NCBI GenBank assembly: GCA_963769425.1
Contig: CAVYLP010000001.1
Location: 224,001 to 288,000 of the forward strand
DNA length: 64,000 nucleotides
Direction: 5' to 3'
From: Candidatus Bathyarchaeota archaeon
Lineage (GTDB): Archaea; Thermoproteota; Bathyarchaeia; TCS64
The notes under the pieces are model-generated. The model worked only from the letters and a program-made list of their open reading frames with translations. It did no database searches and was not told where the DNA came from. The translations under genes were made by a program, and so were the position numbers. Positions 1 to 64,000 of this stretch are shown one piece after another. Numbering within the stretch: position 1 is the stretch's first letter; each line of letters starts with the position of its first letter.

Positions 1-917
1 TTGGCCTGGACCTCTAAAACCTTCCCAAAGTTGGGCTTGATGATGTCGATGAATCGACGTGTCTTAGCGGTCACTCGTTCGCCCTCGGCGGGGTCTAGGA
101 GGAAGACAGCGCACAAAGTCTTAAGCAGTTCCTTATCGGCCTCCCCTGCAACGATTGCGTTGTGGAACGCCTCCGGGATGAAGCTCGACCCAGCGGGCGT
201 CTTCCCGTTCTCATTGAGTTGTGTGTTCCACCGGTAGGCTACCGCTTCGTGGATTCGGCTCCCGTAGACGAGCGGAACGTAACCGCGTAGTTCCGTGGCA
301 AGCTTCTTGGCGGGGTTCGACCACTGGGGCGTCTCGGGGCGCATCTCCTCGCGCATCGCATTCAACACGTCGATTGCCTCCCTAACCTCCCACCACGAGT
401 CCTGTGCTATCCCCGCCTTCTTCGCTGCTACGACAAGCGAGAGAAACTGGTGGGCGATGGCAGCACGTGGCTGGAACCCTGCAGGGAGTTTGAAGGTCGT
501 GATGCGGGCTGCCTTAGCCCTCTTCCCAAGCTCGCCCCCGGAGGTGAAGGCAACAATCTTCGCTCCCTTAACCCTCCCCTCCTCGAAGGCGCTCAACGTC
601 TCCTCAGTCCCCCCCGAGTAACTGACTACGAAGAGGAGCGTGTCCCTCCCTACAAAGCCGGGGAGTGAGTAGTCGCGCGAGACTACGATTGGGACCTTTG
701 ATGTCTGTTGCAGCCAATCCCTGAGTAGGAGGCCTCCGACTGCGGAGCCCCCCATACCCGCGACTACAAGATTCCTGAACCGACGAACCCTAAGGTTCAC
801 CTTCTCCGCGACTTCTATGGCGTCCACCGCGCTCTCAGGGAGGGCGGTAATAACGTCAAGCATCCCACGCGGGTCAACGCGTCCGATGTGGTTCAGGTCG
901 TCTAGAGGAGCATCCAT
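1..917 (-). CDS. Bifunctional phosphoglucose/phosphomannose isomerase (SIS family), 3' end outside window
   Basis: Manual translation from ATG 917: MDAPLDDLNHIGRVDPRGML...VVAGMGGSAVGG...VSYSGGTEET...QPRAA...QLNENGK...PEAFHN. Absent from the ORF track because there is no stop in the window. Confidence 0.9.
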   Translation of the reverse strand, partial: MDAPLDDLNHIGRVDPRGMLDVITALPESAVDAIEVAEKVNLRVRRFRNLVVAGMGGSAVGGLLLRDWLQQTSKVPIVVSRDYSLPGFVGRDTLLFVVSYSGGTEETLSAFEEGRVKGAKIVAFTSGGELGKRAKAARITTFKLPAGFQPRAAIAHQFLSLVVAAKKAGIAQDSWWEVREAIDVLNAMREEMRPETPQWSNPAKKLATELRGYVPLVYGSRIHEAVAYRWNTQLNENGKTPAGSSFIPEAFHNAIVAGEADKELLKTLCAVFLLDPAEGERVTAKTRRFIDIIKPNFGKVLEVQA

Positions 918-958
918 GGGGGATGAGTTGGCGAAATCAGTGTTTAAACTTGGCTGGG

Positions 959-2165
959 CTACCCGCACACTCTGCTGGGCCACCGCGGCGTAGACCTCGA
1001 TGGTCTTGAGGTAATCCTCGACCTTGACGTGGTCCATCTCGGTGTGGGCAAACCTCTCCTCACCGGGGCCGAAGCCTATCACGGGGATCCCGAGCCAGCT
1101 GTAGAATCGTCCATCGGTCGCGAATGTCCACGTCTTCCTTTTCGGATCCTTCCTAAGGGTATCCTTGATGACGGCCTCCGCCTCCCCCACGACCGTGTAT
1201 GTCTCGGGGTCAGTGTAGAAGCCGGTGAAGCTCCTCTGCCCGTTTATTATCGGTGAGGGAAGGACACTTGCCTTGAACTCTGGGTCCCTCTCGGACTGAT
1301 CCTTGATCATAGCTTGGAGGTCGTGATAGAGCTGCTCGGCTGGGTAGTTGGGGGTGTTGCGGCAGTCGACGTAGAATCGGCACTCCTCGGGGACGACGTT
1401 GAAAGCGCCGGGCTTGACTTCGATCATCGTCATAGCTAGGCTCGTCTTTCCGTAGAGGGGGTCGGTTGGGAGCCTCGGGATCAGTTCGTTCCTGATCCTG
1501 GTCATCAGGTCGGTTGCCTTGTAGAGGGCGTTTATCCCCCTCTCGGGGGCGCTCGCGTGGCAGCTCCTCCCCCTGACTACTACACTCATCTTCATTGAGC
1601 CCCTGTGGCCGAGTGCTAGGTCCATGTTTGTCGCCTCCCCGATGAGGACGACGTCGGCGAGGAATTGGTTCTCATCTATCGTAGATATGGTGCCGGCTCC
1701 GCCGACCTCCTCCTGCGTCACTGCGGCGACCTTGTAGTCACCCTTGAGCTTGACCCCCGCGTCCCTGAAGTAAGCGCCAGCCATCACCATCGCGGCGACC
1801 CCCGCCTTCATGTCGCAGGCAGCCCGCCCGTAGACGACCTCCCCCGCCGTCCCAAAGGATGCGCCGTCCATAAGCTTCGCCGAGTAGGGATCTACCATGT
1901 CCCCGACAGGCACGTGGTCTATGTGCCCATTCATCAGGAGGCTGCGCCCACCGCCAGAGCCCCTCAGCACACCCATGGCGTCGCCGAGGGTGTCAACCTT
2001 CGCGGTGTCGAAACCCGCGACACGCATCGCCTCCGCCACCCTCTCCCCGCACGCCTTCTCATACCCACTCAGACTTGGTACTCTGATGAACTCCTGTAGG
2101 AGCTGAATCGCTTCGTTCCTATGATCCTTGACCCAATCACCTATCGAACCAGCCAAACTGGTCAC
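959..2165 (-). CDS. M20/DapE-ArgE family metallopeptidase (YgeY-like)
   Basis: Manual translation from GTG 2165: NGHIDHV, YGRAACDMK, QEE, GEAT, GRSCHAS, WTFATDG, GFGPG...AHT. As written it reads in frame into the pgi/pmi gene. The likely true stop is TAG 959-961 after a 1-nt indel. Confidence 0.85.
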
Positions 2166-2236
2166 TTGGGAGGAAAAACAACTGGCACGGTTAAAAGAGG
2201 TTCGTCAACAAGCGTTAAACAAGGAATAAGCGATTT

Positions 2237-4267
2237 TTAAACGAGACCGCTGAATATGGTCTCAGCCATCTGCCTGATGATGCTCAGGTACTTTACAGCG
2301 TCCGGTTTCGCTCTGCCCAACTTCACCGGTTTGACCCTGCGGAACTGATTCGAGTTCCCCGCATCCACGTAGAGGTAATCGACGAGGTCTCCCGACCCGA
2401 CCCTCAAGTGGTTCATGTTGAGTGCGTTCGCCGCCGTCACGTGGCCGCCGTGGGAGATGTATTCGCCGATATCCCTGCTGAGCACCTTCGATATCTTAAG
2501 CTCCTCGGCGGGCACATCCCCTCTCTCGATCCGCCTGCACGCGTCGTCCACAACCCGCTGCGCACTCTCCCTGCCGACAGTAAGCATCTCCTCGCGTGAG
2601 CCACATCCCATCAATGCCTCCATCATCTTCCTCTGGATGTGCGAAACGAATGGCGGCGTGTCGTGCCTCCTAAGCTCCACGCCGCGGCACTCTATCTCAC
2701 CCGCCGTGGTTACGCCGTAGTATCGGTTCACCGCACCGACCCTGGCACCAGACTTCTGGGGTAGCAGCGCCAGATACCTGAACACGTGCTCCACCGCCAT
2801 GGGGAGCCCCGTCATCTGCGCGATCCCCGCCGCCAGCGCCTCGTAATCCTCCCCCGTCGCGCCCGGGCGGGTGAGAAAGAGGCTGTCAGAGTTGCCGTAA
2901 AGAGTTCTGAACCCGTGTTCGTTCGCAAACGTCATGGCCACCGTCAAGGCCGAGCGCGCCTGCCGATTGATCTCCATGAAGGTGTCCATGCTTCCGAAGC
3001 GGTTCGCGAAGCATCCGCTGTAGCCGTATATGACGACGAGGTTCTCCTTCAGTGCCGTCTGCCGCTCCTCGCACCACAGCCACTCCTCCGAGCCCTTCAC
3101 CAGCTCGCGGCGCCTGTGCTTGAAGTATAGGCGGCGGGTCAGGGCGTCACGGGTGAAGCCCGATATGAAGCCCTCCTCGTCTCCGACGTCGCCGGTGGTC
3201 TCGTAGCTCACGTTGCGCCGGACGATGATGTTGGGAAACATGCTCTCGAAGTCGAGCAGCGCAACGTTCTCGTGCAGCCCCACCGTCGGCGCGAGTATGA
3301 GCCCACCCTTGTCCTGCTCCAGCAGCTTCCCCAGACTCATCACCGGCTGATAGTCTGCCGCGCGTGGCACGAGTATGCCGTGCCTCCGCGCCTCGTAGCA
3401 CTGCCTCGAGTCGATGCACTTACCCGCGGCCCAGTCCGCGCAGAGCCTGAGCGGGACCTTTGTGAACATCGACCGCTCCACCAGCCCGGCGAAGCCGAGA
3501 CGATCCCACGCGCGGGGTTCGACGTGCATCCTCCCGCCGAATAGCTCGACCTCGGAGCCCGCGAGCCGCCCGAAGCGCCTTCCCCCATAGACACGTCCGA
3601 GGTGGATGACCAATCGGAGCGACGCCACGCTTGCACGTATAATGTCGGGGTCCTCGTCGGCGAAGTAGTCAAGGAAGTCGCGGAAGACGCTCTCCGCATC
3701 GCCGTCGAAGGTGTATGCCGGCTTCATAAGCCGGTCGAGGACAACGATAGAGCCGCGGCCCCCCGATGCATCAGCCTCGAAGCTCAACACGTGTAACGGC
3801 GGTGGCTCGGCGTCCAAGCCCAGATCGGCGGCGTGGATCGATCTTATCACGTCCTCGCAGTCGGACTCGACGGCTATGGCTTCGAACGGCGTCAGCCCCC
3901 TCTCGCTGAGATACCTTAACTCGTGGCCTACATCGACATCGTAGACCCGTGCCACGAGTGGGAGACGCTCCACCAACCGTGAGACCTCGTGAAAAGCGTC
4001 GACGCCTCGCGCTCTGATCCTCAGCACAGTCGACTCCGCATCCCGTCGTATGGTAGAGACCCGCTTAACGACTGCAACGTCTCGGATGCCTGGATGCTCC
4101 TCCACCGCCGCCTTCAGGTCCTCGACGGCGACGCCTCTCGGCTCGGCGTAGAAGTCCGGGTGATAGGGGTCTAGGAGCTTCACCCTCCCCAGCTCCGGGT
4201 CCCTGACCCAGAGCACGGCCCGCCCCTCCTCAAACCCGACGTCCAGCAGCCAGCCGTCAACCAGCAT
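2237..4267 (-). CDS. polB2: Family B DNA polymerase, PolB2-type (degenerate exonuclease, altered motif C)
   Basis: Motif A LLDFESMFPNII, motif B RQTALKENLVVIYGYSG, motif C YGNSDSLF (Asn for the first Asp of YGDTDS), NRYYG, RGVELRRHDTP. Confidence 0.85.
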   Translation of the reverse strand: MLVDGWLLDVGFEEGRAVLWVRDPELGRVKLLDPYHPDFYAEPRGVAVEDLKAAVEEHPGIRDVAVVKRVSTIRRDAESTVLRIRARGVDAFHEVSRLVERLPLVARVYDVDVGHELRYLSERGLTPFEAIAVESDCEDVIRSIHAADLGLDAEPPPLHVLSFEADASGGRGSIVVLDRLMKPAYTFDGDAESVFRDFLDYFADEDPDIIRASVASLRLVIHLGRVYGGRRFGRLAGSEVELFGGRMHVEPRAWDRLGFAGLVERSMFTKVPLRLCADWAAGKCIDSRQCYEARRHGILVPRAADYQPVMSLGKLLEQDKGGLILAPTVGLHENVALLDFESMFPNIIVRRNVSYETTGDVGDEEGFISGFTRDALTRRLYFKHRRRELVKGSEEWLWCEERQTALKENLVVIYGYSGCFANRFGSMDTFMEINRQARSALTVAMTFANEHGFRTLYGNSDSLFLTRPGATGEDYEALAAGIAQMTGLPMAVEHVFRYLALLPQKSGARVGAVNRYYGVTTAGEIECRGVELRRHDTPPFVSHIQRKMMEALMGCGSREEMLTVGRESAQRVVDDACRRIERGDVPAEELKISKVLSRDIGEYISHGGHVTAANALNMNHLRVGSGDLVDYLYVDAGNSNQFRRVKPVKLGRAKPDAVKYLSIIRQMAETIFSGLV

Positions 4268-5279
4268 CCTTCCGGCCCCCCCTGCGTTTCAGTTCTTCTA
4301 TCTCCCGCCGGTTGTCGACTATGGCGGTGAGCAGCAGGAGGTCGAGACCGGAAACCATGTCGCTGTTGATCATCGCGCCCTGCTCGTCCGCCCACACCGG
4401 CCACAGCGCATCGAACGCCTCCCTCCTCCCCCCGTCCTTCAGCGTGGCCCTGTACTTCTCCCTGAGTTTGACCATCTGCTCCTGCAGCAATGTCCTCATC
4501 GAATCGCTAGTTATCCTTCCCAATCCTCTGTAGCCTCCCAACTCCACTCTCCTCCCGACCCGCGCCCTGTCGAAGTGCTTCACGAGATAGGCAGATGCAC
4601 CGCTGGGGCTCGCGCGCAGGTAAACGATCACGTTGGCCAGGTGTGTCAGGTAGCCGCTGGCCTCGGGCTCCGGCACGGGGGCGTCGCGGCCGCTGTCCCT
4701 GCACGACGCGATTATAGGTATATCCCGTTCGAGGCCGAGCCTCTTCAGCCGCGACGCCATGCCCCCGAGGTCCCCGCGATGGACACCCTGCACGAGGGGC
4801 GTCCCCGTAAACATCTTCGCTATCTGTTGCACCGTTATCGCGGAGACGCCACCTATGCGGCCCACGAGCTCCTCCGTCAGCTCCGCTGCCCGCACCTGAT
4901 GGCGCTCGGAGAAGGAGCCGATTACATGTATCCTGTTCAGGGCGCCGTTCACGCTCTGTCCCTCGGCGTCGAGGAGGTCTAGCAGCAACGTGGTGTCCAA
5001 AAGCGTGCGGGATCTGCGGTAGTTACCGCATACTAGGTGGACCGCTTTGCCATTGTCCCTGACGGCGTTGACAATTACGTGATGGAGGACCGCGTCGGCT
5101 AGGCGGCTTTTCTCAGTGCTGTAGAAGAGGTACATGAGGCCCGGCTCGAATCCGCCGGTCAGCTCGTCCAACGCCCCTATGTTTGACGCTAGAAGTTGCT
5201 TCTCCTCTCTCTGTTTTAGGAGCGAGGAGGCTGATAAGAAGGTGCCAGCTGTGGGCCTGACTTGCGCCTGAGAATCCAT
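4257..5279 (-). CDS. Degenerate RadA/RecA-like protein fused to a C-terminal arCOG07300-like domain
   Basis: SNIGALDELTGGFEPGLMYLFY resembles the RadA N-terminus but lacks an intact GxxxxGKT. The C-terminal GRITSDSMR...YRATL...AFDALW...EIEELK matches the small PolB2-associated protein pattern. Overlaps the polB2 start. Confidence 0.7.
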   Translation of the reverse strand: MDSQAQVRPTAGTFLSASSLLKQREEKQLLASNIGALDELTGGFEPGLMYLFYSTEKSRLADAVLHHVIVNAVRDNGKAVHLVCGNYRRSRTLLDTTLLLDLLDAEGQSVNGALNRIHVIGSFSERHQVRAAELTEELVGRIGGVSAITVQQIAKMFTGTPLVQGVHRGDLGGMASRLKRLGLERDIPIIASCRDSGRDAPVPEPEASGYLTHLANVIVYLRASPSGASAYLVKHFDRARVGRRVELGGYRGLGRITSDSMRTLLQEQMVKLREKYRATLKDGGRREAFDALWPVWADEQGAMINSDMVSGLDLLLLTAIVDNRREIEELKRRGGRKDAG

Positions 5280-5390
5280 GCAGCACTGGCACACGGATTT
5301 CCAGCCCATTTAAACGAGGCGCATGGTGGGTGAGGGGGGATGACTGAATGTCTTTGAAGCGTCGCGGCGGTTAAATCGACTTGACTGGTT

Positions 5391-5594
5391 CTACTTGTTG
5401 AGGTAGGCGGGGTCTTCCTCGACGGTTACGGCGTCCGTTGGGCAGGGCGCGACGCAGCTCATGCAGCAGACGCAGTCCTTCATGTGCGTCACCTCGACCC
5501 TGTCCCCGGTGTCCTCGTAGACCCCCCAGGGGCAGATGCTCACGCAGGTTTTACAGTAGGCGCACTTATCGTAGTCGATTGTGACCTTATGCAA
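5391..5594 (-). CDS. 2x[4Fe-4S] ferredoxin
   Basis: CAYCKTCVSICP and CVCCMSCVAPCP motifs; probable TTG start after GGAGAGG. Confidence 0.9.
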   Translation of the reverse strand: MHKVTIDYDKCAYCKTCVSICPWGVYEDTGDRVEVTHMKDCVCCMSCVAPCPTDAVTVEEDPAYLNK

Positions 5595-5929
5595 CTTGCT
5601 CGCCTCTCCTCGGAGAGGAGACACTGAGATATAAATCTCCACCGGGCGGGCACGTGTTCTTTGGGTTTTGATCGTAGCCCAGAGAGACCAACTAGTCCCA
5701 TCCCCTGAAGAAGCACTTTAAAGAGCCCAATATTTATGGAAAGATGGATGTGTCCGTCGCCAGCATCCGCTGTAAAATGCCCAGAAAAAAACCTCAAACT
5801 ACGAAACCGGCTAAAATAATTAAAAATGCTGCGGCGGCGAAAGCACTCCCTCGCCCTACCCACGCACGCTCCGAGTAAGCGGTTAAATCCCCGAACCACC
5901 AACACAGACACCAACACGGAGGCAAACCA

Positions 5930-7309
5930 ATGAACAGAGCCCACCCGTACCTACCAAACAGCGTACCAGAGATCAAGGAAAAGATGCTCGAAGAGATAGG
6001 CGTCGACACCATCGACGATCTATACGTCAACATCCCCGAGAAGCTCCGCTTCAAGGGCGAGCTACAGGTCCCTGGCCCCTATACGGAGCAGGAGGTCAAG
6101 AAACTCGTCTCCGACACACTGGAGAGGAACACCCCCCTTAAGTGCGCGCCCTTTCTGGGCGGGGGAGTCTGGCCCCACTACGTCCCGAGCGTTGTGGACG
6201 AGGTCGTTCACCGCGCCGAGTTCCTAACTAGCTATACCCCTTACCAACCCGAGATAAGCCAGGGCATGCTACAGAGCATATTCGAGTACCAGAGCCTAAT
6301 TTGCGAACTCGTCGACATGGCCGTCGCCAACGCCAGCATGTACGACTGGAGCAGCGCCCTCGGGGAGGCCGCTCTCCTCTCCAGCAGGCTCAACCACAAG
6401 GAGACGGTCCTCGTCCCCAGCTTCATCAGCCCTGCCCGCCTCGCCGTCCTCAAGACCTACACCGGACCAGCCGGAATGCACATTGAGAAGGTCAACCACG
6501 ACACAGAAACAGGCATGATGGACCTCGAGGACCTTAAGGCGAAGGTCGATGACAAGACCGCGGCCGTCTACGTCGAGACACCCAGCTACCTCGGTTTCGC
6601 CGAGGAGAACGTTCAAGCCATCGGCGAGATAGCACATGAAAAGAAGGCAATCTACATCACGGGAGTCGACCCGATCAGCCTCGGCCTCCTCAGCACACCG
6701 GGCAGCTACGGGGCAGACGTCGTCGTCGGGGAGGGTCAGCCACTCGGCAACCACATGAGCTACGGTGGACCTCTCCTCGGCATCTTTGCATGCAACCACG
6801 ACAACGCCATAATCCGCCAGATGCCAGGCCGCATCATCGGAGTAACTGAGGCGATCGCCGACAAGCGTCGCGCCTTCGTCATGACCCTCCAGACCCGCGA
6901 GCAGCACATCCGCCGCGAGAAGGCGACCAGCAACATCTGCAGCAACGAGGCGCTCTGCAGCGTCGCGAGCGCCACCTACCTCAGCCTACTCGGCCCCAAT
7001 GGCCTAAAGGACCTCGCTGAGACCTGCACAAGCAGGGCGCACTACGCCATCCGCAGAATAAACGACCTCGAAGGTGTCAAGACACCTGTCTTCAGTTCCT
7101 ACCACTTCAAGGAGTTCACGGTCAAGTACGAGAAGAAGAAGGCGGCTGACGTCAACAAGGTACTTCTCAACCACGGTTACCAGGGTGGTAAGCCCCTCAA
7201 AGGGGAGTTCCCGGAGCTGGGGGAGTCAGCTCTCTTCTGCGTCACCGAGATGCATACTAAGAAGGACATAGATGGCCTCGTGGTCGCGCTCAAGGAGGCG
7301 AACCAGTGA
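5930..7309 (+). CDS. gcvPA: Glycine dehydrogenase (decarboxylating) subunit 1
   Basis: EFLTSYTPYQPEISQGMLQ, NASMYD, TLQTREQHIRREKATSNICSN. Confidence 0.97.
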   Translation: MNRAHPYLPNSVPEIKEKMLEEIGVDTIDDLYVNIPEKLRFKGELQVPGPYTEQEVKKLVSDTLERNTPLKCAPFLGGGVWPHYVPSVVDEVVHRAEFLTSYTPYQPEISQGMLQSIFEYQSLICELVDMAVANASMYDWSSALGEAALLSSRLNHKETVLVPSFISPARLAVLKTYTGPAGMHIEKVNHDTETGMMDLEDLKAKVDDKTAAVYVETPSYLGFAEENVQAIGEIAHEKKAIYITGVDPISLGLLSTPGSYGADVVVGEGQPLGNHMSYGGPLLGIFACNHDNAIIRQMPGRIIGVTEAIADKRRAFVMTLQTREQHIRREKATSNICSNEALCSVASATYLSLLGPNGLKDLAETCTSRAHYAIRRINDLEGVKTPVFSSYHFKEFTVKYEKKKAADVNKVLLNHGYQGGKPLKGEFPELGESALFCVTEMHTKKDIDGLVVALKEANQ

Positions 7310-8844
7310 TGACCGTGCGCAAATTCAGGCAGGCTGACTGGGATGAGCCCCTCGTATTCGAGCTCAGCCACGAAGGCAGGTACGGCTTCCACCCGCCGGA
7401 GGCGGAGGAGGAGATAAAGGATGAGGTGAATGTGGAGTGGCTCGTACCCCAGGGTATCATGAGGGAGAAACCTCCAGGACTACCCGAGATAAGCGAGATG
7501 GAGGTACTCCGCCACTACATACACCTCAGCCAGATGAACTACGGCGTCAACAGCGGCCTCATCTACCCCCTCGGCAGCTGCACCATGAAGTACAACCCGA
7601 TAATCAACGAGGTACTCGCGGGGCATCCGAGTCTAACCGAGGCACACCCAGACCAAGACCCATCAACCGTCCAGGGAGTCCTCGAGTTCCTCTACAAGCT
7701 GAAGCAGGGCTACCTCTCAGTCACAGGGATGGATGACGCGACCCTGCAGCCGGCTGCCGGCGCCCACGGTGAGTGGACGGGCATCATGCTCATCCGTGCC
7801 TACCATCAGGACCGCGGGGAGCTGGCTCAGCGTACCGAGATCATTGTCCCGGACAGCGCCCATGGAACGAATCCCGCAAGCGCTGCGATGGGCGGCTTCA
7901 AGATAGTCGAGGTGCCATCAACCCCGGAGGGTATAGTCAACCTCGAAGCACTCAGGACTGCGGTCGGCCCGCAGACCGCTGGGCTGATGCTCACGAACCC
8001 TAACACCTTGGGCATCTTCGACCACCAGATCGCGGAGATCGCCGAGATCGTGCACAAGGCGGGTGGCCTCATGTACTACGACGGTGCGAACCTAAACGCA
8101 ATCATGGGCAAGTGCCGCCCAGGCGACATGGGATTCGATGTCGTCCACGTCAACCTACACAAGACCTTCAGCACCCCCCACGGGGGAGGCGGCCCAGGCA
8201 GCGGCCCGGTCGGCTGCAAGGCGATCCTCGCCAAGTACCTCCCCGTCCCCGACATCGTCTACAAGGACGGCAAGTACGCCCTCAGCTACGACAAGCCGAA
8301 GAGCATCGGAAAGGTCCACGGCTACTACGGCAACGTCAACGTCATACTCAAGGCGTATGCCTACATGATCACGATGGGCCCAGATGGGCTACGTGAGGCC
8401 TCGGAGCTCAGCGTCCTGAACGCCAACTATATCGCCCGGAAACTCATGAACACTAAAGGTCTAAGTCTACCATTTGCACCCGAGAAGCCCCGCATGCACG
8501 AGGCGGTGCTGAGTGCCGAGAAGCTAAGTATCGACACTGGTGTGCGCGCCCTGAATGTGGCGAAGAATCTCCTCGACAGCGGTCAGCACGCCTCCACTAT
8601 CTACTTCCCATTGATCGTCCACGAGGCCCTCATGGTGGAGCCGACCGAGACGGAGCCAGTTGAGGCGCTCGATGACTTCATCGAGGTGGTGAAGAGTACG
8701 TGCGAGTTGGCCTATACGAACCCGGCTGAGGCCCTGAAGGCACCCGTGAACACGGTCGTGGGCAAGTTAGATGAGGCGAAGGCGGCGCACCCGAAGACGA
8801 TCTGCCTCAGCTGGCGGAAGCTCTGTCAACTAGTCGCTGAATGA
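7306..8844 (+). CDS. gcvPB: Glycine dehydrogenase (decarboxylating) subunit 2
   Basis: YPLGSCTMKYNP, QPAAGAHGE, HGTNPASA, HVNLHKTFSTPHGGGGPG (PLP lysine). Confidence 0.97.
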   Translation: MMTVRKFRQADWDEPLVFELSHEGRYGFHPPEAEEEIKDEVNVEWLVPQGIMREKPPGLPEISEMEVLRHYIHLSQMNYGVNSGLIYPLGSCTMKYNPIINEVLAGHPSLTEAHPDQDPSTVQGVLEFLYKLKQGYLSVTGMDDATLQPAAGAHGEWTGIMLIRAYHQDRGELAQRTEIIVPDSAHGTNPASAAMGGFKIVEVPSTPEGIVNLEALRTAVGPQTAGLMLTNPNTLGIFDHQIAEIAEIVHKAGGLMYYDGANLNAIMGKCRPGDMGFDVVHVNLHKTFSTPHGGGGPGSGPVGCKAILAKYLPVPDIVYKDGKYALSYDKPKSIGKVHGYYGNVNVILKAYAYMITMGPDGLREASELSVLNANYIARKLMNTKGLSLPFAPEKPRMHEAVLSAEKLSIDTGVRALNVAKNLLDSGQHASTIYFPLIVHEALMVEPTETEPVEALDDFIEVVKSTCELAYTNPAEALKAPVNTVVGKLDEAKAAHPKTICLSWRKLCQLVAE

Positions 8845-8891
8845 GAACAGTTTTTATCCCTAGGGCGCGGATAGGCGGGTAAGGATCGAAG

Positions 8892-9410
8892 ATGCTGCCT
8901 GCCTTGGTCTCTCAGGGACTTGATTTCCTAAAGACACCGCCGTTCGCCACATACGCTATCCTGGGCATAGCAGTCGCCCTCGGCCTGCTGACCAGCTTCG
9001 TCAACGCGAGGATGACGGACCTCAAGGCCTATAGGAGGATGATGCTTGACAGCGCCAAGGCTCAGCACCAGATGATGGAGGCGGCGAAGAGCGGAAACCA
9101 GAGGGCAATCGACAAGGCGCAGAAGAAGCAGCAGGAGGTCATGGGGCAGCAGAGCAAGATGAGCATGGACCGGCTCAAGATCAGCCTATTCTTCATGATA
9201 CCCTTCCTGCTAATCTGGCAGCTCCTCGGCAGCTTCTTCGGGAACATAATCATCGCCTACTTCCCCTTCCAGTTCCCATTCATCCCCACGGAACTCAGCG
9301 TAGCCAACTGGTACCTCCTCTGCAGCTTCTCGTCAAGTGTCATAATCAGCCGCCTCCTCGGCCTCACGTTCGAGATCGACCCCGAGGAGCGGAACGTAAA
9401 AGATGAGTAA
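8892..9410 (+). CDS. DUF106 / EMC3-TMCO1 (Oxa1 superfamily) membrane protein
   Basis: TM helix, coiled coil, TMs, WYLLCSF motif; usual position upstream of cmk. Confidence 0.85.
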   Translation: MLPALVSQGLDFLKTPPFATYAILGIAVALGLLTSFVNARMTDLKAYRRMMLDSAKAQHQMMEAAKSGNQRAIDKAQKKQQEVMGQQSKMSMDRLKISLFFMIPFLLIWQLLGSFFGNIIIAYFPFQFPFIPTELSVANWYLLCSFSSSVIISRLLGLTFEIDPEERNVKDE

Positions 9411-9948
9411 GCGAAAACTTGTTATAACTGTCGCGGGGCCCCACGGCTCCGGCAGGAGCACACAAGCGAGGAAGCTGGCTGAAATCTTCAACCTTAGATA
9501 CATCTCGACCGGAACCCTCTTCAGGGAAAAGGCGCAGCAGATGGGGGTCTCCCTCAGCGAGATGTCGAAGATTGCCGCTTCTGACGGCTCCTTCGACAGG
9601 CTCCTCGACAACCAGGCTAGGGATGAAACTAGGAAGGGCGGAGTCATTCTTGACGCTACATTGTCTGGTTGGGTCGCCGAGGACCCAGACATCCGTATCT
9701 ACCTGACGGCCCCACTTGATGTCCGCGTGAGGCGTATCGCCGAGAGGGAGAAGCGGAGCGCATTCGAGGTAGAGGAGGAGACGAGGCACCGGGAGGAGGT
9801 GGAGGTGGAGAGGTTCCGCCGCTACTACGGCTACGACATTACTGATCTTACTATATATGATGTCGTCCTTAACACGGCCATCGCGGGCGAGGAGGGTATC
9901 GCGAATATCCTTAAGAACGTGGTCGAAGCATACATGGGCGAAAGGTGA
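9403..9948 (+). CDS. cmk: Archaeal cytidylate kinase
   Basis: ITVAGPHGSGRST P-loop, ISTGTLFRE, APLDVRVRRIAERE, RRYYGYDI. Confidence 0.92.
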   Translation: MSKRKLVITVAGPHGSGRSTQARKLAEIFNLRYISTGTLFREKAQQMGVSLSEMSKIAASDGSFDRLLDNQARDETRKGGVILDATLSGWVAEDPDIRIYLTAPLDVRVRRIAEREKRSAFEVEEETRHREEVEVERFRRYYGYDITDLTIYDVVLNTAIAGEEGIANILKNVVEAYMGER

Positions 9949-10187
9949 GCATTGTGCCAGCATTCGAAGTCGGTAGAGTCTGCGTCAAGACCGCGGGTAG
10001 GGACTCGGGTAGACGCTGCGTTATAATCGACCTGATGGATAAGAACTTCGCCCTCGTGACGGGGCCGAAGAGTATCTCGGGTGTCCGGCGCCGTAGGGTT
10101 AACGTCAACCACCTCAAGCCCCTCGAGGAGAAGATCCAGATCGAGAAGGGCGCTACGGACGAGCAGATTGCTGCACTCCTCAAGTAA
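9945..10187 (+). CDS. rpl14e: 50S ribosomal protein L14e
   Basis: EVGRVCVKTAGRDSGRRCVIID..DKNFALVTGPK..GVRRRRVNVNHL. Confidence 0.96.
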   Translation: MSIVPAFEVGRVCVKTAGRDSGRRCVIIDLMDKNFALVTGPKSISGVRRRRVNVNHLKPLEEKIQIEKGATDEQIAALLK

Positions 10188-10282
10188 ATATTGCTAAATT
10201 CGAGCTGTATAAATAGTGATTATTATCTCATGTGCAGTCAACACTATTTAAATAAAAAGTAGTAAACGATGATCAGGAATGC

Positions 10283-10534
10283 CTACATCTTTTCGAGGTA
10301 GGCAACGTTGTTGACGACTGAAACCTCAATCTTGGCGTTCAGGTCTCGGGCGTCGATTCTCTTCTTTAGCTGAGTCCTCAGGTAGTTTGCATCCTTACCT
10401 GATACCTCAACCTTCACTAGGCTGGACTTTCCACCGACGAACTTGTCGATGATGGGGTCATATTTGCTGCCCTTTCTGTACTTTCTAGAGGGCTTCTTCT
10501 CGACGTCTACCAATTTGAATGGTACATCGCTCAT
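10283..10534 (-). CDS. Small basic hypothetical protein, possible nucleic-acid binder
   Basis: 83 aa Lys/Arg-rich ORF (KKPSRKYRKGSKYDPIIDKF...YLRTQLKKRI); TATA-like tract upstream at about 10557-10580. Confidence 0.75.
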   Translation of the reverse strand: MSDVPFKLVDVEKKPSRKYRKGSKYDPIIDKFVGGKSSLVKVEVSGKDANYLRTQLKKRIDARDLNAKIEVSVVNNVAYLEKM

Positions 10535-10910
10535 TTTTTCCACCTGTACCAGAAGTGTTTAAATGAGTTATTAAATTTATTGCACATATTGGATCTTCTA
10601 AATTATCAACAAGATTTGTGACATTTTAGGAATGTAAGTTGAGGTAACTTAATGGAATTCAGGTTAATGCTTATATTAGGCACACCTGACGGGTTATCTC
10701 TTTGAAGGTTTTTACTCCGAGTTGAAGTTATTTCAGAGTTATGTATTCGTCAGGTGTTTGAGCTTGATCGATGTTGTCGGGTCCGCAGATCACTGGGGGT
10801 ATCCCCGCCGTGAGGTGCGCCCTGAGGGCTGCTTGTGGAGTATCTTGGCTAGGAGGTGGACAACCTCGCTCGAATGGAATGTAAAAATGATCCGATTCGG
10901 TAGAGGTTTT

Positions 10911-10989
10911 TGGTGCTCCCGCCGGGATTTGAACCCGGGATCCCTGACTCGAAAGGCCAGTATGCTTGTCCGGTCTACACCACGGGAGC
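10911..10989 (-). tRNA. tRNA-Glu(TTC)
   Basis: Reverse complement GCTCCCGTGGTGTAG...CTGGC-CT-TTC-GA-GTCAG...GGTTCAAATCC...GGGAGC-ACCA; no intron, CCA encoded. Confidence 0.97.
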
Positions 10990-11013
10990 GTGCTGAGATG
11001 TTAGGCTTCGACC

Positions 11014-11060
11014 CGTTTATAATCGTTGCTCAGACTCTGGTCGGTAGTGTTTTTATATTC
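11014..11060. promoter_or_regulatory. Divergent TATA boxes for the two tRNA genes
   Basis: TTTATAAT at about 11016-11023 (about 27 nt before tRNA-Glu on -) and TTTTATAT at about 11051-11058 (about 27 nt before tRNA-Ile2 on +). Confidence 0.65.
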
Positions 11061-11084
11061 TTCGTGGGGGTTTACCTGATGCGT

Positions 11085-11162
11085 GGGCCCGTAGCTCAGT
11101 TTGGCTAGAGCACCCGGCTCATAACCGGGTGGTCATGGGTTCAAGTCCCTTCGGGCCCACCA
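11085..11162 (+). tRNA. tRNA with CAT anticodon, most likely tRNA-Ile2 (agmatidine-modified)
   Basis: GGGCCCGTAGCTCAG...CCCGG-CT-CAT-AA-CCGGG...GGTTCAAGTCC...GGGCCC-ACCA. The GGGCCC acceptor stem is typical of archaeal Ile2 rather than initiator or elongator Met. Confidence 0.9.
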
Positions 11163-11371
11163 TGTTATTTTGGTGGAAAGCGTTGTATAGATTTTAACGA
11201 AAAATTGAAGTTTTTTATGAGAAAAACCTGTCACTCTGAACGTCACTCGTTCTGCGACAAACAGGTGATACTTGGGCAGTTAAGACCAAGAACGTTCTAC
11301 GAGTTCATCCAGGTTAATATATCTTCATCCCAACAAATATAAATATATTTTGTTTTGATATATCGAATTTA

Positions 11372-11515
11372 TTAATTTATATAAGTTAATAAAAAGTTGG
11401 AAAAGTATCTTCGCCTCACCTCACGAACAGTTTTAGTGCATCCATGTCCGCTTCCTCCCCTTAGCCAATCTTCGAGCCTCCTCTGCTCAATCGCCGTGAA
11501 TATGCGTGTTTTCAC
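11372..11515 (-). CDS. Small orphan ORF, possibly truncated (47 aa)
   Basis: GTG start: MKTRIFTAIEQRRLEDWLRGGSGHGCTKTVREVRRRYFSNFLLTYIN*; protein-like N-terminal helix, AT-rich tail; below the ORF-track cutoff. Confidence 0.4.
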   Translation of the reverse strand: MKTRIFTAIEQRRLEDWLRGGSGHGCTKTVREVRRRYFSNFLLTYIN

Positions 11516-11534
11516 ATGGATGCCCCCCAAACAC

Positions 11535-11563
11535 CCGGGTAAAAACCGGGTAAAAACAGGGTA
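11535..11563. repeat. 11-bp tandem repeat with phased A-tracts
   Basis: CCGGGTAAAAA CCGGGTAAAAA CAGGGTA. Confidence 0.8.
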
Positions 11564-11576
11564 TCATGGACTCCTT

Positions 11577-11752
11577 TGTTCCCAGTAACATGGTACATGT
11601 TCCTAGTAGCGTGGAACAGATCGTTCCTAGTAGGGTGGAACATGCGGGTCCTTGATTCACGCGTGGTGTTCCGGGTAAGGTGGTACGTGTTCCTGGTAGC
11701 AGGGTACAATTGTTCCTAGCTACATGGAACATGTTCCTTGTAGGACGGTATA
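11577..11752. repeat. Array of 21-bp quasi-palindromic repeats TGTTCC-N9-GG(A/T)ACA
   Basis: Units start at 11577, 11598, 11622, 11667, 11688, 11711 and 11732, plus a degenerate unit at 11646; consensus TGTTCCTAGTAGCRTGGWACA. Confidence 0.9.
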
Positions 11753-11986
11753 TTGGTTTATCCACGTTTTTCATCATTTTACCTTACCCCTTCCAGTCGC
11801 TGCACCAGTAGAGGTAGGCCTTGCTCTGCCCGAGGACTGCGAGGTTCTGAAGGCATTCGATGGACCACATGGCTGATTTTTTTTTACTTATACCTTGCTA
11901 CAGGTACAAGGGAGACTTGGAAACAGTTCCCCTTCTGCACACACTCAAAACTTACATAAAAAATTATTAGCATAATAATCGTAGAT

Positions 11987-12460
11987 TTATAAACCCTGAA
12001 TATAAGCCTGTGCACAGTGGACACAGCAAAATACCTGTTCCTTACCCTCGACCATTTCCTTATGCCCACCTTTGTATACAACACACCCACAGTGGGGACA
12101 GATATCGAGGCTCGGCTCGATAGCGGCAGAGACTATACCATAGAAGCGTTTGAACATGGCGCGAGCATAGATTCGCCCCTCATCGGTAAGGGAGTAGAGT
12201 TTTTTCTCTTTGTTTCCAATCATGTAGCTTTCGACCGATATCAGCCCTTTTCCATTTAACTGTTGGAGGAAAGGGTAAACGGTTCCAGGGCTGATCTTTT
12301 TCCCAACGCGTTCCTTATACTTTCTGAGTATCCCGTAACCGTGCTCGGGGCCCTCGTAGAGGATTGTAAGCATGTAGAATCGGGAGAAGTCCGATACTAT
12401 ACTATAGTCTTCGGCTAACAAGAGCCATTCGACCAAGAAATCTATCGACAGCTGATACAT
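11987..12460 (-). CDS. PadR family regulator with C-terminal Cys-rich (TRASH-like) metal-binding domain
   Basis: ILYEGPEHGYGI...ISPGTVYPFL..L..KGLI...KKLYSLTDEG; CPHCG...FCCVHCA. Confidence 0.88.
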   Translation of the reverse strand: MYQLSIDFLVEWLLLAEDYSIVSDFSRFYMLTILYEGPEHGYGILRKYKERVGKKISPGTVYPFLQQLNGKGLISVESYMIGNKEKKLYSLTDEGRIYARAMFKRFYGIVSAAIEPSLDICPHCGCVVYKGGHKEMVEGKEQVFCCVHCAQAYIQGL

Positions 12461-12575
12461 TTAACATTATCTAATCACCATCAGAAAAAATAGAAAGTAA
12501 ATATAGTAATTACTGGAAAAGAATCTTTTCGGTTCTAAAAAAGTTAAGAAAAAAAGGTCGAATAGGTTAGTGAGT

Positions 12576-13923
12576 TTATGGCCCGATGGGCGTGAATCCG
12601 AGGACGGCTGGGAAGAAGACTGTTCCTTCTCCTTCCTTGATCTCCTCGGCGTCAGGGTTGTACTGCGCCATGATTATACTCACCGAGGCCTTCGTGGCAC
12701 TCGGGTAGAAGCCCCATACATCGTATGATGGACCGATCCTGTCGCCGGTCGCGTCGAGGCGGCAGGAACCTGCTGCACCGAACGTCTGGTCTGCAGTGGG
12801 CTTCTGTAGCGGGACTAGTACAGCACCTGAAGTGCTCTGAGTCTGGTACATCGAGTTCATGAGTACCAGGGCGATGTCGTAGGAGTAAGCCTGATAGGCA
12901 TTGAACTGCTGCTTTGTCGCTGCTGTGTACCTTGTATCTAGGCTGTTGTAGAGGGGGGTAAGCGTCTGCTGAGATAGTAGGCTGTAGAAGCCGATGTGGT
13001 TAGCCTCATCGGGAGCATCATCCATAGCCCTCTGGCTAACTGCCGTGCCATCGCTGCCCCACCAGTGGACGTTGTAGATGTTCGGGTAGCTGCTCACCTG
13101 CTTGAGGATGACGGAGATCTCGCTGAAGGAGAGCATCACTACGCCGACCCTCTGAGTCTCGCCGCCATTAGCTGCAACCGCAGTCTGCTACCTGCTGGTC
13201 AGCGACCGTCAAGTAGTTCGAGAACTCCGTCGCCTCAGCCGCGTACCTGATCTTGTCACCGACGATGTTTCCGCCCTTCGCCGTCCAGGCGGGGACCAGG
13301 AGGTTGATGATGCCGTCACCCCAAGAGTCGCCGCGCTGGAAGAGGACGAGGCTCTTCACGCCGGCCGCCCACATGATGTTCACCATCGCGGGTGCGAGGT
13401 GGCTGTCGGCGGTGCACATGCGGAAGAGGTTGTCGTTAGCGATCGCGAGCGTCGGGGAGGTGGAGGACGAGCTCCACATGAGCATGCCGTTTGAGTTGCA
13501 GTAGCTGAGGGCCGATTCGGCCTCGGCCGACCAGCCTCCACCCTCGAAGACGGTGACTCCTGCTGACTTGAAGCCCTGAACCTTCTCGAGGTGGGTGTTT
13601 GCCTGACCCTGGGCGTCGTCGACAAGGTACGTGAACGTTGTTCCGTAGCCAAGTATCTGGCTATACGCGTTCATGTCGGTGGCGATTATCTGCTCGTGGT
13701 ATGGTTTACCGACCTCTAGGGCCGTAGTGTCTGCGGCTATGTAGCCGATCTTGACCGCTGCATTCTTCAGGGGAATCTCGGGAACAACGGTGGGAACAAC
13801 GGTAGTTAATACCGTTGTGCTGCCATTGCCACCCTGTGGTGCGGCGAAGTATCCGATGCCTCCGCCTACGATCAAGCCAGCGACTAGAAGAACTATTGCT
13901 AGTGTCATTCCTTTATCTGCCAA
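12576..13923 (-). CDS. Branched-chain amino acid (LivK-like) ABC substrate-binding protein, split by a frameshift at about 13185
   Basis: N-terminal TM, SSSSTSPTLAIANDNLFRMC, RGDSWGDG, QAYSYDIA, LDATGDR; the two ORFs 13168-13923 and 12576-13139 join. Confidence 0.85.
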
Positions 13924-14187
13924 GTTTTACACCTTTTTGAATTTTGGTGATGATTCACCGAAAATACATCGGCTCACGATATATTTATCTTTTGACCTAC
14001 TACTCGTTTTAATGATATTAAAGTAATTTTTAACTAAATAAAGAACCTATTAAAAACTTGAGTAAATCATCCACCCTTATGGATGAATTAAAATGGGGTC
14101 CAGGACACCAAAACTTGATGCCGCGTTGTATGTTCACTCGATCAATAGACTTATTCACTATAGTTAAATTGGCTGTCCACCGAAAGA

Positions 14188-14424
14188 TTAAGGGAATTGA
14201 TTCGCTTCGGATGGCGGAACTGAGCCTTTGAGGAGAGTGAATTTGATGGCGCCCCAGAGGACCTCCACGGCCTTTTGACTGTCGACGAGCCACATTTCAC
14301 TTGGTTTCTTGGTGTAGAGGGGAGAGAATATGCGATCCATCGCCTCCTTGGGGATGCCCATACCCGTGTCCTGACTCAGTGTCACTCCGCCCGCCTCCTC
14401 TCCACTGCGCGTATAAAGTTTCAA
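14188..14424 (-). pseudogene. Histidine kinase HATPase_c C-terminal remnant
   Basis: DTGMGIPKEAMDRIFSPLYTKKP (G1/F boxes); G2 box destroyed; no upstream kinase domains. Confidence 0.7.
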
Positions 14425-14489
14425 AGCGTAGGAGCGATTCTATTAAAACTTACAAAAAATCCGGCATTTACTAACATCAACGGCCTGAT

Positions 14490-17138
14490 CTAGAGCGGCG
14501 TCAAAATCTCAAGCAAGTCGCTCTTCGACCAGAACTTCTCCCCCTCAAGCCCTGCGTCGATGACGCCGTCGATGATCCGCCTCTTCCTCTTGATGAGGGC
14601 GTCGATCTTCTCCTCCAGCGTGTTCTCGACGAGTATCTTGTGGATGTAGACTGTACGCGTCTGACCTATGCGGTGGACCCTGTCTGTGGCCTGGTCCTCG
14701 ATGGCGGGGCTGAACCAGTTGTCGACGTGTATGACGTGGTTGGCGGCTGTGAGGTTGATGCCGTGGCCCGAGGCGAGGACGCTGCAGAGCGCCACCGCGT
14801 AGCCGCCGCAGTTGAAGGCGTCGATGAGTCCCTGCCTGTCGCGGGTCTGCCCATCTATCCGGATGTACCTAATTCCAGCGCCCTTGAGGTGCTCCTCCAG
14901 CAGGTTGAGGGTACCAATAAAGTTGGTGAAGACGACACAGCTCTCCCCACCCTCCCATATTTCGCCTATCTTCTCGCAGACTAGATCAAACTTCTCTGAG
15001 CGGCCTAGGATGGGCTCCCAGACACCGTCGATCATGGCTGGATGGTCGCAGAGCTGGCGGAGCTTCATTATGACGGGGAGGACGCTGTCAATGTAACCGA
15101 CGCGCTGCCCGGATCGGATGCGCCCCTCCATCGGGGCCACCTCGGAGTCCTGTATGCGCTGGTAGAGCAGCTTCTGCTCACCCGTGAGGCTGACCCAGTA
15201 CCCCATCTGTATCTTCTCGGGCAGGTCCTTCGCGACCTGCTCCTTCTTCCGACGGAGGATGAACGGGCGTACACGCCTCTTCAACTCCTCGACCTGCGTC
15301 GAGTCCCCTTCGACTATTGGTTTCTCGTACCGCCAAAGGAACTCATGGTACGTACCGAGGTGGTCGCGCATGAGGAAGTCGAAGAGGCTCCAGAGCTCAG
15401 CGGGCCGGTTCTCAATTGGGGTGCCGCTGAGCGCGAGCTTGTGCGCCGCGTTCAGGGTCTTCACCGCTCCCGCCCTCTGTGTGCCTGGGTTCTTTATGCG
15501 GGTCCCCTCGTCGAGGACGACGAAGAACCAGGCGATACACCTGAACTCCTCAATGTCGGCGACGACTGTGTCATAGCTGGAGACGTAGATAACCCGTTTA
15601 CCGTCCGGGGGCTCTAGCCTCCGCCCCTGCCCGTGGTAGACTCTGACGACGGTTGTGCAGGGAAAGACGGCGGCTATCTCCTTCTCCCAGTGGCGCATGA
15701 CGGCGACAGGGCAGATGATGAGGGATGGCTCCGAGGCACCCGCTTCCTCGTATATGTATCTCATTGAGACTAGACTCTGGAGGGTCTTCCCGAGCCCCAT
15801 ATCATCGGCGAGGAGTCCGTGGAGGTTGTGCTCGAATAGCCAGTTGAGCCACTGGATTCCCGAGCGCTGGTAGGGGAAGAGGCCCCGCCCGTGGGACTCC
15901 AGGTGCTCCTCGATCTTCGTGGGAAGATGATACGTGTCATCACCGCGGAAGTCGGTTATCTTGTCGAGGAAATTGTGGTAGTCCTCGGACGCCTTCTTGA
16001 GGCCACCTATCTCCTCTATAAACTCTTCAAGCGACTTGTAGGCGTGTAGGCCGAGGCGGTAGCCCTTCGGCGTCTTCTTGGCGCCGAGTTTCTTGAGACT
16101 TTCTTCGTCACCGCGCCTCTGGACCTCGACCCGCTTGGCCCAGGTATAATCGTCGGTCTTCACGTACTGCCCATCGCCGCTGACGGATAGTCCCGGGGCG
16201 TCTGTGAGGGGGTCGTAGATGACGTTGAAGTCTAGCCACCCCGGCTCCGTGTAGTCGATGACTACTGTGGGGGGGAGGTAGTCCTCGGTTATGTTGATCT
16301 TGCTGGCTCTATCAGTGAGGACAGCGGAGAACTCACTCCTCAGAAGCACGAGGTCCCTGAGGAAGAACTCGGGGATGTCGCGTAGGTCGATTGGCTTCTC
16401 GGCGAGGCTCATCGCCTTCTCTGCGGCCTCGTTGAGGAGGTAGAAGGTGTCGTCGACCTTGAGGTAGCCGTCGAGGTGCTCGACGGCGGAGCTCTCGATC
16501 TTATGCCCGTCGGCATCCGCGAACTGGGGGGCGACCGTGACGCCCAAATCCGGCTTGTAGTCGACCGTGATGCCCATTATCGGGCTACCCGTCCTTACCC
16601 TAATCCCCCTCGACTTCTCTGTCTCGCGGACGCGGAGGAGCCTCCTGAGGGTGAGGAGGATATTGGGGCTAAAGGAGAAAACGAGGTGCCCCCCTTGCAC
16701 ATCCGGCCTGAGGGAGCGGATGCTCGCGAGCACGCTGAGGCTCTCAGGGTTGAGGGTTTTCTTCAGCCCGTTGATTGTGATCGTTCCCCCTGTGGTGTCG
16801 ATCTGGGATACGTCGACGTGCTCCGAAACTCCTGACGCATTGACCTCGATGACGTGGCGGTCCTCATCATCTACGTCCAAGGTGAAGGAGAGGTCAATCC
16901 CTCGGGGTGGAGCAGGCCTCGGGGCAGTAAGCTCAGCCATGAGGCCCCTGATGCTTTGCGACTGCCTCCTTGGCTCCTCGACCACGCCCGCGTTGTCGCA
17001 GGGGGAGAAGCACCTTATCACAGACTCCGATCCTCGTACCCAGTAGAGGTATCTCTTCCTGCATCTTAGGCACCGCTCCGGGTTCCGAGGCACTATGATC
17101 TTGGGGGTTAGCGGCAATCCGCCACTAGACGAGTACAC
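14490..17138 (-). CDS. SNF2/SWI2 family helicase-like ATPase
   Basis: LFPYQRSG, LADDMGLGKT, VLDEG, LSGTPIENR, LRQLCDHP, GINLTAANHVIH, QATDRVHRIGQ; start uncertain. Confidence 0.93.
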   Translation of the reverse strand: MYSSSGGLPLTPKIIVPRNPERCLRCRKRYLYWVRGSESVIRCFSPCDNAGVVEEPRRQSQSIRGLMAELTAPRPAPPRGIDLSFTLDVDDEDRHVIEVNASGVSEHVDVSQIDTTGGTITINGLKKTLNPESLSVLASIRSLRPDVQGGHLVFSFSPNILLTLRRLLRVRETEKSRGIRVRTGSPIMGITVDYKPDLGVTVAPQFADADGHKIESSAVEHLDGYLKVDDTFYLLNEAAEKAMSLAEKPIDLRDIPEFFLRDLVLLRSEFSAVLTDRASKINITEDYLPPTVVIDYTEPGWLDFNVIYDPLTDAPGLSVSGDGQYVKTDDYTWAKRVEVQRRGDEESLKKLGAKKTPKGYRLGLHAYKSLEEFIEEIGGLKKASEDYHNFLDKITDFRGDDTYHLPTKIEEHLESHGRGLFPYQRSGIQWLNWLFEHNLHGLLADDMGLGKTLQSLVSMRYIYEEAGASEPSLIICPVAVMRHWEKEIAAVFPCTTVVRVYHGQGRRLEPPDGKRVIYVSSYDTVVADIEEFRCIAWFFVVLDEGTRIKNPGTQRAGAVKTLNAAHKLALSGTPIENRPAELWSLFDFLMRDHLGTYHEFLWRYEKPIVEGDSTQVEELKRRVRPFILRRKKEQVAKDLPEKIQMGYWVSLTGEQKLLYQRIQDSEVAPMEGRIRSGQRVGYIDSVLPVIMKLRQLCDHPAMIDGVWEPILGRSEKFDLVCEKIGEIWEGGESCVVFTNFIGTLNLLEEHLKGAGIRYIRIDGQTRDRQGLIDAFNCGGYAVALCSVLASGHGINLTAANHVIHVDNWFSPAIEDQATDRVHRIGQTRTVYIHKILVENTLEEKIDALIKRKRRIIDGVIDAGLEGEKFWSKSDLLEILTPL

Positions 17139-17271
17139 CCGGCTAAAAACCGTGCGGAGCCCCCTGAGGGAGAGCCGTCAACTTTTACAGAAAGGCTTTA
17201 AACCGGGCTCCGCATCTCCATGCGTGAATCCCCCGGTTACACGGGGGGCAATGACTCTCAGAGTGTTCAAT

Positions 17272-18120
17272 ATGAGCGAAGAGAAGAAGCCCATCGAGGA
17301 GAAGACGGAAGAGAAGCCAGTCGAGGAGCCGAAGATAGAGGCGCCCGCAGCCGAGGTTAAGACAGAGGAGGCGCCGGCTGAGGCACCCGTCGAGGCTAAG
17401 GAAGAGAAACCCGCTGAGGAGCCCCGCATCGAGGGCGCCGTCAATAAGGGCGACTTCATCCTCATGGAGATGACGGGCAAGGCAGAGGAGACCGGCGAGG
17501 TCTTCGACACCACAAACGAGGAGACAGCCAAGGAGAAGGGCATCCACCGCGAGGGCAACGTCTACGGCCCACGCCTCGTCGTTGTCGGCGAGGGCTGGGT
17601 GCTACGCGGACTCGACGCCCGCTTGCGCGGCACGAAGCCGAACGAGCAGACGGCAATCGAGATTCCGCCAGCCGAGGCATTCGGCGAGCGCGACCCCGCA
17701 CAGGTCCAGCTCATCCCCTTCCGCATACTACGCAGCAAAGGCGTCAACCCGGTACCCGGGGCTGAGCTTGAGATCGATGGCCGACAGGCGGTCATCCGCA
17801 GCGTCGGCGCCGGCCGCGTACAAGTCGACTACAACCACGCGCTCGCGGGGAGGAAGATCATCTACGACGTCAAGGTCACAGAGATCATAACGGAGGAGAA
17901 GGCGAAGGTCAAAGCCCTCATCGGCCGCCGCTTCGTCGGCGTCGACGCCGAGAAGTTCGGCCAGAAGATGGGCAAGAAGAAGATGACCCTCACGGTCCCC
18001 GACGAGATCTTCTTCGGCGAGAACATACAGATCGCCAAGAGGGGCCTCGCCATGGATGTCCTAAAGTTCTTCCCCGAGCTCGAAGACGTCGAGTTCTTGG
18101 AAATCGTTAAGCGCAGCTAA
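17272..18120 (+). CDS. Long-type FKBP peptidyl-prolyl isomerase (SlyD-like) with acidic N-terminal extension
   Basis: GEVFDTT, VVVGEGWVLRGLD, PPAEAFGERDP, VDYNHALAGR. Confidence 0.92.
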   Translation: MSEEKKPIEEKTEEKPVEEPKIEAPAAEVKTEEAPAEAPVEAKEEKPAEEPRIEGAVNKGDFILMEMTGKAEETGEVFDTTNEETAKEKGIHREGNVYGPRLVVVGEGWVLRGLDARLRGTKPNEQTAIEIPPAEAFGERDPAQVQLIPFRILRSKGVNPVPGAELEIDGRQAVIRSVGAGRVQVDYNHALAGRKIIYDVKVTEIITEEKAKVKALIGRRFVGVDAEKFGQKMGKKKMTLTVPDEIFFGENIQIAKRGLAMDVLKFFPELEDVEFLEIVKRS

Positions 18121-18144
18121 ACTCTCTTTTTCATCGGTGACCTC

Positions 18145-19338
18145 ATGGGCTCCGACTCACTAGTCGTGGGCGCGGGGCCTGCGGGTCTTCTAGCAGCCAA
18201 GCAAATCGCATCAAGTGGCTACTCAGTAAAGATTCTGGAGGAACACAGCCAGGTTGGGATCCCAAGCCATTGCGCGGGCCTAATTAGCATCGAGGGGCTC
18301 AAGCGTATCGGTGTCGTACCGTCGTTTAGCTTCATCCAGAATTCGGTCTACGGGAGCCGAATCTACTCCCCCGACGGTCAGTGCATCGAGATCCGGGACA
18401 AGCGCTCACGCGCACATGTCGTGGACAGGGCTGCCCTCGACCAGCACCTGGCGGAAATGGCCCTCGACGCCGGGGTGGAGCTAGTACTCGGAAAGAGAGT
18501 GGATAGGCTCACACTCACCAATGGTGCTGTAACAGGTGCTTCAGGTGCGGGCTGGGCCGAGGAGGCACGCATCGTCATCGACGCTGAGGGCCCCTCTCGG
18601 CGACTCGCCAAAGCAGCGGGTCTAGCCACTAACAGGCGAGCACCACTCCTCGGTGTGAACACCGAGGTTGAGTGCGAGATCGACCCAGAAATGGTTGAGG
18701 TCTGGTTCAGCGAGGAGACAGCTCCCGGCTTCTTCGCGTGGGTTATACCCACCTCCGACAGACAGGCGAGGGTGGGACTCGCTGCCAGGAACGGCGATCC
18801 AACAAGGCACCTCACTAACTTCATCAAGAAGCGCTTCAACTCAGCCTCCATCCAACCTCCGAGGGTAGGGCAAGTGCTCGTCGACGGTCCCCTAGACAGG
18901 ACATCGTTCCCTGGCATTCTGCTCGTCGGTGACGCAGCTGGGCACGTCAAACCGACGACCGGGGGCGGCGTGGTCCTAGGGGGACTCTGCGCCATCGAAG
19001 CGGGGAAAGCCTCCGCACTAGCCCTCGAATCCGGTACCCTCGACGCCACCTCGTACGACGAGGCGTGGAGGGGGCTCTATGGCTCCGAGTTCAAGAGTAT
19101 GCAAATGATGCGTTCCCTCGCAGACAGGATCTCAGATGAGAGGATGAACAGGTTCTTCGCCGCCTTCAATAAAGCGAAGTTGGGAGAGAGGCTCAACGAC
19201 CTCGTCTCAGAGGGGGACATGGACCTGCAGGATGGGGTGATCAGACGCGCCCTTTCGGAGCCCCGACTTATGCGTGCGGCCATTGGCGGCCTCGGAAGGC
19301 TCGTACTCGCCGAGCTGCGCGAGCTAGTCAACATTTAA
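18145..19338 (+). CDS. Geranylgeranyl reductase family FAD oxidoreductase
   Basis: VVGAGPAG, HCAG, APGFFAWVIP, LVGDAAGHVKPTTGGG. Confidence 0.9.
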   Translation: MGSDSLVVGAGPAGLLAAKQIASSGYSVKILEEHSQVGIPSHCAGLISIEGLKRIGVVPSFSFIQNSVYGSRIYSPDGQCIEIRDKRSRAHVVDRAALDQHLAEMALDAGVELVLGKRVDRLTLTNGAVTGASGAGWAEEARIVIDAEGPSRRLAKAAGLATNRRAPLLGVNTEVECEIDPEMVEVWFSEETAPGFFAWVIPTSDRQARVGLAARNGDPTRHLTNFIKKRFNSASIQPPRVGQVLVDGPLDRTSFPGILLVGDAAGHVKPTTGGGVVLGGLCAIEAGKASALALESGTLDATSYDEAWRGLYGSEFKSMQMMRSLADRISDERMNRFFAAFNKAKLGERLNDLVSEGDMDLQDGVIRRALSEPRLMRAAIGGLGRLVLAELRELVNI

Positions 19339-19372
19339 ATATCGAGCCAAGCTTGTATCTGGGCTGATCAGT

Positions 19373-19534
19373 ATGTCCATATGCATCTCTTGTGGCAGGA
19401 AGGTCGCCCCCGGGGAGAAGGCGGTCAAGATGAGCTGCCCCAACTGTGGCGCCGTAACGATCTGGCGCTGCGAGAAGTGCCGCCTCTTCGGCCGCGCATA
19501 CAGGTGCCCCGCCTGTGGATTCCAGGGCCCATAA
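19373..19534 (+). CDS. Small zinc-ribbon protein (DUF1610 / HVO_2753-like)
   Basis: Manual translation MSICISCG...CPNCG..IWRCEKCR..GRAYRCPACGFQGP*; four CxxC. Confidence 0.9.
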   Translation: MSICISCGRKVAPGEKAVKMSCPNCGAVTIWRCEKCRLFGRAYRCPACGFQGP

Positions 19535-19602
19535 ATAGACTAATTTAATTGTAAATACTCCCTCCGGAGGGATGATTTTACCAGAAATCGAATAGCCATT
19601 TC

Positions 19603-19977
19603 TCACTTCATCAGCGGGAGGTTACCTGTTATCTTGTCCAGCTTGTCATTCCGCTCTGGACCCAATCCCAATGCGGTGATGCTGCCCGGTGGCACCTCAG
19701 TGAGCCCCCTGTCCTGTATAACCGAGTAGACGACGTCCAACTTATCCGCCTTCTCCGCGAGCTCCTTGAGCTCCTCCTGGGAGTCGACCTGTAGGGCGAC
19801 CTTCTTGGCGCCCTCGTCGTGCCACTTCCGCCACCCCGCGTGGTTCTGCTGCTTCGCCTTCTCCGAGCAATCGACCGCCGCGTGGCACGCCTGCGCGATC
19901 ATCTTCCCAGTGCTCATCTTGAGGTCGGTGCGGATGACTATGCACATCTTGTACTCGAACTGGCTCTGCCTGCTCAT
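19603..19977 (-). CDS. pth2: Peptidyl-tRNA hydrolase Pth2
   Basis: YKMCIVIRTDLKMSTGKMIAQACHA, QDRGLTEVPPG, GLGP; ATGA overlap with the aspS stop. Confidence 0.95.
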   Translation of the reverse strand: MSRQSQFEYKMCIVIRTDLKMSTGKMIAQACHAAVDCSEKAKQQNHAGWRKWHDEGAKKVALQVDSQEELKELAEKADKLDVVYSVIQDRGLTEVPPGSITALGLGPERNDKLDKITGNLPLMK

Positions 19978-21254
19978 GGTTGGAGCCTCTCCCTGTCCCT
20001 CGGGAACATGCAGCACTCCCTGATGTTATCCTTACCCGTCACTATCATCGTGAGGCGCTCAAGACCGATGCTCCAACCCGCGTGTGGGGGTGCTCCGTAG
20101 GCGAATGCCTCGATGTAGCTCTCGAAGTTCTCCGGGTGCAGTCCCTTCTTACTGATTCTCTCGCGGAGCAGCTCGGGGAGGTGTATGCGCTGCGTCCCAC
20201 TGCTGATCTCGATGCCACCGTAGATGCAGTCGAAGGCGTGCACTACCTCGGGGTTATCCGTGTAGGGCATGGAGTAGAAGGCCTTCTGCGTCGCGGGCCA
20301 GTCCTTGAGGAAGAAGGCTTGCTCCCCGACAAGCTCCATCATTTTCCTTTCCTGGGGCTTCGTGAAGTCGTCCCCCCAGACGATCTGCTCACCCGTCTTC
20401 TGGAGCATCTCGATCGCCTCGGAGTAAGTGACGCGTTTGAAGGGCAGTTTGGGGACCACAAGGTCACGCCCCAACGTTTTCAACTCCTCGGGGCAGTGCT
20501 CCTTCACATCCTCTAGCATGTGGACGAGCACCCTCTCCAGTACCTTCATCACAATCTCGTCGTCGGCAAAGGCCTGCTCGATGTCCATCTGGCGCACCTC
20601 ATTGAGGTGGGTGGGAGTGTTGAACTTCTCCGCCCTCCAGATGGGTGTCACAGTGAAGACCTTCTCGAAACTGATGGCGCACATCTGCTTGTAGAGCTGG
20701 GGGCTCTGGGCGAGGAACGCCTTCTTCTCGAAGTAGGGTAGGCTGAAGAGGTCAGCGCCGCCCTCGGACGCTGACGCGATTATGCACGGTGGCTGAATCT
20801 CGACGTATCCGTTCTCTGTGAGCCAGCCTCTGAAGGTTGAGAGAATCCGGTTCTGTATCGTGAATATGGCACGGGTCTGCGGCGCCCTGAAGTCGAGGAA
20901 GCGCCAGTTGAGCCGAGTCTCCAGTTCGCTCTGGCTAGTCTCCGCTATGTCGACGGGGAGGGGCTGCCTGGACTTGTTGACGACCTCGATTACATCTGGG
21001 AAGAACTCGACGCCCGCGTTGGCGATCTTGCTCTGCTGCGCCATACCTGTGACGGCGATAACGTCCTCCCTGCCGAGGCCCTCCTTCGGGTAGAGGTCGA
21101 GGTTCTTCACCGTGACCTGAATCTCCCCCGTCCTGTCGCGCATCACGATGAACTTGATCTTCGCAAGGTCGCGGGTGCGGACCACCCAGCCAGCTATTGT
21201 GACCTGCTCGCCGACCCTCCGCTTGGCTTCAATGATGTAGACCCTCTCAAACAT
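19974..21254 (-). CDS. aspS: Archaeal aspartyl-tRNA synthetase
   Basis: OB fold, SEGGADLF, LAQSPQLYKQM, WRAE, EISSGTQRIH, PPHAGWSIGLER, FPRD. Confidence 0.95.
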   Translation of the reverse strand: MFERVYIIEAKRRVGEQVTIAGWVVRTRDLAKIKFIVMRDRTGEIQVTVKNLDLYPKEGLGREDVIAVTGMAQQSKIANAGVEFFPDVIEVVNKSRQPLPVDIAETSQSELETRLNWRFLDFRAPQTRAIFTIQNRILSTFRGWLTENGYVEIQPPCIIASASEGGADLFSLPYFEKKAFLAQSPQLYKQMCAISFEKVFTVTPIWRAEKFNTPTHLNEVRQMDIEQAFADDEIVMKVLERVLVHMLEDVKEHCPEELKTLGRDLVVPKLPFKRVTYSEAIEMLQKTGEQIVWGDDFTKPQERKMMELVGEQAFFLKDWPATQKAFYSMPYTDNPEVVHAFDCIYGGIEISSGTQRIHLPELLRERISKKGLHPENFESYIEAFAYGAPPHAGWSIGLERLTMIVTGKDNIRECCMFPRDRERLQP

Positions 21255-21315
21255 GAAGGAAACCCCTAAACTACCCTGCTAGGTGAGGGGTGGGTATAAA
21301 AATACTTTCGAGTGG

Positions 21316-21825
21316 CTAGTAGGCGTACTCTACACGCAGGTCCATCTTGCGGACCTTCTTCGCTATCTCTGTTAGGGCCTGTATACGCTTTTTGCTCAGC
21401 CGCTTCGCGCCCCGTGCACCTAGGACGACGCGTGTCTCGGTGCTCCCGTCGGGGAGCCAGATGATGTTGATCGTCACGATCTGCTGTCCCGAGAAGAGGT
21501 CCTCAAGGAACTTTCGGTCGTTCATCCCCGCCTCGATGACGACTACCTTCTTGTTGAGGGCGTCGCCGAGATCGCGTATGGGTTTGGGGTTGGCGTTGAA
21601 CTTCGCTGAGTCGCCCTTGCCGACGACGAGGACTAAAAAGCCCCCAGCGTCGACGACGTTGTCGAGGGTGACGGATTGTAGGAACGGGTTCTGGCCCTCG
21701 TAGCTGATGAGCTTCTTGGCTACTTCCATGTACTCGCTAGATACTGCGCCCGTCTTGATCTTGGTCTGGCACTTCGAGCATAGCATGCCGCTCTTGAGAC
21801 AGAACTCACATAGTTGCGTTTGCAC
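21316..21825 (-). CDS. Archaeal NusA-like (Zn + KH) protein
   Basis: LCEFCLKSGMLCSKC N-terminus, degenerate KH domain, IIWLPDGS. Confidence 0.8.
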   Translation of the reverse strand: MQTQLCEFCLKSGMLCSKCQTKIKTGAVSSEYMEVAKKLISYEGQNPFLQSVTLDNVVDAGGFLVLVVGKGDSAKFNANPKPIRDLGDALNKKVVVIEAGMNDRKFLEDLFSGQQIVTINIIWLPDGSTETRVVLGARGAKRLSKKRIQALTEIAKKVRKMDLRVEYAY

Positions 21826-21883
21826 TCAGTGGTCCTCCGGTCATCCGGGGGAGCCGCCGCGAGAGCCTAATCTATACGCGTCT

Positions 21884-22159
21884 TCACGGCTTGAGCACTA
21901 TCTCGATTGTGCTCACGTTTGAAGGCGTTGTGCGCTCCTCGGACTGGACCTGCTCGGTGCCTATCTTGATCTCCTGAACTGTGACACTGGGCATGAACCT
22001 GTTCCTGAGTACCTCCACGACGTCGACAGCCCTGCTGATGGACTGTCCGCGCGCCTTAACTAGTACAATCTCCTGACCGCTCTTGAAGAGTGTCATACAG
22101 GCGAGGACATAGTTGAGGACAGGCTTGCGTCCGATGAATACGGTGTTAGATCTCTCCAC
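21884..22159 (-). CDS. albA: DNA/RNA-binding protein Alba
   Basis: [35 protein letters not shown]. Confidence 0.96.
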
Positions 22160-22316
22160 TTTGGACTCCTCCAGACATTCGTTTTCTGTAGGTGTGCTAA
22201 CCTAGTTGTTGTTGGGTTAAAAAGTTATCGGGTTTTAGTGAAAATTGGGCTATTGTGGGGGTAAACTGCTCAATTCGTCTCATTGGGTTTTTTTATGAGC
22301 AGGTCGAGCGCGGCAC

Positions 22317-23013
22317 CTAAGCGTCCTTCCTGTACCTGTCATTCGTCCAGACGTCCGCGGTGTTGCTGTAGTAGCCGCGCTCCCAGAACCCCGGCTTGTC
22401 CCGGGTGGCGAAGGTGATCCTCGTGAGCCACATGGGTGACTTGTAGGCGTACTTCTGGGGGACGACGAGCCTCATCGGCCCCCCCAGCGGCTGGCTGAGG
22501 TCGCCACCGTTCAGCTTGTGGGCGAGAACGATGTCGCTGCCTTGTAGATCCGAGAGAGGGAGACTTGTCGTGTACCCGTCGGCGCACTCGAACAGTGCAT
22601 ACTTCACCCCCGCTCTTCCCTCCTGTAGATCCGACAGGGGGAGGCTTGTTGTGTACCCGTCGGCGCACTCGAACAGCACGTACTCCACTCCCTCCCTCGG
22701 CTTCACCCTTTCTTGTAGGGCGCTGAATAGCACACCGCCCCACCTCTGGGAGAGGACGCTCCAACCCTCCACGCAGTGGAAGTTGCTCACGACCTCGACC
22801 TGCGGGAGGGCCATGAAGTCGTCCCAGTTGAGCTTGAGCGGTGCCTCCACCTCACCGTCGACGACGAGGCTCCACTCCTTCTTGTCGATGATGGGGAGGA
22901 CGGGGGTGATGCCTGGGTGGTCGATGCCCCACCTCAGTATCTCCCTTACTGGGTGCCTGGTCCGGTGGGAGCTCGCCGCGGGGCCCCTCGGGTTTCTTCT
23001 TCCTCCAGAACAA
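22317..23013 (-). CDS. Sulfite-oxidase-like molybdopterin oxidoreductase; frameshift at about 22950 and internal 81-nt duplication
   Basis: FHCVEGWS, DGYTTSLPL (twice), GGPMRLVVP, YAYKSPMW, GFWE; N-terminus MFWRKKKPEGPRGELPPDQ lies in another frame from TTG 23013. Confidence 0.85.
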
Positions 23014-23099
23014 CGTCGAGTAATCCCGTTACAATCGGGGGAATTAAACCTGCCCCGGGCCCAGAATGGGTTAAACGCGTGGACCACCAAGGTACCATC

Positions 23100-23754
23100 A
23101 TGGATGAACGGGAGAGAGCTGAGAAGGTCGTAGCCCTGCTGGAGACCGCGCACCCCCTCGAGAAGGGCACGATGCTCCACTGGGAGACGCCCCTACGAGC
23201 TCCTCGTGGCCACGATACTATCAGCCCAGAGCACCGACGAACAGATCAACAAGCTCACCCCCGCCCTCTTCAAGAGGTACAGGACCGCCGCGGACTACGC
23301 CAACGCGGACAGGGTCGAGCTGGAGACCTACGTCAAGTCCTCGGGCTTCTTCCACAGGAAGGCGGAGCTGATACAGGCAGCCACTCGCCAAATAGTCGAT
23401 GACTTCGGCGGGGAGGTCCCCAAGACGATGGATGAGCTCCTCACCCTCAAGGGTGTGGCGAGGAAGACGGCGAACCTCGTTCTGGGGAACGCGTACGGCA
23501 TCGTCGAGGGGATCGCCGTCGACACACACGTGATGCGCCTGAGCCAGCGCCTCGGCTGGTCCAAGGAGAAGGACAGGGACAAGATAGAGAGGGACCTCCT
23601 GGCGCTCATCCCCCGCGATAAGTGGTTCGAGGTAAACTACCTTCTCATAACCCACGGGAGAAAGATCTGCGAGGCACAGAGACCCGACTGCGCCAACTGC
23701 GTCGTAAATAGGCTCTGCCCCTCCGCGTTCACCTTCCCCCACAACCGCAGATGA
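23100..23754 (+). CDS. nth: Endonuclease III, +1 frameshift at about 23192
   Basis: (YELL)VATILSAQSTD, HhH LKGVARKTAN, AVDTHV, C-x6-C-x2-C-x5-C; ATG 23100 frame joins at GCCCCT. Confidence 0.92.
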
Positions 23755-23901
23755 GCCAGTTTCACCCATCAGAGGCCCCCAACTTTCTGCTTTCAGTTTA
23801 TATTAAGGGATTCCGAGATTTTCCACGCCGACGACTACACCCATACTCCCGTAGCCGACGACACCAGCATCAGGGGGCGCGAGCCCCCACATCCTCAAAA
23901 A

Positions 23902-24423
23902 TTACTTCTTCGCATAGATCTGCTTGTATACCTTGGCCTTGCTCAGGGTCCTCTCACGCTCCTTCGCCATGTACTGGACCGTGACCTCCGTGACCTCGCT
24001 CTTCGGCTCGGCGGGCATGCCGAGGGCGACCATCCTCGGGGGAATGACCTTCCGGGGGCTCACGAGGGCGCCGGAGCCGACCATCGCCCCCTCGCCGATC
24101 TCCGCCCTGTCGAGCACGACGGCCTGAATGCCGATGATTGCGTTGTCCCCGATCTTAGCGCCGTGAACCGTGGCGCCGTGACTCACGATGACGTCCTTCC
24201 CGATGCTGACGGGGTTACCCGTCGGCGCCTCGATGAGGCACCCCTCAAGCACCGTTGTGCGTGCACCTATCACGACCTTGTCGTCGTCCCCCCGTATCAC
24301 AGCGTTCGTCCAGACGTTCACGTCCTCGTCCAAAGTCACATCGCCTATGACCCAGCTCCCAGGGGCCAGGAAGACACTCGGGTGAATCTTCGGCTTCTTG
24401 CCCTCGAACTCGATTACAGACAT
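23902..24423 (-). CDS. Gamma-carbonic-anhydrase-like hexapeptide repeat protein
   Basis: IHPSVFLAP..VIGDV, IRGD, VSHGATVHGAKIGD. Confidence 0.88.
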   Translation of the reverse strand: MSVIEFEGKKPKIHPSVFLAPGSWVIGDVTLDEDVNVWTNAVIRGDDDKVVIGARTTVLEGCLIEAPTGNPVSIGKDVIVSHGATVHGAKIGDNAIIGIQAVVLDRAEIGEGAMVGSGALVSPRKVIPPRMVALGMPAEPKSEVTEVTVQYMAKERERTLSKAKVYKQIYAKK

Positions 24424-24533
24424 GCTGAGAAAAATGGGGGCAGCCAGTGAAAAAACTACCTACAAATTATGGATGCGCTTGTTGTTCCTAAGGCTTTTAT
24501 CTCGTCCTTCCACCGTATCCCGCGGTGAAGGGG

Positions 24534-24923
24534 ATGGACTACAGGAGATACCTAGTCGAGGTTGGAACGGGGATCGACCTACACGGCGAGGACGCGACGA
24601 AGGCGGCCCAGAGGGCCGTGAAGGACGCGATAAGTCACAGCAGCATGATCGGCCTCGGCCAGCTGTTCAAGATCAAGAGTTTCTCCGAGATCGAGGAGGC
24701 ACTCATGGTGGATGTCACTGTTGCGGCACCTGACCCCGAGAAGGTGGACGGCGAGGCAGTCCTCGCGACGCTCCCCGAGGGAAAGAGGCGTATAAACGTC
24801 ATCAAGGGCGGCCTAAAGTTCCCCGCCGACTCGACGAAGGAAGAGGCGAAGACTCACTCGATAGTGATGGTCAACGCCGTCATCGTCGTACTCGTCGACG
24901 TTGATAAGGTCCCGAGAAAGTAA
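24534..24923 (+). CDS. Lin0512 family protein
   Basis: VEVGTGIDLHGEDATKAAQRAVKDAISHSS, VIKGGL, VNAVIVV. Confidence 0.85.
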   Translation: MDYRRYLVEVGTGIDLHGEDATKAAQRAVKDAISHSSMIGLGQLFKIKSFSEIEEALMVDVTVAAPDPEKVDGEAVLATLPEGKRRINVIKGGLKFPADSTKEEAKTHSIVMVNAVIVVLVDVDKVPRK

Positions 24924-24927
24924 GGGC

Positions 24928-25281
24928 TTAGAGGGGCTTACCGCACTTCGTGCAGAACTTCGCGTATCGGGTGTTCTCCTGGCCGCAGAACTTGCAGAAT
25001 ACGGGGGCCGACCTCTCTGCGACATTCGTCCTCGCCGTCTTAACATTCTTGTCCACCTCGTGGGCGACATCGCGGAACGTGTCCTGCACAATCTTTACGC
25101 CCTCGTCTATGGCCTTAGAGGCCTTGGTCAGCGCTACGTCCATCTCCTGCCTCCAGTGGGGGTCGGATGCCCAGGGAATAGAGACGTCCTCCTTGACACC
25201 CTTCTCGGTCCTCACGCCACACTTGGGGCAGAAGTTAGCCTCGGCGTCGATCTCCTTGCCACAGTTTGAACAGTAAGTCAA
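24928..25281 (-). CDS. Double zinc-ribbon domain protein
   Basis: YCSNCG..FCPKCG at the N-terminus and FCKFCG..FCTKCG at the C-terminus flanking a helical segment. Confidence 0.85.
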   Translation of the reverse strand: MTYCSNCGKEIDAEANFCPKCGVRTEKGVKEDVSIPWASDPHWRQEMDVALTKASKAIDEGVKIVQDTFRDVAHEVDKNVKTARTNVAERSAPVFCKFCGQENTRYAKFCTKCGKPL

Positions 25282-25375
25282 TTTCTACACCTATTCAAGT
25301 TTTGGGAATAAGAGAACTTTAACCTTGCTGGTCGCCTCCGATGGACTTATCCGTCCGAATTTGAAGGTTGAGACA

Positions 25376-26291
25376 ATGGACGAGGTTGACATCGCTCTAA
25401 TCCTCATGCTGCTCACAAACAGCCGCACACCATACCAGGAACTGGCGAAGAGGCTTAACCTGTCCGTCAACGCCGTCCACAAGAGGGTACAGTCACTCAT
25501 CGATGAGGGCGTTATCGCCGGCTTCACAGCGCGCCCCCACCTCGTGGTCCTCGGAGCCATCGACGTCATAATCTACGGAAAATCAGACACTGCGTCCATC
25601 CGAGACACCATGAAGAGGCTCTCGGAGAACGACTCCATCTATTGGGTCGCAGCCGCGAGCGGAAACTACCTCTTCGTCGGCTGCTACTTCCAGAACTTGG
25701 GGGAGCTCGAACACATCGCCGAATACATCCGCGAGAAGGGGAAGATACCAGATCCCAAGGTCGGCATAGTAAACTTGGGGTCGGCCCATACAAGGCACCA
25801 AGGGACGCCCTCGACGAGCTGGACTGGCAGATAATCTACCAACTCAAAGATAACTCGCGGAAGCCGCTAGCGGAGATCGCTGAGGTACTTAACACGTCAG
25901 CGAAGACGGTGAGGCGCCACCTAGATCGGATGATGACAATTACTACATCGACCTCAGCATAAAGTGGTTCCCGGACAAGGGAAACGACATAATCACCATC
26001 TTCCACGTCAAGACAGCGCGACGAGGAGGATCGACCCGGTGGACGTTGCGAAGAAGATACTCACCAAACATCCTCTTCACTATGATCTTCAGCAATCTCC
26101 CCGGGGAGTACCTGCTCGTCACCTGGACGAGGAACATGAAGGAGCTCCGAGACCTAGGCAACAGAATCGAGGGGGAAGAGGGCTTTGACTCGGTGTGGCC
26201 GAACATCCTCTACACCGGGGAGATATACCCGACGTGGCGCGAGAAGATGATAGATGAACTCGGAAGTGTGAGTTCCCTAAAGGTTTCATAA
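25376..26291 (+). CDS. Tandem two-module Lrp/AsnC regulator, several frameshifts
   Basis: MDEVD..NSRTPYQELAKRLNLSVNAVHKRV and LDELDWQII..NSRKPLAEIAEVLNTSAKTVRR; fragments in different frames. Confidence 0.8.
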
Positions 26292-26431
26292 AAGCTCATT
26301 GAGATTTTCTAAGAAAATTTCGATCAATTGGCTTGCTAGAACGTTAAAAATACCCAAAACCCAAATGATTTGGAAAATCAGCATCCTTAACACCGGAGGC
26401 TTACTGAGTACTCAATCTGAAGCGTGAGAAT

Positions 26432-27331
26432 ATGACTGAGTACAGGTACCCCAAGATCCCGGTGATAATCCCGGTCGCGATAGTGATTTTAGTCGTGGTG
26501 GGCGTCTTCGCCCTCCTCTCCGGGGCCAGCGTCGGAGTGGCGACGTCGCCTAGTTGTGGACCCCCTCGGCGGGACGGTGAGCAACCCCGTCGTCGGCCCC
26601 CGCTGGTTCCTGAAGCTCCCATACCAGAGCGTCGTCAAGGTGCCATACTCGACGCAGTACCTCATTCTCAGCGACAGCGATCCTAACGCCGACTTCGCCA
26701 GCCTCATGTGCTTCAGCAGCGAGGGCATCGAGGTGACGACGGACGTCGTAGTCCGCTTCGGAATAGACGTGAATAAGGCCGCCGCCCTCTACCAGAGCTA
26801 CCCCGCGATGAACTGGGAGCTGACGACCATCAACAGCATAACCAGCGAGACGACGAAGGGCATAACGAAGAACTACACGTGGATCGAGATCAAGGACAAG
26901 CGTGTCGAGCTCGCCAACCAGATACAGGGCGCCATAGTGGAGGCGCTCAGCGACGAGCCGAGCCTCAAAGGCGCGATAATCAACATCGAGGTCGACCTGA
27001 AGAACGTCGCCTTCCCGGAGAGGCTCGTCAACGAGCTTCAGGCGACCGTCGCTGCGCAGCAGGCGGTCGTGACGGCGGAGAACCAGAGGAAGAGCGCTAT
27101 CATCCTAGCGAACGCGACGGCGCAGACCGCCCTGATACAGGCGAGGGTGAGGCGAGGGCCCAGATCGCACGCGCGAAGGGCGAGGCCGACGCCATACAGC
27201 AGATAATCGCCGTCGTCGGCCAGGACGGCTGGCAGACCTACTACAACATGCAGAAGCTGAAGGAGATCAGCCCCAACATCGACACTCTGATAGTCGGGAC
27301 GGACGGCAACTTCCTCATCCCGCTAAAGTAA
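26432..27331 (+). CDS. SPFH/prohibitin (band 7) membrane protein, two frameshifts
   Basis: N-terminal TM, SSEGIEVTTDVVVRF, LKNVAFP, Ala-rich coiled coil ..AKGEADAI. Confidence 0.8.
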
Positions 27332-27386
27332 AAAAATAACGGTTATCTACAGCCACGGAAGTTGGGGAAGCAAACCTCCACCCGCT

Positions 27387-28814
27387 TTACCAGTCGCTCT
27401 TGCTCTCCAGCCACACCTTCGTCTCGGGGTGGATCTCAGGCCACGTCCTCACGTAAGCCTTCGCCTTGTCGGCGAGCTGGACCGTCTGGTCGTACCCCTG
27501 CTTCTTTATGAAGTCCTGTATCTCCTTCTGAGTCTTCCTCTTCGCCATCCACTTGTCCGCGTTGGCGACCCTGAGGAGGAAGCGCGTGTAGTTGGAGGCG
27601 GCGAGGCGGAGGTACTCTAGGTCGACCTTGTCGACGGTGTCGTACTTGCTGTGGCCGAAGCCCCGCCTGTGCTGGTGCGGATGGTCTCGGGGTCTCCACC
27701 GCTCCCGCAGGGGACGCTGCGAAGGAAAAAGGGCCAGTGGTCGCTGTAGGGGCTGACGCGCTCGAAGTAGGGAGCTCAGACTTCATCTCGGCTGGCGCAC
27801 TGGTCCATGAATGGTTCCAGCTCGGGAAAATCGTGGAGGATGACGCCCTTCCTCCCCTTGCTGCCCCCAGCGTCGAGGTTGAGCATGAATCGGATGTCGT
27901 CCATCTCGTCGGGTGCATAGCGGTGTAGTTGTAGCTGCCGTAGAGACCGATCTCCTCGGCGCCGAAGCAGATGCAGCGGACGCGTCTCTTGAGTTTCTGT
28001 TTTACCATCTGGAGGTTGCGGGCGATCTCCATCACGGTTACGGTGCCCGAGGCGGGATCCTCTGCGCCCTGACTGATGTCGTGCCCGTCGTAGTGGCTCC
28101 CGACGACGACGTATTCCTTGCTCCGGGATGTCCCGGGGACGTCTGCGATGACGTTGTAGGTGGTGACCTCCATGTTCTTGTCCGAGGTCTTTATGCTGAG
28201 CTTCACCTCTCCCTCGCGCTCAAGGGTGCGGACGAGGTACATCCCGTCCTCGTAGCTGACGCTTATTGATGGGATGATGGGGCTGATGCCTCCCGTCTGG
28301 GGCCCGTAGGCGGGGTACTGGTTCATGAATATCCAGCCCTTTGCCCCGGCGAGGACGCTCCTCATGAACTTCTCCGACCTGTGGAGCGCTGCGCGTCATC
28401 CCCAGCGGGTTCGCGCTGCTAACCATGACGATGTTGCCGTCGATCTCCGCCCTTCCTCTTCTCGTAGACGTCGACGGCGCCGTCGCCGAGCCAGACGAGC
28501 TTCGCCTCTACCTCGCCGCCGATGCTGTGGGGGAGGCTTATGCAGTCGATCTCCTTCTTGAAGGGGCTCACCATCGTGAGTTTCGCGGGGCCACGCCTCC
28601 AGCCGGGTATCTTGTAGCTCTCGTAGTGGGCGTCCTCGATACCATAGCCCTTTAGCTTCTCCACCATGTACTTGACGGAGCCGAGGTCACCCGGCGTTCC
28701 AGGGAACCTGCTCCCGTAGACATCGCAGAGCATCTTCAGGTTATCCATCGGCTCCGACGATGTGTAAATCTCCGACACTATCTTCTTGTCAACCTCAAGC
28801 AAGGGGTTGGTCAA
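27387..28814 (-). CDS. M28 family aminopeptidase with PA domain, multiple frameshifts
   Basis: GSRFPGT, NVIAD, VGSHYDG, GAEDPASG, FGAEEIGLYGS; C-terminal fragments in other frames ending at TAA 27387. Confidence 0.82.
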
Positions 28815-28968
28815 AACTAGCACCGAAGAACTGTTCACGCGCAGACGATTTAAAACATTTTAGAGAAAGTATACTCAGGGATATGAGCCCTCTTATTCTG
28901 GTAGAGATAATCGAGGGGCTATCGAAATGTCCACGCTAATCTAGAAGAGTATCTAAAACAAACCGAGA

Positions 28969-29646
28969 TTAGATCAGCGGCGCCGTTACTGCGATGACCC
29001 TGGCCTCATCACAGCTATCCTCGCAACGATCCGTGATGTTCTCGAGAGACTCAAAGAAATCGGAGAGGAGAATTGCCTGCCCGATCTCAACGGTTTCGGT
29101 GGTGAGCCCCGAGATGGACCTACGCCCCCTTTGGTAGAGGCCGTCCATCTGCTCCTCGAGTCTCTCCACCTCGTCCGCTGCCTTTAAAGCGTCCTGGAAC
29201 TCCCGGGCTGTCAGCTTCTCGATGCAGTCGTCCAGCTTTATCACGCAACTCTTGATCACGTGCGCCATCTCGCCGGTGGTCGCCTTTACGTCGTTTGGCA
29301 TGTCCTTGAGGTTGAACTCGACGAGTATGCGCCCCGTCTCGTTTATCCAGTCGATCACATCGTCGATCTGCCTCGCGAGGCGCATCAAGTCCTCCCTCTC
29401 CGAAACGGGGAGGTCACCTTTAGCGAGCTCCCCGATGATCTTCCGTTTGAGCAAATCTGCCTCCTTCTCCTTGAGTTGGAGGACCTCGAAGCTCCGGACC
29501 AAGTCCTCCCTCTTACCTTGGAGGGAGAAGTTAATGCAGCGGTCTAGCAGCTCAGCGGCCATAACGGTCGCTTTCGAGTGTTCAAGGACCATGCTGATGG
29601 CCTGGACCTTCCTCCGTGTCTTCAGCCAACTATCGAGGGGTTTCAC
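28969..29646 (-). CDS. DUF47 / PhoU-like phosphate transport regulator
   Basis: EKEAD..KR, REDLMRLA..IDDVID, VERLEEQMD, LENITDRCED. Confidence 0.88.
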   Translation of the reverse strand: MKPLDSWLKTRRKVQAISMVLEHSKATVMAAELLDRCINFSLQGKREDLVRSFEVLQLKEKEADLLKRKIIGELAKGDLPVSEREDLMRLARQIDDVIDWINETGRILVEFNLKDMPNDVKATTGEMAHVIKSCVIKLDDCIEKLTAREFQDALKAADEVERLEEQMDGLYQRGRRSISGLTTETVEIGQAILLSDFFESLENITDRCEDSCDEARVIAVTAPLI

Positions 29647-29660
29647 AGTTACATTACCGC

Positions 29661-30770
29661 CTATTCAAGTGATAGAGCTTTCTCCAGCCCCTCCTCGGGG
29701 GCCCTGAAAACAAGTAGATTCTCGACGGGTAGGCTCAGGTAGGCCTCGTCCCCGATTTCTAGGCTCGGCTCCAAGCCGGTGATCGGCATTTTCACGAGTA
29801 GGGTTATCCCGTTCTCTGTCTTAACCGTGTATCTCATCGAGTCCCCGACGAAGCTCGCCACGGCTACCTCGCATCTTATCGAGTTTTCTTCTTGGGGCCT
29901 TCTGGTTATGCCGATGAACTCGGGGCGTATGGCGAGCACGCAGGCTTCGTTGGCACCAAGTGAAGGTACGAGTTCGCATCTCGCCCGAATCTCCGAATTG
30001 TTCACAGTTATAGCGAGATCGGATCCATCCGCCTTCGTCACCTCACCGCCGATGAAGTTGGCCTCACCGAGGAACTTCGCCGTGAAGAGCTCCCTCGGCT
30101 TCATGTAGAGCTGCTCGGGGGTACCGACCTCGATTATCCGCCCTGCTTTCATCACGACAATCCGGTCCGAGATGGAGAGCGCCTCCTCCTGATCGTGGGT
30201 CACGTGGATCGCAGTCAGGCCGAGGTCCTTCACGAGTCGCCTGAGCTCGTATCTGAGCACTGTTCTCACCTTGAGGTCGAGTGCCCCCAGTGGCTCGTCG
30301 AGGAGCAGGAGGGTTGAACCCGAGGTGAGCGCCCTAGATATCGCCGTCTTCTGCTTCGCCCCGCCGCTCAGCTCCTTTGGGTAGAGGGCCACGTAGTCGT
30401 CGAGGTTCATCATGTGGAGCATCTCCTCGACTGGGCCTTTGCGCTCCGGTGGTGAGCTGCCCCTGATCATGAGACCGTAGGAGACGTTGTCGTAGACGTT
30501 CATGTGTGGGAAGAGGGCGATCTCCTGGAAGACGTAGCCTATCCCCCTGTCCTCGATGGGTAGGAGGGTCACGTTCTTCTCGTCGATGAATACGTCCCCC
30601 GCGTCCGGATGAACAACGCCGGCGATGGACTTGATTAGACTTGTCTTCCCGCAGCCGCTCGGGCCAACTATTGACAGGTACTCGCCATCGTGGATGGTGA
30701 GGTCGACGTCGTTTAGCGCCACGACGTCACCGTACTGCTTTCTGAGACCCGAAGCCCTTATCTCCGGCAT
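29661..30770 (-). CDS. ABC transporter ATP-binding subunit (PotA/FbpC-like with TOBE domain)
   Basis: GPSGCGKT, LSGG, LLLDEP, HVTHDQEEA. Confidence 0.93.
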   Translation of the reverse strand: MPEIRASGLRKQYGDVVALNDVDLTIHDGEYLSIVGPSGCGKTSLIKSIAGVVHPDAGDVFIDEKNVTLLPIEDRGIGYVFQEIALFPHMNVYDNVSYGLMIRGSSPPERKGPVEEMLHMMNLDDYVALYPKELSGGAKQKTAISRALTSGSTLLLLDEPLGALDLKVRTVLRYELRRLVKDLGLTAIHVTHDQEEALSISDRIVVMKAGRIIEVGTPEQLYMKPRELFTAKFLGEANFIGGEVTKADGSDLAITVNNSEIRARCELVPSLGANEACVLAIRPEFIGITRRPQEENSIRCEVAVASFVGDSMRYTVKTENGITLLVKMPITGLEPSLEIGDEAYLSLPVENLLVFRAPEEGLEKALSLE

Positions 30771-31880
30771 TTAGCTCGCCTCCAGTTCGCCCTGCAGCCC
30801 AAGCATCGGGTACTCGTAGACGTGGGAATTGACCGGGTCGAAGCTGACGCTAACCCAGTCGCCATGCTTGAGCTCCGTCCTCGCTTCCTTGAGGGGGACA
30901 CGCGCGGCAATCTCGTCACCGTTGGAAAGCTTGATGACATACCGTATGTGGCTGCCGAGGAAGTGGACCTCGACCACCTCCCCTGACAACCTGTTTGGCT
31001 CCTCACCCGTTGGCTCGGGCGTGACCGAGGTCTTCTCCTCCCTGATGGCGACGATGACGGCTTCCTCTGGCTCGAAGCTTGAGTCGAGGACCCGTATCTT
31101 CAGGCCCTCCCTGAGGGTGAGGGTGCTTCCCTCCCTCGTTCTTGTATCGACTATCGCCTCGAGGAAGTTCGTGTTCCCGACGAAGTTGGCGACGAATATC
31201 TTCTCAGGGCGGTTGTAGACGTGGTAGGGGGTCCCGTACTGCTGGAGGCGCCCCCGTCGAAGGATGAGGATACGGTCGCCGATGGTCATAGCCTCCTCCT
31301 GGTCGTGGGTCACGTGGATGACGGTTAACCCCGACTCCTTAGCGAGCCTCCTGAGTTCTGTCCTGAGCTCGAGGCGTAGCCTCACATCGAGTGCGCCGAG
31401 GGGCTCATCGAGTAGTAGGAGTCGTGCCCCGGACGCGAGGCCCCTCGCTAAGGCTACACGTTGCTGCATGCCCCCGCTGAGCTCGTTCGGGTATGCGTCT
31501 GCGCGCTTATCCAGCCGGACGAGTCTGAGCACGTTCATGGCGGTCTCCTCGGCGGCTGCCTTGCTCGTGTCCTTTGCCATTGGGCCGAAGGCGACGTTGT
31601 CAAGGACGGTCATATGGGGGAATAGGGCGTACGTCTGTGGGACGTAGACGGCGTTCCTGTCCTCGGCGGCGACTCCTCCGGCGTTCACCGAGTCTATGAA
31701 AACCTCGCCCTCATCCGGCTTGATGATTCCCGCTATCGTGCGGAGAAGCGTCGTCTTCCCGCTTCCAGTAGACCCTAGGATGCAGACGTACTCCCGATCC
31801 TTAACATCGAAGGTCACATCGTCGAGAGCCTTCACGTCGCCGAAGCGCTTCGTCACGTTCAGCAGCCGGAGTGAGGGCAC
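30771..31880 (-). CDS. ABC transporter ATP-binding subunit (second paralog)
   Basis: GSTGSGKT, LSGGMQQR, LLLDEP, HVTHDQEEA. Confidence 0.93.
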   Translation of the reverse strand: MPSLRLLNVTKRFGDVKALDDVTFDVKDREYVCILGSTGSGKTTLLRTIAGIIKPDEGEVFIDSVNAGGVAAEDRNAVYVPQTYALFPHMTVLDNVAFGPMAKDTSKAAAEETAMNVLRLVRLDKRADAYPNELSGGMQQRVALARGLASGARLLLLDEPLGALDVRLRLELRTELRRLAKESGLTVIHVTHDQEEAMTIGDRILILRRGRLQQYGTPYHVYNRPEKIFVANFVGNTNFLEAIVDTRTREGSTLTLREGLKIRVLDSSFEPEEAVIVAIREEKTSVTPEPTGEEPNRLSGEVVEVHFLGSHIRYVIKLSNGDEIAARVPLKEARTELKHGDWVSVSFDPVNSHVYEYPMLGLQGELEAS

Positions 31881-31881
31881 G

Positions 31882-33522
31882 TCACTTCTTCCTCCTGTAA
31901 ACTATGAGCCTTAGAACTAGTAAGGAAGCGAAGGAGGTTAAGACGAGGAATAGGATTCCAAGCGCAATATCTGACTGGGTCGCGGGCACCTGCCCCTTGA
32001 CCCATGAAACTAGTAGCACCGGGGCCGTCTTCAGCGTCTGTGAGACGGCAGTCGCGGCCCCGGTCTCGTCGACGCTCCTCGTGAAGACGAGGATAGCCCC
32101 CGAGAGGAAACTGTACTTCGTGAGGGGGACGATGATCTTCCTGAAGACATGAAGGGGCTTGCTCCCTAGGGTCCTCGCTGTCTCCTCCATCTCCTCAGGT
32201 ATCCCCTCTATTGCGGCTGCCATGGCCTGTACGAAGTAGGTGTAGGTGATAGTCATGTGTGCGAAGACTAGTATCCAGAACTCGGGTAGGAAGCCGAATG
32301 AGCGCCAGAATATTCCCAGAGATACACCAAGGGCGACACTTGGCACGACGATGGGGACGTTCACGACGGCGTCGAGGAGCGTCGTCCAGAGCCTTCCCAG
32401 CCTCTTCCTCGCGATGAGGATGGCGATGGGCAGTCCCAGACCGATATTTATGAACGTCACGAGGATGGCTATAGTATAGGAGAGGGACATCGCCTGCCAG
32501 AAGCTGCCCCAGACTCCAACCCCTGAGATGGCTTTCTGTAGCGTTCCGTCTGTCAACGCGGTCGCTGCGGGGAACGTGATGTAGATTGCAGGAATCAGGA
32601 CGAAGAAGCCAAATATCAGCAACATGAGGGTGTTACGCGTGTTCACGCTCCAATCCGAGCTCAGCCTCGCCTCCGGATCTGGGTAGACCCTGTTTATTGG
32701 TATCTTCAACCTATTGCCGAGAAGGCGGATGATAGCGAATACTGTCACCGAGGATATTATGAGTGTGAAGCTAACGAGGACCATGGGACCCTGGAGGCCT
32801 GCATCCTGAGCGTTCTTGATGAAAACTGGGCCGTTCTCGAAGCCCCCGGCTACGATAACAGTTGCGCCTGTTTCCGACAGTGATCTAGCGAAGGCGAGCA
32901 GAAATGCGGCTATCAACCCTGGTCTGAGGAGTGGAAGCGTCACTGTTCTCGCGATAGTGAAGGCCCGTGCCCCGAGGGTCTTAGCTGCTGTCTCATAGAT
33001 CGTGTTATACGCGAGTAGCTCGCCGACCATGACCCTGACGACGACTGGGAAGGAGAACGTGAAGTGGAGGAGAAGGACGAGGATGAGTCCCGGGGCAATC
33101 GAGACCCCGAGGATGCTAATGGGACCCGTGTTACCCCAGAAGAGGAGCGTTGAAAAGCCCAGGGCCACTGTCGGGATGACGAACGGGATGTCGGCGAGGG
33201 CGTCCAACACGCTGATCCATCTCGACTTCCCCCTCGCGATGTACCAAGCGAACGGAAGACCCGCCAGAAGGTCAAGTGTCGCCACGGAGAGCGCGATCGC
33301 GAACGACCAGAAGATCGAGGCCTCCGCGCGCCCGAGAAGGGCGCTGTTCGAGAGGACCTCCCCCGCTAGGTTTAGTTTAAAGGTTATCCCGAGGATCGGG
33401 GGGAGGAGGATGAAGGAGACGAGGAAGACGATGGCGAGGACGTAAACTGCCCGCTTCGACCCGCGGTGAGACGACAACCTGTCAAGCCTCACCATGATCG
33501 AGCCGAGTATACGATTCGCCAT
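31882..33522 (-). CDS. Fused double-domain ABC permease (FbpB/ThiP-like)
   Basis: Two EAA motifs (ETAAKTLGA, EETARTLGS), FARSLSETGAT / FTRSVDETGAA. Confidence 0.9.
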   Translation of the reverse strand: MANRILGSIMVRLDRLSSHRGSKRAVYVLAIVFLVSFILLPPILGITFKLNLAGEVLSNSALLGRAEASIFWSFAIALSVATLDLLAGLPFAWYIARGKSRWISVLDALADIPFVIPTVALGFSTLLFWGNTGPISILGVSIAPGLILVLLLHFTFSFPVVVRVMVGELLAYNTIYETAAKTLGARAFTIARTVTLPLLRPGLIAAFLLAFARSLSETGATVIVAGGFENGPVFIKNAQDAGLQGPMVLVSFTLIISSVTVFAIIRLLGNRLKIPINRVYPDPEARLSSDWSVNTRNTLMLLIFGFFVLIPAIYITFPAATALTDGTLQKAISGVGVWGSFWQAMSLSYTIAILVTFINIGLGLPIAILIARKRLGRLWTTLLDAVVNVPIVVPSVALGVSLGIFWRSFGFLPEFWILVFAHMTITYTYFVQAMAAAIEGIPEEMEETARTLGSKPLHVFRKIIVPLTKYSFLSGAILVFTRSVDETGAATAVSQTLKTAPVLLVSWVKGQVPATQSDIALGILFLVLTSFASLLVLRLIVYRRKK

Positions 33523-33616
33523 CTTCCCTACTCCGGTATATAGTTACGAACGCTGTTTCATGAATCGAAGCAGTCTATCAGCTTTATAATTTCCTTTCAT
33601 AGAAAATATATTTCAC

Positions 33617-33643
33617 TATAATCTATATAATCTATATAAATCT
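33617..33643. promoter_or_regulatory. 9-bp direct repeats in divergent promoter region
   Basis: TATAATCTA TATAATCTA TATAAATCT between the permease and RimK genes. Confidence 0.45.
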
Positions 33644-33731
33644 CGCTCGGGGACCAACTCCGGAGTATTTTGCCCGGACCTCCTGAAAAGGGATTTAAGC
33701 GAAGCACCTCAACCCTATTCGGGCTGCCAGC

Positions 33732-34601
33732 TTGAGCGTGCTCATATTCACGGACAATCCAGGGGTTCAGGAGGTAAAGCTCGTCGCCGAGGAGCTCAGA
33801 GGGAGGGGCATCAAGGTGCGAGCTATGGCACCTTGGGACTTCAGCCTGCCGAATATGCCAAACCTCGACGCGAGTGTGGTATACGCTCCGAGCAACATGC
33901 TTCACCGTGGCAGCACATACGAGCTCACGCACAGGCTTCTGATCCTCCGAGAGCTGGAGAAAGGAGCAACTGTCGTCAACCCCGTCGAGTCGATGCTTGA
34001 GTACTCGAAGGAGCAGCTGAGCATGAGGCTTGCGAAGCTTGGTCTGCCTCACCCCAGCACGATTGCGACGGAGAACGTTGAGGAGGCGTATGCCTTCGCC
34101 TATAACCTCCTCGAGAAGGGGAAGGAGGTCGTCCTCAAGCCCACCTGCGGGGCGAGGGGTGTGGGAGTCACGAAGCTCAGCGGCATAAGGAGACGCGACG
34201 ACCTTCTGCAGTTCCTCGTCTGGTACACCCGTGAGCACGCGGAGGGTGTCTACTACCTCCAGGAGTACATACCGAACCTCGGCTATGACGTCCGTTGCCT
34301 CGTCATAGACGGCAATGTGGTCGGGAGAGAGAGGAGGTTCAACCAGCAGGACTTCCGATACAACGTCGCAGTGGGAGGCTCGGCAGAGGCCTACACCGAC
34401 CCCATCTATGATGATCTATCTGTCGCCGTAGCAGACGCCACTGGACTCAAAATATGCGGAGCGGACATCCTTCCCGGTGAGGACGGAAAACCATACGTCC
34501 TAGAAGCAAACTGTTATCCCGGCTACAAGGCCCTCATGGAGGCCACGGGCATATGCGTGCATGAGAGGATAGCAGACTACCTGCAGAGTCTGCTACGCTA
34601 G
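33732..34601 (+). CDS. RimK/LysX family ATP-grasp ligase
   Basis: VVNP, VLKPTCGARGVGV, YLQEYIP, DVRCLVI, RYNVAVGG, GADIL, LEAN. Confidence 0.9.
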   Translation: MSVLIFTDNPGVQEVKLVAEELRGRGIKVRAMAPWDFSLPNMPNLDASVVYAPSNMLHRGSTYELTHRLLILRELEKGATVVNPVESMLEYSKEQLSMRLAKLGLPHPSTIATENVEEAYAFAYNLLEKGKEVVLKPTCGARGVGVTKLSGIRRRDDLLQFLVWYTREHAEGVYYLQEYIPNLGYDVRCLVIDGNVVGRERRFNQQDFRYNVAVGGSAEAYTDPIYDDLSVAVADATGLKICGADILPGEDGKPYVLEANCYPGYKALMEATGICVHERIADYLQSLLR

Positions 34602-34854
34602 CTCCTCTTCCTGAATCGGGTTCCTCACTTTGTTCCCCCCGTATTTACGGGAGTTAATGTCCTCGCGTTTGACGTAGAGGTTACTGAATTCTATTACCTT
34701 CCCGAGCTTCTCTAGCCGCTGGATTGAGGTGGAAAAATCACCGAGCCCGGTTGGGGTTTTGCCTCGAGGCCGGGGTAGGTTTCGAGGATTATTGGCTTCA
34801 AAGGGACGCCACGATTTAGAGTCGTCCGAGGGTTGTTTAAGATTAACCGCTCGC

Positions 34855-35202
34855 TCAGAGTTCCCTAGCTTCGGCTAGTCGTACCAACTCCGAGTCGATC
34901 TCCGATCTTGGTAGCTCTATCTCACACGAGATGCTCCCGTCGTCCTCGCAAATGAGGGTGTAGCCTCGTTTCTCAAGAGCTTTGAGGAGGGTGGTCTTCT
35001 TCTCTAGCTTTGGGATGTTAACTTTCTCGCCACGACAGAGGGGAATCACAACCTCGACGAAGTATTGTACCTCCTCTTGCTTTATCCGTGCCCCGACCCC
35101 GACGCGTTTGTCCTCGCAGGATTCTAGGTGGGTATAGGATTCACCCCGGGGGGAGGACCGCGCCTCCCTCTTCAGGGCCTCAAGATCGATAGGTCGCATC
35201 AC
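34855..35202 (-). CDS. Hypothetical protein
   Basis: 115-aa ORF following the ABC-2 permease in the same orientation. Confidence 0.65.
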   Translation of the reverse strand: MMRPIDLEALKREARSSPRGESYTHLESCEDKRVGVGARIKQEEVQYFVEVVIPLCRGEKVNIPKLEKKTTLLKALEKRGYTLICEDDGSISCEIELPRSEIDSELVRLAEAREL

Positions 35203-35209
35203 CTTTTCC

Positions 35210-36340
35210 TCAGTTCTTCCCGAAGCGGCGGAAGGCGAGTATCCCGACCACGATGATGGTCAGGCTTGCCCCGGTCACGGTCAGCAGATCGTTGATGATG
35301 GCCGGGCTCGTCACAGGCGCACCCCTGAGGAAGATGCTCGTCAGCGCGTCGGTAACGTACCATGTCGGCACAAGACGTGAGATGTACTCGGGGGCCGGGA
35401 CGAAGGTGCCGAGGAACATGAGGGGGAGTATGAAGACGAAGCTGATGCCTGTCGCTGCGCCGCTGTTCCTAGCGAACGCGGCGGTGATGAGGCCAAGGCC
35501 GACGCTGGTCACGGTTAACGCGAGCACGGCGGCGAAGGCGACAGCTACCCCCGCGACACCGCCGAGGGGCCTGAAGCCCATCATATAGGACGCGCCGAAG
35601 ACCATGGCGACCTGGACTGCGCCGAGGACGAGGTTCGCCCCTATGTGGCCCGCGAAAATGTCACCGACCGTCGTGGGCGTCACGCTTAATCTCCTAAGGA
35701 TGCCCTGCTCACGCTCCGTCGTAAGTGCCTGGGCGACGATCATTATGAGGAAGACCGCCGCGTATCCGAAGAGACCCGGCGCCATGTATGAGAACTGGCT
35801 GATCTTCTGTGCCTCGACGAGTGTTGGTGCTCCGATCGTGATGGGTGTGCGGACCCTGCTCGTCGTCTGCGTCATAGCGGATAGAGTCTGACCGATGATC
35901 GACGGGATAGCTGCGCTGGCGACCATCGAGCCCTGGTCGATCGATAGGCCAAGTGTTGTGTTGTGCCAGTTAGATGGTTGAGTGGGGCTCAGGTTGTAGG
36001 ACTGGATGCTCTCGGTGAAGTCCGAGGGGATCGTTATAACCGCCTTCAGGTTACCCTGTTTCAGGTTTGACTGGGCAGCCGCGGGGTCCGTGTAGTTCTG
36101 TATTGAGAGGACCTCGATGTGGCTGAGGGCCGAAGTGAATGCCACCCCCACCGGTCCTGCGTCCTGGTTGATTACAGCTACGCTATACCTGCTCTCGCCT
36201 CCGCCGATTGCGCCGAAGCTGGCGCCGAAGGCGATCGTGAGAATCAGCGGGAAGGCTATGACCATGAAGAGGTTGGCGGGTTCCCGAATAGTCTTCTTGA
36301 GTTCCTTGACGATTAGAGCTGATACGCTTCTCGGGTTCAT
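35210..36340 (-). CDS. ABC-2 type exporter permease
   Basis: KELKKTIRE..N-terminal TM, extracellular loop, EREQGILRRL..TP, several C-terminal TMs. Confidence 0.9.
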   Translation of the reverse strand: MNPRSVSALIVKELKKTIREPANLFMVIAFPLILTIAFGASFGAIGGGESRYSVAVINQDAGPVGVAFTSALSHIEVLSIQNYTDPAAAQSNLKQGNLKAVITIPSDFTESIQSYNLSPTQPSNWHNTTLGLSIDQGSMVASAAIPSIIGQTLSAMTQTTSRVRTPITIGAPTLVEAQKISQFSYMAPGLFGYAAVFLIMIVAQALTTEREQGILRRLSVTPTTVGDIFAGHIGANLVLGAVQVAMVFGASYMMGFRPLGGVAGVAVAFAAVLALTVTSVGLGLITAAFARNSGAATGISFVFILPLMFLGTFVPAPEYISRLVPTWYVTDALTSIFLRGAPVTSPAIINDLLTVTGASLTIIVVGILAFRRFGKN

Positions 36341-37090
36341 CTACGCTGCCTCCCTGATCTTGCGCCCCGTCATGGCGATGAACACGTCCTCGAGGCTGGC
36401 GGCGTCGTGCTTCTGTTTTAGCTCAGCCGGGGTCCCGAGAGCTATAAGCTTCCCGTTGTCTATGATGCCGACTCGGTCGGCGAGGGCCTCAACCTCCTCT
36501 ATGTAGTGGCTGGTGAGGACGACGGTCTTGCCGCGTTTCTTCAGGTCACGTATGATGTCCCAGGTGGCGTGGCGGCTCTGTGGGTCCATCGCGACGGTCG
36601 GCTCGTCTAGGAAGGCGACGGCTGGGTCGTTGATGAGGGCCATGGCGAGGCTGACCCTGCGGACCATACCCCCGCTGTATTTGCTCGCGCGTCTCCCCGC
36701 GTCCTCGCCGAGACCAACTGCCTCGATGAGCTGATTCGTTCTCTCCTTGAGCAGCTTCGGCTCTACGCCATGGAAGGTCCCGAATATCTCTATGTTCTCC
36801 CGGCCAGTCAGGTAGCTGTAGTATGCCGGCTCCTGTGGGCAGAAGCCGATTATCTTGTGAACCTTGTTAGCGTCCTTGGTGGCGTCGAAGCCGTTGACCC
36901 TCGCCGTGCCCGACGTTGGCTTCAGTATCCCACATAGGGTCTTTATCGTTACTGTCTTCCCCGCCCCGTTCGGGCCGAGGAGACCGAAGAGCTCACCAGC
37001 ATTGATAGTGAGGGTGAGGTCATCTACCGCCGTCTTGTCCTCGAACCGCTTCGTGAGGTTCTGGAGTTCTATCGAGTACATTTCTGTCAT
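36341..37090 (-). CDS. ABC-2 type exporter ATP-binding protein (DrrA-like)
   Basis: GLLGPNGAGKT, YSGGM, FLDEPT, TSHYIEE. Confidence 0.93.
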   Translation of the reverse strand: MTEMYSIELQNLTKRFEDKTAVDDLTLTINAGELFGLLGPNGAGKTVTIKTLCGILKPTSGTARVNGFDATKDANKVHKIIGFCPQEPAYYSYLTGRENIEIFGTFHGVEPKLLKERTNQLIEAVGLGEDAGRRASKYSGGMVRRVSLAMALINDPAVAFLDEPTVAMDPQSRHATWDIIRDLKKRGKTVVLTSHYIEEVEALADRVGIIDNGKLIALGTPAELKQKHDAASLEDVFIAMTGRKIREAA

Positions 37091-37269
37091 TCCTTGGAGG
37101 GTGGGCATCCGCTTATAGGGGTGTGTTAGCTGGTCGGGATCGTTTCGGGCACCCGCAGGTGGCTTTTAGGGGCGTTTCTTGAACCGGTTGGTTGAGGAAC
37201 TGGCACGGGGTGGAATCGGCTAGTGTTAAATACCCTTTTAGACGCCTTCTAGCTGAAAGGTGCCTGGTT

Positions 37270-38360
37270 ATGCCGAGCAAGCCTTATGTGAAGTTGAACG
37301 CCGGTGACCCCGACGTAGAGGCCCCGAAGTACGCCATCGAAGCGGTTCAGGACGCGATAAAGAAGGGTGGCGACTGGACCCACTACGGCGGGAACGAGAT
37401 TCCGAAGCAGTTCCGCGAGGCGGTCGTGGACTACTACAAGAAGTTTATCGGCCCCAGTACAAGGAATCGCAGGTTATCCCGGTGGCGGGCAGCAGCGCGG
37501 CTCTCTATATCGCTATGGCTTCCGTCCTCAAGGAGGGGGACGAGATCATCCTCTGGGAACCCAGCTACAGCAACCACTACGTCATGCTCAGGGACATGGG
37601 CATAAAGATGCAGATCCCTGAGCTGCCCCGGGAGAAGAAGTACCACATGGACCTCGACAAGCTGTCGAACTACGTGACGAAGAAGACGAAGGCGGTGCTG
37701 GTCTGCAACCCGAACAACCCGACGGGCTCCGTCTACACGAAGAAGGAGATTGAGGCAGTCGGCGACCTAGCGGAAGACCACGACCTCGCTATCTTCAGCG
37801 ACGAGATCTACCTCCATTACGTCTATGATAACAACAAGTTCGTCGCCCCGAGCACGATCAGGAACCTGAAGGAGAGGACGATCAACATCATGAGCTTCAG
37901 CAAGACGTTCAGCATGACGGGTTGGAGGCTAGGCTACGTTATCGTGCCCGACAAGTATCTGGCGAAGGCTCAGACGGTTGCGAAGGTGACCGCTCCTCGT
38001 CCCGCGACGTTCATATACCCCGCTGGCGTCGCGTGCCTGCGCGGCGACTTCAAGTACGTTGATGAGAGGCGGAAGGAGTACTCTGCCCGCCGCGACTACT
38101 TCACGAAGGCCATCGACGACATGGGTATGCCCTGCCACAAATTCGAGGGAGCCTTCTACGCTTGGTTCGACGCAAGGAAGTACGGTTTGAAGAGTGACGA
38201 CTTCATCGCAAAGCTTGAGAAGGCGGAGAACGTGGCGCTAAGCAGCGGTTCGGCATTCGGGACGAAGCAGGAGGGCTTCATCAGGGTGCCCATGACGGCT
38301 CCGATACCGGTCCTCAAGGACGTCGTCGAGCGCGTCAAGAGCTTCACAAGCAAACTGTAG
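37270..38360 (+). CDS. Class I/II PLP aminotransferase, frameshift at about 37456
   Basis: LNAGDPD, CNPNNPTG, SDEIY, SFSKTFSMTGWRLG. Confidence 0.9.
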
Positions 38361-38537
38361 ATCCCTTTCACGTCCATAAATACGCAAAAATGGAATGATC
38401 GGGACCCATCGGGTCATTTTTAAGGGTCCGGCATTTAGCAGTTTATATCCGGTTATCTTGATTCCCCCCCTCCCCCCTTTTAAAATCGCCCGTGTCTCCC
38501 CTCATGTTTTTTATTGGGTTGGTGTGGTGGTTAACCC

Positions 38538-39491
38538 ATGCTCGTTTTGAGCGATAGCGATGTTGCTGGCTTACTGACAATGGGGGAGGCGATCGAGGCG
38601 GTGGAGGGGGCCTTCGCCCAGCTCCGCCGCGGGAAGGTGGTGATGCCGACAAGGAGCACCATCATGCTACCCGAGTACAATGGGAGCATCAGCTTCATGC
38701 CCTCCTACTTGGAGGAGTCAAAGGCTCAGGCGATGAAGATAATCAGTATTTATCCCAACAACCCGAGGAAGGGGCTGCCGACGACGGCGGCCTGGATCGT
38801 CGTGAACGACCCTGAGACGGGGCAGATCAAGGCCTTCATGGACGGGACCTACCTGACAGGTGTAAGGACTGGCGCGGTCTCGGGCGTCGCGGCGAAATAC
38901 CTCGCGCCCAAGGATGCGAGGGTCGCCGCCGTCTTCGGGGCTGGAGCGCAGGCCCGCAACCAGGCGTGGGCGGCAGCCACCGTTCGGAAGCTCGACGAGA
39001 TAAGGGTCTACGACCCCATCAAGCTTGCCGTGGACAAGTTCGCAGAGGACATGGAGAAGAAGCTGGGGATACCCATCGTCAAGTCGGTTAGTGGGGAGGA
39101 GGCATGTAGAGGCGCTGATATTGTACTTACCGCTACCACATCCAAGACTCCCGTCGTTAAGCGGGCGTGGCTCGGCGATAGGGTTCACGTCTCCGCAATA
39201 GGCGCCTTCTACCCAGACTGGAGGGAGCTCGAGACGGGCATCATCAGAGATGCGAAGGTAGTCATCGACGAATGGTCTGCGATAAGACTTGAGTCGGGCG
39301 ACATACTCATCCCAATCAAGGAGGGTTCCATAAATGAGTCACATATATACGCCGAACTTGGCCAGTTGGTCACCGGCGAGAAACAGGGTAGAATCTCCTC
39401 AGACGGTCTCACGGTCTTCAAGAGCGTTGGCATCGCCATTCAGGACTCATCAGTCGCGAATCTCGTACTCAAGAAGATTAAGGAAAATTAA
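38538..39491 (+). CDS. Ornithine cyclodeaminase / archaeal alanine dehydrogenase family
   Basis: LTGVRTGA, FGAGAQA, HVSAIGA, TVFKSVGIAIQD. Confidence 0.92.
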   Translation: MLVLSDSDVAGLLTMGEAIEAVEGAFAQLRRGKVVMPTRSTIMLPEYNGSISFMPSYLEESKAQAMKIISIYPNNPRKGLPTTAAWIVVNDPETGQIKAFMDGTYLTGVRTGAVSGVAAKYLAPKDARVAAVFGAGAQARNQAWAAATVRKLDEIRVYDPIKLAVDKFAEDMEKKLGIPIVKSVSGEEACRGADIVLTATTSKTPVVKRAWLGDRVHVSAIGAFYPDWRELETGIIRDAKVVIDEWSAIRLESGDILIPIKEGSINESHIYAELGQLVTGEKQGRISSDGLTVFKSVGIAIQDSSVANLVLKKIKEN

Positions 39492-39568
39492 AACGACGAG
39501 CCTAGACGGTATTTTTTGCCCTAATTAAGTAAACACACTGGGGCTTTTATTCTCAGATCTAGTTCCTA

Positions 39569-40300
39569 TTGTTAGTGACTAGATTGCGCATAGACGCTGT
39601 CATGCTGATTGGTGGTCTTTCCGAGGCCGACCTGAAGAAAAGGATCGAGATCCTGAGGAGCTATGCCTCTCCAGGCACGGAGGTGAACCTCGTATTCACA
39701 AAGAATCCACCCCCGTCCGTTGATTCGCTTGCGGAGATGGAGCTAGCGGCCCCCGGGATACTCGAGCGGGTCGTCAAGTCGGAGAGGGAGGGCGCTGACG
39801 CGGTGCTCATCTGGGGCGGCCACGACCCGTCGCTGCTCTCTGCCCGAAGCCTCGTCGACATACCCGTACTCGGTCCCGGAAGCGCCTCGATGCACGTCGC
39901 CAGCTTCCTAGCCGACTACTTCAGCCTAATAGTGCAGCTCCCCGAGGTGGAGCAGCTCGCGTGGCGCCAGATAAGAGACTACAGACTTGAGGAGAAGTGT
40001 GTCGGCGTCTACAGCGTCGACATCCCCGTGCTGGAGCTGGGGAAGCCGGAGAGCTACGATGCGGTAAAGGAGACGGTGATCGAGTCGATCGACGACGGCG
40101 CGGACGCCGTCTGCTTCGGCTGCATGGCGTTGAACAACCACGTGGACAGGCTCACGGAGGAGCTCAGGGAGACCCACCCGGGGGCAACAATCGTCCATCC
40201 CGGCAGAACATCGATCAGGTTGGCGGAGATGCTCGTCGAGCTAGGCTTGACCCAGAGCAGGTTCACCTACCCGAGCCCGCCGAAGCCCCTCAAGCTCTAA
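39569..40300 (+). CDS. Asp/Glu/hydantoin racemase superfamily protein (only one catalytic Cys)
   Basis: GADAVLIWGGHDP, DIPVLGP, GADAVCFGCM, TYPSPP. Confidence 0.85.
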   Translation: MLVTRLRIDAVMLIGGLSEADLKKRIEILRSYASPGTEVNLVFTKNPPPSVDSLAEMELAAPGILERVVKSEREGADAVLIWGGHDPSLLSARSLVDIPVLGPGSASMHVASFLADYFSLIVQLPEVEQLAWRQIRDYRLEEKCVGVYSVDIPVLELGKPESYDAVKETVIESIDDGADAVCFGCMALNNHVDRLTEELRETHPGATIVHPGRTSIRLAEMLVELGLTQSRFTYPSPPKPLKL

Positions 40301-40354
40301 GCAAGCCTATTATTAATCACAAATACTAGTTGAGGGAAAGTAATACTCGGTGAT

Positions 40355-41674
40355 ATGCGGAAGACAGGCGCCCTCTACCTCATCCTTCTCGCTTCGGAGT
40401 TCGTACTAATAGCCGTTCTATACACCCAGAAGGGGCTTATCTTTAGCGACGCCTCGTCGTTCCAGGTCGGCTGGACGGACACATGGGGGGGTCCCTACAG
40501 GGACTACGCCTACGACGCAGTCTTCGCAGGCGACGCCCTCTACGTCACCGGCGCTTCCTTCAACTACGGTCCCGGTCCGATCAACCTCGTCCTGCTGAAG
40601 TACAGCGGGGAGGGGGAGCGGCTCTGGAACAGGACCTTCTGGGACGGGGGCTACACTATGGGGCGAGGCCTCGCCTCCGACGGCAGCTCCGTCTACGTCA
40701 GCGGGATACACATCGACGAGAACGCCTCCTACTCGCTCTTGCTCAAATACGACCAGGAGGGGCGGCTGCTCTGGTCGAGGGAGTGGCGGCCGGGCCCCGA
40801 CGCCAAGTCGAGCGGGGTCGCACTTGACGCGAGGGGCAACGTCTACGTTACCGGCTACGTGATCCTCTCGCCCTTCGAGAACAGGGAGTTCCTGCTCAAG
40901 TACGGCGGTGACGGGAGCCTCATCTACTCTAGGGTCATAGACGCGAACGGCACAGAGACTGCGTGGGGCCTCTCCGTCACCGACGCCGTCTACATCTGTG
41001 GTGAGGTCACCCACAACACGACCATGCTGGAGAAGTACGGGGTGGCAACCGCCAGCATGTTGTTGAGGAAGGTCAGCCTAGACGGCGAGGTGATCTGGTC
41101 TAGGGAGGCCTTGTTCGGGCTGGACAGCGTCGCGAACTCGGTTGACTCTACGGGGGACATAGTCGTCGGGGGCTATATGATGTACAGGAACGAAACCGCT
41201 AAGGATGTCCTCCTGCGGTACGGGAGGGACGGCGAACTTGTGTCTACGAAGATTATGGGCGTCTCGGCGATAGAGGACATGATCTGGGGTGTGGCGGAGA
41301 CGGGGGAGTACACGTACATCGTGGGTCACACCCGCCCCTACTTCGACGACCTTAGCGATGCCGCCATCTACAAGCTGGGCCCCGGCGGCGCTATGCTCTG
41401 GGAGTACTACTACCGCGACTACAGCATAGACAGGTACAGGGCGGTCACCATACACGGCGACGACGTCTACGTGGTCGGGGAGACGTACTGGAGGAACCTC
41501 GACATGCAGATCCTCGTTAGGAAGTACACCTCGCCCAACGTGGTGTTGCCCCCAGAGGAGGCCCCAATCCTACGATCATCACCGTTGATAGTGGGAGTTC
41601 TCCTTGCCATCATCGCGGTCTATGGGATGGCTCAAACTCGATATGTAAGAAAGAGAAAGCATGGTACTCCGTAG
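40355..41674 (+). CDS. Membrane-anchored beta-propeller repeat protein
   Basis: Repeated VYVTG...LLKY..xG.LLW units; N- and C-terminal hydrophobic helices. Confidence 0.8.
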   Translation: MRKTGALYLILLASEFVLIAVLYTQKGLIFSDASSFQVGWTDTWGGPYRDYAYDAVFAGDALYVTGASFNYGPGPINLVLLKYSGEGERLWNRTFWDGGYTMGRGLASDGSSVYVSGIHIDENASYSLLLKYDQEGRLLWSREWRPGPDAKSSGVALDARGNVYVTGYVILSPFENREFLLKYGGDGSLIYSRVIDANGTETAWGLSVTDAVYICGEVTHNTTMLEKYGVATASMLLRKVSLDGEVIWSREALFGLDSVANSVDSTGDIVVGGYMMYRNETAKDVLLRYGRDGELVSTKIMGVSAIEDMIWGVAETGEYTYIVGHTRPYFDDLSDAAIYKLGPGGAMLWEYYYRDYSIDRYRAVTIHGDDVYVVGETYWRNLDMQILVRKYTSPNVVLPPEEAPILRSSPLIVGVLLAIIAVYGMAQTRYVRKRKHGTP

Positions 41675-41730
41675 CCTATCGTTGTGGCCGTTATTAGAAA
41701 ATCAGCTTAAAAATGCCGAGGGCGTAGGCA

Positions 41731-42237
41731 ATGTGGATGTCGTTAATGCACCCACTCAGGCGCAAGGACAAGGAGATCATCGACGAGGGTGAGATTAAGG
41801 GAATACTTCGGGAGGCTGAGCACATGACGATTGCCATGAGCCTCGACGACGAGCCCTACCTCGCCACCCTCAGCCACGGCTACGACGAGGACCGCGACTG
41901 CATCTACTTCCACTGCGCGCGGGAAGGGAAGAAAGTGGAGATTCTGAGAACGAATCCACGTGTCTGGGGGCAGGCCCTCGTCGACAACGGCTACCAGCAG
42001 GGGAGCTGCGACCACCTCTACAGGACAGCCCAGTTCCGCGGCAGGGTCACCTTCGTAGACGACCAGAGGGAGAAAGAGCACGCCCTAGGCGTCATGATCA
42101 GGCACCTCGACGATGACCCGGAGAGGATCAAGCATGAGCAGATCACGCCCCACTCAACGGATCGCATACTCATCGGTCGGATAGACATCGACTACATGAG
42201 TGGGAAGAAGGCCGACAAAATAATCGTACAGCTCTAA
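41731..42237 (+). CDS. Pyridoxamine 5'-phosphate oxidase-like (NimA-like) flavin-binding protein
   Basis: LRRKDKEI, IYFHCAREGKK, NPRV, MSGK. Confidence 0.88.
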   Translation: MWMSLMHPLRRKDKEIIDEGEIKGILREAEHMTIAMSLDDEPYLATLSHGYDEDRDCIYFHCAREGKKVEILRTNPRVWGQALVDNGYQQGSCDHLYRTAQFRGRVTFVDDQREKEHALGVMIRHLDDDPERIKHEQITPHSTDRILIGRIDIDYMSGKKADKIIVQL

Positions 42238-43151
42238 GCTGTTCTCGGGCGGCTCTTCACACCCTTGATGACTCCATCGATCATCTTGTAGACGGCCTTA
42301 AGCGCGATGCCGTCGGGGTCGCCCTTCGTGGGTAGGCTAGCAACCCCGAAGGAGGCTGCGTTTGGGTACCTGAACATGGCCTCGAGGGTGGCGGAGAGCT
42401 GGTCACTGTTGCATCCGTCCGGCACAGGCGTTGAGTGGCCGGGGACCTCCTCGGCGCTCAGCACGTCGGTGTCGACGTGTACGTAGATGATGTCTGTGAG
42501 GCTGCTGAGCCGGTCCATCTGTGTCTTTACATTCGGGCCTAGTCTGCGGATGTCATCGACGGTGATGTGTTCGATGTCGCTGTTGTCGATGATCTCTTGC
42601 TCTAGGGGGTCGGTGTCGCGGACCCCGGCGAGTGTGACGTAGCGGGTGGGAAGGGGTACTTCGAGCCCGCTTTGCCTCCTGAGCCGGTGAAGGCAGAGGC
42701 CGCAGCCGACGGCGACGGGCATCCCGCCAATCATCATGCTGAGGCTCGTCTCCGGCGTGTTGATGTCTCCGTGAGCGTCGAAGTATACAAGGCCCACCCG
42801 CAGGGGTTTCCAGTCGGGGCCGGCGAGCTGCGCCCCCGCCAGCATCCCCGTGAGCCCGACGCAGTTCGAGAGGAGGGAGATGTTGAGCTCACCCCTCTTG
42901 ATCTGTCCGGAGACTATCTCCGCCATATGGCGCCCAGCTAAACCGAGCCTGTTCAGCGTCCCGTACTGCTTCCCCTCCTCGGGGGTGAGCATCGCGGTCT
43001 TCGTCTCAGTGACCTCGACGCCGAGGCGCTCAAGCAGCGGGTAGAGGCCGCCCCTCTCCATGATGTCGGGGCCCTCGTCGAACTCCTTCCTCCCGAAGTT
43101 ACCGTCGTGCAGGAACTTTGCTACTCCAACGCGTAGCCTTTCGTTACCCAA
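42234..43151 (-). CDS. Arginase/ureohydrolase family protein
   Basis: YFDAHGDINTPETS, GGMP, GVRDTD, VHVDTDVL; GGDH replaced by LSNC. Confidence 0.85.
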   Translation of the reverse strand: MGNERLRVGVAKFLHDGNFGRKEFDEGPDIMERGGLYPLLERLGVEVTETKTAMLTPEEGKQYGTLNRLGLAGRHMAEIVSGQIKRGELNISLLSNCVGLTGMLAGAQLAGPDWKPLRVGLVYFDAHGDINTPETSLSMMIGGMPVAVGCGLCLHRLRRQSGLEVPLPTRYVTLAGVRDTDPLEQEIIDNSDIEHITVDDIRRLGPNVKTQMDRLSSLTDIIYVHVDTDVLSAEEVPGHSTPVPDGCNSDQLSATLEAMFRYPNAASFGVASLPTKGDPDGIALKAVYKMIDGVIKGVKSRPRTA

Positions 43152-43252
43152 ATCGAGTCAAGGCTAGAGGTACCGATCTGGGAAATATCTTCTCCCATCC
43201 GAGCCGTTATCTATAAACACGTGGGGAGGCTAGTTCACCTGATTAGACCGGA

Positions 43253-43492
43253 GTGACGCTTTTGGCTAAGAAGTTCAGGGTGAAGGTGGACGAGGCGACC
43301 TGCAAGGGGTGCGGCATCTGCGTCCACATCTGCGAGACTAAGGGGAATAAGAACCTGAGGTACGGGCAGAAGAGGACGCTCCTCGGGGGGAGCCTTCCCG
43401 AGGGCACCGACAAGTGCACCGGCTGCCGCTGGTGCGAGAGGTACTGCCCAGACTTCGCCATAACCATTGAGGAGGAGAAAAAGGATGCTTAA
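43253..43492 (+). CDS. korD: 2-oxoacid:ferredoxin oxidoreductase delta (ferredoxin) subunit
   Basis: CKGCGICVHIC and CTGCRWCERYCPDFAI; first gene of the operon. Confidence 0.85.
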   Translation: MTLLAKKFRVKVDEATCKGCGICVHICETKGNKNLRYGQKRTLLGGSLPEGTDKCTGCRWCERYCPDFAITIEEEKKDA

Positions 43493-44616
43493 GCCCGGTA
43501 AGAACCTGGTATTAGGGAACATAGCCTGCGCCGAGGGGGCGCTCCGAGCCGGGTGCCGACTCTTCGCCGGCTACCCAATCACGCCCGCAAACGAGATAAC
43601 CGAGTACATGAGCGGGGAGCTACCCAAGGTCGGCGGCTACTTCCTACAGATGGAGGACGAGATAGCGAGCATCGCCGCCTGCATCGGTGGGCAGTTGGGC
43701 GGGGGCCAAGCCCATGACAGCCACGAGCGGCCCTGGCTTCAGCCTCATGCAGGAGAACCTCAGCTACGCTCACATGACGGAGACGCCGCTGGTCGTCGTC
43801 GACGTTCAGCGCAGCGGCCCCTCGACGGGACAGTCGACGGACGCGAGCCAGCAGGACTTCTACCAGGCGCGCTACGGGGCGCACGGTGACTACGAGATCA
43901 TCGCTCTGAGCCCATGGAGCGCGCAGGAGATGTTCGACCTAACCGTCCGGGCATTCAACCTCGCCGAGCAGTACAGGACCCCCGTCTACTTCCTTGCAGA
44001 CGGCATGATCGGCCACATCAAGGAGGAGCTCACGGTCCCCGAGGAGGTCGAGATAGTGAACAGGAAGGCGCCATCCGGGCCCAACGTCACGCCGTTCGGG
44101 ACGGATGACCCCTCACTCGTCCCCGAGATGCCAAAGTTCGGGCAGGGTTACCGCCTGCAGGTCACGGGGAGCAGCCACCGCCCAAACGGCGTCCGCGACT
44201 ACAGCCCCAAGGTCCACTCCGACAAGGTGAGGAGGATAATGAAGAAGATCGCGCAGGCCGAGCCAAAGATCAGGGACGTCGCCAAGGTCGACCTCGACGA
44301 CGCGAGGGTCGCGGTGGTCAGCTTCGGCGCCTCCGCTCGCCCCAGCTACGGGGCGGTGAAGAAGCTCCGCGAGGAGGGAATCAAGGCGGGGCTGCTGAGG
44401 CTCAAGACCCTCTGGCCCCTCCCCGAGGAGGAGTTCGCCGACCTAGCTAACAAGGTGGACGCCATCCTCGTCGTCGAGATGAACGCGGGGAAGCTCGTCC
44501 GCGAGGTCCAGCGCGTCGCATGCGGGAAGACGAAGATCGCGTCCCTCACCCGCCTCGGCGGCGTCACCCCCACGCAGGGTGACATAGCACAGGAGCTCAG
44601 GAGGCTAGCGCAATGA
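43485..44616 (+). CDS. korA: 2-oxoacid:ferredoxin oxidoreductase alpha subunit, frameshift at about 43688
   Basis: AGYPITP, QMEDEIASI, TATSGPGFSLMQE, QRSGPSTG, VEMN. Confidence 0.9.
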
Positions 44617-45636
44617 AGAACCTAGGAGAGCTGAAGGCGGACTACATAGTCAACAATCTGACGGCGTTCTGCCCCGGCTGCGGCAACGGCATGATTCTGA
44701 ACTGCTTCGTCCGCGCTGTCGACGACCTCGGCTGGAACGTGGACGACATGCTCTGCGTCTCGGGTATCGGGTGCAGCAGCTGGATACCGAGCCCCCACTT
44801 CAGGGGAGACACCCTCCACACGACGCACGGGAGGGCGCTAGCCTTCGCCACGGGCGCGAAGGTCTTCAACCCGTCGCTGAAGACGGTGGTCTTCACGGGT
44901 GACGGCGACGGTGCCGGGATAGGTGGCAACCACCTGATCCACGCGGCTCGCCGCAACATCGGGATCACCTGCATACTCGTCAACAACTTCAACTACGCCA
45001 TGACTGGAGGACAGATCGCCCCGACGACGCTCCACGACTCTAAAACGAGCACGAGCCCATACGGTAACCCCGAGCAGCCCTTCGACATCGCGAAGTTAGT
45101 CGCAGCAGCGGGTGCCACCTACGTCGCCAAGTGGACCACAAACCACGTCATAGAACTCACAAAGAGCATGAAGGAGGCGATGCAGAACCCCGGCTTCAGC
45201 TTCATCGAGGTCCTGAGCCAGTGCCCGACGCAGCAGAGGAACATCCTCGGCGTCCGTGCACCCGCGCAGGAGCTACCCAGCAGGCTACTCGACATGCTCG
45301 CCGAGAGCACCTACATAGCCGATAGGGAGGAGAGGAAGAGCTACATCTACACCGTCCTCGCCGGTGAGCCCGAGGCCGCCCTGAAGGCGGTGGAGAAGGC
45401 GCTGGGAGACACGGGTAAGGCGCAGCTCGTCGACCACCTCACCCTCGGGAGGGTGGCGCGCGTCGACGCGGACGACATCGAGGCCGCGAAGGCGAAGCTC
45501 GGCATACCCGAGGTGAAGCGCATAGCCGACTGCCCGCGAGGGGAAGCAGGAGATAGGCGTCTTCGTCAGGAAGACGCGCACCGAGTACACGGAGGCGCTT
45601 CGCGAGGTCGGTAGACGCGCGAGGGGTGAGCAGTGA
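44613..45636 (+). CDS. korB: 2-oxoacid:ferredoxin oxidoreductase beta subunit with C-terminal insertion, frameshift at about 45535
   Basis: FCPGCG, SGIGCS, HGRA, GDGD, NNFNYAMTGGQ, SQCPT; tail GKQEIGVF..EY ends at TGA 45636, overlapping the korC ATG. Confidence 0.9.
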
Positions 45637-46169
45637 TGCAGACGAACATCATGATCAGCGGCACTGGCGGACAGGGCATCCTAGCAGCCGCCGACTTCCT
45701 CAGCGAGGCACTCTTCCGCAACGGCTTCCACGTCGTGGGGACCCGCAGCTATGGCGCCGAGGCCCGTGGGGGCAGCGCCCAGAGCGTCGTCATCGCGAGC
45801 GACAAGGAGATCTACGACATACAGTTCGAGGCGAGTGACGCGATGCTCGTCCTCAGCCTCCCCGCTTACAGGAAGTACATAGGGGTGGCTAAGAGTGGGA
45901 GCCTTGTCATGGTCGACAGCCGAGTCATGTCGCGCCTCAAGCCGGAGGAGGCGAGGAAGGACGTGGAGACCGTCGCGGTCCCCGCCGCGGACCTCGCCGA
46001 GAAGCTCGGCAACCCCATCGTCGCCAATATGATAATCCTCGCCGCCTACACGAAGAAGACGGGCATCATCACCCTCGACCAGCTACGTGGCTCGGTTAAG
46101 GCGTTGATGAGGCCCCAATTCCACGACCTCAACCTCAAGGCGATCGAGGCGGGCGCGGCGGCAGTCTGA
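45636..46169 (+). CDS. korC: 2-oxoacid:ferredoxin oxidoreductase gamma subunit
   Basis: SGTGGQGI, SYGAEARGG, ANMIIL, NLKAIEAG. Confidence 0.9.
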   Translation: MQTNIMISGTGGQGILAAADFLSEALFRNGFHVVGTRSYGAEARGGSAQSVVIASDKEIYDIQFEASDAMLVLSLPAYRKYIGVAKSGSLVMVDSRVMSRLKPEEARKDVETVAVPAADLAEKLGNPIVANMIILAAYTKKTGIITLDQLRGSVKALMRPQFHDLNLKAIEAGAAAV

Positions 46170-46615
46170 GGGACCCGAGCACGAGCAGGGAGTACCCGGC
46201 CCACCCCATCCCCGGAGTCGCCGGGATAGTAGTGAGGGGCAAGGAGCTTCTACTGGTTAAGCGTGGGCGGGAGCCGGCCAAAGGATTGTGGGGGATCCCC
46301 GGGGGCGTCGTCGAGGTCGGCGAGACCGTCGAGGAGGCACTCGTCAGGGAGGTCCGAGAGGAGACTGGCTGCGAGTGCCGCCCAATAAAACAACTCACGA
46401 CCTTCGACTCGATCCGCAGGGACCCGGATGGGCGCGTCCACTGGCACTACGTCCTATTCGAGTACCTCTGCGAATACATCTCGGGGGAGCCAAAGGCCAG
46501 CGACGACGCCGACGAAGCGAGGTGGGTGAGGCTCGACGACCTCGGCTCTGTCAACATAATGGAGTCGACGCGTGCCTTCGTGGAGAAGGTGACCCGGGAA
46601 GAGAAGCTTCTCTGA
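46166..46615 (+). CDS. NUDIX hydrolase (ADP-ribose pyrophosphatase-like)
   Basis: Nudix box GGVVEVGETVEEALVREVREETG, HYVL, ASDDA; the N-terminal SREYPAHPIPGV lies upstream of the called GTG. Confidence 0.9.
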   Translation: MRDPSTSREYPAHPIPGVAGIVVRGKELLLVKRGREPAKGLWGIPGGVVEVGETVEEALVREVREETGCECRPIKQLTTFDSIRRDPDGRVHWHYVLFEYLCEYISGEPKASDDADEARWVRLDDLGSVNIMESTRAFVEKVTREEKLL

Positions 46616-46669
46616 CCATTTGGATACTATTTATATATTGATTCTCCCAACTGGTTAACCAGATGTAGG

Positions 46670-46897
46670 ATGTCAGCCGACGTAGAACTTGACGCCAAGG
46701 GGTTGAGGTGCCCTATGCCAATAATGAAGGCCACGAGGGTCATCAAAGATATGAAGCCTGGTCAGATTCTCAAGATAACAGCTACAGACCCGGGCTCGAG
46801 GAGGGACTTCGAGGGCTGGGCGAAGAATGGCGGGCACACCCTCCTTGACGTGAAGGAGGAGAACGACGTCTACACCTACACGATACGGAAGGGATGA
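46670..46897 (+). CDS. tusA: Sulfur carrier TusA/SirA
   Basis: LDAKGLRCPMP, ATDPGS..D. Confidence 0.92.
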   Translation: MSADVELDAKGLRCPMPIMKATRVIKDMKPGQILKITATDPGSRRDFEGWAKNGGHTLLDVKEENDVYTYTIRKG

Positions 46898-46901
46898 AAA
46901 A

Positions 46902-47330
46902 ATGAGTGAAGAGAAGAAGCCGAAGAAGATGGCAATCATAGTGCACTCGGGGAGCCTCGACAAGCTCTACCCCGTCTTCATGCTGAGTAGCACCGGGGGG
47001 GCGATGGATGTGGAGACCCACCTATTCTTCACGTTCTGGGGCCTTATGGCACTCAAGAAGGGCGGCCTCGAAAAGGCGGGCCTCCCCGACTTCATGATGA
47101 TAGGTACCGATATGATGAAGGGCAAGATCAAGGATGCCAAGGTACCCACCCTCACCGAGCTCCTGAAGATGTGCAAGCAGATGGGTAACGTCAAAATCTA
47201 TGCCTGTAGCACAACGATGGAGATCATGGGCGTGAAGAGGGAGGAGCTGATCCCCGAGGTCGACGAGGTCGTCGGCGCGGCGACCTTCCTCAGCATCGCA
47301 CTGGACAGCGACGTTCAGCTGTTCATCTAG
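46902..47330 (+). CDS. DsrE2/DrsE-like sulfurtransferase
   Basis: LFFTFWGL, IYACSTTM, VGAATFL. Confidence 0.9.
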   Translation: MSEEKKPKKMAIIVHSGSLDKLYPVFMLSSTGGAMDVETHLFFTFWGLMALKKGGLEKAGLPDFMMIGTDMMKGKIKDAKVPTLTELLKMCKQMGNVKIYACSTTMEIMGVKREELIPEVDEVVGAATFLSIALDSDVQLFI

Positions 47331-47705
47331 GTGCACGTGATGGGTCGCCTAACCATCCTGCTCTGTCACAGCCCTTTCCACCACGAGTCGGTCGACGAGG
47401 CCATAGAGATCGGGCGCGCCGCACTGACCCGGGGGCATAAGCTGGACATCTTCTTGATGATGGACGGGGTCTACTCCGCTTACAACAGGCAAAGCGGTGA
47501 GCCATTCAACGTAGAGGCGGTCTACCAGAGGCTCGAAGATCTTATGACGAAGGGCGGGAGGGTCGTGCTCTGCAGGGTCTGCGCCGAGCTCAGAGGCATA
47601 TCCGAGGACACCATGCCCAAGGGCATTGAGGTCGGGGGTCTCTTCGACCTAAGCGAGTCTATAGCCGAGTCCGACGCGGTCCTCAGCTTCGCGGGGGGTG
47701 GATGA
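47331..47705 (+). CDS. DsrE/TusD-like protein
   Basis: IFLMMDGVY, LCRVCAELRGI, GGLFDL..I..SD. Confidence 0.85.
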   Translation: MHVMGRLTILLCHSPFHHESVDEAIEIGRAALTRGHKLDIFLMMDGVYSAYNRQSGEPFNVEAVYQRLEDLMTKGGRVVLCRVCAELRGISEDTMPKGIEVGGLFDLSESIAESDAVLSFAGGG

Positions 47706-48045
47706 GATGCCCGAGAAGAACCTGCTGATCATAATTAAATCCGCGCCATATACGACGCTCGACTACTACGAGGGTACGAGGACCGCCGCAGGGCTCATAG
47801 AGCACAAGCTCAGGATACTCTACACCGGCGACGGCGTCTACGCCGCGACCAAGGCATCTGATAAGAAGCTGACGGGCCAATTCCTCTCGGATTTACCCGA
47901 TCTGGGGGTCGAGTTGTACGCAGACGTTAACGCGATGAGGGAGAGGGGAATAACTGACTCGGAGCTGGCCTCATTCATCGCACCAGCCGATGCGGGGAAG
48001 CTCACGGAGCTTGTAGCGAACGCAGAGGCATCCTTGGTCTTCTGA
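47698..48045 (+). CDS. DsrF/TusC-like protein
   Basis: IIKSAPY, GDGVY, ERGI. Confidence 0.8.
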   Translation: MDEMPEKNLLIIIKSAPYTTLDYYEGTRTAAGLIEHKLRILYTGDGVYAATKASDKKLTGQFLSDLPDLGVELYADVNAMRERGITDSELASFIAPADAGKLTELVANAEASLVF

Positions 48046-48046
48046 G

Positions 48047-48316
48047 GTGAGATGCATGAAACTCTTCATCATCAGGAAACACGACGCGTCGCAGCTCAGG
48101 TTGGCCGAGTCCGTTAATGGCGCATCAATCGTCTTACTGCAGGACGGGGTGTTCCTGGCGACTTCGCCCATCAAGGCAGACGAAGTCTACGCGCTCGCAG
48201 AGGACGCCGAGAAGCGTGGCGTGAGGGATAAACTCCAAAAGCGGCTCCGGCTCGTCGGATACGATGAGCTGGCCGCACTACTACTCGAGGGCGGTAAAAC
48301 GGTGATCAATCTCTGA
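48047..48316 (+). CDS. DsrH/TusB-like protein
   Basis: VLLQDGV, YALAEDAEKRG, VGYDEL. Confidence 0.85.
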   Translation: MRCMKLFIIRKHDASQLRLAESVNGASIVLLQDGVFLATSPIKADEVYALAEDAEKRGVRDKLQKRLRLVGYDELAALLLEGGKTVINL

Positions 48317-48327
48317 GGCGCCATGAA

Positions 48328-48774
48328 ATGGACATAGACTCCTGGGATAGGCAGATTCTTGAGACGCTGGCGAGGGATGCCCGCCTCAGCTACAGGGACA
48401 TAGCTAAGCATCTTGGGCTGAGCCACGCGAGCGTCTCGGCCCGCATCAAGAGGCTCGAGGAGGGCGGCGTCATCAAGGGCTACGCCGCGGTCATCAACCC
48501 GGACGCCGAGGGACTCTACCCGCTGTGCCTGAGGATTTCGGCGAAGTCTGGTTACGAACTCGGGGAGATCGGTAGGAGGATAGCCGAGTTCCCCGAGGTA
48601 CACGTCGTCATGAGGGTGAGCGGCGAGTGCGAGCTACTCGCCCTGACTCTAAGCGGGGACAGGCAGGCCGCCCTAGACCTGCTCTCGAGGATCAACAGGG
48701 TTGAGGGCATCGAAAAGGCAGAGAGCCACGTCGTGCTCGAGTCCCTGAAACTCTCCGGGTTCAGACTCAAGTAG
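48328..48774 (+). CDS. Lrp/AsnC family transcriptional regulator
   Basis: DARLSYRDIAKHLGLS..VSARIKRLEEGGVIKGY. Confidence 0.92.
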   Translation: MDIDSWDRQILETLARDARLSYRDIAKHLGLSHASVSARIKRLEEGGVIKGYAAVINPDAEGLYPLCLRISAKSGYELGEIGRRIAEFPEVHVVMRVSGECELLALTLSGDRQAALDLLSRINRVEGIEKAESHVVLESLKLSGFRLK

Positions 48775-48821
48775 GCTAGAAGCCGTTTTTAACGCCTCGC
48801 CACACGTGTTTATGAGGCACC

Positions 48822-50894
48822 GTGATCAGGGTCAGCGTCGACGTCGGCGGGACCTTCACAGACCTCGTCGCCCTAGACGAGGAGACTGGGAGGGTCGAGA
48901 ACATCAAGGTCCCATCCGTCCCGAGGAACCCGGAGAGGGGCGTAACTGACGCCTTCGAGGCGTTCCTGCGGGGGCACCAGCCGAGCGACGTGCGGTTGAT
49001 CGGACACGCGACCACCATTGCGACGAACGCGCTTCTTGGTCAGGTCGACCTCGACGTCCCACGTGTCGCCCTCGTGACCACGCGGGGCTTCAGGGACGTC
49101 GTCGAGATCGGGCGCCAGCGTCGCGCTGAGGTCTACAACCTATTCTTCAAGCGCCCCAAGATGCTCGTGGAGAGGAGACTAAGGTACGAGGTGGAGGAGA
49201 GGGTGGAGTACAACGGCTCCGTCTCGACCCCGTTAGATGAGGCTGAACTCGGCAGAGTGTTTGACGAGATCACCGGCCTAGGCATCTCATCCGTCGCCTT
49301 CTCGTTCCTAAACAGCTACGCGAACCATACTCACGAGGAGCGCGCCCTTGTCATGGCGAAGGAGAGAAGGGTCGCCCCCTACCTCACAGCCTCTCACAGG
49401 GTCAGCAACGAATACCGAGAGTACGAGCGCACGAGCACCGCCGTCGTCAACGCCACCCTCATGCCAATAATCCACCGGTACCTCACCCAGCTCAGCAAGG
49501 ACCTGAAGGGGATGGGTGTCGAGGCTCCGCTCTACGTCATGCAAAGCAACGGAGGCCTCTCCACCGTGGGGAACGTCTCCGAGAAGCCCGCCACAATAGT
49601 TGAGTCAGGCCCAGCCGCGGGTGTCATCGCCGCTGCCTGGCTCGGGAAACTCTCTGGAGCGGGGGACATAATCAGCTTCGACATGGGTGGGACCACGGCG
49701 AAAGCGGGGACGGTGCGCGGCGGGATGCCCGAGGTCGTCCCCGAGTACGAGGTCGCGGGCCACATCCACATAGGCCGCCTCGTCAAGGGGAGTGGTTACC
49801 CCGTCAGGTTCCCCTTCATAGACCTCGCCGAGTGCAGCAGCGGCGGGGGCACGATCGCGTGGGCTGACGAGGGAGGAGCACTCAGGGTCGGGCCCACGAG
49901 CGCCGGAGCCTTCCCCGGACCCGCCTGCTACGGTCGAGGTGGGGAGGAGCCCACGATAACCGACGCGAACCTTCTCCTCGGGCGCCTTAACCCCGGGAAC
50001 CTGCTGAGCGGCGGAATGCCCATCTACCCCGAGAAGTCAAAGGCGGCGCTCGCAAGGCTGGGGGAGAAGACGGGGATGGGTGCGGATGAAGCAGCGGTGG
50101 CGGTGATTCGCATCGCGAACTCAATGATGGGGAAGATACTCCGCATAGTCTCCGTGGAAAGGGGATACGACCCGCGCGGCTTCACGCTCGTCGCCTTCGG
50201 TGGCGCAGGCCCCATGCATGTCTGCGCCCTCACGGAGGAGCTCGAGGTCGCCAAGATCGTGATCCCGCCCAACCCGGGGATGTTCAGCGCCCTCGGTCTG
50301 CTGACCGCGGACATGTTCCACGACTACATCCGCCCAGTCGTCAAGAGGGTCACCGTGGTAGACCCGGGTGAGGTTGAGGCCGCGTACCGCGAGATGGAGG
50401 CGGAGGGGCGTGAGACGCTCAGGGGGGAGCACGTACCGCTGGAGAAGATGAGCTTCCTACGGCAGGCGGACCTCCGTTACCTCGGGCAGGCGTACGAGCT
50501 GACCGTCCCCGCCCCGAGGAGGATCAACGGCGAGTCCCTAGTCGCGACGCTAATTGCCTTCCACAAGCGACACAGAGAGGCTTACGGCTACTCTGCCGAC
50601 GGGGAGCCAGTCGAACTAGTCAACCTCAGGCTCAGGGCGATCGGAAATATCCCAAAGCCCGAACTTGGGGCTACCAAGCAGCGCGGTGAACCAAGGAGTC
50701 AGGAATCCCGGAAGGTCTACTTCGAGGGGAAAGGGTGGCTCGACACTCCGGTCTACCAGAGAGAAAACTGGGCGAGCGGATTCACCGGCCCCGCAATAGT
50801 TGAGCAGTACGACGCGACCACCGTCATCTACCCGGGCTGGGCGGTTGAGACGGACGGGGTGGGTGACCTCGTCCTCAGGAGGACAACCGTATGA
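48822..50894 (+). CDS. Hydantoinase A / 5-oxoprolinase subunit
   Basis: DVGGTFTD, EYERTST, ESGPAAG, DMGGTT, PGPACY, FGGAG. Confidence 0.93.
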   Translation: MIRVSVDVGGTFTDLVALDEETGRVENIKVPSVPRNPERGVTDAFEAFLRGHQPSDVRLIGHATTIATNALLGQVDLDVPRVALVTTRGFRDVVEIGRQRRAEVYNLFFKRPKMLVERRLRYEVEERVEYNGSVSTPLDEAELGRVFDEITGLGISSVAFSFLNSYANHTHEERALVMAKERRVAPYLTASHRVSNEYREYERTSTAVVNATLMPIIHRYLTQLSKDLKGMGVEAPLYVMQSNGGLSTVGNVSEKPATIVESGPAAGVIAAAWLGKLSGAGDIISFDMGGTTAKAGTVRGGMPEVVPEYEVAGHIHIGRLVKGSGYPVRFPFIDLAECSSGGGTIAWADEGGALRVGPTSAGAFPGPACYGRGGEEPTITDANLLLGRLNPGNLLSGGMPIYPEKSKAALARLGEKTGMGADEAAVAVIRIANSMMGKILRIVSVERGYDPRGFTLVAFGGAGPMHVCALTEELEVAKIVIPPNPGMFSALGLLTADMFHDYIRPVVKRVTVVDPGEVEAAYREMEAEGRETLRGEHVPLEKMSFLRQADLRYLGQAYELTVPAPRRINGESLVATLIAFHKRHREAYGYSADGEPVELVNLRLRAIGNIPKPELGATKQRGEPRSQESRKVYFEGKGWLDTPVYQRENWASGFTGPAIVEQYDATTVIYPGWAVETDGVGDLVLRRTTV

Positions 50895-52597
50895 TCGATA
50901 AGACGACCGTCGAGGTGATCCGAGGCGCCCTCGTCTACGCCGCAGAGGAGATGGGCATCGCCCTGAAGAAGTCGGCTTATAGCCCCAACATCAAGGAGAG
51001 GATGGACCACAGCTGCGCCCTCTTCGACCCGCAGAGGCGCCTCATAGCTCAGGCGGAGCACATCCCCGTACACCTCGGCTCGATGGCACTAGGTGTGCAT
51101 GAAGGGATCGCAGCTTACAAGGGCACGCTCGGGCCGGGGGATATGATCCTCTTAAACGACCCGTACATCAGCGGCACGCACCTCCCCGACCTAACCCTCA
51201 TCGCTCCCATTTACGAGGGCACACGTCTACTCGGCTACGCCGCGAACAAGGCACACCACACAGACGTTGGCGGCAAGGCACCAGGCAGCATCGCCGGTGA
51301 CTCCACGGAGCTATACCAAGAGGGACTCATCATCCCGCCCGTCAAGTTCGTGAAGGCGGGCGTCATCGACCCCGAGCTTAGCTGGCTTATCAGGAGCAAC
51401 GTCAGGACCCCGGACGTCCAGATGGGGGACCTACGCGCGCAGATAGCGGCCAACAACACGGGGATCAGACGTGTCCTTGAGCTCGCAGCACAGTATGGCG
51501 CGGACACGCTCCACTCGGCGATGGAGGAGATCATGGACTACTCCGAGAGGCGCATGAGGGCCGCCATCTCCACGATGCCGAGCGGCGTCTACGAGGCATC
51601 CGACTACATGGAGGACGTCCCCGGGGTGGGCCTCGCCGAGATCAGGGCGAAGGTCACCGTAGAAGGCGACGGCATCACCTTCGACTACTCTGGGACCTGC
51701 CCACAGGTCGAGGCACCAATAAACGCCCCGCTGGGGGTCACCATCGCGGGCATCTACTACACTCTCATCACCGTCACGGACCCGACCATACCCGTGAACG
51801 ACGGCTGCTTCCGCCCGATCACCCTCCACATCCCCGAGGGAACCATCATGAACCCGAGGAGACCCGCGCCGGTCGCCGGGGGCAACGTGGAGACGAGCCA
51901 GAGAAACGTCGACGTCCTAATGAAGGCGTTCTCCAAGATCACGCCCGGGAAGGTGCCCGCTGCTGGCCTCGGCACCATGAGCAACGTCAGCGTCGGCGGC
52001 ACCCGCCGAGATGGGACCCCCTGGACCTTCTACGAGACCATCGGGGGCGGTTCGGGTGGGCGCCCGGATAGCGACGGCGTCGACGGGGTACACGTAAACA
52101 TGACGAACACCATGAACACCCCCATCGAGAGCCTTGAAGCGTATCTCCCGATGCACTTCGTCTCCTACAGGCTGCGCCCAGACACGGGTGGCGCCGGGCA
52201 ATATCGCGGGGGCTGCGGGATCGAGAGGAGTTGGACTCTCACCGCCCCGAAAGCGACTCTCAGCATACTCGCTGAGAGGACGAAGATTCAGCCATGGGGG
52301 CTAAAGGGGGGCGGGGGCGGTGCCCTGGGTGAGTATAAACTCATTAAGAGAAGCGGTGAGACCCTGACTCTCCCCTCGAAGTGCACCGTCCAGATCGAGG
52401 AAGGGGACACACTCGTGATCCACACGCCGGGAGGGGGAGGATTCGGGGACCCAAGGAGGAGGGACCCGCAAAGCGTCCTCAGAGACGTTCTGAATGGTCT
52501 CGTCTCTCCGGAGTCCGCGGAGAGGGACTACGCCGTCTCGATCAGGGACGGTGCGGTGGACGGGGAGCGGACTCGCCTGTTCAGGGTTAGGCTTTGA
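50891..52597 (+). CDS. Hydantoinase B / 5-oxoprolinase subunit
   Basis: SPNIKE, HIPVHLG, NDPY..GTHLPD, HHTDVGG, TPGGGGFGDP. Confidence 0.93.
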   Translation: MIDKTTVEVIRGALVYAAEEMGIALKKSAYSPNIKERMDHSCALFDPQRRLIAQAEHIPVHLGSMALGVHEGIAAYKGTLGPGDMILLNDPYISGTHLPDLTLIAPIYEGTRLLGYAANKAHHTDVGGKAPGSIAGDSTELYQEGLIIPPVKFVKAGVIDPELSWLIRSNVRTPDVQMGDLRAQIAANNTGIRRVLELAAQYGADTLHSAMEEIMDYSERRMRAAISTMPSGVYEASDYMEDVPGVGLAEIRAKVTVEGDGITFDYSGTCPQVEAPINAPLGVTIAGIYYTLITVTDPTIPVNDGCFRPITLHIPEGTIMNPRRPAPVAGGNVETSQRNVDVLMKAFSKITPGKVPAAGLGTMSNVSVGGTRRDGTPWTFYETIGGGSGGRPDSDGVDGVHVNMTNTMNTPIESLEAYLPMHFVSYRLRPDTGGAGQYRGGCGIERSWTLTAPKATLSILAERTKIQPWGLKGGGGGALGEYKLIKRSGETLTLPSKCTVQIEEGDTLVIHTPGGGGFGDPRRRDPQSVLRDVLNGLVSPESAERDYAVSIRDGAVDGERTRLFRVRL

Positions 52598-53783
52598 AGT
52601 AGCCCCTTATCGCCACGAGGACGAGCCCCGCAGCGAAGCTGAAGGCGGCGCAGAAGTAGAATATCCACTCGATAGGCGCCACAGATACAATGCCCGCTAT
52701 GACGAACATGCCGAGGGTTCCGCCGATGCTCATCATCATCCCCCAGACGCCGGTAGCGGAGCCCCTGTCGGCCAGCGGGAGCGACTCCATGACGACGGCT
52801 TGGCTCACCGGGAACTCTAGGACGGCGCAGAGGCCGAGGACCCCCATTATGGCGATGAGCATGATGGGTGACTGTACACGGGGAAGGATGGTGAAGGCGG
52901 CGACGCTTACCAGAAGCCCGGTCACTATCGGGACGAAACGGCCTATTCTATCCGAGACTGTCCCCACGATGGGAAGGGCCACCGCCGTCATAAGGGCGTT
53001 CGCCGTCAGTGCGAGACCTATGTCCACGGTGCTGAAGCCCAGGACCCCTGCAGCGTATATCGGTATGAAGGTTGGGAGCATCCAGTGGCAGAAGGCATGG
53101 GCGAAGACAGCCGCCGAACCCGCGACGACCGCCTTGTTCGCGAAGAGGCGCCTCATGGTAGCGGGGAACTCCTTGACGAGCTTCGACGTCTGGCCCCCGA
53201 CGTTCCCGCCACTCTTCTTTTCATGGTCACCCCGCGTGAGGAGCATGAAGACGAAGACTGCTACCATGGCGACGACCCCCGCCATCACGAATATCTGGCG
53301 ATACTCGGGGAAGTAGAGGGCTAGGAAACCGCCGATGCTTGGGCCGATCACGGCGCTGACCGCCCAGCTCATGTGGTACCGTCCCATGGCGGCACCCACC
53401 TGATGCGGCGGGTAGAGGCTAGAGGCGTACGACTCCATCGGGGGAAAGAATATGCTCAGGCCGAGGCCGCTGATGAACATCCCCACGAGTGGAAGCCACG
53501 CGTTCCACGAAACGGCGTAGATGAATGGGACCAGCGCCACGAGGATGAGACCGATCATGATGAGCCTCTTCCTCCCGAGGACGTCGCTTAGCGACCCGGC
53601 GACGACCCTGAGGACACTCTGCTCGATGTTCCTGATGTTGTAGACGAGGCCGACGAGGGCGGCGGATATGCCTAGCTGCTCGAAGAAGAGTGGCTGGAAG
53701 CTCTGCGGGATCGTCTCCCCGAACTGCACCATGAAAGTGGCCCCCCAGAGGCCGAGGAATATCAGACGCTTCTTACTATCCAT
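52587..53783 (-). CDS. MFS transporter
   Basis: About 12 TMs; motif A GSLSDVLGRK / GTVSDRIGR. Confidence 0.9.
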   Translation of the reverse strand: MDSKKRLIFLGLWGATFMVQFGETIPQSFQPLFFEQLGISAALVGLVYNIRNIEQSVLRVVAGSLSDVLGRKRLIMIGLILVALVPFIYAVSWNAWLPLVGMFISGLGLSIFFPPMESYASSLYPPHQVGAAMGRYHMSWAVSAVIGPSIGGFLALYFPEYRQIFVMAGVVAMVAVFVFMLLTRGDHEKKSGGNVGGQTSKLVKEFPATMRRLFANKAVVAGSAAVFAHAFCHWMLPTFIPIYAAGVLGFSTVDIGLALTANALMTAVALPIVGTVSDRIGRFVPIVTGLLVSVAAFTILPRVQSPIMLIAIMGVLGLCAVLEFPVSQAVVMESLPLADRGSATGVWGMMMSIGGTLGMFVIAGIVSVAPIEWIFYFCAAFSFAAGLVLVAIRGYFKA

Positions 53784-53924
53784 GCTATCCCCATCGACTA
53801 AGCACGATAGCAGGCGATGGGGCGGGGATTAAAACCTTCCCAAAAAAGGTGATTGTCTCAAAAAATCCACAATCCTCGCGACAGAGTAGGGGTTATAAGC
53901 CTCCGACCCTCTGCAACTGCTGAT

Positions 53925-54170
53925 ATGTGTCTCGCTATCCCCGGCAAGATTGAGTCAGTCGATGGTAGGGTTGCCATAGTTGACTTCGGAGGCGTCAAGC
54001 GCGAGGCAATCGTCGACCTCATGGAGAAGGGCACCATAGTCCCCGGCACATGGGTCCTCGTCCACACAGGCTTCGTCATCCAAACTCTAGATGAGAAGGA
54101 GGCGCTGGAAACCCTCGAGGCGTGGAGGGAAGTCCTCGCCAACACACCGATGCCCGAGGACGAGTTCTAG
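53925..54170 (+). CDS. hypC: Hydrogenase maturation chaperone HypC
   Basis: MCLAIPGKI, VDFGGV, WVLVHTG, EALETL. Confidence 0.93.
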   Translation: MCLAIPGKIESVDGRVAIVDFGGVKREAIVDLMEKGTIVPGTWVLVHTGFVIQTLDEKEALETLEAWREVLANTPMPEDEF

Positions 54171-54658
54171 CTCCGCTTCAGTTCGTAGACTACCCCTTCC
54201 AGCCAGACACCGTTTATCTCGACAGCTCTCTTCTTGTACTCTATCTTCTTGAATCCGAGTTTCTCGAGGACCCTGATCGAGGGCATGTTGCCTGGGTTGG
54301 CCTCCGCGACGACACTCGCCACGCCGGACGCGAACAGGTGGGTGACCAGCATCCTCGTCGCCTTAGTGCAGTAGCCCCTCCCACGGGCAGATGGGATTAC
54401 GCGGTAGCCGATCTGGACCGAGCCGTTTTCCTGATGCCTGCCCACGATCTGCCCGACCTTCTCACCATCCGCGGTCTCGATTATGTACCAGAGCTGCCCC
54501 GGCTTCTCCCTCGGGAGCCACTCCTCCAGCTCGCCCCGGGAGACAGGCTCGAGGGGCTCGAACTCGCCCGAGTAGTCCGGGTCGTTGTTCCATCTGAGGA
54601 GGAAGTCGATGTCCTCTAGGCTGAAGGGCCTCAGGCGAACGGTCTTGCCCCTGATCAA
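54167..54658 (-). CDS. GNAT (RimJ/RimL-like) acetyltransferase
   Basis: VRLRP, IGY..ARGRGY, N.PSIRVLEKLGF. Confidence 0.88.
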   Translation of the reverse strand: MIRGKTVRLRPFSLEDIDFLLRWNNDPDYSGEFEPLEPVSRGELEEWLPREKPGQLWYIIETADGEKVGQIVGRHQENGSVQIGYRVIPSARGRGYCTKATRMLVTHLFASGVASVVAEANPGNMPSIRVLEKLGFKKIEYKKRAVEINGVWLEGVVYELKRS

Positions 54659-54740
54659 GCTGCCCTTGAACTTGTCTGGTGGCTAATTATCGTTTGCTGG
54701 TCTTCGGGTAAGCGGGCCACCTCTTCTATTCTGAAGGCTC

Positions 54741-55100
54741 ATGGTTGACTACTGGCGCGGCTTCCCAGCGGGGCCGAACGCACCCGAGGAGATATACGTC
54801 GTCACCGAGATAACCCGTGGGGGGCGGAACAAGTACGAGTACAGGCGAAGCAGGGCGTTTTCATCCTCGACTGCGTCCTCTACACGTACTACCCCTGCGA
54901 CTACTGCTTCATCCCCCGGACCCTAGACGACGACGGCGCCCCACTAGACGTGGTGCCACTCATAAACGAGCACACCTTCACCGGCTGGCGCACTTACGAC
55001 AAGATCAGCGTCTACGACGGTCTGGATGGGGGAGGCAACGAAGCTGATAGAGGTTAGCCAGAAGAGGTTCTGGGAGAACCACGCCAAGCTCAAGTCGTAA
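54741..55100 (+). pseudogene. ppa: Decayed soluble inorganic pyrophosphatase
   Basis: [12 protein letters not shown], then (shifted frame) [29 protein letters not shown]; LDR->LDC, YG->YC, DGDPLD->DGAPLD; much of the C-terminal half deleted. Confidence 0.8.
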
Positions 55101-55152
55101 CCTGGGGTCAGGCTTTTAACCCGAGTACATATGGCTGTGTAGGTCAGCCGCC

Positions 55153-56589
55153 ATGGAGTACAAAGCCGACGCCTTCCTCAGAACATCGGGATACATCCCC
55201 TCGAGGGACCAGTGGACCCCCGCGGACGAGGCACTCTACAGCGTCGACTTGGCGCTGAACGTGGAACCTGAGCGGGCGGAGGATTTGAGGCTGCGGGCCA
55301 TCAGGCACAGCGTCGCCAGATGGTACTCAGGGTGCAACTGGTACAGGCGCTACTGCAGGGAGTTCGACTTCGACCCCACAGCTCTAAAGACAACGGAGGA
55401 CATCGCCAAGGTTCCCCTAGTCTCCCACAGGTTCTTCAAGACGTACCCGGAGGGCCCAGAGTTCGCGGGGTGGCTCAGCCAGCTCTCCCTAGACGGCGCA
55501 CCGGTACCGGAGATAGGTAAGAAAAACCCGAGCATAGACGATGTCATCGAGGCATATGCCGCCACGGGCCTACAGGCCGTCTACAGCAGCGGCACGAGTG
55601 GCCGCTTCAGCTTCCTACCGAAGGATCAGACGACGCTGAATAGGTCACAGTACCTCATCGTGAAGCTGACCGTGGGCGAGTTCTGGAGGGAGTGGTACGA
55701 CCCTGAGAGCTACACATACCTACTCGGGCCCAACCCGGCGAAGACCAACCTCTGGGTTGGGAAAGTCGTCTACCCGCTGCCACGCGTCTTCAGGGACACC
55801 CGCTACGCCATCGACGCCGAGGTGACGACGCAGATGGTGAGGCTGAGCCAGGGTGATGCTCACGGCGTCGGTGAGAAGGCGATGGCGGCGGTGATGCCAC
55901 TCATCTCCGCTAGCAGGCGCATAGTCCCGAACATCATCAACTGGCTAGCGGAGCGGGAGAAGAAGAGGGACAAGATCTTCATCTGCGAGGCGCCCTTCAT
56001 CCTCCAGCGCGTCATGAATGAACTGAGGGAGCAGGGGAGGAGCTTTGACTTCGGTGAGCGGGGCGCCATAGTCACGGGGGGCGGCTGGAAGAATAACGAG
56101 GACGAGAAGCAGCCACACGATGCGTTCCGGAGGAACGTGGAGGAGACCCTCGGCATCCCCGGGCACATGTGCGTCGACCTCTACACGATGTGCGAGAGCA
56201 ACTGGCACGCGATACAATGCCCCGAGGGACACTACTTCCACCTGCCGCAGACCGTCGTCTACCCGATGGTGCTGGATGAGAACATGAAGCCGCTCCCGGA
56301 GGGGGAGGCGGGGCGCTTCGCCTTCGTCGACCCCCTCGCCAACAGCTACCCAGGTGCAATAGTCACGGGAGATATCGTAAAGCTGCGCGACCACTGCCCA
56401 GTCTGCGGGAGACCCGGCCCCGTTCTCGAACCAGACGTCCACAGGGCGACGGGGGAGGAGATGAGGGGGTGCGCCGAGGAGGTCCGCAGACTCATGGACA
56501 GCGACGGCTCCGAGATGATACACGACATGGTCTGCGCTCCCGACAGGAGCAGGATGCCCCTCATGCTCATGAAGAAGAGGGAGAGCTAG
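55153..56589 (+). CDS. LuxE-like acyl-protein synthetase (ANL adenylating superfamily)
   Basis: SSGTSGRFS, TGGGWK, DLYTMCE, FVDPLANSYPGAIVTGD, CPVCGR, RGC. Confidence 0.82.
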   Translation: MEYKADAFLRTSGYIPSRDQWTPADEALYSVDLALNVEPERAEDLRLRAIRHSVARWYSGCNWYRRYCREFDFDPTALKTTEDIAKVPLVSHRFFKTYPEGPEFAGWLSQLSLDGAPVPEIGKKNPSIDDVIEAYAATGLQAVYSSGTSGRFSFLPKDQTTLNRSQYLIVKLTVGEFWREWYDPESYTYLLGPNPAKTNLWVGKVVYPLPRVFRDTRYAIDAEVTTQMVRLSQGDAHGVGEKAMAAVMPLISASRRIVPNIINWLAEREKKRDKIFICEAPFILQRVMNELREQGRSFDFGERGAIVTGGGWKNNEDEKQPHDAFRRNVEETLGIPGHMCVDLYTMCESNWHAIQCPEGHYFHLPQTVVYPMVLDENMKPLPEGEAGRFAFVDPLANSYPGAIVTGDIVKLRDHCPVCGRPGPVLEPDVHRATGEEMRGCAEEVRRLMDSDGSEMIHDMVCAPDRSRMPLMLMKKRES

Positions 56590-57748
56590 TCTTCTGCAGG
56601 TTTCTCAGGCACCCCGTGTCTGCGGCGTAGGGGTTGTTGTGGTAGTTGTAGGCGCGTCCTCTGCAGCCTCCGCATAGGTACCTGAACTGGCACTTACCGC
56701 AGTGTGGCTCGAGAGCCTCCCTGTCCCAGAGGCTTGTCTCCTCCCCGAGCTTCACCCAGATGTCCCGGAAGGGAGTCTTCCGGATATTTCCGAACTTCCA
56801 CCCAGGGATGAACATGCAGGGGGTGATGTCCCCGTTCGGCTGTATGCAGCAGAACTGGCGACCCGCCCCGCAGCCCTTTATCGCCTCGAGGGGCACAGAG
56901 GGCCTCCCCGTGTTGGCGAGGGCCGTGTAGTAGGTGGGCGCCTCGATGTAGAACTGGTTGGCGGCGCTACGCGTCTCTATGTATAGCTGGTCCGGGTCGA
57001 TGTCCTCCCCGAGGCTGTACTCTAGGCAGACTCTATTGTACTGGGGAGCGGTGGAGAGCACCTCCAACCCGGCGGTCCTCCTCCTCTTCGCCAGCTTCCG
57101 CAGCAGCGCGTCCCTCTCCTCGGGTGACGGGTCCTGCTCCTTGATCCCCGGCGCGCGCCCCGTGGGGACGAAGTTGAAGTGGATGAACCTGTTCGCCCCC
57201 CAGCCCGCGGCGAGGTCAAGCATCTCGTCCACCTCCTCTAGGGTCTTCTTGGTGACCACCATGGCGACGGCTGTGAATATCTTGGCCTCTATGCAGTTCT
57301 TTATCCCCTGCACGGTGCGCTCCCATGAGCCGGGGACGCCCCGGAACTCGTCGTGCACCCCAGGGTGGACGGAGTCGAGGCTTATCTCGATGTAGCCGAG
57401 GCCCGCGGCCTTGAGGCGCTGCGCGACGTCCGGCGTGAGGGTGACGGCGTTCGTGGCGACCCCCACGTGCATCCCCTTCTGGGTGAGCCTGTCGAGGACG
57501 GGCCAGAAGTCGGGGTGTATGAGTGGCTCGCCCCCGGAGAGGACGGGGACTTTGACCCCTGCCTCCACGAGCTGGTCGATGAGTGTCATCTTCTCGGGGA
57601 GTGTCAGCTCGTCTGGCGTCGTCTCTGGGCCGGCGTTCTGGTAGCAGTGCTTGCACTTGAGGTTGCAGACGTTTGTGAAGTTCCAGATGACCATATGGGG
57701 AACGCGCCTAGCTAGAGCCCTCTGTATGCCGCCGCCCTGTGGAGCCAT
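56567..57748 (-). CDS. Radical SAM protein with SPASM domain
   Basis: WNFTNVCNLKCKHCY, SGGEP, CGAG..CCIQPNGDITPC, CGKC..LCGGCRGRA..D.GC; start uncertain. Confidence 0.92.
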   Translation of the reverse strand: MAPQGGGIQRALARRVPHMVIWNFTNVCNLKCKHCYQNAGPETTPDELTLPEKMTLIDQLVEAGVKVPVLSGGEPLIHPDFWPVLDRLTQKGMHVGVATNAVTLTPDVAQRLKAAGLGYIEISLDSVHPGVHDEFRGVPGSWERTVQGIKNCIEAKIFTAVAMVVTKKTLEEVDEMLDLAAGWGANRFIHFNFVPTGRAPGIKEQDPSPEERDALLRKLAKRRRTAGLEVLSTAPQYNRVCLEYSLGEDIDPDQLYIETRSAANQFYIEAPTYYTALANTGRPSVPLEAIKGCGAGRQFCCIQPNGDITPCMFIPGWKFGNIRKTPFRDIWVKLGEETSLWDREALEPHCGKCQFRYLCGGCRGRAYNYHNNPYAADTGCLRNLQKTSSPSSS

Positions 57749-57849
57749 ACGCCCATACACCGATCCATGGCTCTTATTCCCTTCGGCGAAAACCCCTGTT
57801 GGGAAAGACATTAATCGCCTGTTGAGGGCTATGCTCCTAGGTGCGCGTT

Positions 57850-59001
57850 TTGGACCACGAGCGCGAGTTACTCATGATTCCGGGACCGACGATGGTCTCA
57901 CCCAGGGTCCTCAGGGCCCTAGCCAAGCCGATTCTAAGCCACGGCGCGGCGGAGTTCACGGAGGCATACGCGGAGACGCTCAAGCTGCAGAAGAGCCTCT
58001 TCATGACGAGCGGTACGCCCTTCCTCCTCTCGGGGAGCGGGACACTCGGTATGGAGGCAGCAGCTGCTAACCTCGTTGAGAAGGGGGACAAGGTCCTCAC
58101 AATCGAGAACGGCTTCTTCGGCGAGAAGTGGCAGGAGATAGTCCCCGCCCACGGAGGAGTCGCCGACCGCCTCACCTTCGAGTGGGGCAAGGCAGTCGAC
58201 CTCAAACTGGTGAAGGAGAAGCTGAGCAAGGGCGGATACAAGGCCGTCTTCGTCGAGCACGTCGACACAAGCACGGGGATAGGAAACCCCATCGAGGAGA
58301 TAGGCAAGCTCGTCAGGGGTACCGACTCCCTCTACGTGGTTGACAGTGTCTGCGGACTCGGCGGCATGCCCCTCAAGATGGACGAGTGGGGCATCGACTT
58401 CTGCCTCAGCGGCAGCCAGAAGGCCATCGGCGCGCCGCCGGGCCTCAGCCTCTTCTGCCTCAACGAGAAGACGTGGAAGGCCATCGAGGGCAGGAAGACG
58501 CCCATCGCCGACTACTACACCAATCTCAAGAGGTGGCGCCCAATCATGGAGGACCCGAAGAAGTACTTCGCCACCCCAGCCACGGGGATGGTCCTCGGAA
58601 TGCTCGAGGCGTTCAAGATTATCCACGAGGAGGGGCTTGAGGCGCGGTGGAAGAGGCATGCCCTTTTCAGCAAGGCGTTCCAGGCGGGCATCAAGGGCAT
58701 GGGATTGACGAGCTTCCCCGACGAGAAGAGCCTCGCCCACACCCTGAGCGTCCCCAAGCTACCCGAGTCTGTGAAGGGCAGCGACTTCCGCGCCGCCATC
58801 GGCAAGTTCAACGTCATCACGGCGGGCGGGCTCGGCGCCGTCGCCGACAAGACGATACGCGTCGGCCACATGGGCAGCGACATGGTGAACGACATCACGG
58901 CCACCCTCGCAGCGATGGAGATGGCGCTCCACCAGCTCGGCTACGTCAAGGAACCGGGCGCGGGCGTAGGCGCCGCGATGAAGGTCTTCGCCAAGGCGTA
59001 G
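57850..59001 (+). CDS. Class V aminotransferase (alanine-glyoxylate / serine-pyruvate type)
   Basis: LMIPGPT, GSGTLGME, HVDTSTG, SGSQKAIGAPPG, IRVGHMG. Confidence 0.92.
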   Translation: MDHERELLMIPGPTMVSPRVLRALAKPILSHGAAEFTEAYAETLKLQKSLFMTSGTPFLLSGSGTLGMEAAAANLVEKGDKVLTIENGFFGEKWQEIVPAHGGVADRLTFEWGKAVDLKLVKEKLSKGGYKAVFVEHVDTSTGIGNPIEEIGKLVRGTDSLYVVDSVCGLGGMPLKMDEWGIDFCLSGSQKAIGAPPGLSLFCLNEKTWKAIEGRKTPIADYYTNLKRWRPIMEDPKKYFATPATGMVLGMLEAFKIIHEEGLEARWKRHALFSKAFQAGIKGMGLTSFPDEKSLAHTLSVPKLPESVKGSDFRAAIGKFNVITAGGLGAVADKTIRVGHMGSDMVNDITATLAAMEMALHQLGYVKEPGAGVGAAMKVFAKA

Positions 59002-59041
59002 ACCACACCCATTTTTTTAGGTCAAACACTCATTTCTACCC

Positions 59042-59515
59042 GTGTCTCTCAACAACACCTTCATGAGGAGGGCGTTCGACCTCGCCGTCTCCGCGGCGGT
59101 GAAGGGCAACCACCCCTTCGGCGCCGTCCTCGTACACAACGGCGAGGTCATCCTCACCGCTGAGAACACGGTCAACACCGCTAACGATCAGACGTGGCAC
59201 GCGGAGCTTAACCTGATCGCGGAGGCGAGGAGGACACTCCCGCTAAAGACTCTGGCGGAGAGCACGTTCTACGCCAGCACCGCCCCCTGTCCCATGTGCG
59301 CCTACGCTATCTGGGAGGCGGGGATAACCCGAATCGTCTACGGTGTTACCTACAACACATTCGCGAAACTCGTCACGAAGGGAGCCCCATACATCAAAAT
59401 CGAGGACATCTACAGGCTCCTAAAAACACCCGCCGAGATAACGGGGGATGTCCTTGAGGAGGAGGGGGTCAGGGGATACGCTCACTGGCCGAAGAGGGCT
59501 AGTTCCCCCTCTTAG
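59042..59515 (+). CDS. Nucleoside/guanine deaminase family protein
   Basis: PFGAVLV, HAE, PCPMC. Confidence 0.9.
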   Translation: MSLNNTFMRRAFDLAVSAAVKGNHPFGAVLVHNGEVILTAENTVNTANDQTWHAELNLIAEARRTLPLKTLAESTFYASTAPCPMCAYAIWEAGITRIVYGVTYNTFAKLVTKGAPYIKIEDIYRLLKTPAEITGDVLEEEGVRGYAHWPKRASSPS

Positions 59516-62285
59516 TTATTCTTCGAACTAGGTATTTCCTCACTTCATCGATCACTAGGACAGCGGGCGCCAGTAGGAAGAGTGCCAGCCAGTCCGCTGG
59601 GGGTAGCGCCGCAGTCCCGAAGATGGGCTGGAGGAAGGGCGCGTAGACGATTAGTGCGAGTAGCCCCAGCTCGACGAGTATGCCAATCGGTATCCACCTG
59701 TTGCTTAGCGGGTTCGACTTGAGCGACGAGTGGAGGCCGACGCGTGTCGAGATGAGGTTCCCGAGCTGCCCCGCCATGATTCCCACGAGCACTGCGGTCG
59801 TGCCCATCGCGTAGACCCGAGCGTCAGCTATGGAGCTGACACCGTAGTGCCAACCTCCTCGACCCCAGACGTTGAAGGCGTACAGAACCGCGACAGTACC
59901 GACAATCGCGCCGATGACCGCAGCCCGCTCCAGCGTCTCACCGCCCATCAGCTTGACGCTCCTCGCCCTTGGCGGCCTCTCGAGGACATCCGACTCCGGC
60001 GGCTCGGTGATGAGGGCGAGTGAGACGGGTATCTCGAGGAGCAGGTCGATGGCGAGGACCTGGATGACTAGGAGCGGGAGGGGGATACCGAGGATTATGA
60101 AGGCGACGAAGGTGACGAGCTCGGCGAAGTTGTGGGTGTAGACGTAGTAGACGAACTTGCGGAGGTTGTCGTACGTCGCCCTCCCCAGCCTCAGCCCCTC
60201 GACGATTGATGTGAAGTCGTTGTCGAGTAGCACCATGTCCGCGGACTCCCGCGCCACGTCGGTGCCGCCCGCACCCATCGCGATGCCCACGTTCGCCTCG
60301 ATCAGGGCGGGGGAGTCGTTCACACCGTCCCCTGTCACGGCGACTATCTCGCCCTTTCCCATCAGGGCCTTCACGACCCTTAACTTGTGCTCAGGCGTCG
60401 TCCTCGCGAACACTATCTCGGGTGTGTCTAGTACTCTCGATAACTCGTCGTCGCTCATTTTGTTCAACTCCGAGCCCGTCACCGCGACGTGCTTCGAGTC
60501 GGATATTATACCGACCTTCCTCGCCACAGCCTCGGCGGTGAGCTCGTGGTCGCCCGTGATCATGATGACCCTGACGCCGGCCATTTTCGCCTGTTGGACA
60601 GCTGCCTCCGTCTTCGGCCTAGGCGGGTCATGTAGGGCCGCGAGACCTAGGAACGTCATGTTGGTCTCTACGAGCTCCGATTTCGCCTCCACCCCCGGTG
60701 ATAGTTCTCTAGACGCTAGGGCGAGGACTCTGTAGCCGTCTGAGGCGAAGGTGGTTATCTGACGGGCCACCTCGTCCCTCATCGCATCAGTGAGAGGCTC
60801 GATCTTCCCTCCGTAGAAGACGGAGGTGCAGCGGGCGAGCACGTCGTAGCATGAGCCCTTAGTGTAGGCCTTCCAGACCCCGCTGGGGGTGCTATGGATG
60901 ACTGTCATCATCCTCCTCGCCGAGTCGAAGGGTAGGAGCCCCGTTCGGGGACTCTCCGCGAGGGCGGCGACGGCGTTGAAGTCACCCTTGCCGGCGAAGA
61001 CTAGGAAGGCGCCGTCCGTGGGGTCACCGAGTACCGACCAGCGCCCGATCCGGTCGGTTGGGGCGACTAGCTTCGCGTTCGTGCAGAAGGCGGAGACCTC
61101 GAAGAGGCTTACGAGGTGGGGCCTCTCTTCGGGGTTTATCCTCCTACCCTCGACGGTGACGAAGCCCTCGGGGCTGTAGCCGTCCCCCGTGACCTCGAAG
61201 ACCTTCCCAGTTGCCCACAGCTTCTCCACCATCATCTCTCCGCTCGTGATCGTCCCCGTCTTGTCGACGCAGAGTACGGTCATTGAGCCAATGGTCTCTA
61301 TTGCGGAGAGGCGCTTGACGACGACGTGTCTCTTTGCCATGCCGAGGGCGGTGATGGCTAGGCTCAGGGAGACGGTTAGCTGGAAGCCCTCAGGGACGAG
61401 GCTGATCATCACGCCGATGGCGAAGAGTATGCTCTCGATGATAGTGAGGTTGACGAAGGTCTTGGCGACGAGGAAGAAGAGGGCGCCCACGGCGACGGAG
61501 AGGACGAGGTTGAGCTTCGCTGTCCTGTCGATGTCCCTCTGTAGGGGGCTGAGGGGGTCCTCGATCTGGCTTGAGAGGGCGACGATTCGCCCGAACTGGG
61601 TTTCCTTCCCAGTCGTGAGGACGACGCCCCTCGCCACGCCGGAGACCATCGTCGTGCCCGCGAAGAGGAGGTTCTGGTACTCCACCGAGTTGTTCACGGT
61701 CATCCCAGGCGTCATGTCGACGAAGCGTCCTCAGCGCCTCCGACTCGCCGGTGAGGATCGAGTTGTCGACTGAGACCTCGAAGGCGCTCATGAGACGGAG
61801 GTCAGCCGGGACTCTGTCCCCCTCGTCGAGGACGACGACATCCCCGGGCACGACGTCCGCCACCTCGACCTCCACCTCGACAGCGTTTCTGAGGACCTTA
61901 GCCTTCGTCGGGATCATCTTGGTAATGGTCTGGACGGCTTGCTCAGCGCGATATTCTTGGAAGATACTGAATGCGACGTTGATGATTACGACCGCGAGTA
62001 TCGCGGCACCCATCTGCACCGAACCCGGATCGTGGTAAGCGTATCCGCTGAAGAAGCTGAGACCCGAGGCGAATAGTAGGAGTAGGTTGAAGGCGTTCCT
62101 GATCTGGAGGATCGTTCTGCTTGTTAGGCTCCTCTTCTTGGCGGAAGGTAGTTTGTTGGGTCCATATTGTTGAAGCCGTCCGCTGCCTTATCCCCGGTCA
62201 GCCCATCTGGCCCTGACTGGAGTAGCCTGTAGACCTCATCGACCCTCGATAAGGCGTATTCGTCGTAGCTTGACTTCTCCCCCAC
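59499..62285 (-). CDS. Cation-transporting P-type ATPase (type II), several frameshifts in the 5' part
   Basis: LTGES, VPEG, DKTGT, MITGDH, TGDGVND; pieces 62124-62285, 61730-62019 and 59499-61715. Confidence 0.9.
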
Positions 62286-62418
62286 CCACCCTCCCCCCAG
62301 AAGCTTAATGCCTAAACTCTTGGTCTCTCCCCCCCCCACAGAATCTTATTGAATATGTAACTTCATTTGTGATTTAATTTGTGGTGCCTCTGGCACCGGT
62401 CTAAAAGACGGGGCCGAG

Positions 62419-62613
62419 TTACAACTCGGTCTTGGCGCACGTGATCTTGGCGAGGAGCTCGTCAGCTGCCTTTGCCTCGAGCTTTATGGTGAAGAGGTTG
62501 CCGGGGGTCCTCAGCTTGAGCTTGGTGACCTCACCGAGCTTCTTTACCTTGCACTCGCTCGCCTTCTCTGACAACTTGAGGAACTCGTCAACGTTTGTTA
62601 TTTCTTTCGGCAT
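62419..62613 (-). CDS. rpl38e: Ribosomal protein L38e
   Basis: MPKEITNVDEFL...KVKK...TKLKLRTPGNLFT; 64 aa. Confidence 0.8.
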   Translation of the reverse strand: MPKEITNVDEFLKLSEKASECKVKKLGEVTKLKLRTPGNLFTIKLEAKAADELLAKITCAKTEL

Positions 62614-62675
62614 ACCTGCCACCGTGTCTTGACAAGAGAAATGGAGGCTAATATTTAGCCTTTCGGTCGGGTGGG

Positions 62676-63935
62676 TCAGACCTCGAACTCGTCGTTCATG
62701 TTCGGGGCAGTGGCCTTTAGGCCCAACTCGTCCTGCGCCCACTGGGCGAGGAAGTCGCAGCTGTCCGACTCCCCGTGGATAACATAGAGATCGGGCTTCC
62801 CCTTCAGCCCCTTTATGAAGTTCTGGAGAGGGGTCGCGCCGGTGTGGCTGCTGAAGTCGAAGTGACGCACCTTGGCGGTGACCTTCTCATCCTTCTCCGC
62901 AACATTGAAGGTGCCCTGTTCAAGGAGCTTGTTGCCACCTGTTCCGGGGACCTGGAAGCTGACTAGGAAGACCGCGTTCTCTGGGCGGAAACCGAGTTTC
63001 TCCATGTAGAAGACGGCGGTTCCCCCCTGAAGCATTCCGCTTGGGGCGACTATCACGTTCGCCTGGCTGATTGCCTTCCGTCTATCCCTCCAACCACGTA
63101 CCTCTTGGACGCTCATGCATGCTTGCTCGAACTGGGCCGGGGTCTTGACGGCTTCTTGCTTATCGAGTAGTATGCGGTCTACGGCGCGGGCCATTCCATC
63201 GAGGACGATATTACCCTGGAAGCCGTGGGCGTGGAGGATGCTGAACATCTCTTGGCTTCTGCCCACTGCGAAGGCGGGGATGAGGACCTTGCCTCCGTCG
63301 TTGACGACGTCTTTGACTGCCTTGACGAAGTCTTCTTCGAGCTGTTTCCTCTCGGGGTGCTCGTGTGTGGCGTACGTTGATTCGATGATTACTGCGTCGT
63401 ACTTCTTCTTCGGGACCTTGGCCGCGATGCAGAGTCGGGTCTCGATCGTGTTGAAGTCACTTGTATAGAGGATGCTCTTTCCATTTACCTCGATGTCCAC
63501 CATGGCGGAGCCGGGGATGTGGCCCGCGTTCTGGAGGTTGAAGTTGATGTCCTTGAGCTTGACCTCCTGCCCGTAGGCGAGGTCGTTCCTCTGCTTCATC
63601 ATGTTATCGAGTTCGATGTACTCGAAGGGGAGGTAGTAGTTGTTGAGCTTGATCATGTCCTCGATGAGTATCTTCGATATGTCAGCCGTTGTGGCCGTGC
63701 AGAAGAGTGGTTTCTTCTCGCTGAGGTAGAACATGGGGACGCCGCCGCTGTGGTCCAGGTGGGCGTGCGCCAACACAATGCCGTCGATGTCTTTAGCCCT
63801 AACGTGTGCGGGGAACTCCGTCGGCTCCCCGACCTTCACGCCGTACTCCAGTAACAACTTCGCGTCGTTCGACTGAAGCACAATCGCATTACGACCTACC
63901 TCATGGGTTCCACCCATGAAACTTAACTTTACCAT
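62676..63935 (-). CDS. Beta-CASP metallo-beta-lactamase ribonuclease (aCPSF2-like)
   Basis: GGTHEVGR, HAHLDHSG, AGHIPGS, ESTY, PAFAVGRSQE, FSSH, IHGE. Confidence 0.92.
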   Translation of the reverse strand: MVKLSFMGGTHEVGRNAIVLQSNDAKLLLEYGVKVGEPTEFPAHVRAKDIDGIVLAHAHLDHSGGVPMFYLSEKKPLFCTATTADISKILIEDMIKLNNYYLPFEYIELDNMMKQRNDLAYGQEVKLKDINFNLQNAGHIPGSAMVDIEVNGKSILYTSDFNTIETRLCIAAKVPKKKYDAVIIESTYATHEHPERKQLEEDFVKAVKDVVNDGGKVLIPAFAVGRSQEMFSILHAHGFQGNIVLDGMARAVDRILLDKQEAVKTPAQFEQACMSVQEVRGWRDRRKAISQANVIVAPSGMLQGGTAVFYMEKLGFRPENAVFLVSFQVPGTGGNKLLEQGTFNVAEKDEKVTAKVRHFDFSSHTGATPLQNFIKGLKGKPDLYVIHGESDSCDFLAQWAQDELGLKATAPNMNDEFEV

Positions 63936-64000
63936 TGCTGTCTATACCTTGCCTAGGCAACGAAGCGACCCGCTGTTTACAGGCATATGAGCCTACGGAT

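Follow-up and report, generated by a model that had tools for sequence, protein, structure and literature searches.

Bathyarchaeia are abundant uncultured archaea, and in a literature search on their replication origins we found no mapped origin, centromere or operator. Iteron arrays are found at plasmid and phage origins of the R6K gamma, pSC101 and P1 types, as well as in origins that lie within phage replisome-organiser genes, and plasmid centromeres are made of repeats that measure 43 bp in F sopC and 20 bp in pSK41 parC. Archaeal origins are described as replicator-initiator pairs with ORBs on both sides of an AT-rich region (PMC4010727). The Pyrococcus mini-ORB, TTCCAGTGGAACT, has GTTCC and GGAAC half-sites at an N3 spacing, and in Methanothermobacter multiple mini-ORBs bind Cdc6 cooperatively (PMC1904270). 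The winged-helix protein AspA and the RHH protein SegB coat repeats and spread; the sites of pNOB8 AspA and Sulfolobus SegB (S1/S2) consist of one 23-bp palindrome or two, located upstream of the genes for these proteins (PMC5120986, PMC8682754). The Bacillus PadR operator (padC) carries CATG half-sites in a 22-bp site (PMC5728393). Here, we compare with these systems a tandem array of dyads in a Bathyarchaeota contig.

Anatomy of the dyad array

The array occupies positions 11577-11752 of the window (the whole 64-kb stretch of DNA that was analysed) and, by pattern counts, spacing and conservation, consists of eight dyads of 21 bp each, TGTTCC-N9-GGWACA, seven of them good and one decayed, with no strand assigned to the whole. 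The units have the consensus TGTTCCTAGTAGCATGGTACA; the good ones start at 11577, 11598, 11622, 11667, 11688, 11711 and 11732, and the decayed one, at 11646, reads GGGTCC-N9-GCGTGG. Start-to-start distances are 21, 24, 24, 21, 21, 23 and 21, with gaps of 0, 3, 3, 0, 0, 2 and 0 nt, and the array forms four double units of 44-45 bp each, starting at 11577, 11622, 11667 and 11711, within which the units abut at 21 bp. The first-pass annotation had reported a tandem array of 21-bp quasi-palindromes, and every sequence feature it listed was found in place, including a parS-like half-site sequence said to occur in two units (GTGGAACA, present in units 2 and 3).

The array is real and statistically far beyond chance. 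With up to one mismatch, TGTTCC-N9-GGWAC has 15 matches on both strands of the 64-kb window, against 1.78 expected, a number attained by none of 100 shuffles; 12 of the 15 lie inside the array and the other three, with one mismatch each, elsewhere in the window. The junction palindrome GGWACATGTWCC has three matches, all within the array, against 0.24 expected. Tandem Repeats Finder, at a score of at least 30, left the 21-bp array unreported, and a second repeat search recovered it as five copies of 20 nt and three copies of the 42-nt double unit. PWM and nhmmer scans of the 64 kb yielded no additional unit above the shuffle level and, with the pattern search included, no further copy in these 64 kb of the 423,803-bp contig, which is not the distribution of a REP/BIME-like or MITE-like interspersed repeat. 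A ninth unit in inverted orientation, decayed and lacking one base (TGTACC-T-GTAGC-AA-GGTATA), is suggested at 11889-11909 on the minus strand, 137 bp right of the array and directly after a T9 run, by its closeness to the array; it scores 6.2 bits with the PWM and is the second-best nhmmer match outside the array (E=2.2 over the whole window).

Mismatches are unevenly distributed within the seven good units, with 6 of 84 positions affected in the arms and 18 of 63 in the cores (post hoc Fisher test, p=6e-4); both 6-bp arms hardly change, and the 9-bp cores vary by about 29%. Positions 2-6, 9, 16, 17 and 19 are the same in all seven units, and position 18, an A in three units and a T in four, is the sole variable arm position. 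Unit 7 keeps both arms around a core, GCTAC, that is the GTAGC of units 2 and 6 in reverse complement; the cores of the remaining units are GTAAC, GTAGG or GTAAG. Moreover, the junction spacers between units remain palindromic (CATG, AATT, GATC). In any hairpin, a T at position 18 would form a T-T (U-U) mismatch with position 4, in four of the seven units and with no compensatory change, and this uncompensated arm position speaks for a protein that recognises the DNA duplex and against a role as RNA or cruciform. The earlier proposal of binding by a dimeric protein gains from these observations, on sequence grounds, and a neutral minisatellite, for which the first-pass annotation had expected arms no better kept than cores, does not, the arms being the better kept. 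The data support a cis-acting array of sites, probably shaped by the binding of a dyad-symmetric and presumably dimeric protein. The arm/core pattern shows what was probably evolution under selection for binding, and not that the array remains in use.

The surrounding spacer and its genes

The array sits in an 824-bp gap without a recognisable gene. Its left border is a CAT-anticodon tRNA (Met, or Ile2; 11085-11162, plus strand; ARAGORN, with an Rfam tRNA score of 68.6 bits), from which a tRNA-Glu(TTC) at 10911-10989 on the minus strand (ARAGORN, Rfam) diverges. In the tRNA-Glu/Ile2 pair of the earlier reading, Glu stands, and ARAGORN calls the CAT tRNA Met, which is inseparable from Ile2 here. 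The right border is the 3' end of a gene encoding, on profile matches, a PadR winged-helix regulator with a C-terminal TRASH (metal-binding) domain (11987-12460, minus strand), and transcription of tRNA-Met (+) and of PadR (-) converges upon the gap.

Within the gap, the tract at 11335-11404, assigned to neither strand, is 88.6% A+T, the top 70-bp value of the window, bearing out an AT-rich tract previously placed at about 11330-11396; its A+T content and duplex stability make it a candidate for an unwinding element or a promoter region. The window's least stable 100 bp are 11311-11410 (-104.5 kcal/mol, against a mean of -150.1, sd 8.1), and the next least stable tracts, at about -109 kcal/mol per 100 bp, are ordinary promoter regions. 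TATA-like elements in the AT tract can be read both ways; TTTATATA, at 11376-11383, is read as such from its likeness to the TTTTTATATT box upstream of tRNA-Met. The array lies on a single side of the AT tract and 173 bp from it, a wider separation than textbook iteron origins have. Immediately left of the array, the 11-bp repeats noted earlier at 11535-11563 are present on the plus strand (CCGGGTAAAAA, 2.6 copies; Tandem Repeats Finder, period 11, 94% matches), and the phasing of their A5 tracts suggests an intrinsic bend. Left of the AT tract, motif density marks a loose cluster of GAAC/GTTC dyads at 11238-11313 (GAACGTCACTCGTTC, AGAACGTTCT, GTTC; no strand assigned), with five in 168 bp (29.8 per kb, where the window as a whole has 7.9), a weak signal that may be chance. 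Right of the array are oligo-T runs, T5 at 11773-11777 and T9 at 11877-11885.

The PadR+TRASH gene, 235 bp off, is the gene for a DNA-binding protein closest to the array, and its product is a candidate binder by proximity. The domain matches are PF03551 (E=1.4e-14) and PF24273 (E=0.0037), and a structure search matches PadR-family structures; against solved structures, AspA was not matched at E <=1. There are 686 homologues, the best 120 of which are 58-100% identical, and the names given among those listed are Bathyarchaeia/Bathyarchaeota and one Asgard; we found no literature on a PadR protein with a TRASH domain in archaea. About 1 kb from the array, an 83-aa gene encodes a basic, strongly conserved protein. 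Its AlphaFold2 model is poor (mean pLDDT 61.8) and has no Foldseek match in the PDB at E <=0.001 (best E=0.24), and an Atlas look-up of a homologue returned 'hypothetical protein' clusters only. The locus runs cmk / L14e / 83-aa gene / tRNA-Glu / tRNA-CAT / PadR, and protein matches at 73-99% identity, some on contigs of 0.4-0.9 Mb, point to related Bathyarchaeia genomes. With its tRNA genes, a GC content of 44-48% (about 60% for comparison) and, next to it, a LivJ-like binding-protein gene that is split (a pseudogene), the locus fits the context of an insertion hot spot. Since the PadR and 83-aa genes, both conserved Bathyarchaeia host genes, are themselves low in GC, the low GC here is no sign of foreign DNA.

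Searches of all frames of 10190-11986 with Pfam, NCBIfam and PHROG gave nothing below E=0.08, the two matches obtained (E=0.08 and 0.15) being at chance level. An ORF of 96 aa that spans the array finds no homologue at E <=0.1, is itself absent from the protein collection and has no family match at E <=0.01, its stop-to-stop frame giving only a chance-level NCBIfam match (E=0.08). A coding tandem repeat is rejected on the 23-bp step between units 6 and 7, which breaks the frame, and on the lack of homologues. The sole match of a 58-aa frame right of the array, P0289 (1183 aa, 13 stretches), was set aside as a translated tandem repeat unrelated to the array. In Rfam, just the two tRNAs attain gathering scores. 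A CRISPR is dismissed, the units having no spacers between them, and so is a C/D-box sRNA, the AUGAUGA on the minus strand at 11778-11784 having no downstream D box. Nor is there a sign of a bounded integrated element: the 3' half of the tRNA does not recur in the window, the 8.5 kb at 10880-19400 contain no att-like direct repeat, and none of the frames of the gap region matches an integrase or Rep fragment (Pfam, NCBIfam, PHROG). With the low-complexity filter on, blastn of the gap against 50,697 phage and 72,556 plasmid records gave no match at E <=0.01.

Likeness to origins, centromeres and other arrays

The non-overlapping ORFs of at least 110 aa in the 64 kb were searched for families, 53 ORFs against NCBIfam and those without an NCBIfam match, plus the array neighbours, against Pfam. 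No Orc1/Cdc6, ParA/SegA, ParB, ParM or Rep family was found among the ORFs of this size searched in the window, in agreement with the earlier statement that it holds no cdc6/orc1 or parB. With ORBs and mini-ORBs, which are bound by Orc1/Cdc6, the array shares GTTCC and GGAAC half-sites and the clustering of repeats near an AT-rich tract. It differs in the N9 between its half-sites, a contrast with ORBs already drawn in the first-pass annotation, against the N3 of the Pyrococcus mini-ORB (PMC1904270). In place of the ORB dyad TTCC-N3-GGAA, it has units of TGTTCC-N9-GGWACA and junction dyads of GGWAC-N2/4/5-GTTCC, and it has no G-rich extension. Moreover, its units are in tandem and not inverted around an unwinding element; ORBs flank their AT-rich region, whereas the array is one-sided, with only the loose GAAC/GTTC cluster to the left, and no orc1/cdc6 initiator gene lies next to it or among the ORFs of at least 110 aa in the 64 kb.

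The anatomy of the array appears to match plasmid and phage iteron arrays, and plasmid centromeres less closely. Iteron arrays of plasmids and phages likewise have 4-8 direct repeats that measure some 21-22 bp, or two helical turns, and show partial dyad symmetry, with an AT-rich tract and bent DNA nearby, the bend being inferred here; seven units and a decayed one at a spacing of 21-24 bp accord with the iteron pattern, in which at least three direct repeats, each about 17-22 bp long, are in helical phase. In contrast to these systems, the array is non-coding and has no Rep or organiser gene beside or around it, its neighbours being tRNAs and PadR, and the unwinding tract that adjoins iterons is represented by the window's least stable DNA, present but 173 bp off. 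The likeness to iteron systems is one of layout and not of demonstrated sequence homology. With centromere-like sites the array shares tandem units each holding a dyad, as repeated sites for a centromere-binding protein would, and its higher-order period of 44-45 bp compares with 43 bp in F sopC. In the window, there are no adjacent genes for an NTPase and a centromere-binding protein. Dimers of the centromere binders AspA (winged-helix) and SegB and ParR (RHH) lie side by side and form superhelical filaments; unlike the AspA and SegB sites, the array has eight units and no adjacent ParA/SegA, ParB or AspA-type operon. Its geometry is also unlike that of the Bacillus padC operator, and it lies downstream of the PadR gene; operators of the PadR family vary widely. 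Among the literature matches listed, we found no description of a TGTTCC/GGWACA motif in archaea; both hexamers occur in scrambled control DNA of the SegAB paper and flank the operator in the PadR paper (PMC5728393).

The cumulative GC, AT and RY disparities of the 64-kb window turn at 31-37 kb and not at 11.5 kb, a 64-kb window and archaeal skew being weak tests. The MK disparity has its maximum at 9.6 kb, some 2 kb to the left of the array, and GC3 skew goes with gene orientation. The skew check that the first-pass annotation had suggested places no GC, AT or RY turning point at the array. The origin or partition site that it had proposed finds no independent support, with no initiator or partition gene in the 64 kb, an array on one side only and transcription converging upon it, and none of these points against it is decisive.

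A scan of a genome collection with a two-unit pattern returned at least 118 loci. Among the loci listed, 72 are from one Hoylesella loescheii genome and nine more from Prevotellaceae MAGs; the matches listed include neither the window's genome nor its relatives, which is no evidence of absence, and they place arrays of like grammar in many unrelated bacteria, some within coding repeats. The interspersed Prevotellaceae element has the same unit grammar (TGTTCCA-N7-TGGAACA, 22-bp period, 4-5 units per copy), is conserved over at least about 220 bp of aligned length and occurs in both orientations at the 72 loci of the H. loescheii genome; in contrast, the archaeal array occurs once in 64 kb and has no flanks in common with it. 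A single match among those listed, locus L008, is labelled archaeon; it is a replication module of phage type with a GC content of 41%, in which four GGAAC-N3-GTTCC dyads, at a 21-22-bp period with one 44-bp gap, lie behind an HTH_36 domain in a gene that adjoins an IstB-like ATPase gene. At locus L074, six such dyads with a 21-22 bp period lie in the linker of an HTH_36+DnaB_2 protein, and the gene adjoins a DnaB helicase gene. Both loci resemble the array in their GGAAC/GTTCC dyads and 21-22-bp period, theirs being inside HTH_36(+DnaB_2) genes next to a gene for a helicase or loader; the dyads differ in inner spacing, which is N9 within units and N2-5 between units in the array, and N3 and N9 at the two loci. 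This likeness is partly built into the search pattern and is not homology.

Alternative readings and their implications

We tentatively read the array as an iteron-type replication or partition site of, or left from, a mobile replicon inserted beside tRNA genes, a reading that is possible and far from secure. The dyads of the same grammar in the L074 and L008 replication modules argue for it; against it stand the lack, in the searches above, of a Rep, integrase, ParA/B or Orc1, of an att repeat and of a phage or plasmid match. The array would be a cooperative protein-binding site built like iterons, possibly a mobile-element relic; the chromosome's own Orc1-dependent origin is not the reading we adopt. 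As a cis-acting element, the array would be bound cooperatively by a sequence-specific protein with two-fold symmetry, each 21-bp unit offering the inverted half-sites TGTTCC and GGWACA and a central GTA(G/A)(C/G) block. Abutting units are two helical turns apart, so that dimers on a 42-bp double unit would share a face of the helix and could touch. Possibly, the four double units jointly nucleate a nucleoprotein complex of 180 bp, next to the A-tract bend and 173 bp from the region's most easily melted DNA. We infer the protein binding, the arrangement of the dimers and the replicon function alike.

A chromosomal transcription factor, possibly the adjacent PadR+TRASH protein, may instead coat the array as a host operator or architectural element that controls or insulates an unannotated transcript from the AT tract, or separates the tRNA and PadR units. 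This somewhat doubtful explanation has in its favour the conserved host genes on both sides, a gene for a DNA-binding protein just 235 bp off, and a plus-strand transcript from about 11406 that would traverse the array and reach the T5 (11773-11777) or T9 (11877-11885) run; winged-helix and RHH proteins are known to coat repeats (PMC5120986, PMC8682754). However, the array is downstream of the PadR gene, the promoter region of which has no unit, the Bacillus PadR operator differs in geometry (PMC5728393), no strong TATA box overlaps the units, the gap holds no conserved ORF or Rfam RNA to regulate, and PWM and nhmmer found no second site in 64 kb. It is unlikely that the array is a functionless, neutral minisatellite in which slippage amplified a palindromic 21-bp unit. 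The single locus, the variable spacing of 21-24 bp, the decayed unit, the pseudogene in the region, the lack of a partner gene and the arrays of like grammar in many unrelated bacteria, some in coding repeats, among the matches listed, would all suit slippage, but it does not account for mismatches of 6/84 in the arms against 18/63 in the cores, for kept positions that form two blocks, mutual reverse complements, for junction spacers that are still palindromic (CATG, AATT, GATC), or for an inverted core in a unit that retains both arms.

Less probable again is the reading of the first-pass annotation, an active chromosomal origin or centromere of a new type, the initiator or segregation protein of which is encoded elsewhere. 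A long gene-free AT-rich spacer with the least stable DNA, phased A-tracts and repeated dyads is consistent with it, as are half-sites equal to those of the Pyrococcus mini-ORB and the cooperative binding of Cdc6 to multiple mini-ORBs in Methanothermobacter (PMC1904270). Against it, the 64 kb hold no Orc1/Cdc6 or ParA/B among the ORFs searched, although replicators are described as paired with initiators (PMC4010727); the spacing is N9 and not N3; the tandem units lie on one side of the AT tract rather than inverted around it; transcription converges upon the locus; the GC, AT and RY extremes are at 31-37 kb and the MK peak at 9.6 kb, with GC3 skew tracking the strand; and the known centromere-like sites of archaea comprise one palindrome or two, which precede their own operon. 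That the array is the working core of a Bathyarchaeia origin or centromere unpaired with an Orc1/Cdc6 gene, and read by an unrecognised initiator or segregation protein, we regard as decidedly improbable; the candidate readers would be the adjacent PadR+TRASH protein and the basic 83-aa protein. An element acting as RNA, in which the transcribed array folds into hairpins or one long hairpin, is very improbable. The folding energy of the array is below that of shuffles (z=-2.63 for the plus and z=-4.20 for the minus strand), and a possible promoter and oligo-T terminators lie on either side, but a low folding energy is automatic for palindromic units, the pairing of position 4 with position 18 gives an uncompensated U-U in four of seven units, the flanks are unstructured (z=-0.38 and -0.85) and there is no Rfam match.

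If lineage-specific and unbound, the array would be an ordinary minisatellite. In DNA-affinity capture, with enrichment cultures or recombinant proteins as the source of binders, it may be used as bait, and in metagenomes it may provide a landmark for mapping origins by read coverage. As a relic iteron array, it would mark the tRNA-side insertion site of an unknown plasmid or virus of Bathyarchaeia; as an Orc1-unlinked origin or a new type of centromere, it would extend what is known of replicon biology in archaea.

The repeat array and the anatomy of its unit

The array is made up of eight 21-bp near-palindromic units, seven good and one decayed (TGTTCC-N9-GGWAC(A); 11577-11752), with start-to-start spacings of 21, 24, 24, 21, 21, 23 and 21 bp, and inspection of the sequence places each where the first-pass annotation had put it. 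The 11-bp A-tract repeats (11535-11563) and the AT-rich tract that it had described close by are also recovered, the former by repeat detection and the latter as the 70 bp with the highest A+T content of the window (88.6%; 11335-11404). The observation of the array holds and has solid statistical backing. With at most one mismatch, the unit pattern matches 15 times on both strands of the window (1.78 expected), 12 of these inside the array, as are all three matches to the junction palindrome GGWACATGTWCC (0.24 expected). PWM and nhmmer scans detect no further convincing unit elsewhere in the 64 kb, which excludes a repeat interspersed within the window; the top PWM score outside the array is 9.4 bits, against a mean of 10.5 bits reached by shuffled windows. 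The second-best nhmmer match outside the array, a weak inverted unit one base short (11889-11909; E=2.2 for the whole window), is mentioned solely because it lies 137 bp from the array.

The consensus of the seven good units is TGTTCCTAGTAGCATGGTACA. Positions 2-6, 9, 16, 17 and 19 are invariant, positions 1, 10, 11, 20 and 21 show one variant each, and position 18 is split between A (three units) and T (four). The conserved blocks are mutual reverse complements, and a central GTA is retained in the core. Mismatches occupy 6 of the 84 cells of the arms (the two outer 6-bp blocks, 12 positions), three of them at position 18, but 18 of the 63 cells of the 9-bp core (Fisher p=6e-4, a post hoc value, since the arms were defined after looking). 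The core GCTAC of unit 7 is the reverse complement of the GTAGC found in units 2 and 6, and both of its arms are intact. Abutting pairs of units form a 42-nt double unit, of which a repeat search finds three copies; counting unit 3 with the decayed unit, four double units start at 11577, 11622, 11667 and 11711, with a period of 44-45 bp, and the short spacers between them preserve a local palindrome (ACATGT, ACAATTGT and ACAGATCGT). This pattern of conservation is the kind that selection for a DNA-binding protein of two-fold symmetry leaves, and it points to past selection, not to present use.

The gap and the neighbouring genes

The window is archaeal: proteins clustering with its AspRS/Pth2 at 90% identity or more bear the names Candidatus Bathyarchaeia or Bathyarchaeota. 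The array lies in an 824-bp gap that contains no recognisable gene. On one side is the CAT-anticodon tRNA (tRNA-Met; 11085-11162, plus strand), on the other a PadR+TRASH regulator gene (11987-12460, minus strand), whose stop codon borders the gap. The gap has a GC content near 44%, the window as a whole one near 60%. The least stable 100 bp of the window lie at 11311-11410 (-104.5 kcal/mol; mean -150.1, sd 8.1), ordinary promoter regions of the window being nearly as unstable (about -109 kcal/mol). Coding by the array was considered and rejected: the 23-bp step puts units out of frame, and a 96-aa minus-strand ORF, itself missing from the protein collection, yielded no homologue at E up to 0.1. 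Over 10190-11986, Pfam, NCBIfam and PHROGs give no match at E<0.01 to any ORF or stop-to-stop frame; the weak family matches (E=0.011 for an 83-aa gene, 0.08 and 0.15 for frames of the gap) are at chance level, and the sole match of a 58-aa frame to the right of the array is a translated junk repeat.

Sequence matches to solved structures, which at E up to 1 do not include AspA, place the PadR+TRASH protein in the PadR family. This protein has 686 homologues, with 58-100% identity among the 120 listed; the few source names among these are Bathyarchaeia or Bathyarchaeota, plus one Asgard. On the far side of the tRNAs, the 83-aa gene (10283-10534, minus strand; no Pfam domain) encodes a lysine/arginine-rich protein with 1829 homologues (73-98% identity) and 33 invariant columns across 34 aligned sequences. 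Its AlphaFold2 model is poor (pLDDT 61.8), with a disordered basic N-terminus followed by helix-strand-helix-strand-strand, and the predicted fold has no significant match in the PDB; the protein is probably abundant, specific to Bathyarchaeia, and either nucleic-acid-binding or associated with the ribosome. Since these two are host genes and yet have a GC content of 47-48%, low GC is no mark of foreign DNA here. Beside the PadR gene, a LivJ-like periplasmic binding-protein gene is broken into two minus-strand ORFs (13168-13923 and 12576-13139), one of the pair being N-terminal (Peripla_BP_6 profile positions 2-192) and the other C-terminal (ANF_receptor positions 186-350); the break marks either a pseudogene or an error in the assembly. 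An 882-aa SNF2-family helicase is encoded 2 kb from the array (14490-17138, minus strand), with partial, below-cut-off matches to ZorD and DrmD, which are helicases of defence systems.

Similar arrays in other genomes

A scan of the contigs of other genomes for two adjacent units matched at least 118 loci, at least 72 of them in one Hoylesella loescheii genome and at least 9 in Prevotellaceae MAGs. In the Hoylesella and Prevotellaceae genomes the motif forms the centre of a conserved interspersed element that spans at least about 220 bp and occurs in both orientations; this centre consists of 4-5 tandem TGTTCCA-N7-TGGAACA units with a 22-bp period, with conserved arms on each side (e.g. L001:1960-2060). 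The element resembles a MITE or a family of regulatory repeats. The window's relatives do not figure among the matches listed, which tells nothing about them either way. ORFs were listed at 12 other loci, and a Pfam search covered those of nine of these and of locus L008; at the loci so searched, unrelated chromosomal genes flank or contain most of the arrays. Intergenic GGAAC-N2-GTTCC-N9 arrays with a 21-bp period recur at two or more loci of one genome, a Verrucomicrobia MAG (L031:1950-2130 and L048:1930-2090), and also occur at L067, L069 and L030; they span several bacterial phyla, and the housekeeping genes on either side of them are unrelated.

Phage origins can sit inside the gene of a replisome organiser, a layout like that of two of the loci. 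At L074 (1952-2072), six GGAAC-N3-GTTCC dyads, 21-22 bp apart, fall within the codons for residues 124-160 of a 312-aa protein, in frame between its HTH_36 and DnaB_2 domains, and a DnaB helicase gene is next. At L008 (1971-2071), labelled as an 'archaeon' MAG although its GC is 41% and its gene set phage-like, four such dyads fall within the codons for residues 113-142 of an HTH_36 protein of 257 aa, and the gene of an IstB-like ATPase comes next. Five more lie in a 303-aa ORF with no family match at L045 (1972-2071). By analogy, these three are presumably phage origins within a gene. What L074 and L008 share with the archaeal array is a grammar, partly imposed by the search pattern, and not homology.

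Possible functions of the array

By analogy, the arrangement of the array is an iteron- or centromere-like architecture. Each unit would bind a protein dimer through its arms; as abutting units are two helical turns apart, dimers on them would share one face of the helix and could interact, and the four double units may support a cooperative complex of about 180 bp beside bent and easily melted DNA. The readings are ranked on this architecture, on the tRNA genes on one side and on the decaying gene nearby. Foremost, if tentatively, stands a mobile replicon's site of iteron type, which may be no more than a relic; no duplicated tRNA end was found in the window, a search within 8.5 kb gave no att-like repeat, and by blastn the gap matches no phage or plasmid record. 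A host operator or architectural array comes next and is possible, though doubtful. Together, the readings in which a protein binds the array are likely. A neutral minisatellite is unlikely: it had been tied, among other things, to arms no better conserved than cores, and the mismatch counts show the reverse.

The first-pass annotation had proposed a replication origin or partition site, a claim that gained no independent support, and an active chromosomal origin or centromere now appears improbable. As described in the available part of PMC4010727, archaeal origins have an AT-rich region with flanking ORB repeats, paired with an adjacent initiator gene, and new ones are captured extrachromosomal elements. 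Here the AT tract has the array on a single side, at a distance of 173 bp, and opposite it only a loose GAAC/GTTC dyad cluster (5 in 168 bp, where the window has 7.9 per kb). No Orc1/Cdc6, ParA or ParB family match occurs among window ORFs of at least 110 aa, in line with the lack of cdc6/orc1 and parB noted earlier. The comparison with ORBs also proved right: in the part of PMC1904270 consulted, the Pyrococcus mini-ORB (TTCCAGTGGAACT) has matching half-sites (GTTCC/GGAAC) but N3 spacing instead of N9. Skew, a check that had been suggested but is a weak one in archaea and over 64 kb, has its extremes away from the array, with cumulative GC and RY disparity minima at about 31-32 kb and that of AT at 37 kb; the MK curve peaks at 9.6 kb, some 2 kb to the left of the array, and GC3 skew tracks gene orientation. 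Transcription of tRNA-Met and PadR converges on the gap, unlike the divergent pattern expected, a bias that is weak in archaea. Known archaeal centromere-like sites, in the excerpts available, consist of one or two palindromes of 23 bp, upstream of the operons to which they belong (pNOB8 AspA site; SegB S1/S2; PMC5120986, PMC8682754), whereas the array has no such operon. A 676-aa short family-B DNA polymerase-like protein is encoded 7 kb from the array (2237-4267, minus strand; 210.8 bits against an NCBIfam cut-off of 516), which proves nothing about an origin; its ORF shares 11 nt with a 350-aa ORF that matches no family (4257-5309, minus strand), and the two may be a split or divergent PolB.

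Least probable is an RNA element. The array folds better than shuffled sequences (z=-2.63 and -4.20), an automatic consequence of palindromic units; its flanks are unstructured (z=-0.38 and -0.85), and the position 4-18 pair is a T-T (U-U) mismatch in four of the seven units, with no compensating change. Thus, the array is probably neither an RNA nor a cruciform element. Among known classes, only the two tRNAs pass Rfam thresholds, and CRISPR was rejected because the units have no spacers between them. A limited search of the literature, as far as its sources were accessible, found no described element with this motif and N9 spacing. The array is predicted, from its sequence, to be a repeat array for a DNA-binding protein, of a known kind but in a new variant of motif and spacing.
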